Below are positions 1 to 52,231 of a stretch of 52,231 bases of DNA, in pieces. The notes below the pieces were generated by a model. The model did no database searches and was not told the DNA's origin. It was given only the letters and a program-made list of their open reading frames with translations. Source of the stretch: Craspedostauros australis (lineage: Eukaryota); the NCBI GenBank assembly GCA_030167865.1, contig JALAGF010002520.1, forward strand, positions 1 through 52,231. The letters run 5' to 3'. A program made the translations under genes and the position numbers. Each line of letters begins with the position of its first letter. Positions within the stretch are counted from its first letter, which is position 1.

Positions 1-105
1 TTGATCGACCTCCACATGGACAGCGATAGCGACAGCGATTTCGAAGTCACACCAGCACCTGCGAACTTGAAAAAAGGCGATGACGACAGCACAGAGACCG
101 AGTGA
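1..105 (+). CDS. Probable 3' end of a gene truncated by the window edge (acidic tail ...MDSDSDSDFEVTPAPANLKKGDDDSTETE*)
   Basis: Frame 1 is open from base 1 to TGA at 103-105, with coding-like codons, and is followed by AT-richer 3'UTR-like sequence. Too short to identify. Confidence 0.45.
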   Translation: MIDLHMDSDSDSDFEVTPAPANLKKGDDDSTETE

Positions 106-880
106 GACTATCCCGACCACCCCTCAACACACGAACAAGAATAACACTATTAACGAATAACTCTAATCACCATGATCACACTAGGACGATTTGTTGTCTA
201 CGGTAGTNCCTTCTAGATAGTCTAATTTGTTGCAACGGATTACTTGGACTACTATTGGAGTCCCATCGGCAAACCGACCAATATATGGTCTTTACCGCGG
301 TTCCCAAGAGGGGCTCCGAGGTGCGGATCTACCCCTGAGTCCTTCGAGACACGCAAAAAGACTGCGAACACCAAAGTTTGCTTCCGAAAGTCGGTTGGAG
401 ATGTCCATTTCGTCGGAGTTGGACGCAGAAGAAAAAGATTTGGTGTTTTGGCTTCCGAGTCGAGTCTTGTCGAATCGTGAAAGGAATTTGGTCAACAGTC
501 TTGTGTGACATGCCTTGTTAGGCCATCTGATGTCGCAGTCATAAATGGTGTCGCCCAAGTAAGACACGACAAGTCCCCTTGTGACCAATTCTCGCCATGA
601 TTTGCCCTTTTTCGCAATTGCGGCGAAGAATTGCGCCAAAAGAGAGTCATCAAGCCAATCTTCTGTGTTGTGTGCAGAACTCCTCAGACGGAATCATCTC
701 TCGGCTGGTCGGTGGCCTTGGTTGAGCGCATGTCCAGCAATCCACCGCAAAGCAGACCCGTGCGGTTGAGACGATACCACACCACACCACTTCATACTCA
801 TCTGACTCTGTCCATTTGACTGTATCCATTTGACGACTGCGCTCGCATACCAAGTGGATACGACAGAGTATCGGCACGTT

Positions 881-910
881 GCACAGCATAGCATAGCATA
901 GCATAGCACA
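881..910 (+). repeat. (GCATA)n pentanucleotide microsatellite in the 5' leader of the LRR gene
   Basis: gcaca-gcata x4-gcaca, read directly; a further short copy lies at about 928-941. Confidence 0.85.
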
Positions 911-952
911 ACAAGCAAGAAACCAAGTCATAGCATAGCACAGCAGAGCAAG

Positions 953-3900
953 ATGCCGAAGAAACGCAGACCGGAGCCGGAATCCGACAGCGAGTCGGAG
1001 AGCGACAGCGACACCTCCGGCAGCGAGAGCGACACCTCCGGCAGCGAGAGCGAGAGCGACACGTCCGGCAGTGAGAGCGACACCTCGGGCAGCGGGAGCG
1101 AGACATCTGGAAGCGAGAGCGAGAGTGACACGTCCGGCAGCGGCAGCGATACTTCGGGGGACGAGACCTCGGATGAAGACACCTCAGGTGAGGATACGTC
1201 GGATGAGGATACTTCCGATGAGGATACGTCGGACGAAGATACGTCGGACGAGGACACCTCTGATGAAGATACGTCGGATGAAGATACTTCAGATGAAGAT
1301 ACCTCAGATGAAGACTCGGAGACGTCTGGCAGCGGCAGCGAGACCTCTGGAAGCGGCAGCGAGATGTCGGGCAGCGGCAGTGAGACCTCTGGAAGTGGTA
1401 GTGAGACTTCAGGCAGTGGCAGCGAGACTTCTGGAAGCGGAAGCGAGACGTCGGGCAGTGGAAGCGGCAGTGAGACCTCTGGTAGTGGCAGTGGCAGCGG
1501 CACATCCGACGACGACAGCGAAGCTACCAGCGATGATGATAGCGAAGCCACATCGGACGATGACAGTGAAGCCACGTCTGACGACGACAGTGAAGCCACG
1601 AGCGACGACGACAGTGAAGCCACCAGCGATGATGGAAGCGGCAGTGGTAGTGGAAGCGGCAGCGGGTCCGAGAGCGATGGTACCAGCCAGGACAGCAGCG
1701 CCAACTCGACCAAGAGCAGCAACGCCAGCGAGGCTGACAGCGTCAACAGTAGCGGCACCAGCGAATCGAGCGACGCGACCAGCAAAAGCGGCGAGGCATC
1801 CGGTGAGTCAGAACAATCATCCCAAGCCTCAGAGGCCAGCGAGCAGACCAGCGATGATGACACATCTCAAGGATCAGGTTCCGGATCGGGATCTGGTTCA
1901 GGCTCTGGGTCGGGATCAGGCTCCGGTTCAGGATCCGGCTCAGGATCCGGATCTGGGTCGGGCTCTAGATCCGGCTCAGCATCGGGATCTGGTTCAGGCT
2001 CAGCGTCAGGCTCAGGCTCAGGCTCAGGATCTGAGTCCGACGCAACCTCGGAATCAGGTTCTGGCTCTGGCTCGGGTTCTGACGAGGGTTCGGAGATGAG
2101 TTCCGAGGAAGACTCTGACGATGGCTCCGAAGCCAGCGGCAGCGGTGACGAGGAAAGCACGTCCAGCGGCGATGAGTCATCCCAGGGCTCGTCTTCCGCC
2201 GACGACGACTCTGCCGATACCTCGGACTCCGATTCGCAAGAATCAGGATCTTCATCCGAAGAAGAGGAGGAAGATGACGACGACGACGAGGAGGAGGAGG
2301 ACGACACTCCGACACGAATGAAGAAGCAACGATCGCGCCTGCTGGGACCAGCACCCGACGAGACCGACGACGAGGATGATGACATGCTCGCGCCCATCGA
2401 CAGCAGCAAGATCTCCGAGCTCGTCGGCGACGCAGAGGCCGCGGCCCTTGCAAAGGCGGAGAATGAAAACAACGACAGTCAGCAACGCCGCAACCGTGTC
2501 TTCGAGTCTGACATGGACGACACCAACGATGATGACAGCTCCTTCGATGCCGAGAGCATCCTGGAATCCATCGCCAACGACGCCAAGGCTCCCAACAACA
2601 ACCTTGATGGCCAAGATAACAAGGAGGATTCCATCGACGCATCGGAGCGTTCGCGCTCCTCCAATTCCGAGAACTTGTCTGCGTCAGGATCCATCTCTGC
2701 CAGCAACTCATCCATCAACAAGAAGGAGGCCTCCGCGAAGAGCATGCGATCCGGCAAATCGTCAAAGTCCGCATCGAGCGGACGATCGAGCAAGTCTGGC
2801 AAGTCCAGCAAGTCGGGCAAATCCAACAAGTCGGGCAAGTCCAACAAGAAGCCATCGTCCCGCTCCCAAAAGTCCAAGACGGTCCCAGTCAAGGTGGAGA
2901 CCGTCAACAGCAGCGATTCCGATGGCGGCGGACTCTCCATCTCGGAGGGAACCGATGACAGGGAGGAAGCGACAACGCCAGAGAGGAAGGATCCACCTTC
3001 CCGCGCCTCCTCCACTAGCAGCAAGCGCTCCTGGTTCAGCAACTTCGGCTTCGGATCCAAGAAGAATTCGAACGATGGATTCCAGTCCATGGAGACTGAC
3101 GTCGAACAAGGCGAAGCTCACAAAGCGGGCGACGAGGTCAGATCCGAGGTTTCGGGAGAGGACTCCGGCCGTGGCGATGACAACAGCAAGGAGGATGACA
3201 AGAAAAAGAAGAGGGACAACCGCAAGAAGGCAGCCGCGGCAGCAGCGGTGGCAGGAGCAGCAGTAGGTGCTGCTGCCTACGCATCCAACAAGCCGGGATC
3301 CTCACGCAGCGAAGGCTCCATCGAGTATCGCAGACGTCGCGAAGAGGAGCTCCAGCTCCAGGAGAAGGCCCGCATGGAGGCGGAGCGAGAGCTCCAGCTG
3401 CAGGAGAAGGCACGTATTGAAGCCGAAGACGAAAAGAGGAAGCAGGAGGAGCTGCGTCAGCAGGCGCAGCGCGACCTCGAACAGACCGAAGTACTCAAGC
3501 AGATGGCTCTCGAAGAAAAGCGACGTGCCGAGATGGAGCGCAAGCAGGCCGAGAAGCTGCGTGCCAAGAATGAACGTGAGCAGGAGCGTATGGAGAGCAA
3601 CAAACGCAAGATTGAGCGCTTGGAACGCAAGAAGGCCACCGAGGCAAAGCGCATCGCCGATCGCCGAAGGCAGGAGGCCGCCTCCGGCAAGCTGTACGAT
3701 CCGGATGCCGATGATCGACGTCGGCGCCGACGTGCCTTGTGCTGGCTGCTGGCATGCCTCATCTTGCTCATCGGTGTGGGCGGAGGTGTTGGCATCGGTA
3801 TTGGTCTATTCAATGATGACGACAGTTCACCAAGAACTATTGCCGCAATCACAGAGCCACCGACGCAGACCCCAACCGGACCAGGAGGAAGCACAGCAGC

Positions 3901-5525
3901 GCCGGTGCAGAAAACGAGCGCGCCGACAGCACCCAACGGTCCACCAGTGCAGGCCCCGAATGTAGACACGACCACCCCACCGACACAGGCTCCCGTCAAC
4001 GTCGTTCCAACTCAGGCCCCCACGCCTCAAACGCCATTAACGCGAGTGCGTTCCATCGTGCTGCCGGCCACGCTGGAGGATCCAGCGGTCTTTGATGATC
4101 CTGACTCCCCTCCGGCACGGGCGATCGAATGGTTGGCAAACAGCCCAGTCCTGAGAAACCAAGACGACGAAACGGTCCTCATCCGATACGTCCTGGCTAC
4201 CTTCTACTACAGCACAGGCGGTGATGACTGGACGGTGAGAGACGGTTGGCTGACCAACCGTGATGAATGCAGCTGGTTCGTTGCCGTTCCTCCGGCTTGC
4301 AACGATGACCGTGTATTCGCTAACCTCATCATGGGCCAGAACAACCTCCAGGGGTCCCTACCGAAGGATTTGGCGCTGCTATCGGAAAGCCTCGTCACTC
4401 TCAACATTCGCGGTTCGGATGACCAGCTCGGTCAATCTGCTGGGGAAGGCAGTCTGGTGGGCAGCATCCCGAGCGAGTACGGAGCGCTGACTGGTTTGAC
4501 AGTCATGGACCTCCGCGATAACGACATGTCGGGACCCATTCCCCCCGAACTCCGCACCCTGAACAGCCTGACGCAGCTGGATCTGCACGGCAACAGCCAC
4601 ACTCAGTCAATTCCAACCCAGCTGCTGACGTCTCTGAACCAGCTCACGTTGTTGGATTTAGGTGACAATGACCTCACCGGCGTCTTGGCGGCCCAGATCG
4701 GGTCGTTGCGAAGACTGACATCGTTGAATCTCGAAAACAACGACATGCGTGGCCCAGTTCCGACCCAGCTGGAGTCTCTCAACAATCTGGTCAACCTGAA
4801 CCTGCGAGGCAACGGGTTCACCTCCTTCCCGAAGACGCTCGGTGGCAAGCTCACATCTCTGGAGACAGTGGACGTGTCTTCGAACGAGATTGGCGGTACT
4901 TTGCACACGGAATTTGGCGAGTTGGTAACCCTGACGTCTTTGGATCTCAGCAACAATGACTTTGGTTTCCGCATCCCGACCGAATTCGGACTGCTCGTGA
5001 ACCTCAACGAGAAGCTGGACTTGTCCAACAACGGGCTTTTCCTTCAGGTTCCATCCGAGCTCGGAAACCTCAACGGATTGAGTAAGTTCATCCATGCGTG
5101 GCGATTGTGACATGACGATTTCGATGGCGATGAGTTCTGTTTCTTCTGTGTCCTATTCGTGTACTCACCTCAACCCCGTCTTTACATCGATGCACTTTTG
5201 CCTTATCTTAACCCATGTACACAACCCATGTACACATCCCACATACCCACCCAATCACGTAGGAACACTGCGTTTGCAAGGCAATGACCTGCAAGGCGAC
5301 CTGCCCGGCCAGTTGGCGAACCTGGTGCAGCTGCGCGAGTTCCGCGTCGAGGAGAACAGTTTGATAGGGACCGTCCCACTCTGTCCGGTCTTCGACAACA
5401 CCCAACCGATCGCATACGCTGACTGCTCGGAGATCGAGTGCACGTGCTGTTCCCATTGCTGTTCGGACGGAGAAGGCTGCGAATGCATCGTCCCCAACGA
5501 TCCGTTCCGTTGCCCGGTTCCATAG
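953..5525 (+). CDS. Large single-pass (type II) leucine-rich-repeat membrane protein of the diatom-expanded LRR family; exons 953-5081 and 5263-5525
   Basis: Architecture in order: S/D/G/E-rich repeats, KxxK tract, coiled coil, RRRRRR plus hydrophobic TM ([26 protein letters not shown]), Pro/Thr linker, the motif [10 protein letters not shown]...[16 protein letters not shown]...WL...ECSW, then many LxxLxLxxNxLxGxIP repeats. Intron 5082-5262 (a|gtaagt...cacgtag|ga) restores the LRR frame ([14 protein letters not shown]) and leads to the Cys-rich end [15 protein letters not shown]. Confidence 0.9.
990..2085 (+). repeat. Coding tandem-repeat arrays: DTSGSES, (DTSDE)n, (ETSGSGS)n, (ATSDDDSE)n, (GS)n
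   Basis: Successive arrays with periods of 15, 21, 24 and 6 nt and synonymous variation between units, visible in both DNA and translation. Confidence 0.9.
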
Positions 5526-6729
5526 GAAGGTCCGCGAAGAGACGGCATGAAATGAAACGAAGAAGACACGTCGAGATGCATGAGACTCGCACATGTCATT
5601 AGGAGAGTGCCAACAAACGGAGACACATGGTCTTCTTGGAAAAGGCAGAGAGAGAGAGAAACAGAGAAACAGAGAAAGACAGTTCAGATACATCTGTGTG
5701 CATCTTTATGTTACGTGAAATACTACAGTTAAGAACTCTATCATAAAAACGAAATCAAATGAAAGCCAGACCGTGCTCTACCCACACTGTGATCCACATA
5801 CCCATACACCTGCCAACTTCTCCACCTCTACCTCCGGATGAAATGCTACGATGGCGATGTCTTCGATTTCCGCGCCAAAACAACCGAACATGAACGGACA
5901 TTCTCCATTTAACGCTGCGGCGTGGGTGTGAAACAACTTTTTTGCGGACCCGACCACGACCACAACACGAATTCGCGTTTGAACTTTCAGTTTGTGTGTT
6001 TTGCGCGGACAACATCGCATTCTCAAAGGGATTCGAGGTGAGTTGGGCGGTGCGTCTGTGTTGGAGGGGCGGAGTGTGCTGCGCAGTTGCCATTCCATGC
6101 CATCAAGAGTTGAAGCAATCATCTGCTCCACTATACACGAGGGTTTCCTATCCGAAGGAATAGAGAGCGGTGAAAGAGAGATAGGGAAGCGCAACAACAA
6201 TTTGCACAGAAGAAGGTGCGTCCGTTGAGCATCGTGTTCGCCACTTTGGTCACTCGGAAGGTGCCGCTCACAGCACTGCGAAGCGACCTGGAGCAGCTCC
6301 TGCCGATCGAAGGCAATGGTGAAGGAGAAAGGCAACATTCGCTTGGGGGATGTGCGACGTGCGCTGCAGTGTTTGCTTGCACGATAGTTTCATGTTGGTG
6401 TCGACCCACGCAATCGCTCATCCAAACGTCTTTTGCTGACACTCTGGTTCCATTTCGCATCGCACATATCATCCCATCCTGTGGTGTACATACTTCATGG
6501 GTGAAACGCACTATCGATAACATGAACTGTGCCGTGCCATGCTCTCCACCATGTCATTCTCTGACCTCTCTGGGACAATGTCAAACAACGCAGCAATCAA
6601 AGTAAAGCAAACAAATCAGAGCAAAACGAAGGCGAAGGCGAATCGTGTGTGCATCTGACAACAATCTGCACAGCGCAACCCAATACGACACGGATCATCA
6701 ACAGGAAGAACAATCCCTATTGAGCAAAC

Positions 6730-6951
6730 ATGGGTTGCGGTGGGTCGAAGGACGGAGATTCCAGACTGCAGCAGGTGGATGATTCGGTGCACGTCATGAT
6801 CAAGCATGACAAGAAGGTGCAGCAGCAGAAGGGAGAAGCGCCACATGGCTACGTCCCACGGCAGCCCCATCCGCTCTTGCAGCAAACGCAGCAGCAGACT
6901 GGGACGATAACAGCGACGGAAGAATCCGGCGAGATGGAGCCAGCGAAATGA
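6730..6951 (+). CDS. Small (73 aa) protein with a predicted N-myristoylation/palmitoylation motif
   Basis: Starts MGCGGSK (G2, C3, S6, K7: classic dual-acylation consensus), has A at -3, follows a CAA-rich leader, and shows coding-like codon usage. Confidence 0.75.
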   Translation: MGCGGSKDGDSRLQQVDDSVHVMIKHDKKVQQQKGEAPHGYVPRQPHPLLQQTQQQTGTITATEESGEMEPAK

Positions 6952-7709
6952 GCAGTCTTGTGTTTTTGGATGAGTGTTTTGGACAAGAGAGAGAGCAACA
7001 CACAGGCGTCTCCGTGGATATGATATGGATATTGAGAAGGATATTATGGCGGAGTGCCAATGCTATGAACAGGAAAAGGAACATGAACATGAACAAGACT
7101 CTTTGGAGGTGGCTGCCAAGGTGATCGGATGTGGCATTCGAATCAATCAGTGTCGGTCGTGGCTTCACCTCCAAACGCAGCCTATCCATTTGGTATACTA
7201 TATGTGCCAGTGAACAAAGCAAACAAGATGATATCGTCACTGTAAACAACAATTTAGCAAACAAGAAGATACTAGCACATACTCGTGCCCATGAGGAATT
7301 CAAACAGGCTGTGGTTGGAGGATTGTAGAATCGACATCAAATGCATCATCTGTGCAGCGTTCTGGGAGTCGTGCGGGAATATTCAATCATGTTTAGGACT
7401 ATCGAATCACGAATTGGTCTCGACCACGCAGAACCAACCAAAATCGCGCACAAATGTTGTTGTCCATCATCGTGGATGTGCGCGTATCACCGCACAGAGC
7501 CTACAACCCCATCATCGCGTTGCCTCGTCCCCTCATCACCTCAGTGCAGAACTCCAGCAACATCTCCATCCAGAGCAGCACTCACTGAAGATACCAGCAG
7601 CATCCAGGACAGTCGAGGAGCAAAGAAAGCGCCATCAAGAAGCAAGCAAGCGCAAGAGGAAGAGGAAGAAGAAGCCGGCCTTGCACCAGCATCCAAAGAA
7701 ACAGCAACC

Positions 7710-8444
7710 ATGGCCCGACCAGCAGAAAAGGCACGATCCATGCTGAACAAATGGGTCAAGATGAGGGAGGAAGGCAACGCCACCAGCATCTCCAGCCGCT
7801 CCAAGCGCCGCCCCTACCTCGCCTCGCAATGCGAGCACCTGGCCGACGCCGAGCACTACCGCAACCAGATCGTGCGCGAGATCTCCAACTCCATCTCCAA
7901 GATCCAGAATCCCGGTCTGGGAGAGCACGGCATCCGCGAGCTCAACGACGAGATCAACCACAGCTTCCGCGAGAAGTTCCATTGGAACAAGCGGATACTC
8001 GAGCTGGGCGGCAAGGACTACAACGCCATCGAGAAGCAACGGCGGATCGAGGAGGGCGACGACTACGCGGAAGGCGCCGGCGGGTATCGGTACTTCGGCG
8101 CCGCCAAGACCCTGCCCGGCGTCAAGGAGCTGCTGGAGGGCCAGGCGCAGAAGAAGAGGTTGGCCAAGCTGGGCGCGGGGCGCAATGATGTCTACAAGCG
8201 CATAACGGTGGATTACTACGGCTGGAAGGACGAAGAGGACGGGGTCCTGTTGGAGATGGAAGAAAAGGCCCGTCGCGAGAACAAGCGGCGAAAGATATCG
8301 GAGGATGGAGACGATGACAGCGGCGTGTCGGGATCGCTCACGGACGTCGGCCATGATTACCTGGACGTTCCATCGCAGGAGGAGGTCGCCAAGATTCTTC
8401 TGGCAGAAAAGAAGAAGAACCTGCTGGCGAAGTTTGCATTCTGA
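7710..8444 (+). CDS. ISY1: Pre-mRNA splicing factor ISY1
   Basis: MARPAEKARSMLNKW, RRPYLAS, IQNPGLGEHGIRELNDEIN, W..RILELGG.DY, YRYFGAAKTLPGVKELL, YYGWKDEEDG and VPSQEEV are ISY1 signatures. The true start is the ATG at 7710, not the ORF-track start at 7341. Confidence 0.95.
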   Translation: MARPAEKARSMLNKWVKMREEGNATSISSRSKRRPYLASQCEHLADAEHYRNQIVREISNSISKIQNPGLGEHGIRELNDEINHSFREKFHWNKRILELGGKDYNAIEKQRRIEEGDDYAEGAGGYRYFGAAKTLPGVKELLEGQAQKKRLAKLGAGRNDVYKRITVDYYGWKDEEDGVLLEMEEKARRENKRRKISEDGDDDSGVSGSLTDVGHDYLDVPSQEEVAKILLAEKKKNLLAKFAF

Positions 8445-8882
8445 TTACACGGGTGCCATACTACTCACTTATGAAGAGATATGCTTCAGTAAATGCAATG
8501 GATGTTGGCACCTACATACGACTATGTGTGCGAGTCAGAACGAGGCACTACGACTTGAATGCATGGTTTGAACGAGTGCCAAGTTACAAGGGTGCCGAGC
8601 GATCACTCCATTCATCATTGAGATCAATCCGCAGACCTTTTCAATGAATGATTACCATTGCTCTTCAGGGCCGTGCTGTATCGCTACGAAGGAAATCCTG
8701 GACATCGAACCATCACTCAAGAACCCATGCCAGTCGAGAAACGGGTTGGACGGTTTGGATACCTGCCGCCTTTGACGCTCTCTAGATGTGCTATATAGTA
8801 CTGTAGTAGCCAGGCACTTCACACTCGTCCATGCATTATAATCGCAGAACTCTCTCTCTCTCTCTCCTCATAATAGATTATG

Positions 8883-11800
8883 TTAATTGGCAACGCACAG
8901 ATCCAAGTACTCCACGATTTCGGCGTGGTCTTGGTCTCTGGCGTAGTCCAAGGGGCTTTGGTTGTTTTGGTTTTGGATGAGCCAGTTTGCCTTCCCAGAC
9001 TCGATCAGATGCTTCACGACATCCACCTGGCCTTCCCAGCATGCGCAGTGAAGCGGGGTGTCACCAACATTGTTTTGGACGTCAACGTCTGATTTGGATG
9101 AATCCAATAGGTACTTGGCGACTTCCAGATACGCATTCATGCCGGCAGAAGTCAGCGCGTTCTCGCCTTGCCCGGCTGTAACGATTGCGTTGGCCTCGCC
9201 TGACTCCACCATCTGCTTCATGGCGGCCAAGCCGTCCGCATCGAAGTCACCATACACGACAGTACCCACTTCCAGATCACGGGTGTTGATTTCGATGTTG
9301 CATGATTTCGCCAACGCCATCATTGCCTCCATGTGGTCTCGGCTGTTGACGACAGGACCTGCGCCATCTTCCTGATTTTCTTGAGCATTGACGGCAAGTT
9401 GGTTGGCCATTGCCAAGGCATTGAGAATGGCTGGCTCGCCATCGTCTCCGGGAGGGGCGAGCGCGGCGTTATCGCCATCACCTGCATCTCCCTCATCGAC
9501 ACCACCACCGACACCGACACCGACACCGACGCCGACGCCGACACCAACACCAACACCTACGTCCGCATCTGTGCCGGCGCCAAGCCTTGCAGTGTCTGAT
9601 TGCACGAGATACTTCACAGTACCCAATCGATTCTTTGAGCATGCTTCCTTCAGCGCAGCGTCGTCGATGCCATCTGGCGAAGCAGATCGCAGCATGGCCT
9701 CCACCCTCTCCGAGTCTGCTCCGGAACTTGAACCGAACATCACGGAGTCACCAGTGTTGCTTCGGAGCCTGACGACTGTCCCGAATGAGTTGACGAGATA
9801 TTCCACGATGTCCAAATGACCCTTGCTGCATGCCCAATGCAGCGCGGTGTTCCCATGCTTATTTGGCTTGGTGATATCTCCCCCACCAGATTCGACCAGA
9901 TACTTGAGGACATCCAGATGACCATTTCCACTCGCACAGTGCATTCCCGTGATATCGTCGGCCACTTGGTTCACGTCGACCTTGCACGATGCAACTAAGT
10001 ACTCCACAATGTCCAAGTGGTTGTTGCTGCTCGCGCATTGAATGGGAGCGAAGTCATCGCTGTTCTTCATGTAGATGTCAGCTCCGAATGACTCCACCAA
10101 CTCCTTGAAGACACGCAGCTCGCCGTTTTTGCTGGCGCGATGAAGTGCAGTGTCACCGTCGATGTATTTCGTGTTGACATCCGCATTGCAGGACTCCACC
10201 AAGTATCTGATGATCGCAGTGTGCTCGTTCTTGCATGCATGGTGAATCGCAGCGCCATCGTGCCCATTTTGAATGTTGATGTCTGCTTTGCCGGATTCCA
10301 CAAGACATTTCACGATCTCCAGGTGATCATTCAAACACGCCGTATGGAGGGCGGTGCGTCCATCGGGGTCTCGGATGTCGACATCTGCTTTGGCCGATTC
10401 CACCAAGCATCTCGCAATACTCTGGTAACCATTCAAACACGCCGTATGGAGGGCGGTGCGTCCATCGGGATCCAGGATATCTACGTTCACCTTCTCCGAT
10501 CCCACCAGAGATTCCACCGTGTTAAAGTTGTCATTCGCACATGCTACGTGGAGGGCGGTGCGTCCATCGGCGTCCAGGATGTCGATATCCGCTTTGCCGG
10601 ATTCTACCAGACACTGTACGATATCCAAGTTTCCAGCCGCACACATGGCGTGGAGGGCGGTGCGTCCATCGGCGTCCAGGATGTCGACATCTGCTTTGCC
10701 AGATTTCACCAGGCACTGCACGATGTGCAGACGATCTTCTAAGCACGCTAAATGGAGAGCGGTGCGCCCGTTGGGGTCCAGGATATCGACGTTTGCTTTT
10801 CCGGAATTGACAAGGCGCCTGACGATGTCCAAACGGCGGGTCGGGCATATTTGATGCAGCGCCGTGCGTCCGTCAGCGTCGAGGATGTTGATATCCGCTT
10901 CGTCGGGCTGTACCAAGCATGCGACAATATGAAAGTTCGGAACCTTGGCCAAGCACGCCTGGTGAAGCGCAATGCGCCCGTCTGAGTTCTTCACGTTCAC
11001 ATCGACCAAGCAGGACTCCACCAAATACTTGACAGCTTCCACACGCCCCATTTTGGTTGCGCAATGTAGCGGAGTGTAACCGTGGTTGTTCTGAGCGTTG
11101 ATCTCGGCGTCACCTGTTCCCACCAAGTACTTGATGACATCCACGCGGCCCATGCTGCTCGCACAATGAAGCGCGGTGGATCCGCCCGCATTGGATTGCT
11201 TGACGTCTGCTCCACACGACTCCACCAAGTACTTCACGACATCTAAGTGGCCCATGCTGCTTGCGCAGTGAAGTGCCGTGCCTTCCTTGTCATTCTGGAT
11301 GTTGATATCTGCTCCGCATGACTCCACCAAGTACTTCACGGTCTCGTAGCGGCCCTTCAAACATGCGACATGAAGCGCAGTGTTTCCAAGGTCGTTTTGG
11401 AGGCTGACGTCGGGTTTGTTGGATTCCATGAACCACTTCAAGCCGTCCACATCCCCTCTCTGACAGATGGCATGAAGTAAGGTATTGCCATCGTTGTTTT
11501 GGAGATCGATAGTCACGTCGGACGTGTCCACGATGTGCTTGACGATGTCCATATGGCCTGCTAGGCACGCGAAGTAGAGCGCCGTGTTGCCGTATATGTC
11601 TTGAACGTTGGGATTGATTCCGCTGGACTGCGTCAGATGCTGCACGATGTCCAGGTAGCCCCACTGGCAAGCGCAATGGATGGGAGTCTCGCCGATGTAG
11701 TCCTGCAAGGTGGCATCGGCTGCGTGGGTGTTCATCAAGATCTGCACCACAGCCAGACGGCCCTGGACGCAGGCATCGTGCAGCGCCGTCTTGCCGTACT

Positions 11801-12263
11801 TATCCTGGAAGTTCACATCGGCTCCACCGATGGTGGCCAAGTAGTGGACGACGCCCACATGTCCCATGCCACTTGCGCAGTGCAGCGCGGTCTCGCCGTT
11901 CGCTGATTGCAGGTGGACGGTTGGTTTCAAGTACTCCACCAGGTACTTCACCATGTCGACTTGGCCATTGAAGCAGGCGAGGTGGAGCGGGGTCTTTCCC
12001 CATGCGTCCTTGACGGAGTCGATGGAAGTCCATGGAGATTGCAGCTTCCATGCTTCGAAGGTTTGGAAATCTCCTGCTCCCGCAGCATCCACGGCATCCA
12101 CATCATCGAATGATGCACGCGTGAAGTACGGGGACGACGATCTCTTGATTTCCTGCGCCCAGAGTTTGGTGAGCTTGTTGTTGCGACGGACGCTCGTGTT
12201 GACGCCGGAATTGCGCAGCGGGGACGCAAAGAGAGCGAGGAACGATTGACGGAAGGAGACCAT
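8883..12263 (-). CDS. Ankyrin-repeat protein (1126 aa, more than 20 repeats), intronless
   Basis: Continuous G.TALH.AC..G...IV..LV...ADVN repeats, interrupted near the C-terminus by a (GV)n/acidic insert. Confidence 0.92.
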   Translation of the reverse strand: MVSFRQSFLALFASPLRNSGVNTSVRRNNKLTKLWAQEIKRSSSPYFTRASFDDVDAVDAAGAGDFQTFEAWKLQSPWTSIDSVKDAWGKTPLHLACFNGQVDMVKYLVEYLKPTVHLQSANGETALHCASGMGHVGVVHYLATIGGADVNFQDKYGKTALHDACVQGRLAVVQILMNTHAADATLQDYIGETPIHCACQWGYLDIVQHLTQSSGINPNVQDIYGNTALYFACLAGHMDIVKHIVDTSDVTIDLQNNDGNTLLHAICQRGDVDGLKWFMESNKPDVSLQNDLGNTALHVACLKGRYETVKYLVESCGADINIQNDKEGTALHCASSMGHLDVVKYLVESCGADVKQSNAGGSTALHCASSMGRVDVIKYLVGTGDAEINAQNNHGYTPLHCATKMGRVEAVKYLVESCLVDVNVKNSDGRIALHQACLAKVPNFHIVACLVQPDEADINILDADGRTALHQICPTRRLDIVRRLVNSGKANVDILDPNGRTALHLACLEDRLHIVQCLVKSGKADVDILDADGRTALHAMCAAGNLDIVQCLVESGKADIDILDADGRTALHVACANDNFNTVESLVGSEKVNVDILDPDGRTALHTACLNGYQSIARCLVESAKADVDIRDPDGRTALHTACLNDHLEIVKCLVESGKADINIQNGHDGAAIHHACKNEHTAIIRYLVESCNADVNTKYIDGDTALHRASKNGELRVFKELVESFGADIYMKNSDDFAPIQCASSNNHLDIVEYLVASCKVDVNQVADDITGMHCASGNGHLDVLKYLVESGGGDITKPNKHGNTALHWACSKGHLDIVEYLVNSFGTVVRLRSNTGDSVMFGSSSGADSERVEAMLRSASPDGIDDAALKEACSKNRLGTVKYLVQSDTARLGAGTDADVGVGVGVGVGVGVGVGVGGGVDEGDAGDGDNAALAPPGDDGEPAILNALAMANQLAVNAQENQEDGAGPVVNSRDHMEAMMALAKSCNIEINTRDLEVGTVVYGDFDADGLAAMKQMVESGEANAIVTAGQGENALTSAGMNAYLEVAKYLLDSSKSDVDVQNNVGDTPLHCACWEGQVDVVKHLIESGKANWLIQNQNNQSPLDYARDQDHAEIVEYLDLCVAN
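10300..10890 (-). repeat. 102-bp (34-codon) tandem repeat within the ankyrin gene
   Basis: The unit core tggagggcggtgcgtccatc (or a close variant) recurs at 10344, 10446, 10548, 10650, 10752 and 10854. Confidence 0.88.
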
Positions 12264-13171
12264 GCTGGTGTTGGCGTTGACGTTAAGGTTGAATGCTCGT
12301 CCGAGGCGACGGGTGTGTGATGTCAGAAAGAGAGGTCGTCAGCTGCTCGTGTGTGCATAATCATTGGATCGCTCCGACGACTTTATGAGCAAGGCGCTGC
12401 GCTCTTGCTTCTTTTATGCTATGGTCGTTGTGATTATGGCTGATGGTGTTGGGTTTTTGTGTGCCGAAAGTTCGGGAGGGTCTCGCGTTGTGACACCGCA
12501 TCGTGGAATCGATCAAGCTTCACGAGGGCACTCCGACAGATACTATACGAGCGACATGTTCTCTTGAGAGTACGACGAGGAGTCTTTCCTGTGGGAGTCG
12601 CCTTGTCTTGCCTCCGACTCGTATCCTATTGGTTGTGCCGTTCCATCTCACTCTGCCACGTTCTCCGTTTGGAAGAGTCGAGGTTTTGATGGGAAGGAGA
12701 AGAGATGATGGATCTTTGCTGCGTGGGAACTCATTTGACTACTATGCCGCGATCCGTAGGTACCAGCATCTCCACTCCTGCGAGTATAGCGTAAAGAGAG
12801 AGGGAGAGTTCAATTAAACGACGATGTGATACTCTTCTTTTCTATGCTCTGCTCATACTCGTGCGAGTATTCATAGGGTCAACCATGGTCTTGTGGGTTT
12901 GATTCGCGAGGAGTATCCTTCCCCGATGCAAACGCGGTGTTCAATCATCTGACTTCCCGAGGATTGTTCTTGTTGGTGGTGAATAGCGAATCTAGTTTGG
13001 CATGTATTAGCCTGACATCTGATGTTGTTGTTTTAGTCAAAGTAGTCGTCGGATCTGCGATTCTCCAAAACAAGAACCTCACAACATGTTTGACACGCTG
13101 TGGGTATCCTTCGCAACAACAAGGACTGTTTGTGGTGGGGAGATGGATGAAGATTGAAGAGGAGGGAGTAG

Positions 13172-15878
<2,707 letters not shown>

Positions 15879-16049
15879 GAACAGCACGGCGCAATGGGGC
15901 TCGCCTACAATTGCTAGTATTCTCCAGAGTATTCGTATGCATGTTGACTAATTCGGATTTGGGACATGGCCACAAAGAATACCAAGGACGTCACACTGCT
16001 CGTAGGAGAGCATAACACGATATACGATCGACTGTCCTCTACTCTAGAT

Positions 16050-17216
16050 TTATCGGGCCCTGCCTTTCAAAACACGAGCAGCGATGACCGCAGCTGCGCC
16101 GGCAGCAACAGAAGCCGCCAATAGCACCATGCCAAGCCGTCCTTCCCAGGGGTAGCAATCCCGATTCACTGCCTTCAGCGCCACCTTGTCCTGATCCACT
16201 CCATCCGGAATGCGATGCTTCTTGTACATCTTCAGCACGTGCTTGCCTGCCGTCGTTGCCCTCAATTCATTCGCCAACACCCAGAAGGCTTCGGGATACT
16301 GCTTCGTCACCGCCGGTGGATAGATGGAATCAAGTTCCGGCGGCAAGATGATCGGACCCGACAATGCCGCAAACGTCAAGTCGGCCGCTGTGAATCCGTG
16401 CGATGGTTGGCCCTTCTCGTCCATCAGGTACTGCCCGCCCGATACCTCCAACCGTTGCGAGATTTCCGCAAACAGCTTGCGCAGCTCCTCCTCGGATGTC
16501 GTGGCCAAATCGCTCGTGATCTTCATGGCCCTCAGGATGCCTTTGGCCAAGCCCTTGTCGAGCATCTTGTCAAACAGCTGGCGTTCTACCTTACTGACGA
16601 TGTTGGCATTGGCGCACACGTTGGTGATCATGGTATGTCCCGGAGTCTTCCATTGGCCCAGGATGTGATGGTACGCGAAGCATCGCGACGTGGCACCCAG
16701 CCGCTGTCCCAGCTCCTCCTCGAATTGTCGGATCGCGTCGGCGTCGGCTTGCGCGGGATAGAGCTGCGGCAGGAAGAATTGATTGACGGCCGTGCTGCCG
16801 CTGATCATGAGGTCTTGTTGTTGCGCCTGCGTCTTGGCTGGCTTTATCAACACCATGGGAGTTTGCGATGCCTTGTAGTTGGATGATGGCAAGGAGGCGA
16901 AGGAATGGAAGCCGGGACAATGCGGATCTTCCGTGTAGTAGTAGGGATTGTCCGGGCTAGCCTCCACCATGTCCATTACCCACCGCGACTTCTCGCAGAA
17001 GTGGGAGACGCCGATGGTGATGAGGCGGACGTGGCATGTCTTGTTTTCATTTGGTGGAGATCGTTGGCGGTTGTTGGTGGAGAAGAGAGAGATGAGGCTG
17101 CCGGCAATGGCGAGAGGACCGGAGCTGATGTCCTTTTGCGAGGCGGGCCGTGTGTTCTCACGAGGGAGCTCCGTGTCCCCCTCAGTCTTCGTACATGCAG
17201 AAGGCTGTGTCGTCAT
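16050..17216 (-). CDS. Glutathione S-transferase-like protein with a C-terminal membrane anchor
   Basis: RLITIGVSHFCEKSRW (GST-N, SHxCEKxRW type), YL...FTAADLTFAALSGP (GST-C signature), and a hydrophobic tail MVLLAASVAAGAAAVIAA followed by basic residues. Confidence 0.82.
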   Translation of the reverse strand: MTTQPSACTKTEGDTELPRENTRPASQKDISSGPLAIAGSLISLFSTNNRQRSPPNENKTCHVRLITIGVSHFCEKSRWVMDMVEASPDNPYYYTEDPHCPGFHSFASLPSSNYKASQTPMVLIKPAKTQAQQQDLMISGSTAVNQFFLPQLYPAQADADAIRQFEEELGQRLGATSRCFAYHHILGQWKTPGHTMITNVCANANIVSKVERQLFDKMLDKGLAKGILRAMKITSDLATTSEEELRKLFAEISQRLEVSGGQYLMDEKGQPSHGFTAADLTFAALSGPIILPPELDSIYPPAVTKQYPEAFWVLANELRATTAGKHVLKMYKKHRIPDGVDQDKVALKAVNRDCYPWEGRLGMVLLAASVAAGAAAVIAARVLKGRAR

Positions 17217-17925
17217 TGCTATTGTTGCTCTGTTCGTGTTCGTGCTCGTGTGGTACCAACAAGCACGACCTAGCTGAGAGCAAGTGATCTGGTTTTGGGA
17301 GACGCTGTGTTTATGAGAGACAAGAGCGGAAGCCTGTGTCCTCTGCGAGTATGTTAGAGGAGGAGGAGACGGTTGGAATGATGATGCACAATTGATGACA
17401 CAAGATCATCGGAGGGCGCGGCGGTTTGGGGCGTGAGGTGCTCCACAATGCACAGACACCGAATGAATGAGGTTGAGCACAGAAGGGGCGGTTTGCCACC
17501 GATCGTGATGTTGTTCTGCGGATGACGATTGGTGGCAAAAAGAACATCGCTGTTGTTCTTTTTTGGTGACGCGGATCCTTGTTTCTTTTCTCCGTAGTCC
17601 CGTCATCGATGATCTACTCGCAGCTCCGGTTCCGAGCTGACTGCTGCACGCTCGAAACCGTGCATGACATACGCGCACGTAGCATAGTGGAAGACGGTTT
17701 GATGGTTTGTTTGTGTTTTGTGTCAGAGCAGTCGCTCCACTCATATGATGAGTATTCATTCTACTCGACTGATCTATGCATATTTATTGCCAATGGCAAT
17801 GCCTTGCCGTTCGCAGTTGCGTGGCGTAGCGCTACATCACGTTGCACTACTATACATCTATCTCTCCAGTTCCAGTTCGTGAAGTCAGCTCACTGGCCGA
17901 GTCTGGAGACCAGATGATGGGTGAT

Positions 17926-18450
17926 TTACTGCATGGAAAAGAAAGAAATCACCATTGCTCCGCATACTGTTGCTGTGAACAAGGTTGATGCATTGGTCGG
18001 AGCAGAGGACTGCAACGGAGACGTGACATCTGCCGGTGCGGAGTTGACCGACGTCGCTTCTTCGCCATCTGCCACAGGGTCGGTTGCGATTTGAGGTTCC
18101 TGCGTTGGGATGTCCGGGGGGGCACCCGAGGGGTGGATGGAGGGGATGATTGAGGGACTTCTGGAGGGGCTGATTGTGGTGCGGTTTTGCAAGACCATCA
18201 TGGTTGGAGCAGGAGAAGTGGGTGCGAAGCTTGTGTTTTCACTTCGCGCCGGCTTTGTGCACTGTGCGATGCGGTACGTCAATTCTGGTCCTTGTGTGGG
18301 GTGTGCACCCACGCCACCTTGCTTTGACTTGATATGTGCGGCTGTTCCGCCCTTGGACGATGCAGTGCGACGGGCAGTGCGACGGGCAAGTGTGGCATGT
18401 TCCGCTGTGAGCAGAAGCAGGAAGAGAGAAAAGGAGACAACGGTGATCAT
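17926..18450 (-). CDS. Small secreted Pro/Ser/Thr-rich protein, probably GPI-anchored (174 aa)
   Basis: Signal peptide MITVVSFSLFLLLLTAEHA; PTSPAPT/SPSxxPS mucin-like tracts; SSA followed by a hydrophobic C-terminus with no cytosolic tail. Start taken at ATG 18450 rather than 18912. Confidence 0.68.
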   Translation of the reverse strand: MITVVSFSLFLLLLTAEHATLARRTARRTASSKGGTAAHIKSKQGGVGAHPTQGPELTYRIAQCTKPARSENTSFAPTSPAPTMMVLQNRTTISPSRSPSIIPSIHPSGAPPDIPTQEPQIATDPVADGEEATSVNSAPADVTSPLQSSAPTNASTLFTATVCGAMVISFFSMQ

Positions 18451-19424
18451 GTTGGAGCGAAAATGGCGATGTTTTGGTTGTGACGGGACTTGCCGTGGCG
18501 GATGTACTCGTTGCTTATCTTTGGTTCTATTTGCAGCCGTGGGATACGTATGATGTGTTGTGCGATCCCGCAGGTACGTTTGTGCATGGGGGGAGAAGAT
18601 TTCATGCAGATGATGGCATGTGAGTGCTGGCTTGACATACAGACTGTGCCGAGACGGCGGCCACAACGAGACATGGCGGTTCGAAGTCATGACTGTGATC
18701 GTTGCCACCTGGTTCACTGTGATTGAAATTGGATCTTCTCGCCGGCAATGATCGAACCGCACATCCTCACGAGCTGTGTTGCTCGCGACGGCAACCCCTG
18801 GCAATAGACAACGACGACGACGACGATGGGGCGTCAACCACCGTGATTGTCTTGGCGTGTGGCTTGGATCAGCACGTCTCTTTACGTGACGTTGCATTGC
18901 GTTAGGCTGCACTTACCTCTGTTTTCTTCGCGCTCTGCAAAAACAATGGTAATAGTGTTGCTGTTGGCGCTTGGTGGGTTTGTGTCATTGTTGCTGTCGT
19001 CCTGTCGTTGTGGCGTGTACCGACGCGGGAAATGTGAGAAGGCATTCAGCCGCGTTGTTGTTGGCAGAGCGATGATTTTCGCGCCAATCTGCCAAAAAAC
19101 AGAGGAGAGATGGCGAACAGGACTTTTCCTTTTCGAAAGATACCACCGAACCCAGCGCAGATCAGTCGAATGAGTCAAATGTATGATCACGGAATTCGGT
19201 GCTTGCTTTGTTCTTCGAAAGATCTGCGGCGCCAATGCAACTGCGCGTTGCAGCCACGTGTTGATGGATACGAGCTGCAACCAACGATTGCAGTAACAAG
19301 AGGGATCGCTCCTGTTGCTCCTGATCATAGTCGTACGAGCTACCCATCTCTTTGAGCTGCAGCCATACGTGCTACTCATAGATCGTACCCATCACCTCAC
19401 CCAACAACGACGATCACGTCCATC

Positions 19425-20981
19425 ATGCATACTCGTACATCCTCCCCTTCTTCGGCGCTGCTGCTGTTGGTGGTGGTGCAAGGCCTCGCAGCCGTCGCTC
19501 TCGTCAGCGCCACCCGCCCGGCACCGGCGAAGTACTACCGTCACCAAGCCGTCGATCATGTGGGTTCCGCAAGGAGCAGCGACGGAGACCTGGGGGGCTT
19601 CGTTGGCATGGAATGGACGCAGCGCTACTACACCTGGGACATCGAATTCAAGGGAGGTGGCCACCCCATCTTCATCATCATGGGCGGCGAGGGCCACATT
19701 TCGCCTTCCGTGGGTTTGCATTACCCCTTCATCACGGACGTGCTGGCCAAGGAATTCGGCGCCTACGTGCTGCAACCGGAGCATCGCTTCTACGGAGAGT
19801 CGCAGCCGCTGGAGGGCAAGGACCTGCCAGATCTAGATTACGATCCGCGTCTGGAGCTCCTGACTCCGGAACAGGCGGTGCTGGACGCCCTGCAGCTCTT
19901 GGACCACATCAAGGAGGATCTGGATTGCTCCGACGATCGGTCGTCGGCATCGTACTGCCCGGTCATCACCGTCGGTGGTTCGTACCCGGGCTTCATGGCA
20001 GCATTCTCCCGCATCATGGCGCCGGACCAAGTGGACATGGCATATGCTGGCAGCGCGCCCATGAAGTTCTACTCCCAGGAGGTCAGCGCGGGCGCGTATT
20101 ACGAGCACATCACCAATGTCGTTGAGAACATGCATGCGGGATGTTCGGGCAAGATCCGCAACGCGTTGGAAACAATCCGCGACGACACGTTGGAGAAAGG
20201 CATGGATCCAGGCAGCGTTGGAATCTGCCAGGATTCGGTCCCCGGCTACATCGCAACAGACCAGACCTTCCTCGACGAGCTCTTCATGGTCGTGGCCTAC
20301 TCGTTCGCCAACGACAACATGGCGTTCTACCCGCCAACGAAGGACACTCGATTGGCCAACGCCTGCGACATCTTCAGTTGCTGCTGCAAAGATGCCAACG
20401 CGAAGGTCGCGGAGTTCCTCACCAAGCGTTTGGGCGATGGCGACGATGCAACCTGTTGGAACATGACGGGACAGCTGCCATCGGGCCCTGGTGCGACAAT
20501 TTCATCCGGCGATTGGAGCGGCGTCGGCACAGGAGGAGATGGTGAGAGCTGGGACTTCCAAACCTGCGGTATCCTCATTGAAGCCATCGGCTTCACGCAG
20601 GCGTCCATGTTCCCCGTGCGAGACTGGTCCCTCGACTGGCTCACACAGCACTGCCAAGCGCGATTCGCCGTCACGCCAGATCCATACGTCTTCGTCGACC
20701 AATTTAGATTCGATGCCAAAAGTATGATCCAAGATGGCGTGACGAAGATCCTCTTCACGAATGGCGAGAACGATGGTTGGTCCGTGGGAGGAATCAATGA
20801 GACGCTGTCCCCTGATCTTCCAGTCATCAACTTCCCCAACGGTGCGCACCATTCCGATCTCAGCGGGGTGGGACCATCAGACGTAGACACGGACGACATC
20901 AAGGCCGGCTTCGTCCAGATTCAAGCGATCCTTTCCACGTGGCTGGATGAGATCGTGGATGAAGCTGTGGAAGTACTGTAA
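19425..20981 (+). CDS. Serine peptidase family S28 (prolylcarboxypeptidase/DPP7-like), secretory pathway
   Basis: Signal peptide; QRYY, PIFIIMGGEG, EHRFYGES, GGSYPG nucleophile elbow, WDFQTC, ILFTNGENDGW (catalytic Asp), AHHSDL (catalytic His). Confidence 0.93.
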   Translation: MHTRTSSPSSALLLLVVVQGLAAVALVSATRPAPAKYYRHQAVDHVGSARSSDGDLGGFVGMEWTQRYYTWDIEFKGGGHPIFIIMGGEGHISPSVGLHYPFITDVLAKEFGAYVLQPEHRFYGESQPLEGKDLPDLDYDPRLELLTPEQAVLDALQLLDHIKEDLDCSDDRSSASYCPVITVGGSYPGFMAAFSRIMAPDQVDMAYAGSAPMKFYSQEVSAGAYYEHITNVVENMHAGCSGKIRNALETIRDDTLEKGMDPGSVGICQDSVPGYIATDQTFLDELFMVVAYSFANDNMAFYPPTKDTRLANACDIFSCCCKDANAKVAEFLTKRLGDGDDATCWNMTGQLPSGPGATISSGDWSGVGTGGDGESWDFQTCGILIEAIGFTQASMFPVRDWSLDWLTQHCQARFAVTPDPYVFVDQFRFDAKSMIQDGVTKILFTNGENDGWSVGGINETLSPDLPVINFPNGAHHSDLSGVGPSDVDTDDIKAGFVQIQAILSTWLDEIVDEAVEVL

Positions 20982-21329
20982 ACGGAGTAGAGCTTAGCAT
21001 GTATAATATAATACCTATGTATGTAGGTGCTGCATGGAATCTTGAAGTCGGTCGACTATGAGACGCTTCCATGATGGTGTCAATGAGATGCGATGACAAC
21101 AGAAGCCAAGACTGCATGTCTCCACCTGGCAAATACAATAGAACTACAGTTCGGGTACTCTAAGCAGAGCACTGTACTGCCACGTTATACGATATGCACA
21201 CAAAGGTAGACTGCTCTGAAATCTTTGTCACTTCCTCTACTCTATGTGATTAGAAATGCATTAGGAGTTGAGGACGTACCAGTATGCATGGCCTGCGCCT
21301 AACAAATTGTTGCCACGAGACGTCAGACA

Positions 21330-22019
21330 TTAGACAGTCGAAGCACAGCCAACTGCCTTGATGGTCTTGATGTCCAACGACACGTCTCCGGCGACACCCT
21401 CACCCCAGACGGCCATGGTCTTGAGGTTCATCAACGCCTTGGTACTGGGGCAGTACTGGCTGTCTTGGGCGCAGGTCACGATGGCGTCACCCGTGGCATC
21501 ATCCCAGTAGTCGGTGAAGTCTGAGAATGCAAAGACGACCTCACCAAAGTCTCCCGAGGGGTAGTTGGCAAGGTCGGACTTGTATCCGAAGGCGTGCATC
21601 CTTCCATGCGGTGGCTTGTCCTTGCCAAAGCTCACGCGGTATCCCGCGTAGTCAACGTTGGACTTGATGAGGAAGGACAATCCGGAGCATCCCGACACGT
21701 CAGGGAAGATCTCGTTGTCGATGGTTCTGGCCTGGATGAATCCTGGAGCATGCAGGAACGGCACATCCACGACCTTGCCGACGAACTTGCCGACGCCATC
21801 CTCAATGGTGAAGCTTCCCGTGGACTTGCCGCCCATGACGGGGTCGTTCATCTGCTTCCATGTGTGCATGGGGTTGGCGAAGTCCTCGAGGAGGATCTCG
21901 TCGGCGCTTAGTGCCAGCTTCTCATCGAGCTCGACCTTGACGTCGGCATCACGGAGGCTTGGGGCAGCAACCGCGGCGGAGGCAAGCGCCGCAAGGGCGA
22001 TAGACTGAATGAGCTTCAT
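21330..22019 (-). CDS. Secreted CIA30 (complex I intermediate-associated protein 30) / galactose-binding-like domain protein
   Basis: Signal peptide MKLIQSIALAALASAAVA. W..MNDPVMGG.STG.F and F.G.V......GF match the CIA30 domain N-terminal consensus. Confidence 0.8.
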   Translation of the reverse strand: MKLIQSIALAALASAAVAAPSLRDADVKVELDEKLALSADEILLEDFANPMHTWKQMNDPVMGGKSTGSFTIEDGVGKFVGKVVDVPFLHAPGFIQARTIDNEIFPDVSGCSGLSFLIKSNVDYAGYRVSFGKDKPPHGRMHAFGYKSDLANYPSGDFGEVVFAFSDFTDYWDDATGDAIVTCAQDSQYCPSTKALMNLKTMAVWGEGVAGDVSLDIKTIKAVGCASTV

Positions 22020-23801
22020 CGTTGTTCGGCGTGTGCTTCTGCTTTCGCTGTTTTGCTTTTTTATGGAATGGCTTGCGCTTGCGGATTGATTGTTGGCGAT
22101 GCCCTTCTTCGACAGAGCACGGGTAAGGCACAGCGTTGTACGGATCCTCGTCACATCAATGCAATTGGTGGCAGGCCATTGTCTCCGACTGTCCACAACC
22201 TCGTTGATTCGTGACGATGGTATCCTTCGTCCCTTGGTTTCTTGGCGGTTGCGGACATGTTGGTCCTTGTGTTGTTTCTCATCACGAAGGATTCATCACA
22301 TGATTCTCAGCTGAGCATTCTGTGTTGTTCCTTTGCCGCGTCATCAAGAAATAACCCAGAATCGCCACGCGTCCACCACGAGTCCATATCTTACGTGAAC
22401 GACTCGATCGACCACATAACGGACACTCTTCGGCTGTCACAAAAGGAGAACATATGGGGTTACGGTAAATACATAAAAGTAAAGTAATATGTGGTTCTCC
22501 ACCAACCAAGAACTGGATCCAGACATGAAGAACACCGATGTCAAGTAATCGTGTGGAGGAAGATACCTCAGGAACAAGGATGACGACATCCATGAGGATC
22601 GTCACTCCGATCCAACGTGCGAGACCAAGCGCGACGTGAAAGCATGGTTTGCCTCATGCCACGCCATTGCTAACTTGTGCGATGCGATACTCCAACCGTC
22701 ACTTCCGGCTTCCGGAAAGCACACGCTCTACCTGCACGAGTACGCGATGCGGCGCACACGCTCGACCATGTTTGAAGCCGCAACCGGTGGAGACTTGCAT
22801 GGCAGTCGCGTTTCTGAGACATCACGAAAGTTGGAGAAATCTGTTCAGACAGTGATCCTCGTGATGCGCCAGCAAGCATGCAGCATGCAACATGGGGACG
22901 TCCAACATGTATGGGTATGGTAGCACGATTCTCATTCCACGCTTTGATGCGCTGCACGACGCCGCAGGGGGCTTGAGAATCGGTCGTGGAACGATCACCA
23001 CCTTTCGCCCATGTGGGATGTTCTGGTCGCTGTGATCGGGAAACCTGAACATGGGCAGGGGTACAATTGCTATCAAATCCGTACCAATGCTGTGTGGTAG
23101 GGCGTGGGACATCAAATAATCGTACTACTACTACACCAGACAAGTCTCCACATTGGCAAACGTCGCGGATACGGGCGGGAGAGATGCAGTCGTGTGCTTG
23201 ATTGGGCGGGGAGAGGACAGAATAGAACGATCCTGTGGGGCTTGTGCGAGCGTTCATTCGCGTGTGGCGAAAATGCAGTGTGCGATTGGATTCAACATCA
23301 CCGCGATGGGAACAGACAACTTCAACATCATGATACTTCGAGGCTTCGGTCTCCGCGCTTCTCGAATGATGATGTGAGATGTTGTTCCGCGTTGGCCGAA
23401 CCAGTTCGAGGCTCGTATTTTTGTGAGGTTTATGGTCAATCAGGTTGATCGCACTGGAGCTGTCAGCTCTCAGTGGCCTCATGTTTGCTTTGTCGGGGGC
23501 ATAACAACAATACCATCAACATCAACAGCAACTGCGCCTGCTCCAACTCCTCCCACTGCTGCTGCAAGGAGAGCAGCCTTCTTTGTTCTTCTGTCACTCT
23601 CCTCTCCTTTCCTCCATTTGTCGTTTCATTTCATCTCTCATTCCCCAACCGCACACAATTTACAGGTCAACCCATTCAACCAACCAACAGTGGATGTACT
23701 CATACCATCACAAGCACAGACAATCAAACGATCAATCCAACCACTCTATCAGAGTCATACCTAGAGTACTCTTCGTACTCCAGCAACCACACAGACTAGC
23801 C

Positions 23802-24437
23802 ATGGCGCCACGCACCAACTTCGTGATCATCACCGGTCACCACCACCCAGCATCCCCCAGCCACATCATCTCGACGATGGGCATGGCAAAGTGCATCGTC
23901 ACATCGCCTTCAGCAGCAGCAGCAGCACCATCGCCGTCATTGTTGTCACCTCCGCTGTCGCCATCGTTGGTGGACAATAAGGACGCGCACAGTATCACGA
24001 GCTGCGGTCACACGATCTCGCGAAGGAGGGTGCGATTTGCGGATCGTTCTACCGATGCGATCATACCCAGCAGCCAATCGCGCGCCGCTCACGGCAGCGC
24101 CTCGACATGGTATTCCGCACAAGAACTGGCAAAGATCCGACACGAGGACGCCGAGCTCATCCGACGATACCGGCATGGGCACAGGACGGACCCTTCCAAG
24201 GACTGCTTCCGTGGTCTGGAGGCCCGCATCCTGCCCAAGGTGCAAAAACGCATCCGCGCGCAGCTGAAGCAGCTATCGATCAGCGTGGTGCTGGACGAGC
24301 AGCGTCGGCAGTGGAGCGACGCCGAATGGAACCCCGAGCGACTGTCGCGCATGTCCATCAACACCACGCGGCAATGCCAGGCCATCGCCTTTCGGATGGG
24401 ACGCTTGGATAGCCGCGAGGCCCGCAAGTGCGCGTAG
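23802..24437 (+). CDS. Diatom-type protein of unknown function (V.F / WY / CxRGLE / VLxEQxRQ family)
   Basis: RRVRF...WYSAQELAKIR...CFRGLE...VVLDEQRRQ...S....A...G..D is a motif string typical of a large diatom family. The ATG at 23802 follows a CAA-rich leader. Confidence 0.82.
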   Translation: MAPRTNFVIITGHHHPASPSHIISTMGMAKCIVTSPSAAAAAPSPSLLSPPLSPSLVDNKDAHSITSCGHTISRRRVRFADRSTDAIIPSSQSRAAHGSASTWYSAQELAKIRHEDAELIRRYRHGHRTDPSKDCFRGLEARILPKVQKRIRAQLKQLSISVVLDEQRRQWSDAEWNPERLSRMSINTTRQCQAIAFRMGRLDSREARKCA

Positions 24438-25270
24438 AGCACTCTTGATGGCGGCAGCGGCGACACAAGGGAGAAGAGCGCACTCACAGATTTTGATACA
24501 CGTTTCATAGTAACAACAGTGATGATACAAGCCAAAGTATGATGAAGGGGTCGCTTTTGGAGATTTGGTGACACATCTTTCGTTTTCTCGATTCAATCCG
24601 ATATATCCTTTCAATAGTACCAACAATAGTACCACGATGTCAACATACCATATACTACTAATACTGTACTTCGATTCATTCGAATAGAATTTGCAACAAA
24701 ACATGAAAGAAAGGAAACATCAAGAGGATCCACGGCAAGAACAATCGACCATGGAGATCCCAATCGTGGTGATCGCCCACAGCGACGGCGATGGCGCTTC
24801 ACGACACAAACGGCTCGTACGACTACGACGACATAACCGTGTGAGCCACGTCGCAGAGTTCTCCCTCATTGTTGTCGTGTCAGTTCCCTCCTTGTTGTTT
24901 CCACGAAACAGAACGAAACACAACACAGCGGCTGGCTGCATCCAAACCGGAAAGCTGCAACACAACAGAGCAAGGCGTGTCATACTCTCAGCACTCTTGG
25001 ACGAAAACCAACACGCTGCCCACTTCGGAACCTTAGGTGTGGGAGTGAGAGTGAGAGTTAGTGTGAGCGTGTGGGAGAGTGCTGGAGTGGAAGATACAGA
25101 TAAGCAAGGGACGGAAATCCCGTTTGATGCCGGAAAGAACACTCCTACATATTCTATGATATTGCCATAGAGTGTCTTACTGCACATCATAAACGCCATA
25201 CACACCATACCGATACTCCACACTCCATCCTCCACATACTCCACATACTCCACAATCGTTCTGAACAAAG

Positions 25271-28200
25271 ATGGGAGCCAGCCACACGACTCTGGTGTCG
25301 GAAGCGGACGAGTCGCCTCCCGCGCTTGAGGAAGATCAGCTGGCGCTGTCGCAGTATGCGATCGAGCAGCAGCTCCTGCCGGCGTCCGGTCGCATGATGC
25401 GGACGTACCGGCTGAAGCACAAGCAGAATGCCTCCATGGTGGTTCTCAAAACGCTCTGGTCCGAGAGCTCCGAGGAATCGGATGTCCAGGAGCAGCGCAA
25501 GGAGCTGCAGCGCATCAAGGAGGCACTCAGGGGCGAGCCGCACGTGGCTCCCTACCTGTACTGGTACAGCGGGACGTACCGATTCAAGAACACGCAGTCG
25601 TTGCGACCGCTTCATCTGCTGCGGCCCTGCTTCAACACCACGCTGTCCGATCGGCTGGCATCGCGCCCGTTCCTGGTTCACGTGGAGAAGATGTGGATCG
25701 CATACCAGATACTGCAGGCCGTCGATGCCATGCATTCCAAGGGCGTCGTGCATGGCTTCCTGACGACGGAGAATGTCGGCCTCTCCAGCTGGAACTGGGT
25801 CGTCATCACGGATGTGGCCAGCTACAAGTCCCGCACGAGGTTGCCGGATGATGATCCGTCTGATTATGTGTACTACTTTCAGGAGCACGACCAGCTGGGA
25901 TCCGAATCCACGCGTCGAGAGAAGCGATGCTACTTGGCACCCGAGCGTTTCTACTCACCCAAGCACGAGCAGCATTCAACGCACAACGCCCGTGCCGGCG
26001 ACAGTAATAACAGCAACAGCAACAAAACCAATGACGGTGCCGCAAATGCCACCACCAACAGCAATCGCAGCAGCGATGGTGGCATGAACAGCAACAGCGG
26101 CAACACAACCGGCAGCACCGCTGGTGCCGCCTCCAATCTCTCCGGTGCGGCAAACTCGGGCCGTGCGCTCAACGAGGCGATGGATATCTTCTCCACTGGT
26201 TGCGTGTTCCTGGAGACCTTCCTCAATGGCGAGCGCGCCATGGATTTGGGAGACCTCATGGAGTACAGAAAGATGAAATCGAGCAGCACGCTGCAGCAAA
26301 AGCTCAACAAACTCGAGTACTCCGCGTTGCGCGCGGCATGCCGTCACATGCTACATCTGGACCCAACCGAGAGACTGTCGGCAAGCGCCTACCTCGAACG
26401 CTTCAAGGAAAACAACCTCGTGCCAGAATCCTTCGAGCTGATCGCCCCGCTCATGAGACGTCTCACCTTTTGCAATCCGGATCATAGAATGGCGGTCGCC
26501 GCCGCTCATTATGACGAAGTAGTCAAGGCGTGCCTCGGATTTTCTGATCCAGACGGAGCCCGGTTCATGGAGAAGGCAATCGGATCGACGATGGCCAAGC
26601 TCCGTCAGTCGTCCTCCATCGCCTCTGCTCCATCAGCATCGTCACCAGGCATCAACCCCAACCCCATCAACGGCAACGGCACCAACGGGGGCACCGATAC
26701 TACCAATGCTGCTGCTCAAGATCCTGAACAAACAGCAGCTGGGGGTAGATCAAATAATGCGACTGGCTTTTCCACCCTCCCGACATCCACATCAACCCGT
26801 TCGATTGATCTGCTGGCAGAAACGGAAGCACTTTTGCGCAAGCTCGAGAATCTCTCCTTTGACGACGATGACAACGGCAACGGCGGCTCCACCAATCCCC
26901 AGGGTCAGCAACCGCAGCATGGCCGACCCGAGGTTGGCAAAGATGCTACGGCAGCACCATCCGCCGATGAGAACGGACGCGCCGTCAAAACTCCGCTCTC
27001 CCAGGAATCTCTCCTCATCTACCACCAGGTCTTCATCTCCAACTGCTCTTACGTGCAACGACCCACGAGCCGGCTGGTCTCCATCCAGGCAATGAAGCAC
27101 ATCGCACGTCTTTCCTCCGACGAGATCAGACTGCAACGCATCGTGCCCGTTGCCGTATCTCTTCTGCACGATCAGGATTCCTTGGTCCGGGCTCTCGCAA
27201 TCCGCTTGCTGGCTTCGACGCTCAGCCTCATTGAATCCTTCCCGCCCTCGGACTCCAAACTGTTCCCGCAGTACATCTTCAAACGGATCGCGGATCTTAA
27301 CACCGATCCCTCGTTGGTGGTGAGAATTGCATTCGCAGAGAACATCGCCGTTTTTGCAGAAATCTCAATGCGATTCTTGGATATTTCGCATGCGGTGCAG
27401 CTGTACGAAGCTGTGGGCGGTGGCAACACGACCTCAAGTCTCAATGTCAGCGCTCCATCGTCCCACATCGGTACCCCATTCACAACGGGCGATACGGCGG
27501 CCAAGAAGGAATCCATCTTTGCGGACGACGTCGCCAATCTGCTTGTCGACGGCAAGCCAACGAAGCAGCAGCAGCAGAAGATGCTCGAAGCATCGGAATC
27601 TGGAGTCGAATCGAGCGCCGGTGGTTCCGAAGCCATGGTCGCCGCAGGAAGAACCATCATCAACAGCACGTACAATGCGGACGTTTCAGCGTTGCAGGAA
27701 TTCGTGTCAAGATGGGTGGTCCATGTCACAACGGATCAATCGGAGCACTCTTCACCCACCAAACGCGCATTACTCAAAGACCTCCCGCGGCTCTGCAACT
27801 TCTTCGGCCTGGACGGAGTCATGGCATTCATCCTGCCACAGATTCTGTCATTTTTGAACGACCGAAAGGACTGGCAGCTGCGATCATCACTATTTGAAAG
27901 TCTACCATCAGTGTGCCACTTCATCGGTCGTGCGGCCACCGAACACTACGTCCTTCCTTGTCTCGAAACTGCGCTGGTGGATGCGGAGGAGACCGTGGTA
28001 TGCACCGCGATTGATTGCTTGAACCAGCTCCTCGATTTGCATCTGCTATCGCGCTCCATGATCATCGGCGTGAAGACTGCCCGCGACCCCACCGCTTCGT
28101 CCGGATTGCTGAAGAAGTACGGCGTCTTGCTCATCCATCCATCGAAGAATATCCGACATGCGACAGCAAGAAGCGTCCTCGTGACGTGCAAGTGGCTGGG

Positions 28201-30517
28201 ATTTCCAGACAGCGAAGTGTTCGTGGTGCCCCTGCTCCAGTCATTCCTGCGCTTCCATCCTTCCTCGCTCCACCTCCAATCCATCGATGGGATCCTCAAG
28301 TGCCTCTCCAAGCCATGGTCACGAGAACGGTATCAAGACGAACTCGACAAGCTCCGCGCAGCAGACTCCTCCCTGTCTCCCAACGAATGGACGTCCATCG
28401 GCTTCCACGTCCAGGACGGACCGGAGAGCGAGAGTCTGCAGATCGAGTCAACGTCGAAGGAGGTGGTAGAATCTGTGGAACTGGATGACCAAACTCAGGC
28501 CGTCGTCAACTACCTCAAGATGGTCACGAGAGGCAGAGCCAAGTTTTCGGCACCCGGAGGCGAAACTCCTGATCGGTGCCTCCAAATCCCCATCGAAGGA
28601 TCCATGAAACAGACTCAGAACATACGATTCCCGCGACAGGATGCATTCGCCTCCTTCCGCACGAGCCTGCCACCGTGGTATCAGGCTCTGTGCGACGCAC
28701 AAGAAGGCGGTGGCTTTGACCATGTTTCGCCTGCGGTTGGAATCAAATCCGTCTCTGGGCTGGGGCAAGTGTACGGATTGTCGATCATGGGACAAAGCGT
28801 CACAACGACACCCGCGGCAAGCACCACAGCCGGCGGACTCAACGACGTGGAACGCGCCGAAGCTGCGCTGTCATCCAACGAATCGAAGGTCATCGACGCA
28901 GCCTTCCGCGGCGAATGGGGAGCCGAGGTGAGCCTCGATCCCAACCTGACAGACACGACTCTGCTGATCACCAAACTAAATGCCTTGAAGGTTCCAACCT
29001 TGCCACCGAATCTGGGACATCAGCTGCCCATCCTCCCACGCTCCGCGTACACGTCGAACCTGAGAGGTTCCAGCACGAAGGATTCGTATTCGGATCGATC
29101 ATCCCGAATCGACCGCATGCTGATATCATCGAGCACGATGTCAACGAATGGCCACACAGCTCCCGTCGTGCGAATTGCATTGTCCAGCGACCAGCGTTTC
29201 TTTGCAACTGCAAGCCACGATGGGACGTGCCAGGTTTGGGAGCCTTCCAAGATCGCGAATTCCTCCGGATTCCTCGGTAGCTCCGTATCATACACAAGCC
29301 ACCGCGACCTGAATTCCACGCACCGAGTTCGTATCAACGACCTTTGCATCATCGATGGTGGCCATTCCATTGTGTCCGGTGCGAGCGACGGATCCGTGCA
29401 TGCCTGGAGGGTCGATCTGGCATCCACATCCTCAGCGTCCTCGTTGGGATCGTCCTCGTCAAACCCAATTGCGTCCAGCAGCGGCGGCGCGGAGCAAATG
29501 GGTTCCAGCAATGCCAGGGTCATCGGTTCTACGCGGTTAAAGCATCTGAAACCGGATGAGGGAGAGGTGCTCGTCGTGAATCATTTCAATTCTCCATCTG
29601 CATCTGTCATGCTGTTCGGTACGCAGAAAGGAAACATTCACTCCTGGGATTTGCGCAGCCCCGACGAGCCATTCGTGCTGAAATCGTTGCAGGGCACTGG
29701 ATACTTGACTAGCATGGCGCTCGGGAATGATCGCAACTGGGTTGTGTCCGGCACGAGCAAGGGATATTTGACGCTGTGGGATTTGCGGTTCCGAAGACCC
29801 GTCAAGGTCTGGCAGCATTCGCGTGAGTCTGCCATCAATCGGTTGGCAACGTCGTTCGTCACACCACCGCAGACATGGGGATCAAAGTCGGCGGTCTTTG
29901 ACGGTCGCCCGTTTGCGTTCGTCGCAAGTGGGCCGAACGAATGCGGGATGTTTGATCTGATGGATGGATCCTGCCGAGAATGCTTCCGCACTGTCGACTA
30001 CGACAACAGCTATCGCAACAACGCCCGCGATGAGATTCCAAGATTGCGAGAGGTCGCGTTCGCATCGCCATCGCAACGAAGAGGGTTGCTCGCCTCGGGA
30101 CTGGGCAAGACGCTGGCCAGCGTCCTCCCATCTTCTTTTCATTCCTTGAATGCGATCGTCGGCAGCATCGGGGCTATGGATTCGAGCTTCCTGATAACGG
30201 GTGGCAGCGACGGGAAGGTCAGACACTGGGACTTCGCCAATCCGTCGAAGTGCTACGTCAGCAGTGGATTGGATGTGATGCAACCGAACCCATCCTTCGA
30301 ACGCGTCGATCTCAACAAGACGTGCCGGTTGATGATTTGCCGCCAGGCACCATCGCCCCCAGCCAATGAATTCGAAAGCGAGCGCCGTCATCGAAAGCTG
30401 ATGCAGGGCGCCACCACGGAGACCAATCGGCACACGGACTCCATCCAGGACCTCAAGCTGGCAAACTTTGGGCTGATCAGCTGTTCAAGAGATTGCACCG
30501 TCAAGGTTTGGAAATGA
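25271..30517 (+). CDS. VPS15: PI3K regulatory subunit VPS15 (kinase-like domain, HEAT repeats, WD40), intronless
   Basis: MGxxxT myristoylation site; LSDRLASRPFL...EKMWIAYQIL; SSWNW; RCYLAPERF; MDIFSTGC; RLQRIVP; FPQYIF; ILPQILSFLNDRKDWQLR; C-terminal WD40 repeats ending SRDCTVKVWK. Confidence 0.95.
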   Translation: MGASHTTLVSEADESPPALEEDQLALSQYAIEQQLLPASGRMMRTYRLKHKQNASMVVLKTLWSESSEESDVQEQRKELQRIKEALRGEPHVAPYLYWYSGTYRFKNTQSLRPLHLLRPCFNTTLSDRLASRPFLVHVEKMWIAYQILQAVDAMHSKGVVHGFLTTENVGLSSWNWVVITDVASYKSRTRLPDDDPSDYVYYFQEHDQLGSESTRREKRCYLAPERFYSPKHEQHSTHNARAGDSNNSNSNKTNDGAANATTNSNRSSDGGMNSNSGNTTGSTAGAASNLSGAANSGRALNEAMDIFSTGCVFLETFLNGERAMDLGDLMEYRKMKSSSTLQQKLNKLEYSALRAACRHMLHLDPTERLSASAYLERFKENNLVPESFELIAPLMRRLTFCNPDHRMAVAAAHYDEVVKACLGFSDPDGARFMEKAIGSTMAKLRQSSSIASAPSASSPGINPNPINGNGTNGGTDTTNAAAQDPEQTAAGGRSNNATGFSTLPTSTSTRSIDLLAETEALLRKLENLSFDDDDNGNGGSTNPQGQQPQHGRPEVGKDATAAPSADENGRAVKTPLSQESLLIYHQVFISNCSYVQRPTSRLVSIQAMKHIARLSSDEIRLQRIVPVAVSLLHDQDSLVRALAIRLLASTLSLIESFPPSDSKLFPQYIFKRIADLNTDPSLVVRIAFAENIAVFAEISMRFLDISHAVQLYEAVGGGNTTSSLNVSAPSSHIGTPFTTGDTAAKKESIFADDVANLLVDGKPTKQQQQKMLEASESGVESSAGGSEAMVAAGRTIINSTYNADVSALQEFVSRWVVHVTTDQSEHSSPTKRALLKDLPRLCNFFGLDGVMAFILPQILSFLNDRKDWQLRSSLFESLPSVCHFIGRAATEHYVLPCLETALVDAEETVVCTAIDCLNQLLDLHLLSRSMIIGVKTARDPTASSGLLKKYGVLLIHPSKNIRHATARSVLVTCKWLGFPDSEVFVVPLLQSFLRFHPSSLHLQSIDGILKCLSKPWSRERYQDELDKLRAADSSLSPNEWTSIGFHVQDGPESESLQIESTSKEVVESVELDDQTQAVVNYLKMVTRGRAKFSAPGGETPDRCLQIPIEGSMKQTQNIRFPRQDAFASFRTSLPPWYQALCDAQEGGGFDHVSPAVGIKSVSGLGQVYGLSIMGQSVTTTPAASTTAGGLNDVERAEAALSSNESKVIDAAFRGEWGAEVSLDPNLTDTTLLITKLNALKVPTLPPNLGHQLPILPRSAYTSNLRGSSTKDSYSDRSSRIDRMLISSSTMSTNGHTAPVVRIALSSDQRFFATASHDGTCQVWEPSKIANSSGFLGSSVSYTSHRDLNSTHRVRINDLCIIDGGHSIVSGASDGSVHAWRVDLASTSSASSLGSSSSNPIASSSGGAEQMGSSNARVIGSTRLKHLKPDEGEVLVVNHFNSPSASVMLFGTQKGNIHSWDLRSPDEPFVLKSLQGTGYLTSMALGNDRNWVVSGTSKGYLTLWDLRFRRPVKVWQHSRESAINRLATSFVTPPQTWGSKSAVFDGRPFAFVASGPNECGMFDLMDGSCRECFRTVDYDNSYRNNARDEIPRLREVAFASPSQRRGLLASGLGKTLASVLPSSFHSLNAIVGSIGAMDSSFLITGGSDGKVRHWDFANPSKCYVSSGLDVMQPNPSFERVDLNKTCRLMICRQAPSPPANEFESERRHRKLMQGATTETNRHTDSIQDLKLANFGLISCSRDCTVKVWK

Positions 30518-30645
30518 TGGAGATTCGTTTCCGTCAAAGATCGGATCACCACCACTTCACAGTTTCCACCTTTCATACACACGAGGACAAAGATACTATT
30601 ATACTCTATTGTATTACGTATTGTGTAGTGCACGCTCCAACCAGA

Positions 30646-33600
30646 TCACATGAAAGCCCCGTCAAATGATCTGTTGTCTTGTTGTGGCGGTGCCGATGGT
30701 GGTGGCTGTGACGCGAATGGCATGTTGATAGAGGCACGAGGATCGAAATCAGCCATCTCTTCTCCTCCTTCTCCATGTTCTCCTTCTCCCATTGGCATGT
30801 CGAAGTACGGAGTCACTGTGTGAGTCTGGCTTGGTTCGTACGCGTTGCCATACGTAGATGCAGCAAAGTGAGGTTGCTCCATAGGTGCCTCGACTGCAGG
30901 GACAGGGAGCATACCAGTAGAACCGACGCCCTCGAACTCATGGTATGGCTGCGCGTCGTATGGATTTGTTGTTGCTGGCACACCACCAAGTTGCGCAGGT
31001 ACCGTTCGGTATGGCACTGATGATGACGATGCTGCGGCTGTTGCTGCTGGGCGCAAATAACCTTGCTGAGCCATGATTTGCGTTGATATGCTAGCTGGAC
31101 GAAGCATGCGCGGCGCACGAGTCCTCGCTGTGGATTGTGGTCGTCCAACGTATCCCTGATGACGGCCGGGAAATTGGGGACGTTGCATTTGGCGGAAGCG
31201 AGCGAATTGCGATGACTGCGGAGGCACGAACTGCTGCGGTTGCTGCAGGTAATGATACTGTTGGCTTTGGTACGGTTGGTGACGGTGCTGCTGATCCGGT
31301 TGCTGACTCGCCATCATCATCGTCGGGATCATGGGTTGTTGGATCGACATGCTTGGAGACCAGTTCTGGGAAGCGGCAAGCCCTGTCGTGTTCTGCGTAT
31401 TTACGAAGGGTGCCAGGCGATGCGTCTGGGAGGAAGGCACAAAGCCACCTCGATGCTGTGGCAACCGCAGCGGTTGGTTTGATTGCTGTGATTGCCATGG
31501 AGCCGCATGGCGATTGGCATATTCCAAGCGGTACGCCTCCTGCTCTGCCGCCTTCTGCCGCAGCAGCTGCGGTGTTGACAAGCTGGGCTCTGCAACTCGT
31601 CTGCGTTTGACGAACTGGCGGGATCTGCTGAAGGGCCTATGGACGGATCGTGGTGATACGCTACGACCCTGTCGAATATACTGCGGTCGCTGGAACGAAC
31701 ATGACGAAGATATCGGCTGGCGTTGACTTGACGGAGCACTTTGCTTGACGTCGTCGTCATGGGATAGCGATTCCAGTAACCCTTCAGCATCATTCGGATC
31801 GTGCTTGTAGTGCGTGAATGGGTTGTCCTTTTTGCTGGAGAATGCGCGGGTTTGCTTTCGCTGCATCTCTCTCTTCGCTCTCCCCCAATCCGGCCTGGAT
31901 CTACTCCTCGCAACGCTGCTCTGAAGCGACGACGATGTTGGAGACATTTGAGACATGGGACTTGCTTGCGAATTCGGAATGTCAATAAAGGCTGGTCTTG
32001 CATCAGATGGTCTCGGTGCACTCGCTGGTGTTCCAGCCTGCTCCCGAGTATCGGCATTCTGCAAAGTGGAACCAGCCAGTCCAAATCGGGTTGGAGAACG
32101 CCCATGCTGGCTGTGTTGATGCAATCGTTGTGAAGAGGCAGGCCCGCGAGCGATGGACTTGTCCGCTCCTTCTATCATCCTTGGAGTGATGGATTTCTTC
32201 GCAGCTTCTTGCGTCTGTACGTTGTGCTGCGCATCCGCCATGACTCGCGCCATCCTCTCGCTCGATGCTTGTGCCTGAGTGCCTATGTTCCTCAAAATGC
32301 CTTTCTCCATCCGACTCGTGGTCATGCTTGCAGCAACAGTCGGAACCTTCACAGAAGCCTTGCGGCATCTGGGCGTGGCCTTCGTTGCTCGTTTCGAGGG
32401 CGTCTTCGTGGACGTAGATTTCACCACGCCCCTGATATCACGCTGCTTCTGTTGGGATGGCGTCTGATGGTGATTTGAAGAACGCCGATCACAGTGTTTG
32501 CTGTTAGGTGCTGAATTCCCTTGGGCCTCCAGGGTTCTGGGTGTATTGGCATCGACTGTGATTCCATCGACGGAACAATCTCCGCTCACCTCGAAGACTT
32601 TGTCCAATCCAACGAGGGAGGCGAGCAGCCGGATATAGAGCTTGTGGAATTTGGTCGGACATTCGAATCGAAAATGTTTGGGTCCACTGACGTTGTCCTC
32701 GAAGAAGATCAAGCTACCTGGATGGTCGGCATAGACGAGGAGAGTAAAGGTGATGCTGTGCGTCTTCTTTGGGATCATGGCGATTTCAGCACCGAATGGC
32801 ACATCCGAGTCCCTGACCAAGTCGCAGAAAACGTCCGTGGGGCGATTGGATTCCTTCGTGCGTTCCACCCGAGCCTTGATGCTCAACCCACTTTGAAGGG
32901 CACTAATGACATGGCCACGCAATTCGCGTCCGAACCTTGCTGGCTGTCCCACAGCCTTGCCGATTACAGCATCGCTGGACTTGACGACATCGTCAAACGT
33001 CGCGATACCATTGAATCGCAACTTGCCGGCCTTCTCTTGATTCACCATCGGGAATTGGTACAGCACGTTGCTGTTGTCGCCCCACACGCACGTCGATATG
33101 GCTCTGGTCAAGCGAAGGCACTGGTAGGCGATGTCACCATGTTTGGAGGCATGCACACTGTGCTGCAGGGTCGCCTCCAGAACTTGCATCGCCTTGTTGC
33201 AAGTAGAGCTCATCTCCTGCGAGAGCGTGAAGTCGTTGAATTCGAACTGTGAGATGTAGCACTGAATCAAGATGAATGCCTTTTCCCAGGGCTCTTTGAC
33301 GCGGAACTTGCTGAGGGGCCCAGTGTTGATCTTGAAGCGGAGTTCCTTGTGCTTCTCGTTGAGGAATTTCTTCTCATGCCGACGGACGGGAAAGTCGATG
33401 GCTTCATCCCTGGCCAGCACATGCATGAGTTGGCACTCTGTCGCATCTGCAGGCAGAGCATGGATCCGTTCCATCATCTGCAGCGTCACCATCTTCTGAC
33501 TCATGATGTAACTTGCCGGGTTGACACGGACCAAATCGCCAGCCTTGTCTAAAGATATCGCGTTGATCCCTTGCAGCATCCGAAATGCGGATTTGCACAC

Positions 33601-36600
33601 ATCCATTACCTTGTCATCGATTTCTGCTTCGCTGGATTGCTGTCGCAGATTGACGAACAGCAGCGTTGACTGCACCCAATGAAAGCACGAACGTAGGTCC
33701 ACAATGACGCGTTGTGATATCTCGACGTTGATCGCTTGCACGATTTTGGGAAGCAGGCGACTCTGTGCCGCGCCCAACCCAGCCGCGAGGCCTTCGATGC
33801 GGTCCCGGCTCTGATCGTCAGTGACCACCACCGCCACGCCCTTCGTGTCGAGCCCGGGGCGACCGGCTCTCCCGATCATCTGCAGGATCGTGCCGGGATC
33901 GATCTCTTGGTATCCGGAGCTTCCGCCTCGCCATGTCATGGTTCCTTTGATCACGACCAGACGGGCGGGGAGGTTGACTCCCATGGAGAGCGTTGATGTG
34001 GCGCAAAGCCATTTCAGCCGTCCAGCCGCGAAGTCCTTCTCGATGAACTTCCGCGTCTGCGCATCCAGCCCCGCATGGTGGTACGCGACGCGCTTGCTCA
34101 TGCATTCATTCAATGTGCGTATTTTGGCGAACTTGTTGCCCCGGAACTGCTGACCTCTCCCGCCCATGGAAAGGAACGAAGCAAGTCGCTCGCACTCCTT
34201 CTTGGTATGGCAGAAGATGAGAGTCTGCTTGCCTTCGGAGAACTTGTGGATGATGTTGAGTACGCACTGATCCAACGAGTTCCAGAAGAAGAATTCGTTC
34301 TTGCCCTTTCTGCCGGCACCCCACACATGGACGTCCAGCGGGACCGGGCGATAGCTGGAGTCGAATTCGTATGCCTCGTTGGCCCCGATGAGCTCGGCGA
34401 TGTCTTGCAGGTTGGGCAACGTGGCGGAGACCGCGACGATTCTCATCGGGAACGACATGGCCTGCATATGCTGATGCTGAGCGAAGCTGGGTGTACTGAG
34501 ATGTTCTTTGCCGAATTGGAAGGATGATATGGCACGCTGGATGGTCTTCATCCGCACGATGATACATTCAAGCGTCGCACCACGGTTCTCATCTCCGAGA
34601 AGATGGACCTCGTCGAGAAGCACCAGCTTGATACACGCGAACAGGAGGAATCTCGTCGTCCAGTTGCGTGTCATGGAATCGAGCTTTTCCGGGGTGGTGA
34701 GAATGATGTGAGATTCGGCGAAGGTGCGGAAGGATTCGCCATCGGCATCGCCTGTGATCACTGAGACCTTGACGCCGACGTTGATTGCTGCGAATCGCTT
34801 GGACCAGTCCTCAAAGCGTTCTTCGCACAAGGCTTTGCTAGGTGAGATGTAGACGATCTTGCGCTGCCGTGACATGCTGTTCGGTTGGACCATGCTGTTG
34901 GGAGCGATGCGGTTGGACTGCATCATCAATCGTCCTTGAAATTCCAGATCGATGGACAGGAGCCGAATCATCGCCATTTCGAACAGGACGGTCTTGCCCG
35001 CTCCTGTTGGCGCTGCGACCACCACATGATCATCAGAATGGCAAAGGAGGTTGGCCATCTCGGTCTGCATGTGGTTGAAGACGCTGAACCTTCCCTTCCA
35101 CAGCTTGTCGAACGGAATCCCGAAGAAGTCTGAGATGCTGCATCGTGTGCGGTCTTGGACGGGACGATTGGCTTCGGAGAAGGTCAGAAGACGCGGCTGC
35201 AAGCCTGGTCTGTGTGGTGTGGGGGCGTAGTGATGGTGCTGAATCTCAGGAACCACAACGACAGACGACGACATTTCGGATACCGGAATGATTGAAGCCT
35301 TCGTCGAAGGACTGTTGGCGGAGCGAAACGTTCTGACGGGCTTCGGTTTCTTGCCACGTGTACTGGTAGGATCGGTTTGAGATATGTTCCCGGAAGTGTC
35401 GCGGCGTCTTGGTGGTTCATCACGATTTGGAAGCGTGGCGCTGGCCTGGACTGATCCGTCGACCACCGGCGCATGCGTCGATGATGGATTCAACTCTATG
35501 CTGTGTTTTTCGCCGCCGTCGTCGTTTCTGTGGTCGTTGTTGCGATGACTTTCAGCACTCTTCTCGGGACTTGCCTTCGGAGTGGTATCTATGATATGCT
35601 CCGGACCCGAACGTTGCTTGGGGCCGTCAGCTTGGACCCCATCAACAGCCGTGCCGGCGTCATCCAATGGCATGTGTTGATATTCTCCCTCGCTTGGATG
35701 CTCATCTAGGCTCTCTTTGAAGAAAAGGTCGTTCTCATCGTCGGAGAATTGGGTATCGTAGATGAAGGGGGCGACTTCTTCAGCAGGAACGGGCTTTGAT
35801 TTGTCGTGTGGCCGTTCGTGGCTGGCTTTGATGTCATGAGAGGGAGGCGCAGGACCACCAGGCAATGGCGTCTTCCGAAGTCGGTAGGGATTCCGTATTG
35901 GCTTTTTGGGCGAAGGAACATCCGTCTTCTCGGGGAGATTGGTCACATCGGACGTCTGGAGTGGGCGTTTCTGTGGTCGTTCGTGGGCGGGGGAGCTGCA
36001 ATGCTTGCCTTGGTTCGAAGATGGCTTGGCACTCATCGCGGACTTGGTGGCAGCGGTCTGATTGACGCTCGATTTCCCTCGAATTGGTTGGATCAGTCGT
36101 GTTCGTGGCAGAGTTGTGGATGTCGCGCACTGATATGATATCGATTGAACATAGGGTATCGATGATGATGATGATGATGAGGAAGAAGTGGAGGAACCAA
36201 ACGGAAGAAGCATCTGCATTTGCATTGAACTTGAGCTTGAACTTGCTGCGTCTTGGTGTGGTTCTGACGCAGAGGAAGAGTTGACAGTGCTTCCACTGCC
36301 GGACGTGTTCGGGGTCACCTGCGTGTTGTTGCCCTGTGGATGAGCTGGGGCTGATCGGTGCAGCTCTCGCTCTTCTTGGTCGCGCTGGACGCTGATGAGC
36401 GCTTGTTGGACGGTGGAGGGACAACGCTTCGAATCGCTGGTGCTATGGAGCTGCGACTTCGATACACCGTGCTTGGATGTAGTCGTGGTTGACCCTTCCA
36501 AGGCGATAGATGGACGAGAGATTTTGTACTTCTCAGCAAGATCGATGCTCTCTTCTTCGTTTGAGCTTTGAGATGAATCGGAACTTGCCAAGAGCTGCGA

Positions 36601-36984
36601 TGTGAGGTCCTTGCGCGGCGGATTCTGCTGGTCGGAGTCGCTACCGTTGCTGTTGCTGTCGCCGTGGTTGTCTTCCTCGTCATTGGCGGCTTGGGTTTGA
36701 GCCTGAGTGTTGTGAGTTTTTCGATTCTGAGAGTACTGTGGTGAGGCGCACGGCGAAGTTGACGAGTCGGTTTCCAACTGCTGGCGCAGCAAGATGAGCT
36801 TGTCCTTCAAACGTTGGAGTTCGCCAGTGGTCGATGATACATCGCTGGAGTCGTCGGAGGGGATATCTCTGTTGATGTCGCCATTGCGATGAGCGGCACC
36901 GCCTGATCGTCCCGTCGCGCCATGGCTTGGCGGGAGCGAAATGCTATCATCGTCATCTTGGTTGGTCAGCACCATCGTGGGCAT
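30646..36984 (-). CDS. MER3: Meiotic Ski2-like DExH DNA helicase MER3/HFM1 with Sec63 domain; long disordered N- and C-termini, intronless
   Basis: FNHMQ, APTGAGKT, YISPSKALCEER..DW, TTPEKLD, DEVHLL...RGATLE, SATLPN, YRPVPL, HHAGL, TSTLSMGVNLPA.LVVIKGT, QMIGRAGRPG, plus a Sec63-like region (RRHEKKFLN...KAFILIQ). The first ATG is at 36984; the ORF-track start at 37068 is GTG. Confidence 0.92.
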   Translation of the reverse strand: MPTMVLTNQDDDDSISLPPSHGATGRSGGAAHRNGDINRDIPSDDSSDVSSTTGELQRLKDKLILLRQQLETDSSTSPCASPQYSQNRKTHNTQAQTQAANDEEDNHGDSNSNGSDSDQQNPPRKDLTSQLLASSDSSQSSNEEESIDLAEKYKISRPSIALEGSTTTTSKHGVSKSQLHSTSDSKRCPSTVQQALISVQRDQEERELHRSAPAHPQGNNTQVTPNTSGSGSTVNSSSASEPHQDAASSSSSSMQMQMLLPFGSSTSSSSSSSSSIPYVQSISYQCATSTTLPRTRLIQPIRGKSSVNQTAATKSAMSAKPSSNQGKHCSSPAHERPQKRPLQTSDVTNLPEKTDVPSPKKPIRNPYRLRKTPLPGGPAPPSHDIKASHERPHDKSKPVPAEEVAPFIYDTQFSDDENDLFFKESLDEHPSEGEYQHMPLDDAGTAVDGVQADGPKQRSGPEHIIDTTPKASPEKSAESHRNNDHRNDDGGEKHSIELNPSSTHAPVVDGSVQASATLPNRDEPPRRRDTSGNISQTDPTSTRGKKPKPVRTFRSANSPSTKASIIPVSEMSSSVVVVPEIQHHHYAPTPHRPGLQPRLLTFSEANRPVQDRTRCSISDFFGIPFDKLWKGRFSVFNHMQTEMANLLCHSDDHVVVAAPTGAGKTVLFEMAMIRLLSIDLEFQGRLMMQSNRIAPNSMVQPNSMSRQRKIVYISPSKALCEERFEDWSKRFAAINVGVKVSVITGDADGESFRTFAESHIILTTPEKLDSMTRNWTTRFLLFACIKLVLLDEVHLLGDENRGATLECIIVRMKTIQRAISSFQFGKEHLSTPSFAQHQHMQAMSFPMRIVAVSATLPNLQDIAELIGANEAYEFDSSYRPVPLDVHVWGAGRKGKNEFFFWNSLDQCVLNIIHKFSEGKQTLIFCHTKKECERLASFLSMGGRGQQFRGNKFAKIRTLNECMSKRVAYHHAGLDAQTRKFIEKDFAAGRLKWLCATSTLSMGVNLPARLVVIKGTMTWRGGSSGYQEIDPGTILQMIGRAGRPGLDTKGVAVVVTDDQSRDRIEGLAAGLGAAQSRLLPKIVQAINVEISQRVIVDLRSCFHWVQSTLLFVNLRQQSSEAEIDDKVMDVCKSAFRMLQGINAISLDKAGDLVRVNPASYIMSQKMVTLQMMERIHALPADATECQLMHVLARDEAIDFPVRRHEKKFLNEKHKELRFKINTGPLSKFRVKEPWEKAFILIQCYISQFEFNDFTLSQEMSSTCNKAMQVLEATLQHSVHASKHGDIAYQCLRLTRAISTCVWGDNSNVLYQFPMVNQEKAGKLRFNGIATFDDVVKSSDAVIGKAVGQPARFGRELRGHVISALQSGLSIKARVERTKESNRPTDVFCDLVRDSDVPFGAEIAMIPKKTHSITFTLLVYADHPGSLIFFEDNVSGPKHFRFECPTKFHKLYIRLLASLVGLDKVFEVSGDCSVDGITVDANTPRTLEAQGNSAPNSKHCDRRSSNHHQTPSQQKQRDIRGVVKSTSTKTPSKRATKATPRCRKASVKVPTVAASMTTSRMEKGILRNIGTQAQASSERMARVMADAQHNVQTQEAAKKSITPRMIEGADKSIARGPASSQRLHQHSQHGRSPTRFGLAGSTLQNADTREQAGTPASAPRPSDARPAFIDIPNSQASPMSQMSPTSSSLQSSVARSRSRPDWGRAKREMQRKQTRAFSSKKDNPFTHYKHDPNDAEGLLESLSHDDDVKQSAPSSQRQPISSSCSFQRPQYIRQGRSVSPRSVHRPFSRSRQFVKRRRVAEPSLSTPQLLRQKAAEQEAYRLEYANRHAAPWQSQQSNQPLRLPQHRGGFVPSSQTHRLAPFVNTQNTTGLAASQNWSPSMSIQQPMIPTMMMASQQPDQQHRHQPYQSQQYHYLQQPQQFVPPQSSQFARFRQMQRPQFPGRHQGYVGRPQSTARTRAPRMLRPASISTQIMAQQGYLRPAATAAASSSSVPYRTVPAQLGGVPATTNPYDAQPYHEFEGVGSTGMLPVPAVEAPMEQPHFAASTYGNAYEPSQTHTVTPYFDMPMGEGEHGEGGEEMADFDPRASINMPFASQPPPSAPPQQDNRSFDGAFM

Positions 36985-37734
36985 GGTTGGTCGTGGTGGC
37001 CCGTTGGCGAAGACTGCGTTTCGACGATGACGACGGCAGCGTTGGCGCCAAGAAGGGTGGAGGTACACTCAGCTCACTGATACTGGGATGCTTTGGGAAT
37101 ATGAGAAATGCCAGCACCGACGCTATCGATGCCGTTGTCGCTGTCGGTAGAGTATACGCTTCGACTCTTTGATATTGCTGTCGTTGTGCACGAGTGTCTG
37201 TTTTGTGTGCAATGGCGCTATTCTTGGTGGCCGCTGATGCTGTTGTTGCTGCGCTTGTATTTTCGGCACACGAGGGAGGATGCAAAGACAGAGCGAGAAA
37301 AGATACGATTCTTCTTCGTTGATGTTCTTCGCGCCGCAAATTCTTCGCACGGAGCGTGATTTTGGCGCCAACATTTTGGATGCCCACATCAACACCGTGT
37401 AAACCTGTGGGACTCTCCGCGTCGGCATGAAAGTTCGAGCAGTTGGATGGCTTGGTGGAGAGGAAAGGCACGGCTGGATGCACCCATCCGCCTGAGTCAT
37501 CATGTGTGGCACTGCATCATGGCATCATGGAGATGCCATCCAATTTGTACCAGAAAGAGAACAGCGGCGGGACCCGAGCCCCCGCCGGAATAAGGATGGA
37601 ATTGTAAATCATTAAGTTTATGGCATTCGTATGCGACCCTGGTCTCTTTTTGTAGATTCCATGGTGGTAATTGAGCAGATGGACGATGCGCATCAGCGGT
37701 CTCCCATCGAATGGAGACGCACCGTGGGGTGTTT

Positions 37735-38409
37735 CTACTGCTCGTCCTTGATCATGAAGTCTTCGAATGTGACATCGAATCCGTCGGAGTTGGGCGACGC
37801 GCAGTACAATCCCACCTCGAGGATCTGGTCATCAACGATGTCACCCTGTCGGATCTGCATCCAATCGAAGGAGTCCTCAGAGATGTAAACCTCCAGGCCA
37901 TCTCCGATCTTCTTGGCGTGGACCCACATGTACTCCGGCAGCGTCGGCAGCGGGTGCATGGACATGTCGCTCCAATCGTGAGTGATGGTGGAGCACATGT
38001 GCGGGACGTCCCCGATCATCTCGATGCCGCACTTGATCCAGTTCTCCGCGTCCTCCCGAACCATGATGCCCGCCTGGTCACCGGGGCTGCCGTAGTTGGC
38101 CTTGACCTTGACACGCACCTCGAAGTCACCTTCGACATCCAGGAAGTAAAACGTGGCGGAGTCGTCCACCTTGTTCGTCATCGTTTTCCGCCAGAAGTTG
38201 GTGTGGCCGGGGACGCTCATCATGACGGTCGTCCTGTGCTGCGACCATTCCTCCGGCTCGTTGTGCCAGTTCATGCCCTCTCGTCGACGCCGCACACCAT
38301 CCTCTGCCTCTTCCTCTTCTTCAGATTCCTCCTCCTCTTCCTCCTCAGAATAGACCTCATCCTCTTCGCCGTTCTCGATGGCCAACACTTCGCTGTCACT
38401 GTCACTCAT
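37735..38409 (-). CDS. DUF1349 / REE1-like concanavalin-A fold protein, copy A, with a poly-Glu N-terminus
   Basis: WHNEP..W, TNFWR.T, GDFEVRV, DQAGIMVR.D.ENWIKCGIE, VGLYCASP...GFDVTF. Confidence 0.88.
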   Translation of the reverse strand: MSDSDSEVLAIENGEEDEVYSEEEEEEESEEEEEAEDGVRRRREGMNWHNEPEEWSQHRTTVMMSVPGHTNFWRKTMTNKVDDSATFYFLDVEGDFEVRVKVKANYGSPGDQAGIMVREDAENWIKCGIEMIGDVPHMCSTITHDWSDMSMHPLPTLPEYMWVHAKKIGDGLEVYISEDSFDWMQIRQGDIVDDQILEVGLYCASPNSDGFDVTFEDFMIKDEQ

Positions 38410-39343
38410 GGTTGCTATCCTTGTTTGGTGTTTTCTTGCTGATGCTTTGTTCTTGTTGCTGGTGCTGATGGTTGCTGATGGTTGTCGTTGCTTCTCACGT
38501 GATGGTTGTCGCGTTGTGCCAGAGATCGAGAATTCGACGCGGACTTCCTTGACGGAACCTCTTCAACTCTTGGTGATCGTCGGCCTGGTGACCTCTCTGG
38601 TGACGTCGATGCCTACTTGGTTGCAGTTGGATCGAGGGAGGCGGAGGCAAGGAGAGGGAGATGTCCGTTTGCCTTCGGGTGCTTTTGGGTTTCCGCCTTC
38701 AGTGGCCTTGTGCAGTGTGTCGTTGTTCGCATCGCGGTTTTGTGTGAAGGAAAGATCCGCCTGGTTGGTCATGGCACGACTCAATAGTCATTCCGATGAT
38801 TGTTGAGAAATTTAGCTTTGTTTCACGCAGAGTGACCTCGAAAGATCCTTGGGTCTTCCATTCATGAATCACATCTCGGGCACAATGGAATCCATCGCCT
38901 CCGCCACCTCCACCGTCATCGTGATGTCCCTTGTTGGTCTTCGTTCTTTGCTTTCCTCCTTCCCTTGTTGCTGTTGTTGTTGTTGTTGTCGTGCGTGACC
39001 GCTCCTTTGGCGGTTGATTGTGAAGGAGGGAGGAATCACGGAAAGGAGGCAGGCCCAACCGGGACATCAATAGAATCGGCACAGTCTCTTCCCCAATTGT
39101 TTCAGCTCTGTGCGAGCACAGGTAGTCCTATCTTCACCGATCTGAGCAACAGCGACAGCAACAACTGCGGTCGTGCCGTTGCGATCCGCACACTCCAGCT
39201 TTCAGAAGCAGCAACCAAGAGCAGACACCATTACGAACCTCGTCGACATTGCCATCGACATTGTCATCGACATTGTCAATACGCACCAACACCAACACCA
39301 ATAGCAATAACAACAGCAACAACAGCACAACGCAACCAACAAA
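38410..39343. promoter_or_regulatory. Probable bidirectional promoter between the two DUF1349 genes
   Basis: 934 bp between divergent ATGs. TG/GTT-rich tracts dominate next to copy A and CAA-rich tracts next to copy B, so each gene has a CAA-rich leader on its own strand. Confidence 0.6.
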
Positions 39344-40033
39344 ATGGTGAAGGTCACGAAGCAAGATATGCGATGGACGAACGAGCCGGAGAAGTGGAAG
39401 AACAAGGAGGAGGGAGTCAAGATCACGTGCCCTGGTGAGGTCGACTTCTGGCGCAACACCCTGCACGGCTTCGTCAAGGACGATGCCCCGTTCTACTGGA
39501 TGTACGTTGACTACGATTTCGAGGCCCGCTTGACCCTGCGCGGCAAGTTCCGAACGCTCTACGACCAGGCCGGCATGATGCTCCGGCTGGACGAGGAGAA
39601 CTGGATCAAGGCCGGTATCTGCATGTTCCGCGACCAGCTCCATGTCAGCGTCGTCTTCACCCGAGGCAACTCCGACTGGTCCACCCACCGCCTGCCGATC
39701 AAGAAGGTCGAGGCCTTCCACATCTGGATGAAGCGCACGGGGGAGTGCGTTGAGGTGCACTACTCGCTCGACGGCGACAACTGGATCAAGGTCCGCACCG
39801 GCCACTTCGTCGATGCACCGAGATTACGCTGCGGCATGATGTGCGCCGCTCCGGAATCAGTGGGCTTCAAGGTTAACTTCGAGAACTTCATGATCAAGGG
39901 CGCTGTCGACGACGAGGACTTTGCCGACGATCCTCTCCCAAACCCGGCCGATTCTCTGCTGCTCGAAGGGCAGAAGAAGGAACCGAAGGCCGAGGAGGCT
40001 GTCGAGGAGACCGCTCTCGTGGAGGCTGACTAA
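39344..40033 (+). CDS. DUF1349 / REE1-like concanavalin-A fold protein, copy B
   Basis: WTNEP..W, DFWRNT.HGF..D, LYDQAGMMLRLDEENWIKAGI, SDWS, YSLDG..W..VR, GMMCAAPE..GF.V.F. Confidence 0.9.
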   Translation: MVKVTKQDMRWTNEPEKWKNKEEGVKITCPGEVDFWRNTLHGFVKDDAPFYWMYVDYDFEARLTLRGKFRTLYDQAGMMLRLDEENWIKAGICMFRDQLHVSVVFTRGNSDWSTHRLPIKKVEAFHIWMKRTGECVEVHYSLDGDNWIKVRTGHFVDAPRLRCGMMCAAPESVGFKVNFENFMIKGAVDDEDFADDPLPNPADSLLLEGQKKEPKAEEAVEETALVEAD

Positions 40034-40912
40034 GCTTCCGCCATCGCACAGATTTCTACGTAGAATAGAGGGAGCACGATCACGAACAAGAGCAAGAGGA
40101 GGACCGCGCACAAGACCAACCAAGAAGAAGGTACCAGCGATAACGGCGGCGTGGACGGCGGCGACGATGGTCACAGGGTAGGAAGTACATGGAGCGAGAC
40201 GCAGTAAGTTGTGGCGCAACGCGAAAAGGTGTTGCACATATCACCTTCCAAGGATTTTCCTGACAGCCCGCGCCAAACCAAATTATCGGTTCAGTCGCCA
40301 GGTTACCACATGAAACCCCGCCACTCACGCTGGCAGAATTCAAAATGTACCAAGTTCTTATTTAATTCAATCATTGCATTTCATTCTCTGCCAAGCTCCG
40401 GTCTCTCACTCTTTACGATCGGCTGCAACAGCGATGCGACCATGGCATCCGATGCGATTCTAATTTGTTTCTTATTCGGAGTCGCGGAGGCGTCGTATCA
40501 TACCATATCATGCTTGCCGCACCATACTTCGACTCACCGAGCTGGATCATTGCACCGCCGGTCGCAACAACAGTGGCGGCGACGGCTGCCCATGTCCGAA
40601 TGTTCTCGTCTGCCTTTACCCAAGGGACTTGCCATGACAAAAGCCACCAGAACAGTACCCGCATTTACTTTCACTCCGTTCTAATCTACAGACGGCACAC
40701 ATTCTGATTTGTCAATTTGTCTCATTGCGCATTACTGGGTACTAATGCCTTTTGGCTCTCAAAAGTGTTGCATGGAATCAGTCTCTTCCGGTGTCGTTCA
40801 TCGCAGCAGATTGCTGCATTTGACTCAGCTCTTTGCTCTGGGTGTCTATCTGAAGGTGTTGAGATCCAGCGTGGGGTGCATCGCTCTTTGACGACATCGG
40901 TCCGTGCCCGAT

Positions 40913-41944
40913 TCACAGCTTCACTGCTTTGACTCGGGATGGGCGGAGCACCCAGCGGAAGCCGATGCGCTCCAGCCGCCGGAAGCGATTCCCTCGTGTC
41001 GACTCATCCAAATGAACCCCCTTGACCATATCGTTGAGGTACTGCTTGCGCTGCCCTTTCACCCAAACTCCCAGCTGCGGATTCGCCTTGTACACCACAG
41101 GGACGTTGGTGTGCCCATACTTCTTCTTGAATTCCAGCAGGTCGTTGAATCGTCGCTCCCAACTCTCGACATGAGAGTCCCAGACGAAACCGAGTTGCTC
41201 GAGCTTCTCCTGTCGTTCATCCGTCATCGTCGAATGCTTGCTATCCAGCTTTCGCTTGTACTGGTACCGCTGGCGGTTGACCCAGTGCGACAACGTGATG
41301 TTCTGCTTTGGGTCCACCAAGCAGTGGCCGTACTTGCCATGGAAGGCCCGAAGCTGCTTGAAGCGTTCCATCCACTTCCCAGGATGATGTTTTCGGAATT
41401 TGATGGTTGACTGTTTGCGGGCCGCTGGTTTGGTTGCCACTGGCTTGCCCAGCACCGGAGTGCCACTCTTTTCACTGTCGCTTGTGTCGCTGGACTCATT
41501 GCTTGGAAGAGAACCGCAAGAGAACTGGAACAAAGTGTCCTCCATCTCAGAGTCAATCCATCCAAGGAGCGGCAGTGCGCAACTGTCGAACGGGCAAGCA
41601 TCACCGCGAAAGTCGATGGGATCGCACTGGGCTGCCCGCCGTGAATGCTGCCCAACACTGATCTCCGATGGCAGCGCCGAGGCTGTGACGGGCGCAGGAC
41701 GGTTGAATGTACAATTGAGGACGTCTGCGATGTTCTGTCGTTCATCGTGGCACACGAAGGATTCGTTGGGATGCACGGTGCCCACGATCCGGACAGCATC
41801 ATACCTGATCGGCCGAGGGTCGGCCCAATGTGAGTCGTCTTGATCATTTCTTGCTTTCGTTTTGTCGTTCCAGACGATGCTTGCATCGATGCCGTCTGTC
41901 GTGAGATATGGTTGGTTGTCGTGAACCTGTGTTGTGGAAATCAT
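40913..41944 (-). CDS. Helicase-associated (HA, PF03457-type) domain protein with two HA repeats and no helicase domain
   Basis: WMERFKQL..F...YGHC.V...LSHWV.RQR.QY...R...LEQLGFVW and WERRF..L..FK..YGHTNVP..Y..NPQLG.WV..QR.QY...RLERIGF.W. Start taken at ATG 41944. Confidence 0.88.
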   Translation of the reverse strand: MISTTQVHDNQPYLTTDGIDASIVWNDKTKARNDQDDSHWADPRPIRYDAVRIVGTVHPNESFVCHDERQNIADVLNCTFNRPAPVTASALPSEISVGQHSRRAAQCDPIDFRGDACPFDSCALPLLGWIDSEMEDTLFQFSCGSLPSNESSDTSDSEKSGTPVLGKPVATKPAARKQSTIKFRKHHPGKWMERFKQLRAFHGKYGHCLVDPKQNITLSHWVNRQRYQYKRKLDSKHSTMTDERQEKLEQLGFVWDSHVESWERRFNDLLEFKKKYGHTNVPVVYKANPQLGVWVKGQRKQYLNDMVKGVHLDESTRGNRFRRLERIGFRWVLRPSRVKAVKL

Positions 41945-42242
41945 GGTGTGATAGGGCGTTAGTGCAGTATCGTGTGTATTCTTTCTTGTCGTCGTCGTAT
42001 ACGTTGTGTGGCAACACCTTCGCTTGCTTTTCTCTTTTCTTCCTGCCGCATGCACACTTGGGTTGAGTGGAAATGTGTGGTCTTGCCAGTGCTGTTGGTG
42101 ACGTGAGGCACGCTGAAAACGTTCCACGCCTGCCTTCCTTCTCTGTCAACGCTTGCTGTGTTTGCTTTGGCTCCTGTGCCGACTGTGATGATTGTGATGA
42201 TCTATCTTTTGGTCGATGTGATCCGATGCGATGCGACGTCGT

Positions 42243-42275
42243 GTGATGTGATGTGATGTGATTTGATGTGATGTG
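42243..42275 (+). repeat. (GATGT)n pentanucleotide microsatellite in the leader of the HA-domain gene
   Basis: gtgatgtgatgtgatgtgatttgatgtgatgtg, read directly. Confidence 0.8.
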
Positions 42276-43608
42276 GTGCAGTCCAAGGTGATTGTCGATT
42301 TGCGGGTGTGGAAGTGCAGTTTGTGCGAATTGTGTGATTGTGTGGAGTCGAGTTCGCGATTTTTGTGGATGTTGTCGTTTGTGGTGCGTGTTGGTGATGT
42401 GGTGCGAGGAATTGGAGAAGCGAAACGTGATTGATGTTGGATGCTCCACGTATGTTCCTCGGACACGTAAATGTACCTTTCTCTTGTTCTTTGTTTAAAA
42501 CAAATAACCATGTGGTCTTTCACGGTACTAAAAGGCGTATTCGCAATTCGCAGGCGACTCAAGTGGACTAGCCACCTCAAGTCTTCACACAGGGTTCCAA
42601 AGGAACGTTCAATTAGGAATGCAAGGAACAATTTGACGAAAACATGTTCGGAAATTCCTGCATGCTGTTTTCTTCGCAAAGAATGCTGACGACGTGGAAT
42701 GACGTAGCATTCGAAAAAACGATAGTTGCGGTAAATAGAATATAAATTGTTATATACAGACATATCGCGCTTCAAACATGAAACACCCCACGCTAAAATT
42801 AACTTACTCCAAACGAATTCACGCATACGCTATAAATAATATAGTTTATATAGATATACCCCACTGGTTTCTCTTTGCTCATCGAGAATCGAAGATGACG
42901 TGGTGTTCCTTGAATGGCTTCGTTGCCACATATTGGAGAACCGACAAGGCCCATCACCCCTCCCCATGTTCATTGCACGTTTGGGAATAGCAACACGAAG
43001 AACAATCGTCACCGGAGCGAAAGGGAAGGCTCTCTGACGAAATCCGATGCCGTTTTCTGGGTCTTGGCGAAGAGACTTGCCACCTCATCAGAGAGTGTTC
43101 TGCAGAACATTCGTTCAGATGTTGACTTAATTATCATCACTGCCAACGGTATCCGGCAACGCACACGGTCCAAACCATTCTCCAATGACTCTTTGTGTGA
43201 CACGCACCAGCCATGGTACAATCACTCATCAAGACATCACCTCCCACATGATGATGGGATGCGGACAAGAACACCAGTGCGCTTCGGAACCGCGACGCAG
43301 AAATCGCCCGCCACCAATGCGCGGCCGTCTTGTGTCGAGCCTCCGCGGCATCCGCTTTGCCCATGTCCATACCCGCATCCCGACCCCCGCTTTTGTCATT
43401 TGTTCCCTGGATCAAATGGAACCATCACCGCACGTTCGCTTCAGGTAGCCCGCTTGCTTTTTGGAACCAACCGCAGGAAAATCTATTACCCCGTCCTCAT
43501 TCCTCCGCTTCCTTGTTCCGTGCCTCCACTTGTGCGCTGTTCCACTCCGATCAATTCCGATCTGATCCCTGGCCGCCACCATCAAACCTTTCTCCACGAA
43601 TGCGATCC

Positions 43609-45873
43609 TCACGAGAATAGTCCTGGCAATTCGCCGATTCGTTGCACCGCCAATGTGAGCAGCACCGCTAGTATGAATGTGCCTCCCGTCGTGGAGAAGA
43701 CAATGACCGAGAAAGCACTCTGTTCGTCCTCTTGGGGGTTGGATACGTTCATACCGAAGAATGAGCCTACCAAGGACGCCAGCGTCACACACAGCGACAT
43801 GATGCTGAAGATCATGTTGATGTACAGCAGCCGGTTCCGAATCGCATCCGACTTGCGTCCTGTGTACGCCTCTGTGGATGTGATCTGGACTTCGAGAAGA
43901 GCGAGGGAGTTGTTCAGCGTGTTGGCTCGTTGGAGGTACGACTCCAATATGTACTCCGGTTCATCAGACTCCTCATCCAGGATCTCCTGTGGCACAGGTT
44001 GCATGTAGCGATCTGGGTGCGTGAGCAATCGGGATAGGTTCATCAGCGCCATATCCTCGTAGTCCTCGAGCACCATCTCAAGCGCGTGCGCCAATCCCTG
44101 CACTCGCGATTTCATTTCTTGAATGTCATTCTTCATGTGACGGAGCATCTCCTGCGCCAGATCTCCAGGATTGCTGCCAGGTGCGAGGACCGATTGGACC
44201 GTGTCGAAGACCTTGATCTGCAGGAATTCCACCTCGTCGGCAAGCATGTTGCACACGCTGTGAAGCACGGCATCGACGGATTGCAGCTCGAATGGAAGAT
44301 CGATCCACTCGCCGTTGTCCATCTCGCTCCATTCCGAATCCACTAAGGATTCGAATATTACCATGTCGTCTGTATCGTGCGCTTCGTATTCCTCTTCGCT
44401 TCCTTCAGGTTCGTCATGCACGCTTCCTCGATTTTCAACAAAGGCGCCGTTGTTCGCAACGCCGCCGCCGGCACTGTGTACGGATCCTGCCAATGGATCA
44501 AGTTCGGTGACGGTTTGGACAGGAACAGCAAACGAGACTTTCGATTTGCTCTGCTGATTTGCATCTCCGTCTCCTTCCCCGGTTTCCGCATCACGCGCAT
44601 CATCGGCGGCGTTTGCACGGGGAGCATCATTATCATGATCGATACCAGTATTGACATGGAGAATGCCTGTCTTGGAACGCCCGCTCTCTTCACTGTCGCT
44701 GCTGCTACTGCTGTTGCGGAGATCACTTGCAGCGTCACGGTCGGTATGAATGGGAGACTCCGTCTGCGCGAACGATGCCGTGCTGTCTCTCACATCCTCG
44801 CTGCCGGTCGCCGACGAGTACTGCGAGTTGTAGTGATGCTCCGAACCTCCATGCACTTTCTTTTCGAGCTCGTTCAACAGCGAATCGGCACCGTCGGGCA
44901 CCAGCACGAGCAATCGGTCTCTGAGGATGATCGCTCGGAGCGGGTCGAAGTTGAGCAGCATGGCATGACGGCGCACGATGAGTTCCGGGGCATTGGACGC
45001 TGAGAATTGCGTGACGAGCTTTCGCATGTCTCTGGGGTGGAGAAAACCACCAAGGCGCTTGTCCACGTCCTTTCCAAAGAACCGCGTTTCCAGGTCCTGG
45101 TGGTTTGCAGTCCTATCGTTGGGGTCGCTGTGGGTACCATCGATACTGCTGCTGCGAGTACGCTCGCCTGGTTGCCCCGACCCCATCGGAACAGAGGAGG
45201 ATGAGTTGAGCACGGCATTTCCCAACGCGAGCTTCTCCAACCATCGCTGACTAGACCTCAGGTTGATGGTGGACATCCTATCTCCAGAGAAATCATGATG
45301 AGGTGACGTGGCATCGTATTTGTACTTGCCCTTCTTGATTGCGTTGAGAGTGTACTTGTAAAGCGAACGGGCAGTAAAATTTTTGTATTGCGAGGTTCTA
45401 TCCGTGTGTAGGGAATGCCATGGATGTTAGCGGTCATCATGCAGTAGGTGATGATGGTGGTGGTGCGGTTGTGGGATTGCGTTGGCATTCGGCAGGCAAT
45501 GTCGTATCGGCCCATCATGCAAAAGCGATTGGCAGAAGGCGTGAGGGTGAACTTGTTTTAGCACAGAGCGCAAGAGTCAAACAGCAATGGAAGTGGACGA
45601 TCGGCGGCCGGCTTATCCTCAGAGTGCTGAACACAAAGACGAATCAACGAACGATCAGGCGACGGATCCTCGGTCCGTCACATGCGATGCACCAACTCAC
45701 CCATCGTTCTTGATCTCAAACACGAGCAGCTCTTCCAACCGCCCGTGCAACGTCGCCGTACGCTGGGACCATTGCTCTCTGTCCTCGATGAAGGAAGGCA
45801 GCAACTTCGACGGGATCTTCATTTGCGGATTACGCGCATACTGATCGCGGAAGGCCGCATTCATGCCCTGCAT
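43609..45873 (-). CDS. MRS2: MRS2/CorA-family Mg2+ channel; exons 45873-45701 and 45397-43609
   Basis: LHPRDMRKL, ELIVRRHAMLLN...RAII, LPFEL, DMALMNL, E..LESY, RNRLL, two TM helices flanking FGMN. Intron 45700-45398 (gg|gtgagt...ggatag|a) joins an upstream exon ending EELLVFEIKNDG in frame. The exact start is uncertain and a further 5' exon is possible. Confidence 0.88.
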
Positions 45874-46668
45874 GGTTGCGGCGCTGTGTTGTGCCCTTCT
45901 GAGGGCAGCGTCGTGCTCAATGAAAGTGACCGGATGATCGACTCCGCGCGGGTCTTTTTGAGCGTGCGAAGTTTTGCGTGGGGCGGTGGTGCAATTGCGA
46001 ATGCGGAAGTGAGCAACGCAGCCTCGATGAATTGAGTTGCTGCCGTCCCTACACTACTGCTCTTGATGCGGCTTCGGGAGACCCTTGAGGAGAGCGGACG
46101 CAGACCGTTCACATGCAAATGCTGCCAGCAGATAGATCGATGCGAGGTTCGTTTTTCGGAACAGCTGGTTGGATATGGAAATCGGTAAGGTCCTTCATCT
46201 CTGTCTCTGTCTCTGTCAACGCCAACGCAATACGAGTAGGCAGTACCCACGAATGTGACGACGACGATGACGATGATGATGAAGTTGGCGGCCGCTCTGT
46301 GTGAATCTTCTGTGAACCAATGATGACAGTTTGAAGATGGTTGTTGTGGTTGATCAGTGGTCACCGTTTGGCGTTCCTGTGAAGGAGGACGTGTCTTGCA
46401 TTTGTTTGTGTGGTTGCCCGCTTGTTCCTCGCTTCTTCTCGTTGTTCTTCGTGTTCTTTGTCAAAATAATTAAGTCTACTAATTCAAGACTAGTTATTAA
46501 TCCCGTAAACGAAAACACTAACCAAATAAGAGTAGCTCTCATGCAACCGCCGATACACGCACGCAAACAGAAGCAATCGAAGCTGTTGGCTTCGACGGGG
46601 TTCGATTGATGAATTTGCCTAAAAGCTTACGATGATACGATACGCCACATTCCATGCTCCTGTTCTCT

Positions 46669-48262
46669 CTAGACCAAAGTCAAGACGGTTTGCTGCATTT
46701 TGCCAACGGACTTCATGGACGATGCCTCCACCTTGTAACCTGCCCTCCGCGCCATCTCCTCTGTCACCTTGCGCACGTAGTTGTTGTCCAAGTCCGGCTG
46801 TTCGTGCTGGAGCACCCTGCCACCCCAGAGTGTTGCTGGCGAATCAAGTTCGATGCTGATCTGGAAGCCATCACTGTTGGCGGTACCCGATTTGGTGCTG
46901 CCGCCACCGACCACAGACACGTTGGCACCGAAGGCGAAACCGTTGATGAGGAACAGGTTGACCATTTGCTTGACAGCACCGACGAAAACGTCTGCGGAAC
47001 ATAGAAAGAGAATGAGGAGGAGGTAACGTGATGCACGATGTGAGATCATCCGCTTTGAAACATACATTTCATTCACATCCCAGCATCATGCAAATGCTCC
47101 TGCAGGTGCTGCCTGCCATGCTGGAAAGACGTACCTGCGCTTGGTCTGCTGTTCGGTTCGATTTTGGGAATGGCAGCAGCGCTGTCACCGAAGGTCTCCT
47201 CGAGACCATCAAGGATCAGAGACCCCACCCTGCGTCCATGCTCTGGCACCAATTTATCGTTGGTGATGGACGGATCACGTTTCACAACCACCGTGTTGAC
47301 GCGCGGCGGCTTCCCTTCTCCTTGCTCCACCGGTTGCTCCTCTATGAAGACCATGGGCGGGTCCTGCGTCACTTCGCGGTGTATGGCTACGTGTTGAGCG
47401 AACGAAATGAGATCGAAGTAGTACGGGTTCGTGAGATCGCCTTGTTTCACGAGTCCAGGACCGAGGAGGTTTAGGTAGTTTCCAAATTCCGCCTGCCGAA
47501 TGAGGAAGAAGTCTCGTTGGAATTGATCCCTTTCAGTTTCATAACGATTCAGTTTTTGGGGTGACGAAGGGATAGATCGATGAATGCACGAGCAAAGCGA
47601 ACAATGGGCAGAAGCGAAGGTTAGTCAGTGAGCCAAGCGTGAATCCGGATACAAATGAGGCATGTGATCATGCACTTATGCAGGGCAACGTCCTCTTCAG
47701 CACCAACACTAGTTTTTTGCTAGGATATCGTCACTCACATTGCCACGCAGTCTAACTCATCCAGGACGATGTAGGATGATCGCATGAGGAGCACCGCAAA
47801 CTTCAGGTTCAGATCCCGACGCGGCACTTTCAATGGCTTTGGTCGGCCTGCTCTTTGCAACATCGATCCCACATTGTCAATCTCCTTCGTTGTGATGGGG
47901 TCTGCTGCGAAGGCTGAAAATGGCGTGAAGGTGACTGATGCGCCGACCGCTGCGACGGTCCTGAGTGTGCCGAGGACGTGGTCGCGTCGTGTTTGATGGC
48001 TGTGCGCACCTTCCATGGTGCCAGCAGTAGCCGGAGCATGCTTGTGATCTGCTTTTGGTTGAGGATTGGTAGGCTTGCGTGCGTTGGATGGAGATGTCGC
48101 ACGGCATTGCGATGGCTGATGGGTTGAGAATCCGTGGACAGCGATCGGAGCTGAGACGACCAGCATCAGCAGCAACGCTGATACGACCATCAACGAAGGC
48201 GCGACCGTGCCGCGAGACACGCTCCTTGGCGCTGTTTGTGGAAGAGTGTTGTTCTTGATCAT
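46669..48262 (-). CDS. Uncharacterised plastid protein, probably thylakoid-lumenal; exons 48262-47739, 47529-47135, 46991-46669
   Basis: Two GT-AG introns join three separate ORFs into FAVLLMRSSY..LDELDCVA-M-DQFQRDFF..RQAE...QGDLTNPYYFDLISFAQ. The signal peptide ends VHG|F (plastid-type Phe at +1), followed by a TRR...hydrophobic...AFA|A Tat-like signal. Confidence 0.82.
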
Positions 48263-48686
48263 CGTCTTCGTTTTCTGCTTCTGAATTTTCTTGTGCTGAG
48301 AATATGATCTCAAGTTGTCAGTTTTATGTCTTGCATTGGTTGATTTGAATGAGGCACCATGTTCTGTGCTTAGTACAGATGCGTATGGTGCAGAGTAGGC
48401 GTGTTGTGCTGGGTTGGCGACGTTGACCATGGATCGCGTTGCACATTGATTCGGTTTCCGATTAGGAGCTGCGGCAGATTGGATCCGTGCAAATAGCGCT
48501 TGGTGAACGATTTTGTCTACACTTGGCGGCGTAGACCGCGATGGAACTTCGGTTTCGACCTTCTTCAACTTCTTCCATGTGTACCTCGCAACGATGGTAT
48601 CCGCCACCTCCCGCACCTTTTTGGTCTGCTGGAGATAGTCGTTCTGGCTGAGAGTCCCAGGACCTCCGCGGGCCTTTAGACTTGCT

Positions 48687-51600
48687 CTACAGAAATTCAT
48701 CTAGATCGCTGTGCTCACTGCCATCGTTGCAATTGGTGTTGCCATGCTCACCGCAGCTGGCGTAACCATCGTGGCCATCGATCTTTGTGTGGCGCAGGCC
48801 TTCGTCGTCGCGGCCAACACGATCATCAAGATTATTGCCACTGGCATCGTCAGCGTTCAGATCCTCCATCATCTCATCGTAGTCCTTTTGATGTTGATGA
48901 TCCCCATCGTCCACGTGCTTTGTCTTCTTTCTGCCGTTTACAACCGATTTCTTGCGGTCGTCATCTGCAGCTTGCAATGTCACCAATAGCCGCTCCTTGA
49001 TGATGGATGCCAAGGTGTCTGGAGTGATTGTGTTCACTTCCTTTGTTCTCTCATCGCTCTCGGGATAATCGTTGTGAGCGCGTTGGTTGGTTTGGCGCGT
49101 GTCTATGTTCATAGTTGGATCCCAACCACGCACGGTGGAAAGGGCGGACGACTTCATGTGCTGGTTGCTGGAGTTCATGATCATTCGCGATAGCGCCCAC
49201 GAAACGGCAGGTACGTATCGTGACTCTCTTTCGGCTGATCTCAGTTGATGCGCAGTCAGCAGCAGGTTTGGGTTGGTCGTCTGTATGCATTTCAAGCATT
49301 CTCTCAGCCCGTTGTGCAACGCGGCTTGGATCGGTGGATGATTTAGCGGAAGTCGGCCCTATGAATAGTGCGTGGGTACGAGTTGATGCAGAAGAGAGCA
49401 AGTGTGGTTGTGAGAAACTCAGCGTTTGTTGGCACCTTGATTGACTCCTTGGATGGTAGATCCTTGAATGGGATACATCCATCAGCGTCTTACCTTGGAG
49501 AGGGTTGGGAGTGGCAACAGCGATGGTTTTGCATGCAGATGGATGAGGACGATGATTCTTCCCAAGCGCACCTTCGCTGGCATGAAGATGTGATCGTCGC
49601 TGCCTTCCATGTTGGTGGTGTACATCGAATGCGAATGCGCCACCTTGCGCTTCCGTTGATGCCCGCTCTTGTGTTGATTGGAGTGCTTGAGTGGTCCTGA
49701 GCCGAGAGTGACATTCGTACGAGTACGCGGGTCACTTCGATGAATCGAATTGGCATCGGCAAGGAACGGAAGGACTTGGTCACTATCATGAATTTCGAAA
49801 TTGTGCTTGATTTGGTGACTGTTTGAAATCCTCGACGTTGCTGCTGCTGCTGCTGCCGCCACGCTCGTTTGCACTTGTTCTTGCGTCCTGGTCTGTGTTG
49901 ATGTGGTTGCAACGGAATTTTGTTTCGCATGCTCTGAAAGATTCAGTGGATGATTGAGCGGATGACTACTGGTGCCTCTGCTGCCGCTGCTGTCCCTGTC
50001 ATCCCCGTGTGACGTCGGGATGGCTTTCAGCCCGAAGGATCCCCACACTGTCTTGCTGCGGATCCCATGCATCAAGCCACAAGCAACGGCCTCTGCTCCA
50101 TCCATCAATGGAATGCCGTTGACGAATCGGATGACTTCCATTGTGGCGGATGATGCCATTTCATCCATATTGGTTGCGTTGGCGTAGTGGGTAGGTGAAT
50201 GATGATCCTGAAGAAATTCTTGGATGGATGTTCCGTGCAAGGAAAGATCACCGTTCTCGTTGGGTTCTTCATCAATTGTGGACTGCTCACTAGCGCCGCA
50301 TACAATCATGTCGACATGAAGTTGTGCAGCGTCGCTGCTGTTGGCGGTCGCTGATCTCTTGTTGACAGCGAGCTTCTGAGTTGATTGGGCAGATCGTTGA
50401 GAGAGGCGAATGACCTGTTTGGAATGGGCGACGTTCTCGATACCAACTTGCAATGGCTGTTGCAGATGCATCGACGCTGCTTGAAGAATGTGCGCACGTC
50501 GTTCTTTGTGTGCATCGTGTGGCGAGATTTGCTTTTGACGTCGATTGCACGATGGCAAAGATGTTGGCTGCTGTTCTGATGGTGAATGATGTTGATGGTG
50601 CTGTTGGTGAGGGAATTGGTCGTTGCGGATGTTGGGATTATTCCAATCATCATTGTCATCATTGGAGCATTCTCGGAATGCATCTTCCCAATTCGTCCAG
50701 TGCGTAACCTTGTGCTCGTCTTTGCCGTTGCTGCTGCCAATGTCGTCGTCACTATCATCGCTGCTGTTGCTATGTGGTGTTTCCACGGCAGTATGATTAG
50801 TCTTCGTTACATTCGGTTGGCCATAACCAGCATTCAGGTGCTTGACGCCTTGCGCGGTCGATGTGTGCGGCGAGAGTGTTCGAATGTAGATCGGAACAGA
50901 CGAAAGGGTCGGCGCGAAGACTTCCAGCCGGCATGGGAGATCAGGTCCAATCCATTGGAATCTGGCAAAGTAAGCAGCCAGTCGTGGCCATGCGCTTCTT
51001 GCTCCGGCCCCTCCCTGCGAGACACAACATGCAAACGTTGGCATCAGTACGTAAGAGTATATGAGAGTAGAATGCGATGGAGTGCATATTAATAGAGTGA
51101 AGTGGAGTAGAGTAGAGCAGAACAAAACAGAAGAGAGGTGAGACAACCATGGCTGTGATCACGTGTCAGCTGTCGCAAACGAGCAGTCCAAAACAAACGT
51201 GTCTCTATGTTGCGAGACAGAACGCACAGATCAATGAACTCACCGGAACTAACAGACTGACGCAAGTCCCGCTCTCCTTGGGGTTGCTCTTGACGAGCTT
51301 CTCCTTCTTGTGACACAGCACCTTGTCCTTGGCAGTGTTGACGATGAAGAACGCTCTCGTCAATGACTTGGAAGCCGCTCGTGCCGATGTGATGCATGCG
51401 AAGGATTTGGGGACGAGCCGTTGTGCGTGGACCAGGCAGAGGGTGAGACCAATTCCGTAGCGACCAGCCGTGGCAGTTGCGGCCTTGCTGGTGTGGAAGG
51501 CGTTGACGCATCGTTGGGTGTCCGCCATGCCGCAGCCATTATCAGACACTGTAACCTGGAGGATGGAGTCGTCACAGTCATCGTTGCGATCGCTGTCATC

Positions 51601-52101
51601 ATTGTCATCGTTGTCATCATTGTCGTGGTTGTGATTGTTGGATGTGTAGGGTTGTATCTCCACTCTCACACGAAGGTTGGACTGATAGGTATGTCCTGGT
51701 TGCGACTGATCATCTCTGGCACTGCCATTCTTGCTGCATACTAGTATGCCATTGGCTTTGCCATTGCCAACACTGTGGCCTCTCTTCGATGAGGAACGCT
51801 TCATGTCTGATTGCTTTGCTGTTGCTGTTGTTGTAGTTGTTCTTTGCAAAGTGGCACATGCATCAACAGCATTGTCGACAAGCTCCTTGACGATCTGGCA
51901 GAAGGCATCGCCGCTTGTGTGGTCGTCAACAGCATCAGCGGTGCTGCCAGCAGTATCTTGCTTGTGTTGTCTGCCTTTGCCAGTTGTACTCGCAACAGAC
52001 TGATGTCGCAATAGAGATGCTGAAGTCGCCCGCAGGATGCCTGAGCTCTCTCCGCCGAAGCCACCCACTTGCGGGTTGGCATGGAAGGCACGGAGGGCCA
52101 T
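48687..52101 (-). CDS. Divergent DNA topoisomerase VI subunit B-like protein (TOP6B/TOPOVIBL family), 1016 aa; exons 52101-51244, 51014-49494, 49358-48687
   Basis: GHKL motifs KELVDNAVDA, VSDNGCGM, GRYGIG, SGT. Transducer-like segments VIRFVNGIPL, VWGSFGL, PTLSK, LHNGLRECL...ERESRYVPAVS align by eye to TOP6B (RFANRIPL, NWxxY, GTGKE, ...RYIPDV). Both introns are phase-0 GT-AG. Confidence 0.83.
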
Positions 52102-52231
52102 GGTATGGGTGCACTTCGAGTATTATATGCTCTTGCCTCGCTCTTTCCGTCTCCTTGCCTTGCTTTTGCGTTGTCTTTCGTTGGTCTTGGTTCTTGGTTC
52201 TGTCCGCCTTCAGCCACATCGCTCAGCTTGG

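Follow-up and report, generated by a model that had tools for sequence, protein, structure and literature searches.

A topoisomerase VI-B-like gene of the diatom Craspedostauros australis, probably a member of the TopoVIB-like family with a conserved GHKL domain

Based on the published comparisons of topoisomerase VI B subunits (TOP6B) with their meiotic relatives, lacking the H2TH domain is the mark of the SPO11-partner, or TopoVIB-like, family (PMC9665070 section 8, Table 1; PMC11302465 section 12), whereas this domain is kept in every eukaryotic TOP6B examined (PMC9665070, PMC11302465). TOPOVIBL of "several chromalveolates", the oomycete Aphanomyces astaci for example, retains its strap together with conserved N, G1 and G2 boxes and is devoid of the H2TH domain (PMC9665070), and the GHKL folds of the SAR TopoVIB-like proteins are reported to "closely resemble" the canonical one (PMC9665070, PMC11302465). 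The sole stramenopile modelled by Allen et al. is Pythium (PMC11302465), and no diatom is named in the main text of PMC9665070.

For diatoms, the accessible part of PMC4647503 describes two SPO11 paralogues, SPO11-3/TOP VIA and SPO11-2, the latter being induced in the course of sexual reproduction; in that same part, the double-strand-break toolkit of Patil et al. 2015 comprises only these two, and the published diatom meiotic toolkits list SPO11-2 and no B-type partner. Topoisomerase, GHKL and HATPase are likewise unmentioned in a 2025 diatom sex-marker study (PMC12618581), and a full-text literature search returned no paper pairing TOPOVIBL or MTOPVIB with diatoms.

The DNA analysed here (the window) is a contig of 52,231 nucleotides from C. 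australis (GenBank assembly GCA_030167865.1, contig JALAGF010002520.1, positions 1 to 52,231 of the forward strand). It carries a TopoVI-B-like gene on the minus strand, with the ATG at 52101, the stop at 48689-48687 and an in-frame stop just 7 codons 5' of the ATG (Table 1). An initial annotation, made from the sequence, had joined three open reading frame fragments into one protein of 1016 residues through two GT..AG introns, and this model holds, both by the joint HMM score and by the intron positions common to the relatives. The gene has three exons and the spliced product is 1016 residues long with a single terminal stop; if intron 1 or intron 2 is left unspliced, a stop is met after 4-13 codons. 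Exon 2 ends on the codon of the invariant Lys793, with intron 2 placed directly after this putative switch lysine.

Table 1. Features of the TopoVI-B-like gene in the window; domain and motif names are predictions.
Feature	Positions	Strand	Remarks
Exon 1 (residues 1-286)	51244..52101	-	stop-free, 286 aa; strap plus the greater part of the GHKL ATPase domain
N-terminal strap (residues 1-19)	52045..52101	-	family pattern MALRAF..NP..GGFG.ES, conserved from Met1
N box KELVDNAVDA (residues 72-81)	51859..51888	-	Glu73, Asn77, Asp80 in 33/33
G1 box SDNGCGM (residues 186-192)	51526..51546	-	D187, G189, G191 in 33/33
G2 box GRYGIGLT (residues 213-220)	51442..51465	-	G213, G216, G218, T220 in 33/33
G3 box ESGTCV (residues 276-281)	51259..51276	-	G278, T279 in 33/33
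Intron 1	51015..51243	-	229 nt, GTGAGT...CAG, phase 0
Exon 2 (residues 287-793)	49494..51014	-	stop-free, 507 aa; last GHKL helix and strands, linker, sheet portion of the transducer as far as the switch lysine
Linker (residues 334-458)	50499..50873	-	rich in S, H, N, D, Q
Transducer (residues about 459-870)	49128..50498	-	spans intron 2
RFVNGIPL (residues 582-589)	50106..50129	-	contains the conserved Asn; R, N, P in 33/33
WGSF (residues 610-613)	50034..50045	-	WKxY position; W in 33/33, F in 26/33
PTLSK (residues 789-793), switch lysine Lys793	49494..49508	-	K in 33/33
Intron 2	49359..49493	-	135 nt, GTAAGA...TAG, phase 0
Exon 3 (residues 794-1016 and stop)	48687..49358	-	coding 49358-48690, stop-free, 223 aa; C-terminal transducer helices and acidic low-complexity tail
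Acidic C-terminal tail (residues 871-1016)	48690..49127	-	terminates in DEFL

Against a family HMM built from 23 homologues, the spliced protein scores 711.5 bits over its whole length, with the end of exon 1 at HMM position 268, the end of exon 2 at position 630 and exon 3 aligned as far as position 797 of 897, and the family consensus is continuous over both exon junctions. The same boundaries are visible among the relatives: in a hand count of the best 150 of 664 matches to the profile, 41 of the 150 have fragment ends at HMM positions 268-270 and 50 have them at 630-636, and eight gene models in the databases run on into intron 2 and terminate there. When intron positions were compared with those in 36 relatives from metagenome DNA, that of intron 1 was matched in 12 of the 13 resolved loci (GT..AG, 67-177 nt) and that of intron 2 in 18 of 24 (62-196 nt), with no intron there in five loci and one locus unresolved. 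Contigs of one run, taken as RNA, align with high identity to 48671-48908, 48980-49130 and 52145-52231 with no splice joint seen, and two short low-complexity pieces from the same small share of this run fit other contigs; these data speak neither for nor against the splice model. An accidental joining of open frames, or a pseudogene in decay, would accord with the lack of an exon-joining transcript among these contigs, as it would with the 258 of 1016 residues (about a quarter) that lie in columns absent from most relatives. Such a non-functional locus is nevertheless very improbable, given the family score over the whole length, the common intron positions, the absence of internal stops and the fact that 20 of the 20 functional positions checked are intact in the C. 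australis protein.

The protein is part of a large family of diatoms and brown algae whose members are labelled merely "hypothetical" or "HATPase", so that a gene first taken as hidden turns out to be annotated in other diatoms, under these names. Searching with exon 1 among longer proteins gave 42 matches, and all 13 that carry an organism name are diatoms. The family profile, run against 1.84 billion representatives, retrieved 664 of them at E <= 1e-3 (the best 150 are all family members) and reaches Ectocarpus (E 9.3e-42); eight further brown-alga proteins also belong to the family. A homologue search from the Ectocarpus member returned 9 matches, in brown algae only, with no oomycete and no canonical TOP6B among them, and a search of prokaryote genomes for related loci returned four bacterial GHKL loci, none of which is Top6B and which served solely as a route to bacterial Top6B genes. 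Family members range from about 700 to 1165 residues, much longer than the published SAR TOPOVIBL because of their low-complexity inserts, and their branches in a quick tree are long (median tip 0.64). In the ESM Atlas, the cluster nearest to a Nitzschia member is an oomycete-dominated HATPase_c protein of 483 residues (score 0.98), and exon 2 of C. australis gave no usable match there. This proximity comes from a language model and we take it as a lead only, and the same applies to the orthology of the family to oomycete TOPOVIBL, which has this match as its basis.

Residue conservation was counted over 33 sequences (the C. australis protein included), and every motif named by the initial annotation (strap, N/G1/G2/G3, RFVNGIPL, WGSF and PTLSK) was located. 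In the strap segment AFHANPQVGGF (residues 5-15), N9, P10, G13, G14 and F15 occur in 32 of the 33 sequences. The structural alignment of a homologue model with Topo VI-B opens at model residue 1 (chain residue 11), the P0043 match to NF003218 opens at residue 6 (profile position 21), and an N-terminal strap such as that of TOP6B is predicted from both sequence and model. As for the ATP-binding region, hhalign pairs the N box with the N box of bacterial Top6B, the G1 box with the Top6B DNGPG motif and, together with the profile alignment, the G3 box with the Top6B GT. A GHKL domain of the Bergerat fold, complete with the N, G1, G2 and G3 boxes as in TOP6B, is recognisable in the sequence, its ATP-site residues being invariant in 33 of 33 sequences along with the switch lysine, and the ATP site is apparently intact.

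Exon 1 matches Pfam HATPase_c (E 1.6e-7), and its top NCBIfam match is the Topo VI-B family NF003218 (E 6.5e-10, against 1.8e-4 for MutL), which is also the top NCBIfam match in six of six GHKL-bearing proteins examined. The bit scores lie far below the curated family cut-offs (38.1 vs 274 for NF003218; 25.8 vs 380.7 for TIGR01052), at variance with what a TOP6B sequence would be expected to give. In the Pfam search, PF09239 (cut-off of 24 bits) is absent from the C. australis exons, exons 2 and 3 match no family, and just one of 23 family members touches PF09239 (E 0.044); the Ectocarpus member scores 24.0 bits (E 3.7e-5), exactly at the cut-off of Pfam Topo-VIb_trans, and four of its five PDB matches are Top6B. 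When the family is aligned by hhalign to eight bacterial Top6B (loci L005-L012), the GHKL domain gives 97.2% (E 3.3e-11) and the comparison with their C-terminal half, i.e. the transducer, gives 95.5% (E 1.6e-8). Against PDB sequences, the family profile is weak (MutL E 0.066, 2zbk_B E 0.14) and single exons find only chance low-complexity matches.

The strong fold match comes from the AF2 model (pLDDT 69.8) of the closest homologue, which is 40% identical to the C. australis protein. Among the Foldseek matches listed for this model, all down to rank 15 are Topo VI-B (E 9.6e-15 to 1.6e-11), with ParE coming next (1.4e-8), and in VIA ranks 1-10 are Topo VI-B (Z 19.0-21.5, 336-396 residues, rmsd 3.1-7.3), with GyrB after them (Z about 16-17). 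The C. australis exon-2 model alone gave no Foldseek match at E <= 0.001 (best Topo VI-B row E 1.4) and weak, tied VIA matches (2zbk_B transducer Z 5.5, 107 residues, rmsd 3.4; ParE 4.9). The hhalign comparison with Top6B and the homologue model agree, and on the basis of the two both predicted domains are homologous to Topo VI-B, in line with the original proposal. Identity with GyrB/ParE, MutL or Hsp90 was rejected, as these rank below Topo VI-B in Foldseek, VIA and NCBIfam; in Pfam, Toprim, the MutL C-terminal domain and the Hsp90 middle and C domains are all unmatched in the family.

Between the two domains, where TOP6B has its H2TH, the initial annotation had placed a low-complexity linker, and composition, variable length, predicted disorder and hhalign all bear this out. 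In the C. australis protein, S, H, N, D and Q account for 63 of the 125 linker residues, and linker length varies from 31 to 159 residues over the 33 sequences, the minimum of 31 being found in one relative. Residues 51-145 of the AF2 exon-2 model (337-431 of the protein) have pLDDT <50 and no secondary structure, and the linker is predicted to be disordered; in the AF2 model of the homologue, this region has just one 5-residue and one 28-residue helix. By hhalign, the H2TH columns of Top6B align with zero confidence and have no confident counterpart in the family. Sequence and models both indicate that the H2TH of TOP6B is missing between GHKL and transducer, and that a non-conserved linker takes its place, as in TopoVIB-like proteins.

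Within the transducer, hhalign pairs RFVNGIPL with RFANRVPL of Top6B, WGSF with WRSY of bacterial Top6B and the lysine of PTLSK with that of the Top6B SESKEA motif; through the Ectocarpus homologue, this lysine corresponds to chain residue 427 of 2zbk_B. Exon-2 residues 288-331 match Topo VI-B in NF011438 (E 0.042). The predicted transducer has, as in TOP6B, the conserved Asn (N585) and the switch lysine (K793). The WKxY motif of TOP6B, judged from the alignment, is not kept: the family version is W(N/G)SF, with the Lys absent and the Tyr changed to Phe in 26 of 33 sequences. C-terminal to the switch lysine, residues 553-573, 581-606, 611-625 and 636-683 of the homologue model are helical, and these C-terminal transducer helices are conserved across the family. 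Two further features are a lineage-specific transducer insertion at residues 626-683 and the C-terminus of many relatives, which consists of an acidic run followed by WW (the penultimate residue is W in 23 of the 33 aligned proteins, whereas C. australis has F).

We consider that this gene probably represents, in diatoms, the conserved-GHKL form of the TopoVIB-like family (TOPOVIBL / MTOPVIB / TOP6BL). Strap, four Bergerat boxes, conserved Asn, switch Lys and G3 glycine are kept as in TOP6B (PMC11302465), and Topo VI-B is the top fold and family match, all of which would also suit a canonical diatom TOP6B that diverged fast, lost its H2TH and gained low-complexity inserts, with SPO11-3/TOP VIA, RHL1 and BIN4 as its partners. 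This is unlikely, however, in view of the H2TH kept by all the eukaryotic TOP6B examined, the replacement of both Lys and Tyr of WKxY, the NF003218 score and the lack of a PF09239 match in C. australis. Moreover, the long branches recall the fast evolution of vertebrate TOP6BL (accessible part of PMC12642689), and the brown algae, whose canonical TopoVI has been studied (PMC9665070), also have an H2TH-less family member.

A separate canonical TOP6B in diatoms would be implied by the text and the Figure 5 legend of PMC11302465, as far as its accessible parts go, and the diatom "TOP6B" calls of Allen et al. could in principle be the present family. An explicit statement of TOP6B in diatoms was not found in our literature search. 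A further basis for supposing a separate canonical TOP6B in diatoms is reportedly Malik et al. 2007.

The initial annotation had contrasted canonical TOP6B with a degenerate meiotic TOPOVIBL and had seen in this gene a possible evolutionary intermediate; that contrast is outdated, since TOPOVIBL with conserved GHKL has already been described, and the architecture found here is the same as that of the published SAR class (PMC9665070, PMC11302465). The gene is, for this reason, no new intermediate, and the picture of TopoVI-like evolution is unchanged.

As a TopoVIB-like protein, and by analogy with topoisomerase VI, it would make contact with SPO11-2 by its C-terminal transducer helices, which would bind the N-terminal region of that protein. 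Two GHKL domains would bind ATP and then close together via the N-terminal strap, Lys793 would act as the gamma-phosphate sensor, and this nucleotide-driven dimerisation would join two SPO11 subunits, leading to the meiotic double-strand break. Without H2TH and with a weakened WKxY, the protein would not be built for strand passage. From this analogy we infer a partnership with SPO11-2, a meiotic role and the use of ATP. More tentatively, it is possible, though we hold it with some doubt, that the meiotic SPO11-2 breaks of ochrophytes (diatoms and brown algae) use a B subunit that still functions as an ATPase clamp, in which ATP binding, dimerisation by the strap and sensing of the gamma-phosphate by Lys793 gate cleavage in the manner of archaeal Topo VI, and in which the acidic-WW end and the insert recruit new regulators.

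The family's own transducer insert (a conserved PTF...DS.QVAPF block) and its own acidic-aromatic end motif suggest partners that Topo VI is not known to have, and would also fit a Topo VI-B-derived GHKL ATPase that acts independently of SPO11, e.g. as a clamp on chromatin or in DNA repair in ochrophyte algae. This we regard as quite unlikely, given that SPO11-2 depends on a B-type partner wherever this has been examined (accessible part of PMC12642689). Moreover, the transducer helices that are conserved here are A-subunit-binding in Topo VI, and the architecture equals that of published SAR TOPOVIBL. To our knowledge, there are no other candidates for the B-type partner of diatom SPO11-2.

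If the gene is TopoVIB-like, as we consider probable, naming the family fills the B-type-partner gap in the diatom meiotic toolkit, provides a second candidate meiosis marker for environmental transcriptomes, and corrects the annotation of no fewer than 13 named diatom records, now labelled "histidine kinase-like ATPase", "anti-sigma factor" or "hypothetical". In organisms whose sex can be induced in culture, it would also supply a candidate SPO11 partner whose ATP site is apparently intact and, were the ATPase-clamp proposal true, diatoms would be the most tractable system for studying the role of ATP in the SPO11 complex.

Compared with the known systems, the protein resembles canonical Top6B (S. 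shibatae 2zbk/1mx0, M. mazei 2q2e/9o0g and the bacterial L005-L012) in the GHKL fold, the ATP-site residues, the strap, the transducer fold, RF.N..PL, the switch Lys and the conserved YIP of the stalk helix, and differs from it in that the family has no H2TH, a W..F in place of WKxY, and long disordered inserts; its likely partner would be SPO11-2, and not Top6A/SPO11-3 as for canonical Top6B. With mouse TOPOVIBL and Arabidopsis MTOPVIB it has in common that H2TH is replaced by a linker, that the sequence evolves fast and that the C-terminal tail may contain a motif for binding a partner, whereas in those two proteins the Bergerat motifs are degenerate or missing and there is no strap (PMC9665070 Table 1), all of which the present protein keeps. 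Apicomplexan pTOP6B, which Allen et al. 2024 reassigned to the TopoVIB-like family (PMC11302465), likewise comes from the SAR group, has a GHKL domain close to the canonical one and lacks H2TH; its G3-box glycine is reported missing (PMC11302465), unlike the invariant G278 and T279 of the present family, and, comparing by description, it has a small helix bundle (PMC11302465) where the homologue model has long helices after the switch Lys. In SAR TOPOVIBL (A. astaci; Brinkmeier et al. 2022, PMC9665070) one finds the same strap, N/G1/G2 boxes and non-conserved linker for H2TH, followed by the transducer Asn, the switch Lys, a Trp-only remnant of WKxY and then C-terminal helices and a tail, the present family differing in its greater length, its conserved transducer insert and its acidic-WW C-terminal end.

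The three open fragments on the minus strand, which the initial annotation had proposed to splice into a single hidden protein, do so exactly as claimed: the joined translation gives 1016 residues and a single terminal stop, and if either intron is left in, the frame closes within a few codons. Across both exon junctions, the consensus built from 23 full-length members of the family (TopoVIB-like GHKL and transducer proteins of diatoms and brown algae) continues unbroken, and the joined protein scores 711.5 bits against the HMM of these members, with exon 1 closing at position 268 and exon 2 at 630. When this HMM was run against 1.84 billion representatives (664 matches at E 1e-3, 549 at 1e-10 and 355 at 1e-30), 41 fragments among the 150 matches listed stopped at HMM 268-270 and 50 at 630-636 (hand count), a clustering expected from exon-wise gene calls on intron-bearing contigs. 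Additionally, eight of 45 stored proteins stop a few residues past PTLSK, i.e. by read-through into intron 2. In the DNA of 36 metagenome relatives (resolved by pattern, some loci being near-duplicates of one another), 12 of the 13 loci resolved for intron 1 carry it at the same boundary between codons and one lacks it, and intron 2 directly follows the lysine codon in 18 of 24 (five without intron, one unresolved). On this genomic evidence, the three-exon gene model is sound.

Features of the TopoVIB-like gene and its neighbourhood in the window
Feature	Coordinates	Strand	Description
Exon 1	52101-51244	-	stop-free, 286 residues; ATG 7 codons after upstream stop
Intron 1	51243-51015	-	229 nt, GTGAGT...CAG, phase 0
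Exon 2	51014-49494	-	stop-free, 507 residues
Intron 2	49493-49359	-	135 nt, GTAAGA...TAG, phase 0
Exon 3	49358-48690	-	stop-free, 223 residues
Transducer block	~49640-49805	-	residues 690-745
C-terminal DEFL	48690-48701	-	end of the window protein
Downstream open frame	47735-48700	-	hydrophobic signal-like stretch, then Phe (..AVHGFS..)
Helicase open frame	30646-37068	-	single frame, 2140 aa

Retention of intron 2 would stop the protein three codons later (in the window at ..PTLSKVRR), and this hypothetical isoform, a GHKL-transducer fragment, would lack the helices through which binding to SPO11 is expected. A database protein with PAS and HisKA domains (P0033, 720 aa) has a C-terminus which resembles the family exon 1 and runs on into intron 1 (..SGTCVSLLVPV..), in nearly the same letters as the window; this gene model probably arose by erroneous fusion on a 2.4-kb contig from a close relative.

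The motifs called from the sequence alone all hold up in a 33-sequence alignment, which comprises the window protein, the database protein P0189, Ectocarpus and 30 diatom or unnamed members, and in hhalign comparison of the family with bacterial Top6B. In all 33, the N box (E73, N77, D80), G1 (D187, G189, G191), K206, G2 (G213, G216, G218, T220) and G3 (G278, T279) are invariant, as are R582, N585 and P588 of RFVNGIPL, then W610, G614 and L615, and finally K793; the strap residues N9, P10, G13, G14 and F15 are found in 32, the Ectocarpus record being partial. In the hhalign comparison, RMVN.IPLL of the family pairs with RFANRVPLL, W.SFGL with WRSYGL (the WKxY position, so that the motif is reduced to W..F) and PLPTLSKGRLP with VPFTSESKEAV. 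The PTLSK lysine, aligned by way of the Ectocarpus protein, falls on chain residue 427 of 2zbk_B, which we take to be the switch lysine of S. shibatae Top6B.

Exon 1 matched 42 longer proteins (best identity 40-42%); the 13 with an organism name are all diatoms, and Topo VI-B appears in neither the name nor the Pfam annotation of any of the 42. Pfam recognizes HATPase_c alone in exon 1 (E 1.6e-7) and no family in exons 2 and 3. In NCBIfam, exon 1 matches DNA topoisomerase VI subunit B (NF003218) best, at E 6.5e-10; its 38.1 bits lie far below the 274-bit cut-off. TIGR01052 top6b (3.2e-6) and MutL (1.8e-4) follow. NF003218 is the top match for all six GHKL-bearing family members tested, and a second Topo VI-B model is touched by residues 288-331 of exon 2 (E 0.042). 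The family profile matches PDB sequences weakly (Topo VI-B 2zbk_B at E 0.14 in four collinear pieces, MutL at E 0.066), and just one of 23 members touches Pfam Topo-VIb_trans (E 0.044). The Ectocarpus member, found by the family profile at E 9.3e-42, scores 24.0 bits against Topo-VIb_trans (E 3.7e-5), right at the cut-off of that model; four of its five PDB matches are Topo VI-B, and two of its eight brown-alga relatives carry precomputed PF09239. As canonical reference we used eight bacterial Top6B genes from genomes with PF09239 at ~1e-60 (such matches occurring in 13 of the 401 genomes searched), and in profile-profile comparison the family aligned with them over the GHKL domain (probability 97.2%, E 3.3e-11, 171 columns) and over the C-terminal halves alone (95.5%, E 1.6e-8, 261 columns). 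Several of these reference genes (loci L005-L012) start with long Lys/Ala-rich tails before the strap.

Predicted structures point the same way. For the closest homologue, P0004 (763 aa, 40% identical to the window protein), the AlphaFold2 model (pLDDT 69.8, pTM 0.70) gave Topo VI-B in every Foldseek row shown to rank 15 (E 9.6e-15 to 1.6e-11), followed by ParE (1.4e-8) and by GyrB, PMS2 and Hsp90 (near 1e-7). With VIA-align, ranks 1-10 were again Topo VI-B (Z 19.0-21.5, 336-396 residues aligned, rmsd 3.1-7.3 Å, 17-20% identity), spanning model residues 1 to ~590 and chain residues 11 to ~470, with GyrB next at Z 16-17. Exon 2 of the window itself gives much weaker structural support. With its model (pLDDT 59.4), no Foldseek match was significant. 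In an unbiased VIA search over 48,161 chains, Topo VI-B transducers took the first two places (2zbk_B with Z 5.5 over 107 residues, rmsd 3.4, at chain 318-432; 2q2e_B with Z 5.0), a tie, to within 1 Z unit, with the transducers of ParE, GyrB and MutL. It is the Ectocarpus bridge, the profile comparison with bacterial Top6B and the homologue's model that make the link to Topo VI-B firm.

S, H, N, D and Q abound in the 125 residues of the window protein that connect the last strands of the GHKL domain to the first helix of the transducer. The initial annotation was correct in seeing here a low-complexity linker in place of an H2TH, and no H2TH fold is predicted in it. The exon-2 model is disordered in this stretch (residues 51-145, protein 337-431; pLDDT below 50, without secondary structure), and the P0004 model is disordered at 290-322 and then forms one 28-residue helix. 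The linker measures 31-159 aa across the 33 sequences, the shortest being unable to accommodate a domain as large as the one between GHKL and transducer in Top6B, and the H2TH columns of the Top6B template align to the family with zero confidence. Based on profile, fold and linker, the protein is very probably a Topo VI-B relative without H2TH, as had been proposed.

About a quarter of the window protein (258 of 1016 residues) lies in columns which most relatives lack, with long inserts at 92-136 and 626-683. The transducer contains, after the WxSF strand and before the one leading to the switch lysine, a family-conserved block (PTF...DS.QVAPF.....H.L, then an acidic patch and KRK) without counterpart in bacterial Top6B. 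At the extreme C-terminus, many pennate members (P0004, P0006, P0008, P0011, P0013-P0015, P0018, P0019, P0023 and P0032) have an acidic run followed by WW, and a group including named Thalassiosira species has a different conserved end motif, SEWSSQYGEVV.GHFF. The family's C-terminal motif may be a short docking motif for some partner, its position being comparable to the REC114-binding end of animal TOPOVIBL.

A tree of 39 family members, built by a quick maximum-likelihood search (median tip branch a long 0.64 changes per column), assigns the window to a clade (SH-aLRT 99) with named Bacillariales (Pseudo-nitzschia, Nitzschia, Cylindrotheca), as sister to the other nine, and the brown algae form a long separate branch. 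The other genes of the window are ordinary nuclear eukaryotic genes. One of them encodes a single DEAD/Helicase_C/Sec63 cassette (residues 667-1343), without a second one, matching ASCC3, Slh1 and Brr2 at ~1e-112; a one-cassette Sec63 helicase is the layout of the meiotic helicase MER3/HFM1 and, if this is its identity, a second meiotic gene may lie ~12 kb from the TopoVIB-like gene. The open frame just downstream of the TopoVIB-like gene matches no Pfam family; a signal-like stretch followed by Phe is the pattern of diatom plastid-targeting presequences.

On the kind of protein the initial annotation was right, and on its role probably so; what it had suggested as an evolutionary intermediate, TOPOVIBL with conserved GHKL boxes and without H2TH, is a class already published. 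In Brinkmeier et al. (2022, PMC9665070), the TOPOVIBL proteins of "several chromalveolates" (with the oomycete Aphanomyces astaci as worked example) conserve the N-strap and the N, G1 and G2 boxes and have an overall structure "highly similar" to archaeal TopoVIB, but no H2TH, an absence that according to these authors sets them apart from TopoVIB. A Top6BL is reported for another stramenopile, Blastocystis (PMC5608401). The full-text literature returned no paper pairing TOPOVIBL or MTOPVIB with diatoms, and the supplements of PMC9665070 may list diatom sequences. Allen et al. (PMC11302465) count at least 16 SAR orders with confirmed topo VI (SPO11-3, TOP6B, RHL1, BIN4); since the legend of their Figure 5 counts 20 orders, with four apicomplexan (absent) and four diatom, we infer that diatoms have canonical TOP6B. 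Diatoms also have SPO11-3/TOP VIA, and an SPO11-2 induced during sexual reproduction (PMC4647503), and the table of this last paper gives no B-type partner.

The main rival explanation, that of a divergent canonical TOP6B which lost its H2TH, would accommodate the Topo VI-B profile and fold; we consider it unlikely, given the reduced WKxY motif besides the missing domain. We favour, by analogy and with some reserve, a candidate meiotic SPO11-2 partner, which would probably act as an ATP-closed clamp bringing two SPO11 subunits together. Its value lies mainly in being an unannotated piece of the diatom meiotic toolkit. Because the window protein fits, feature by feature, the published conserved-GHKL class of SAR TOPOVIBL, and lacks H2TH and an intact WKxY, two of the features that define canonical TOP6B, we read it as a diatom TOPOVIBL.
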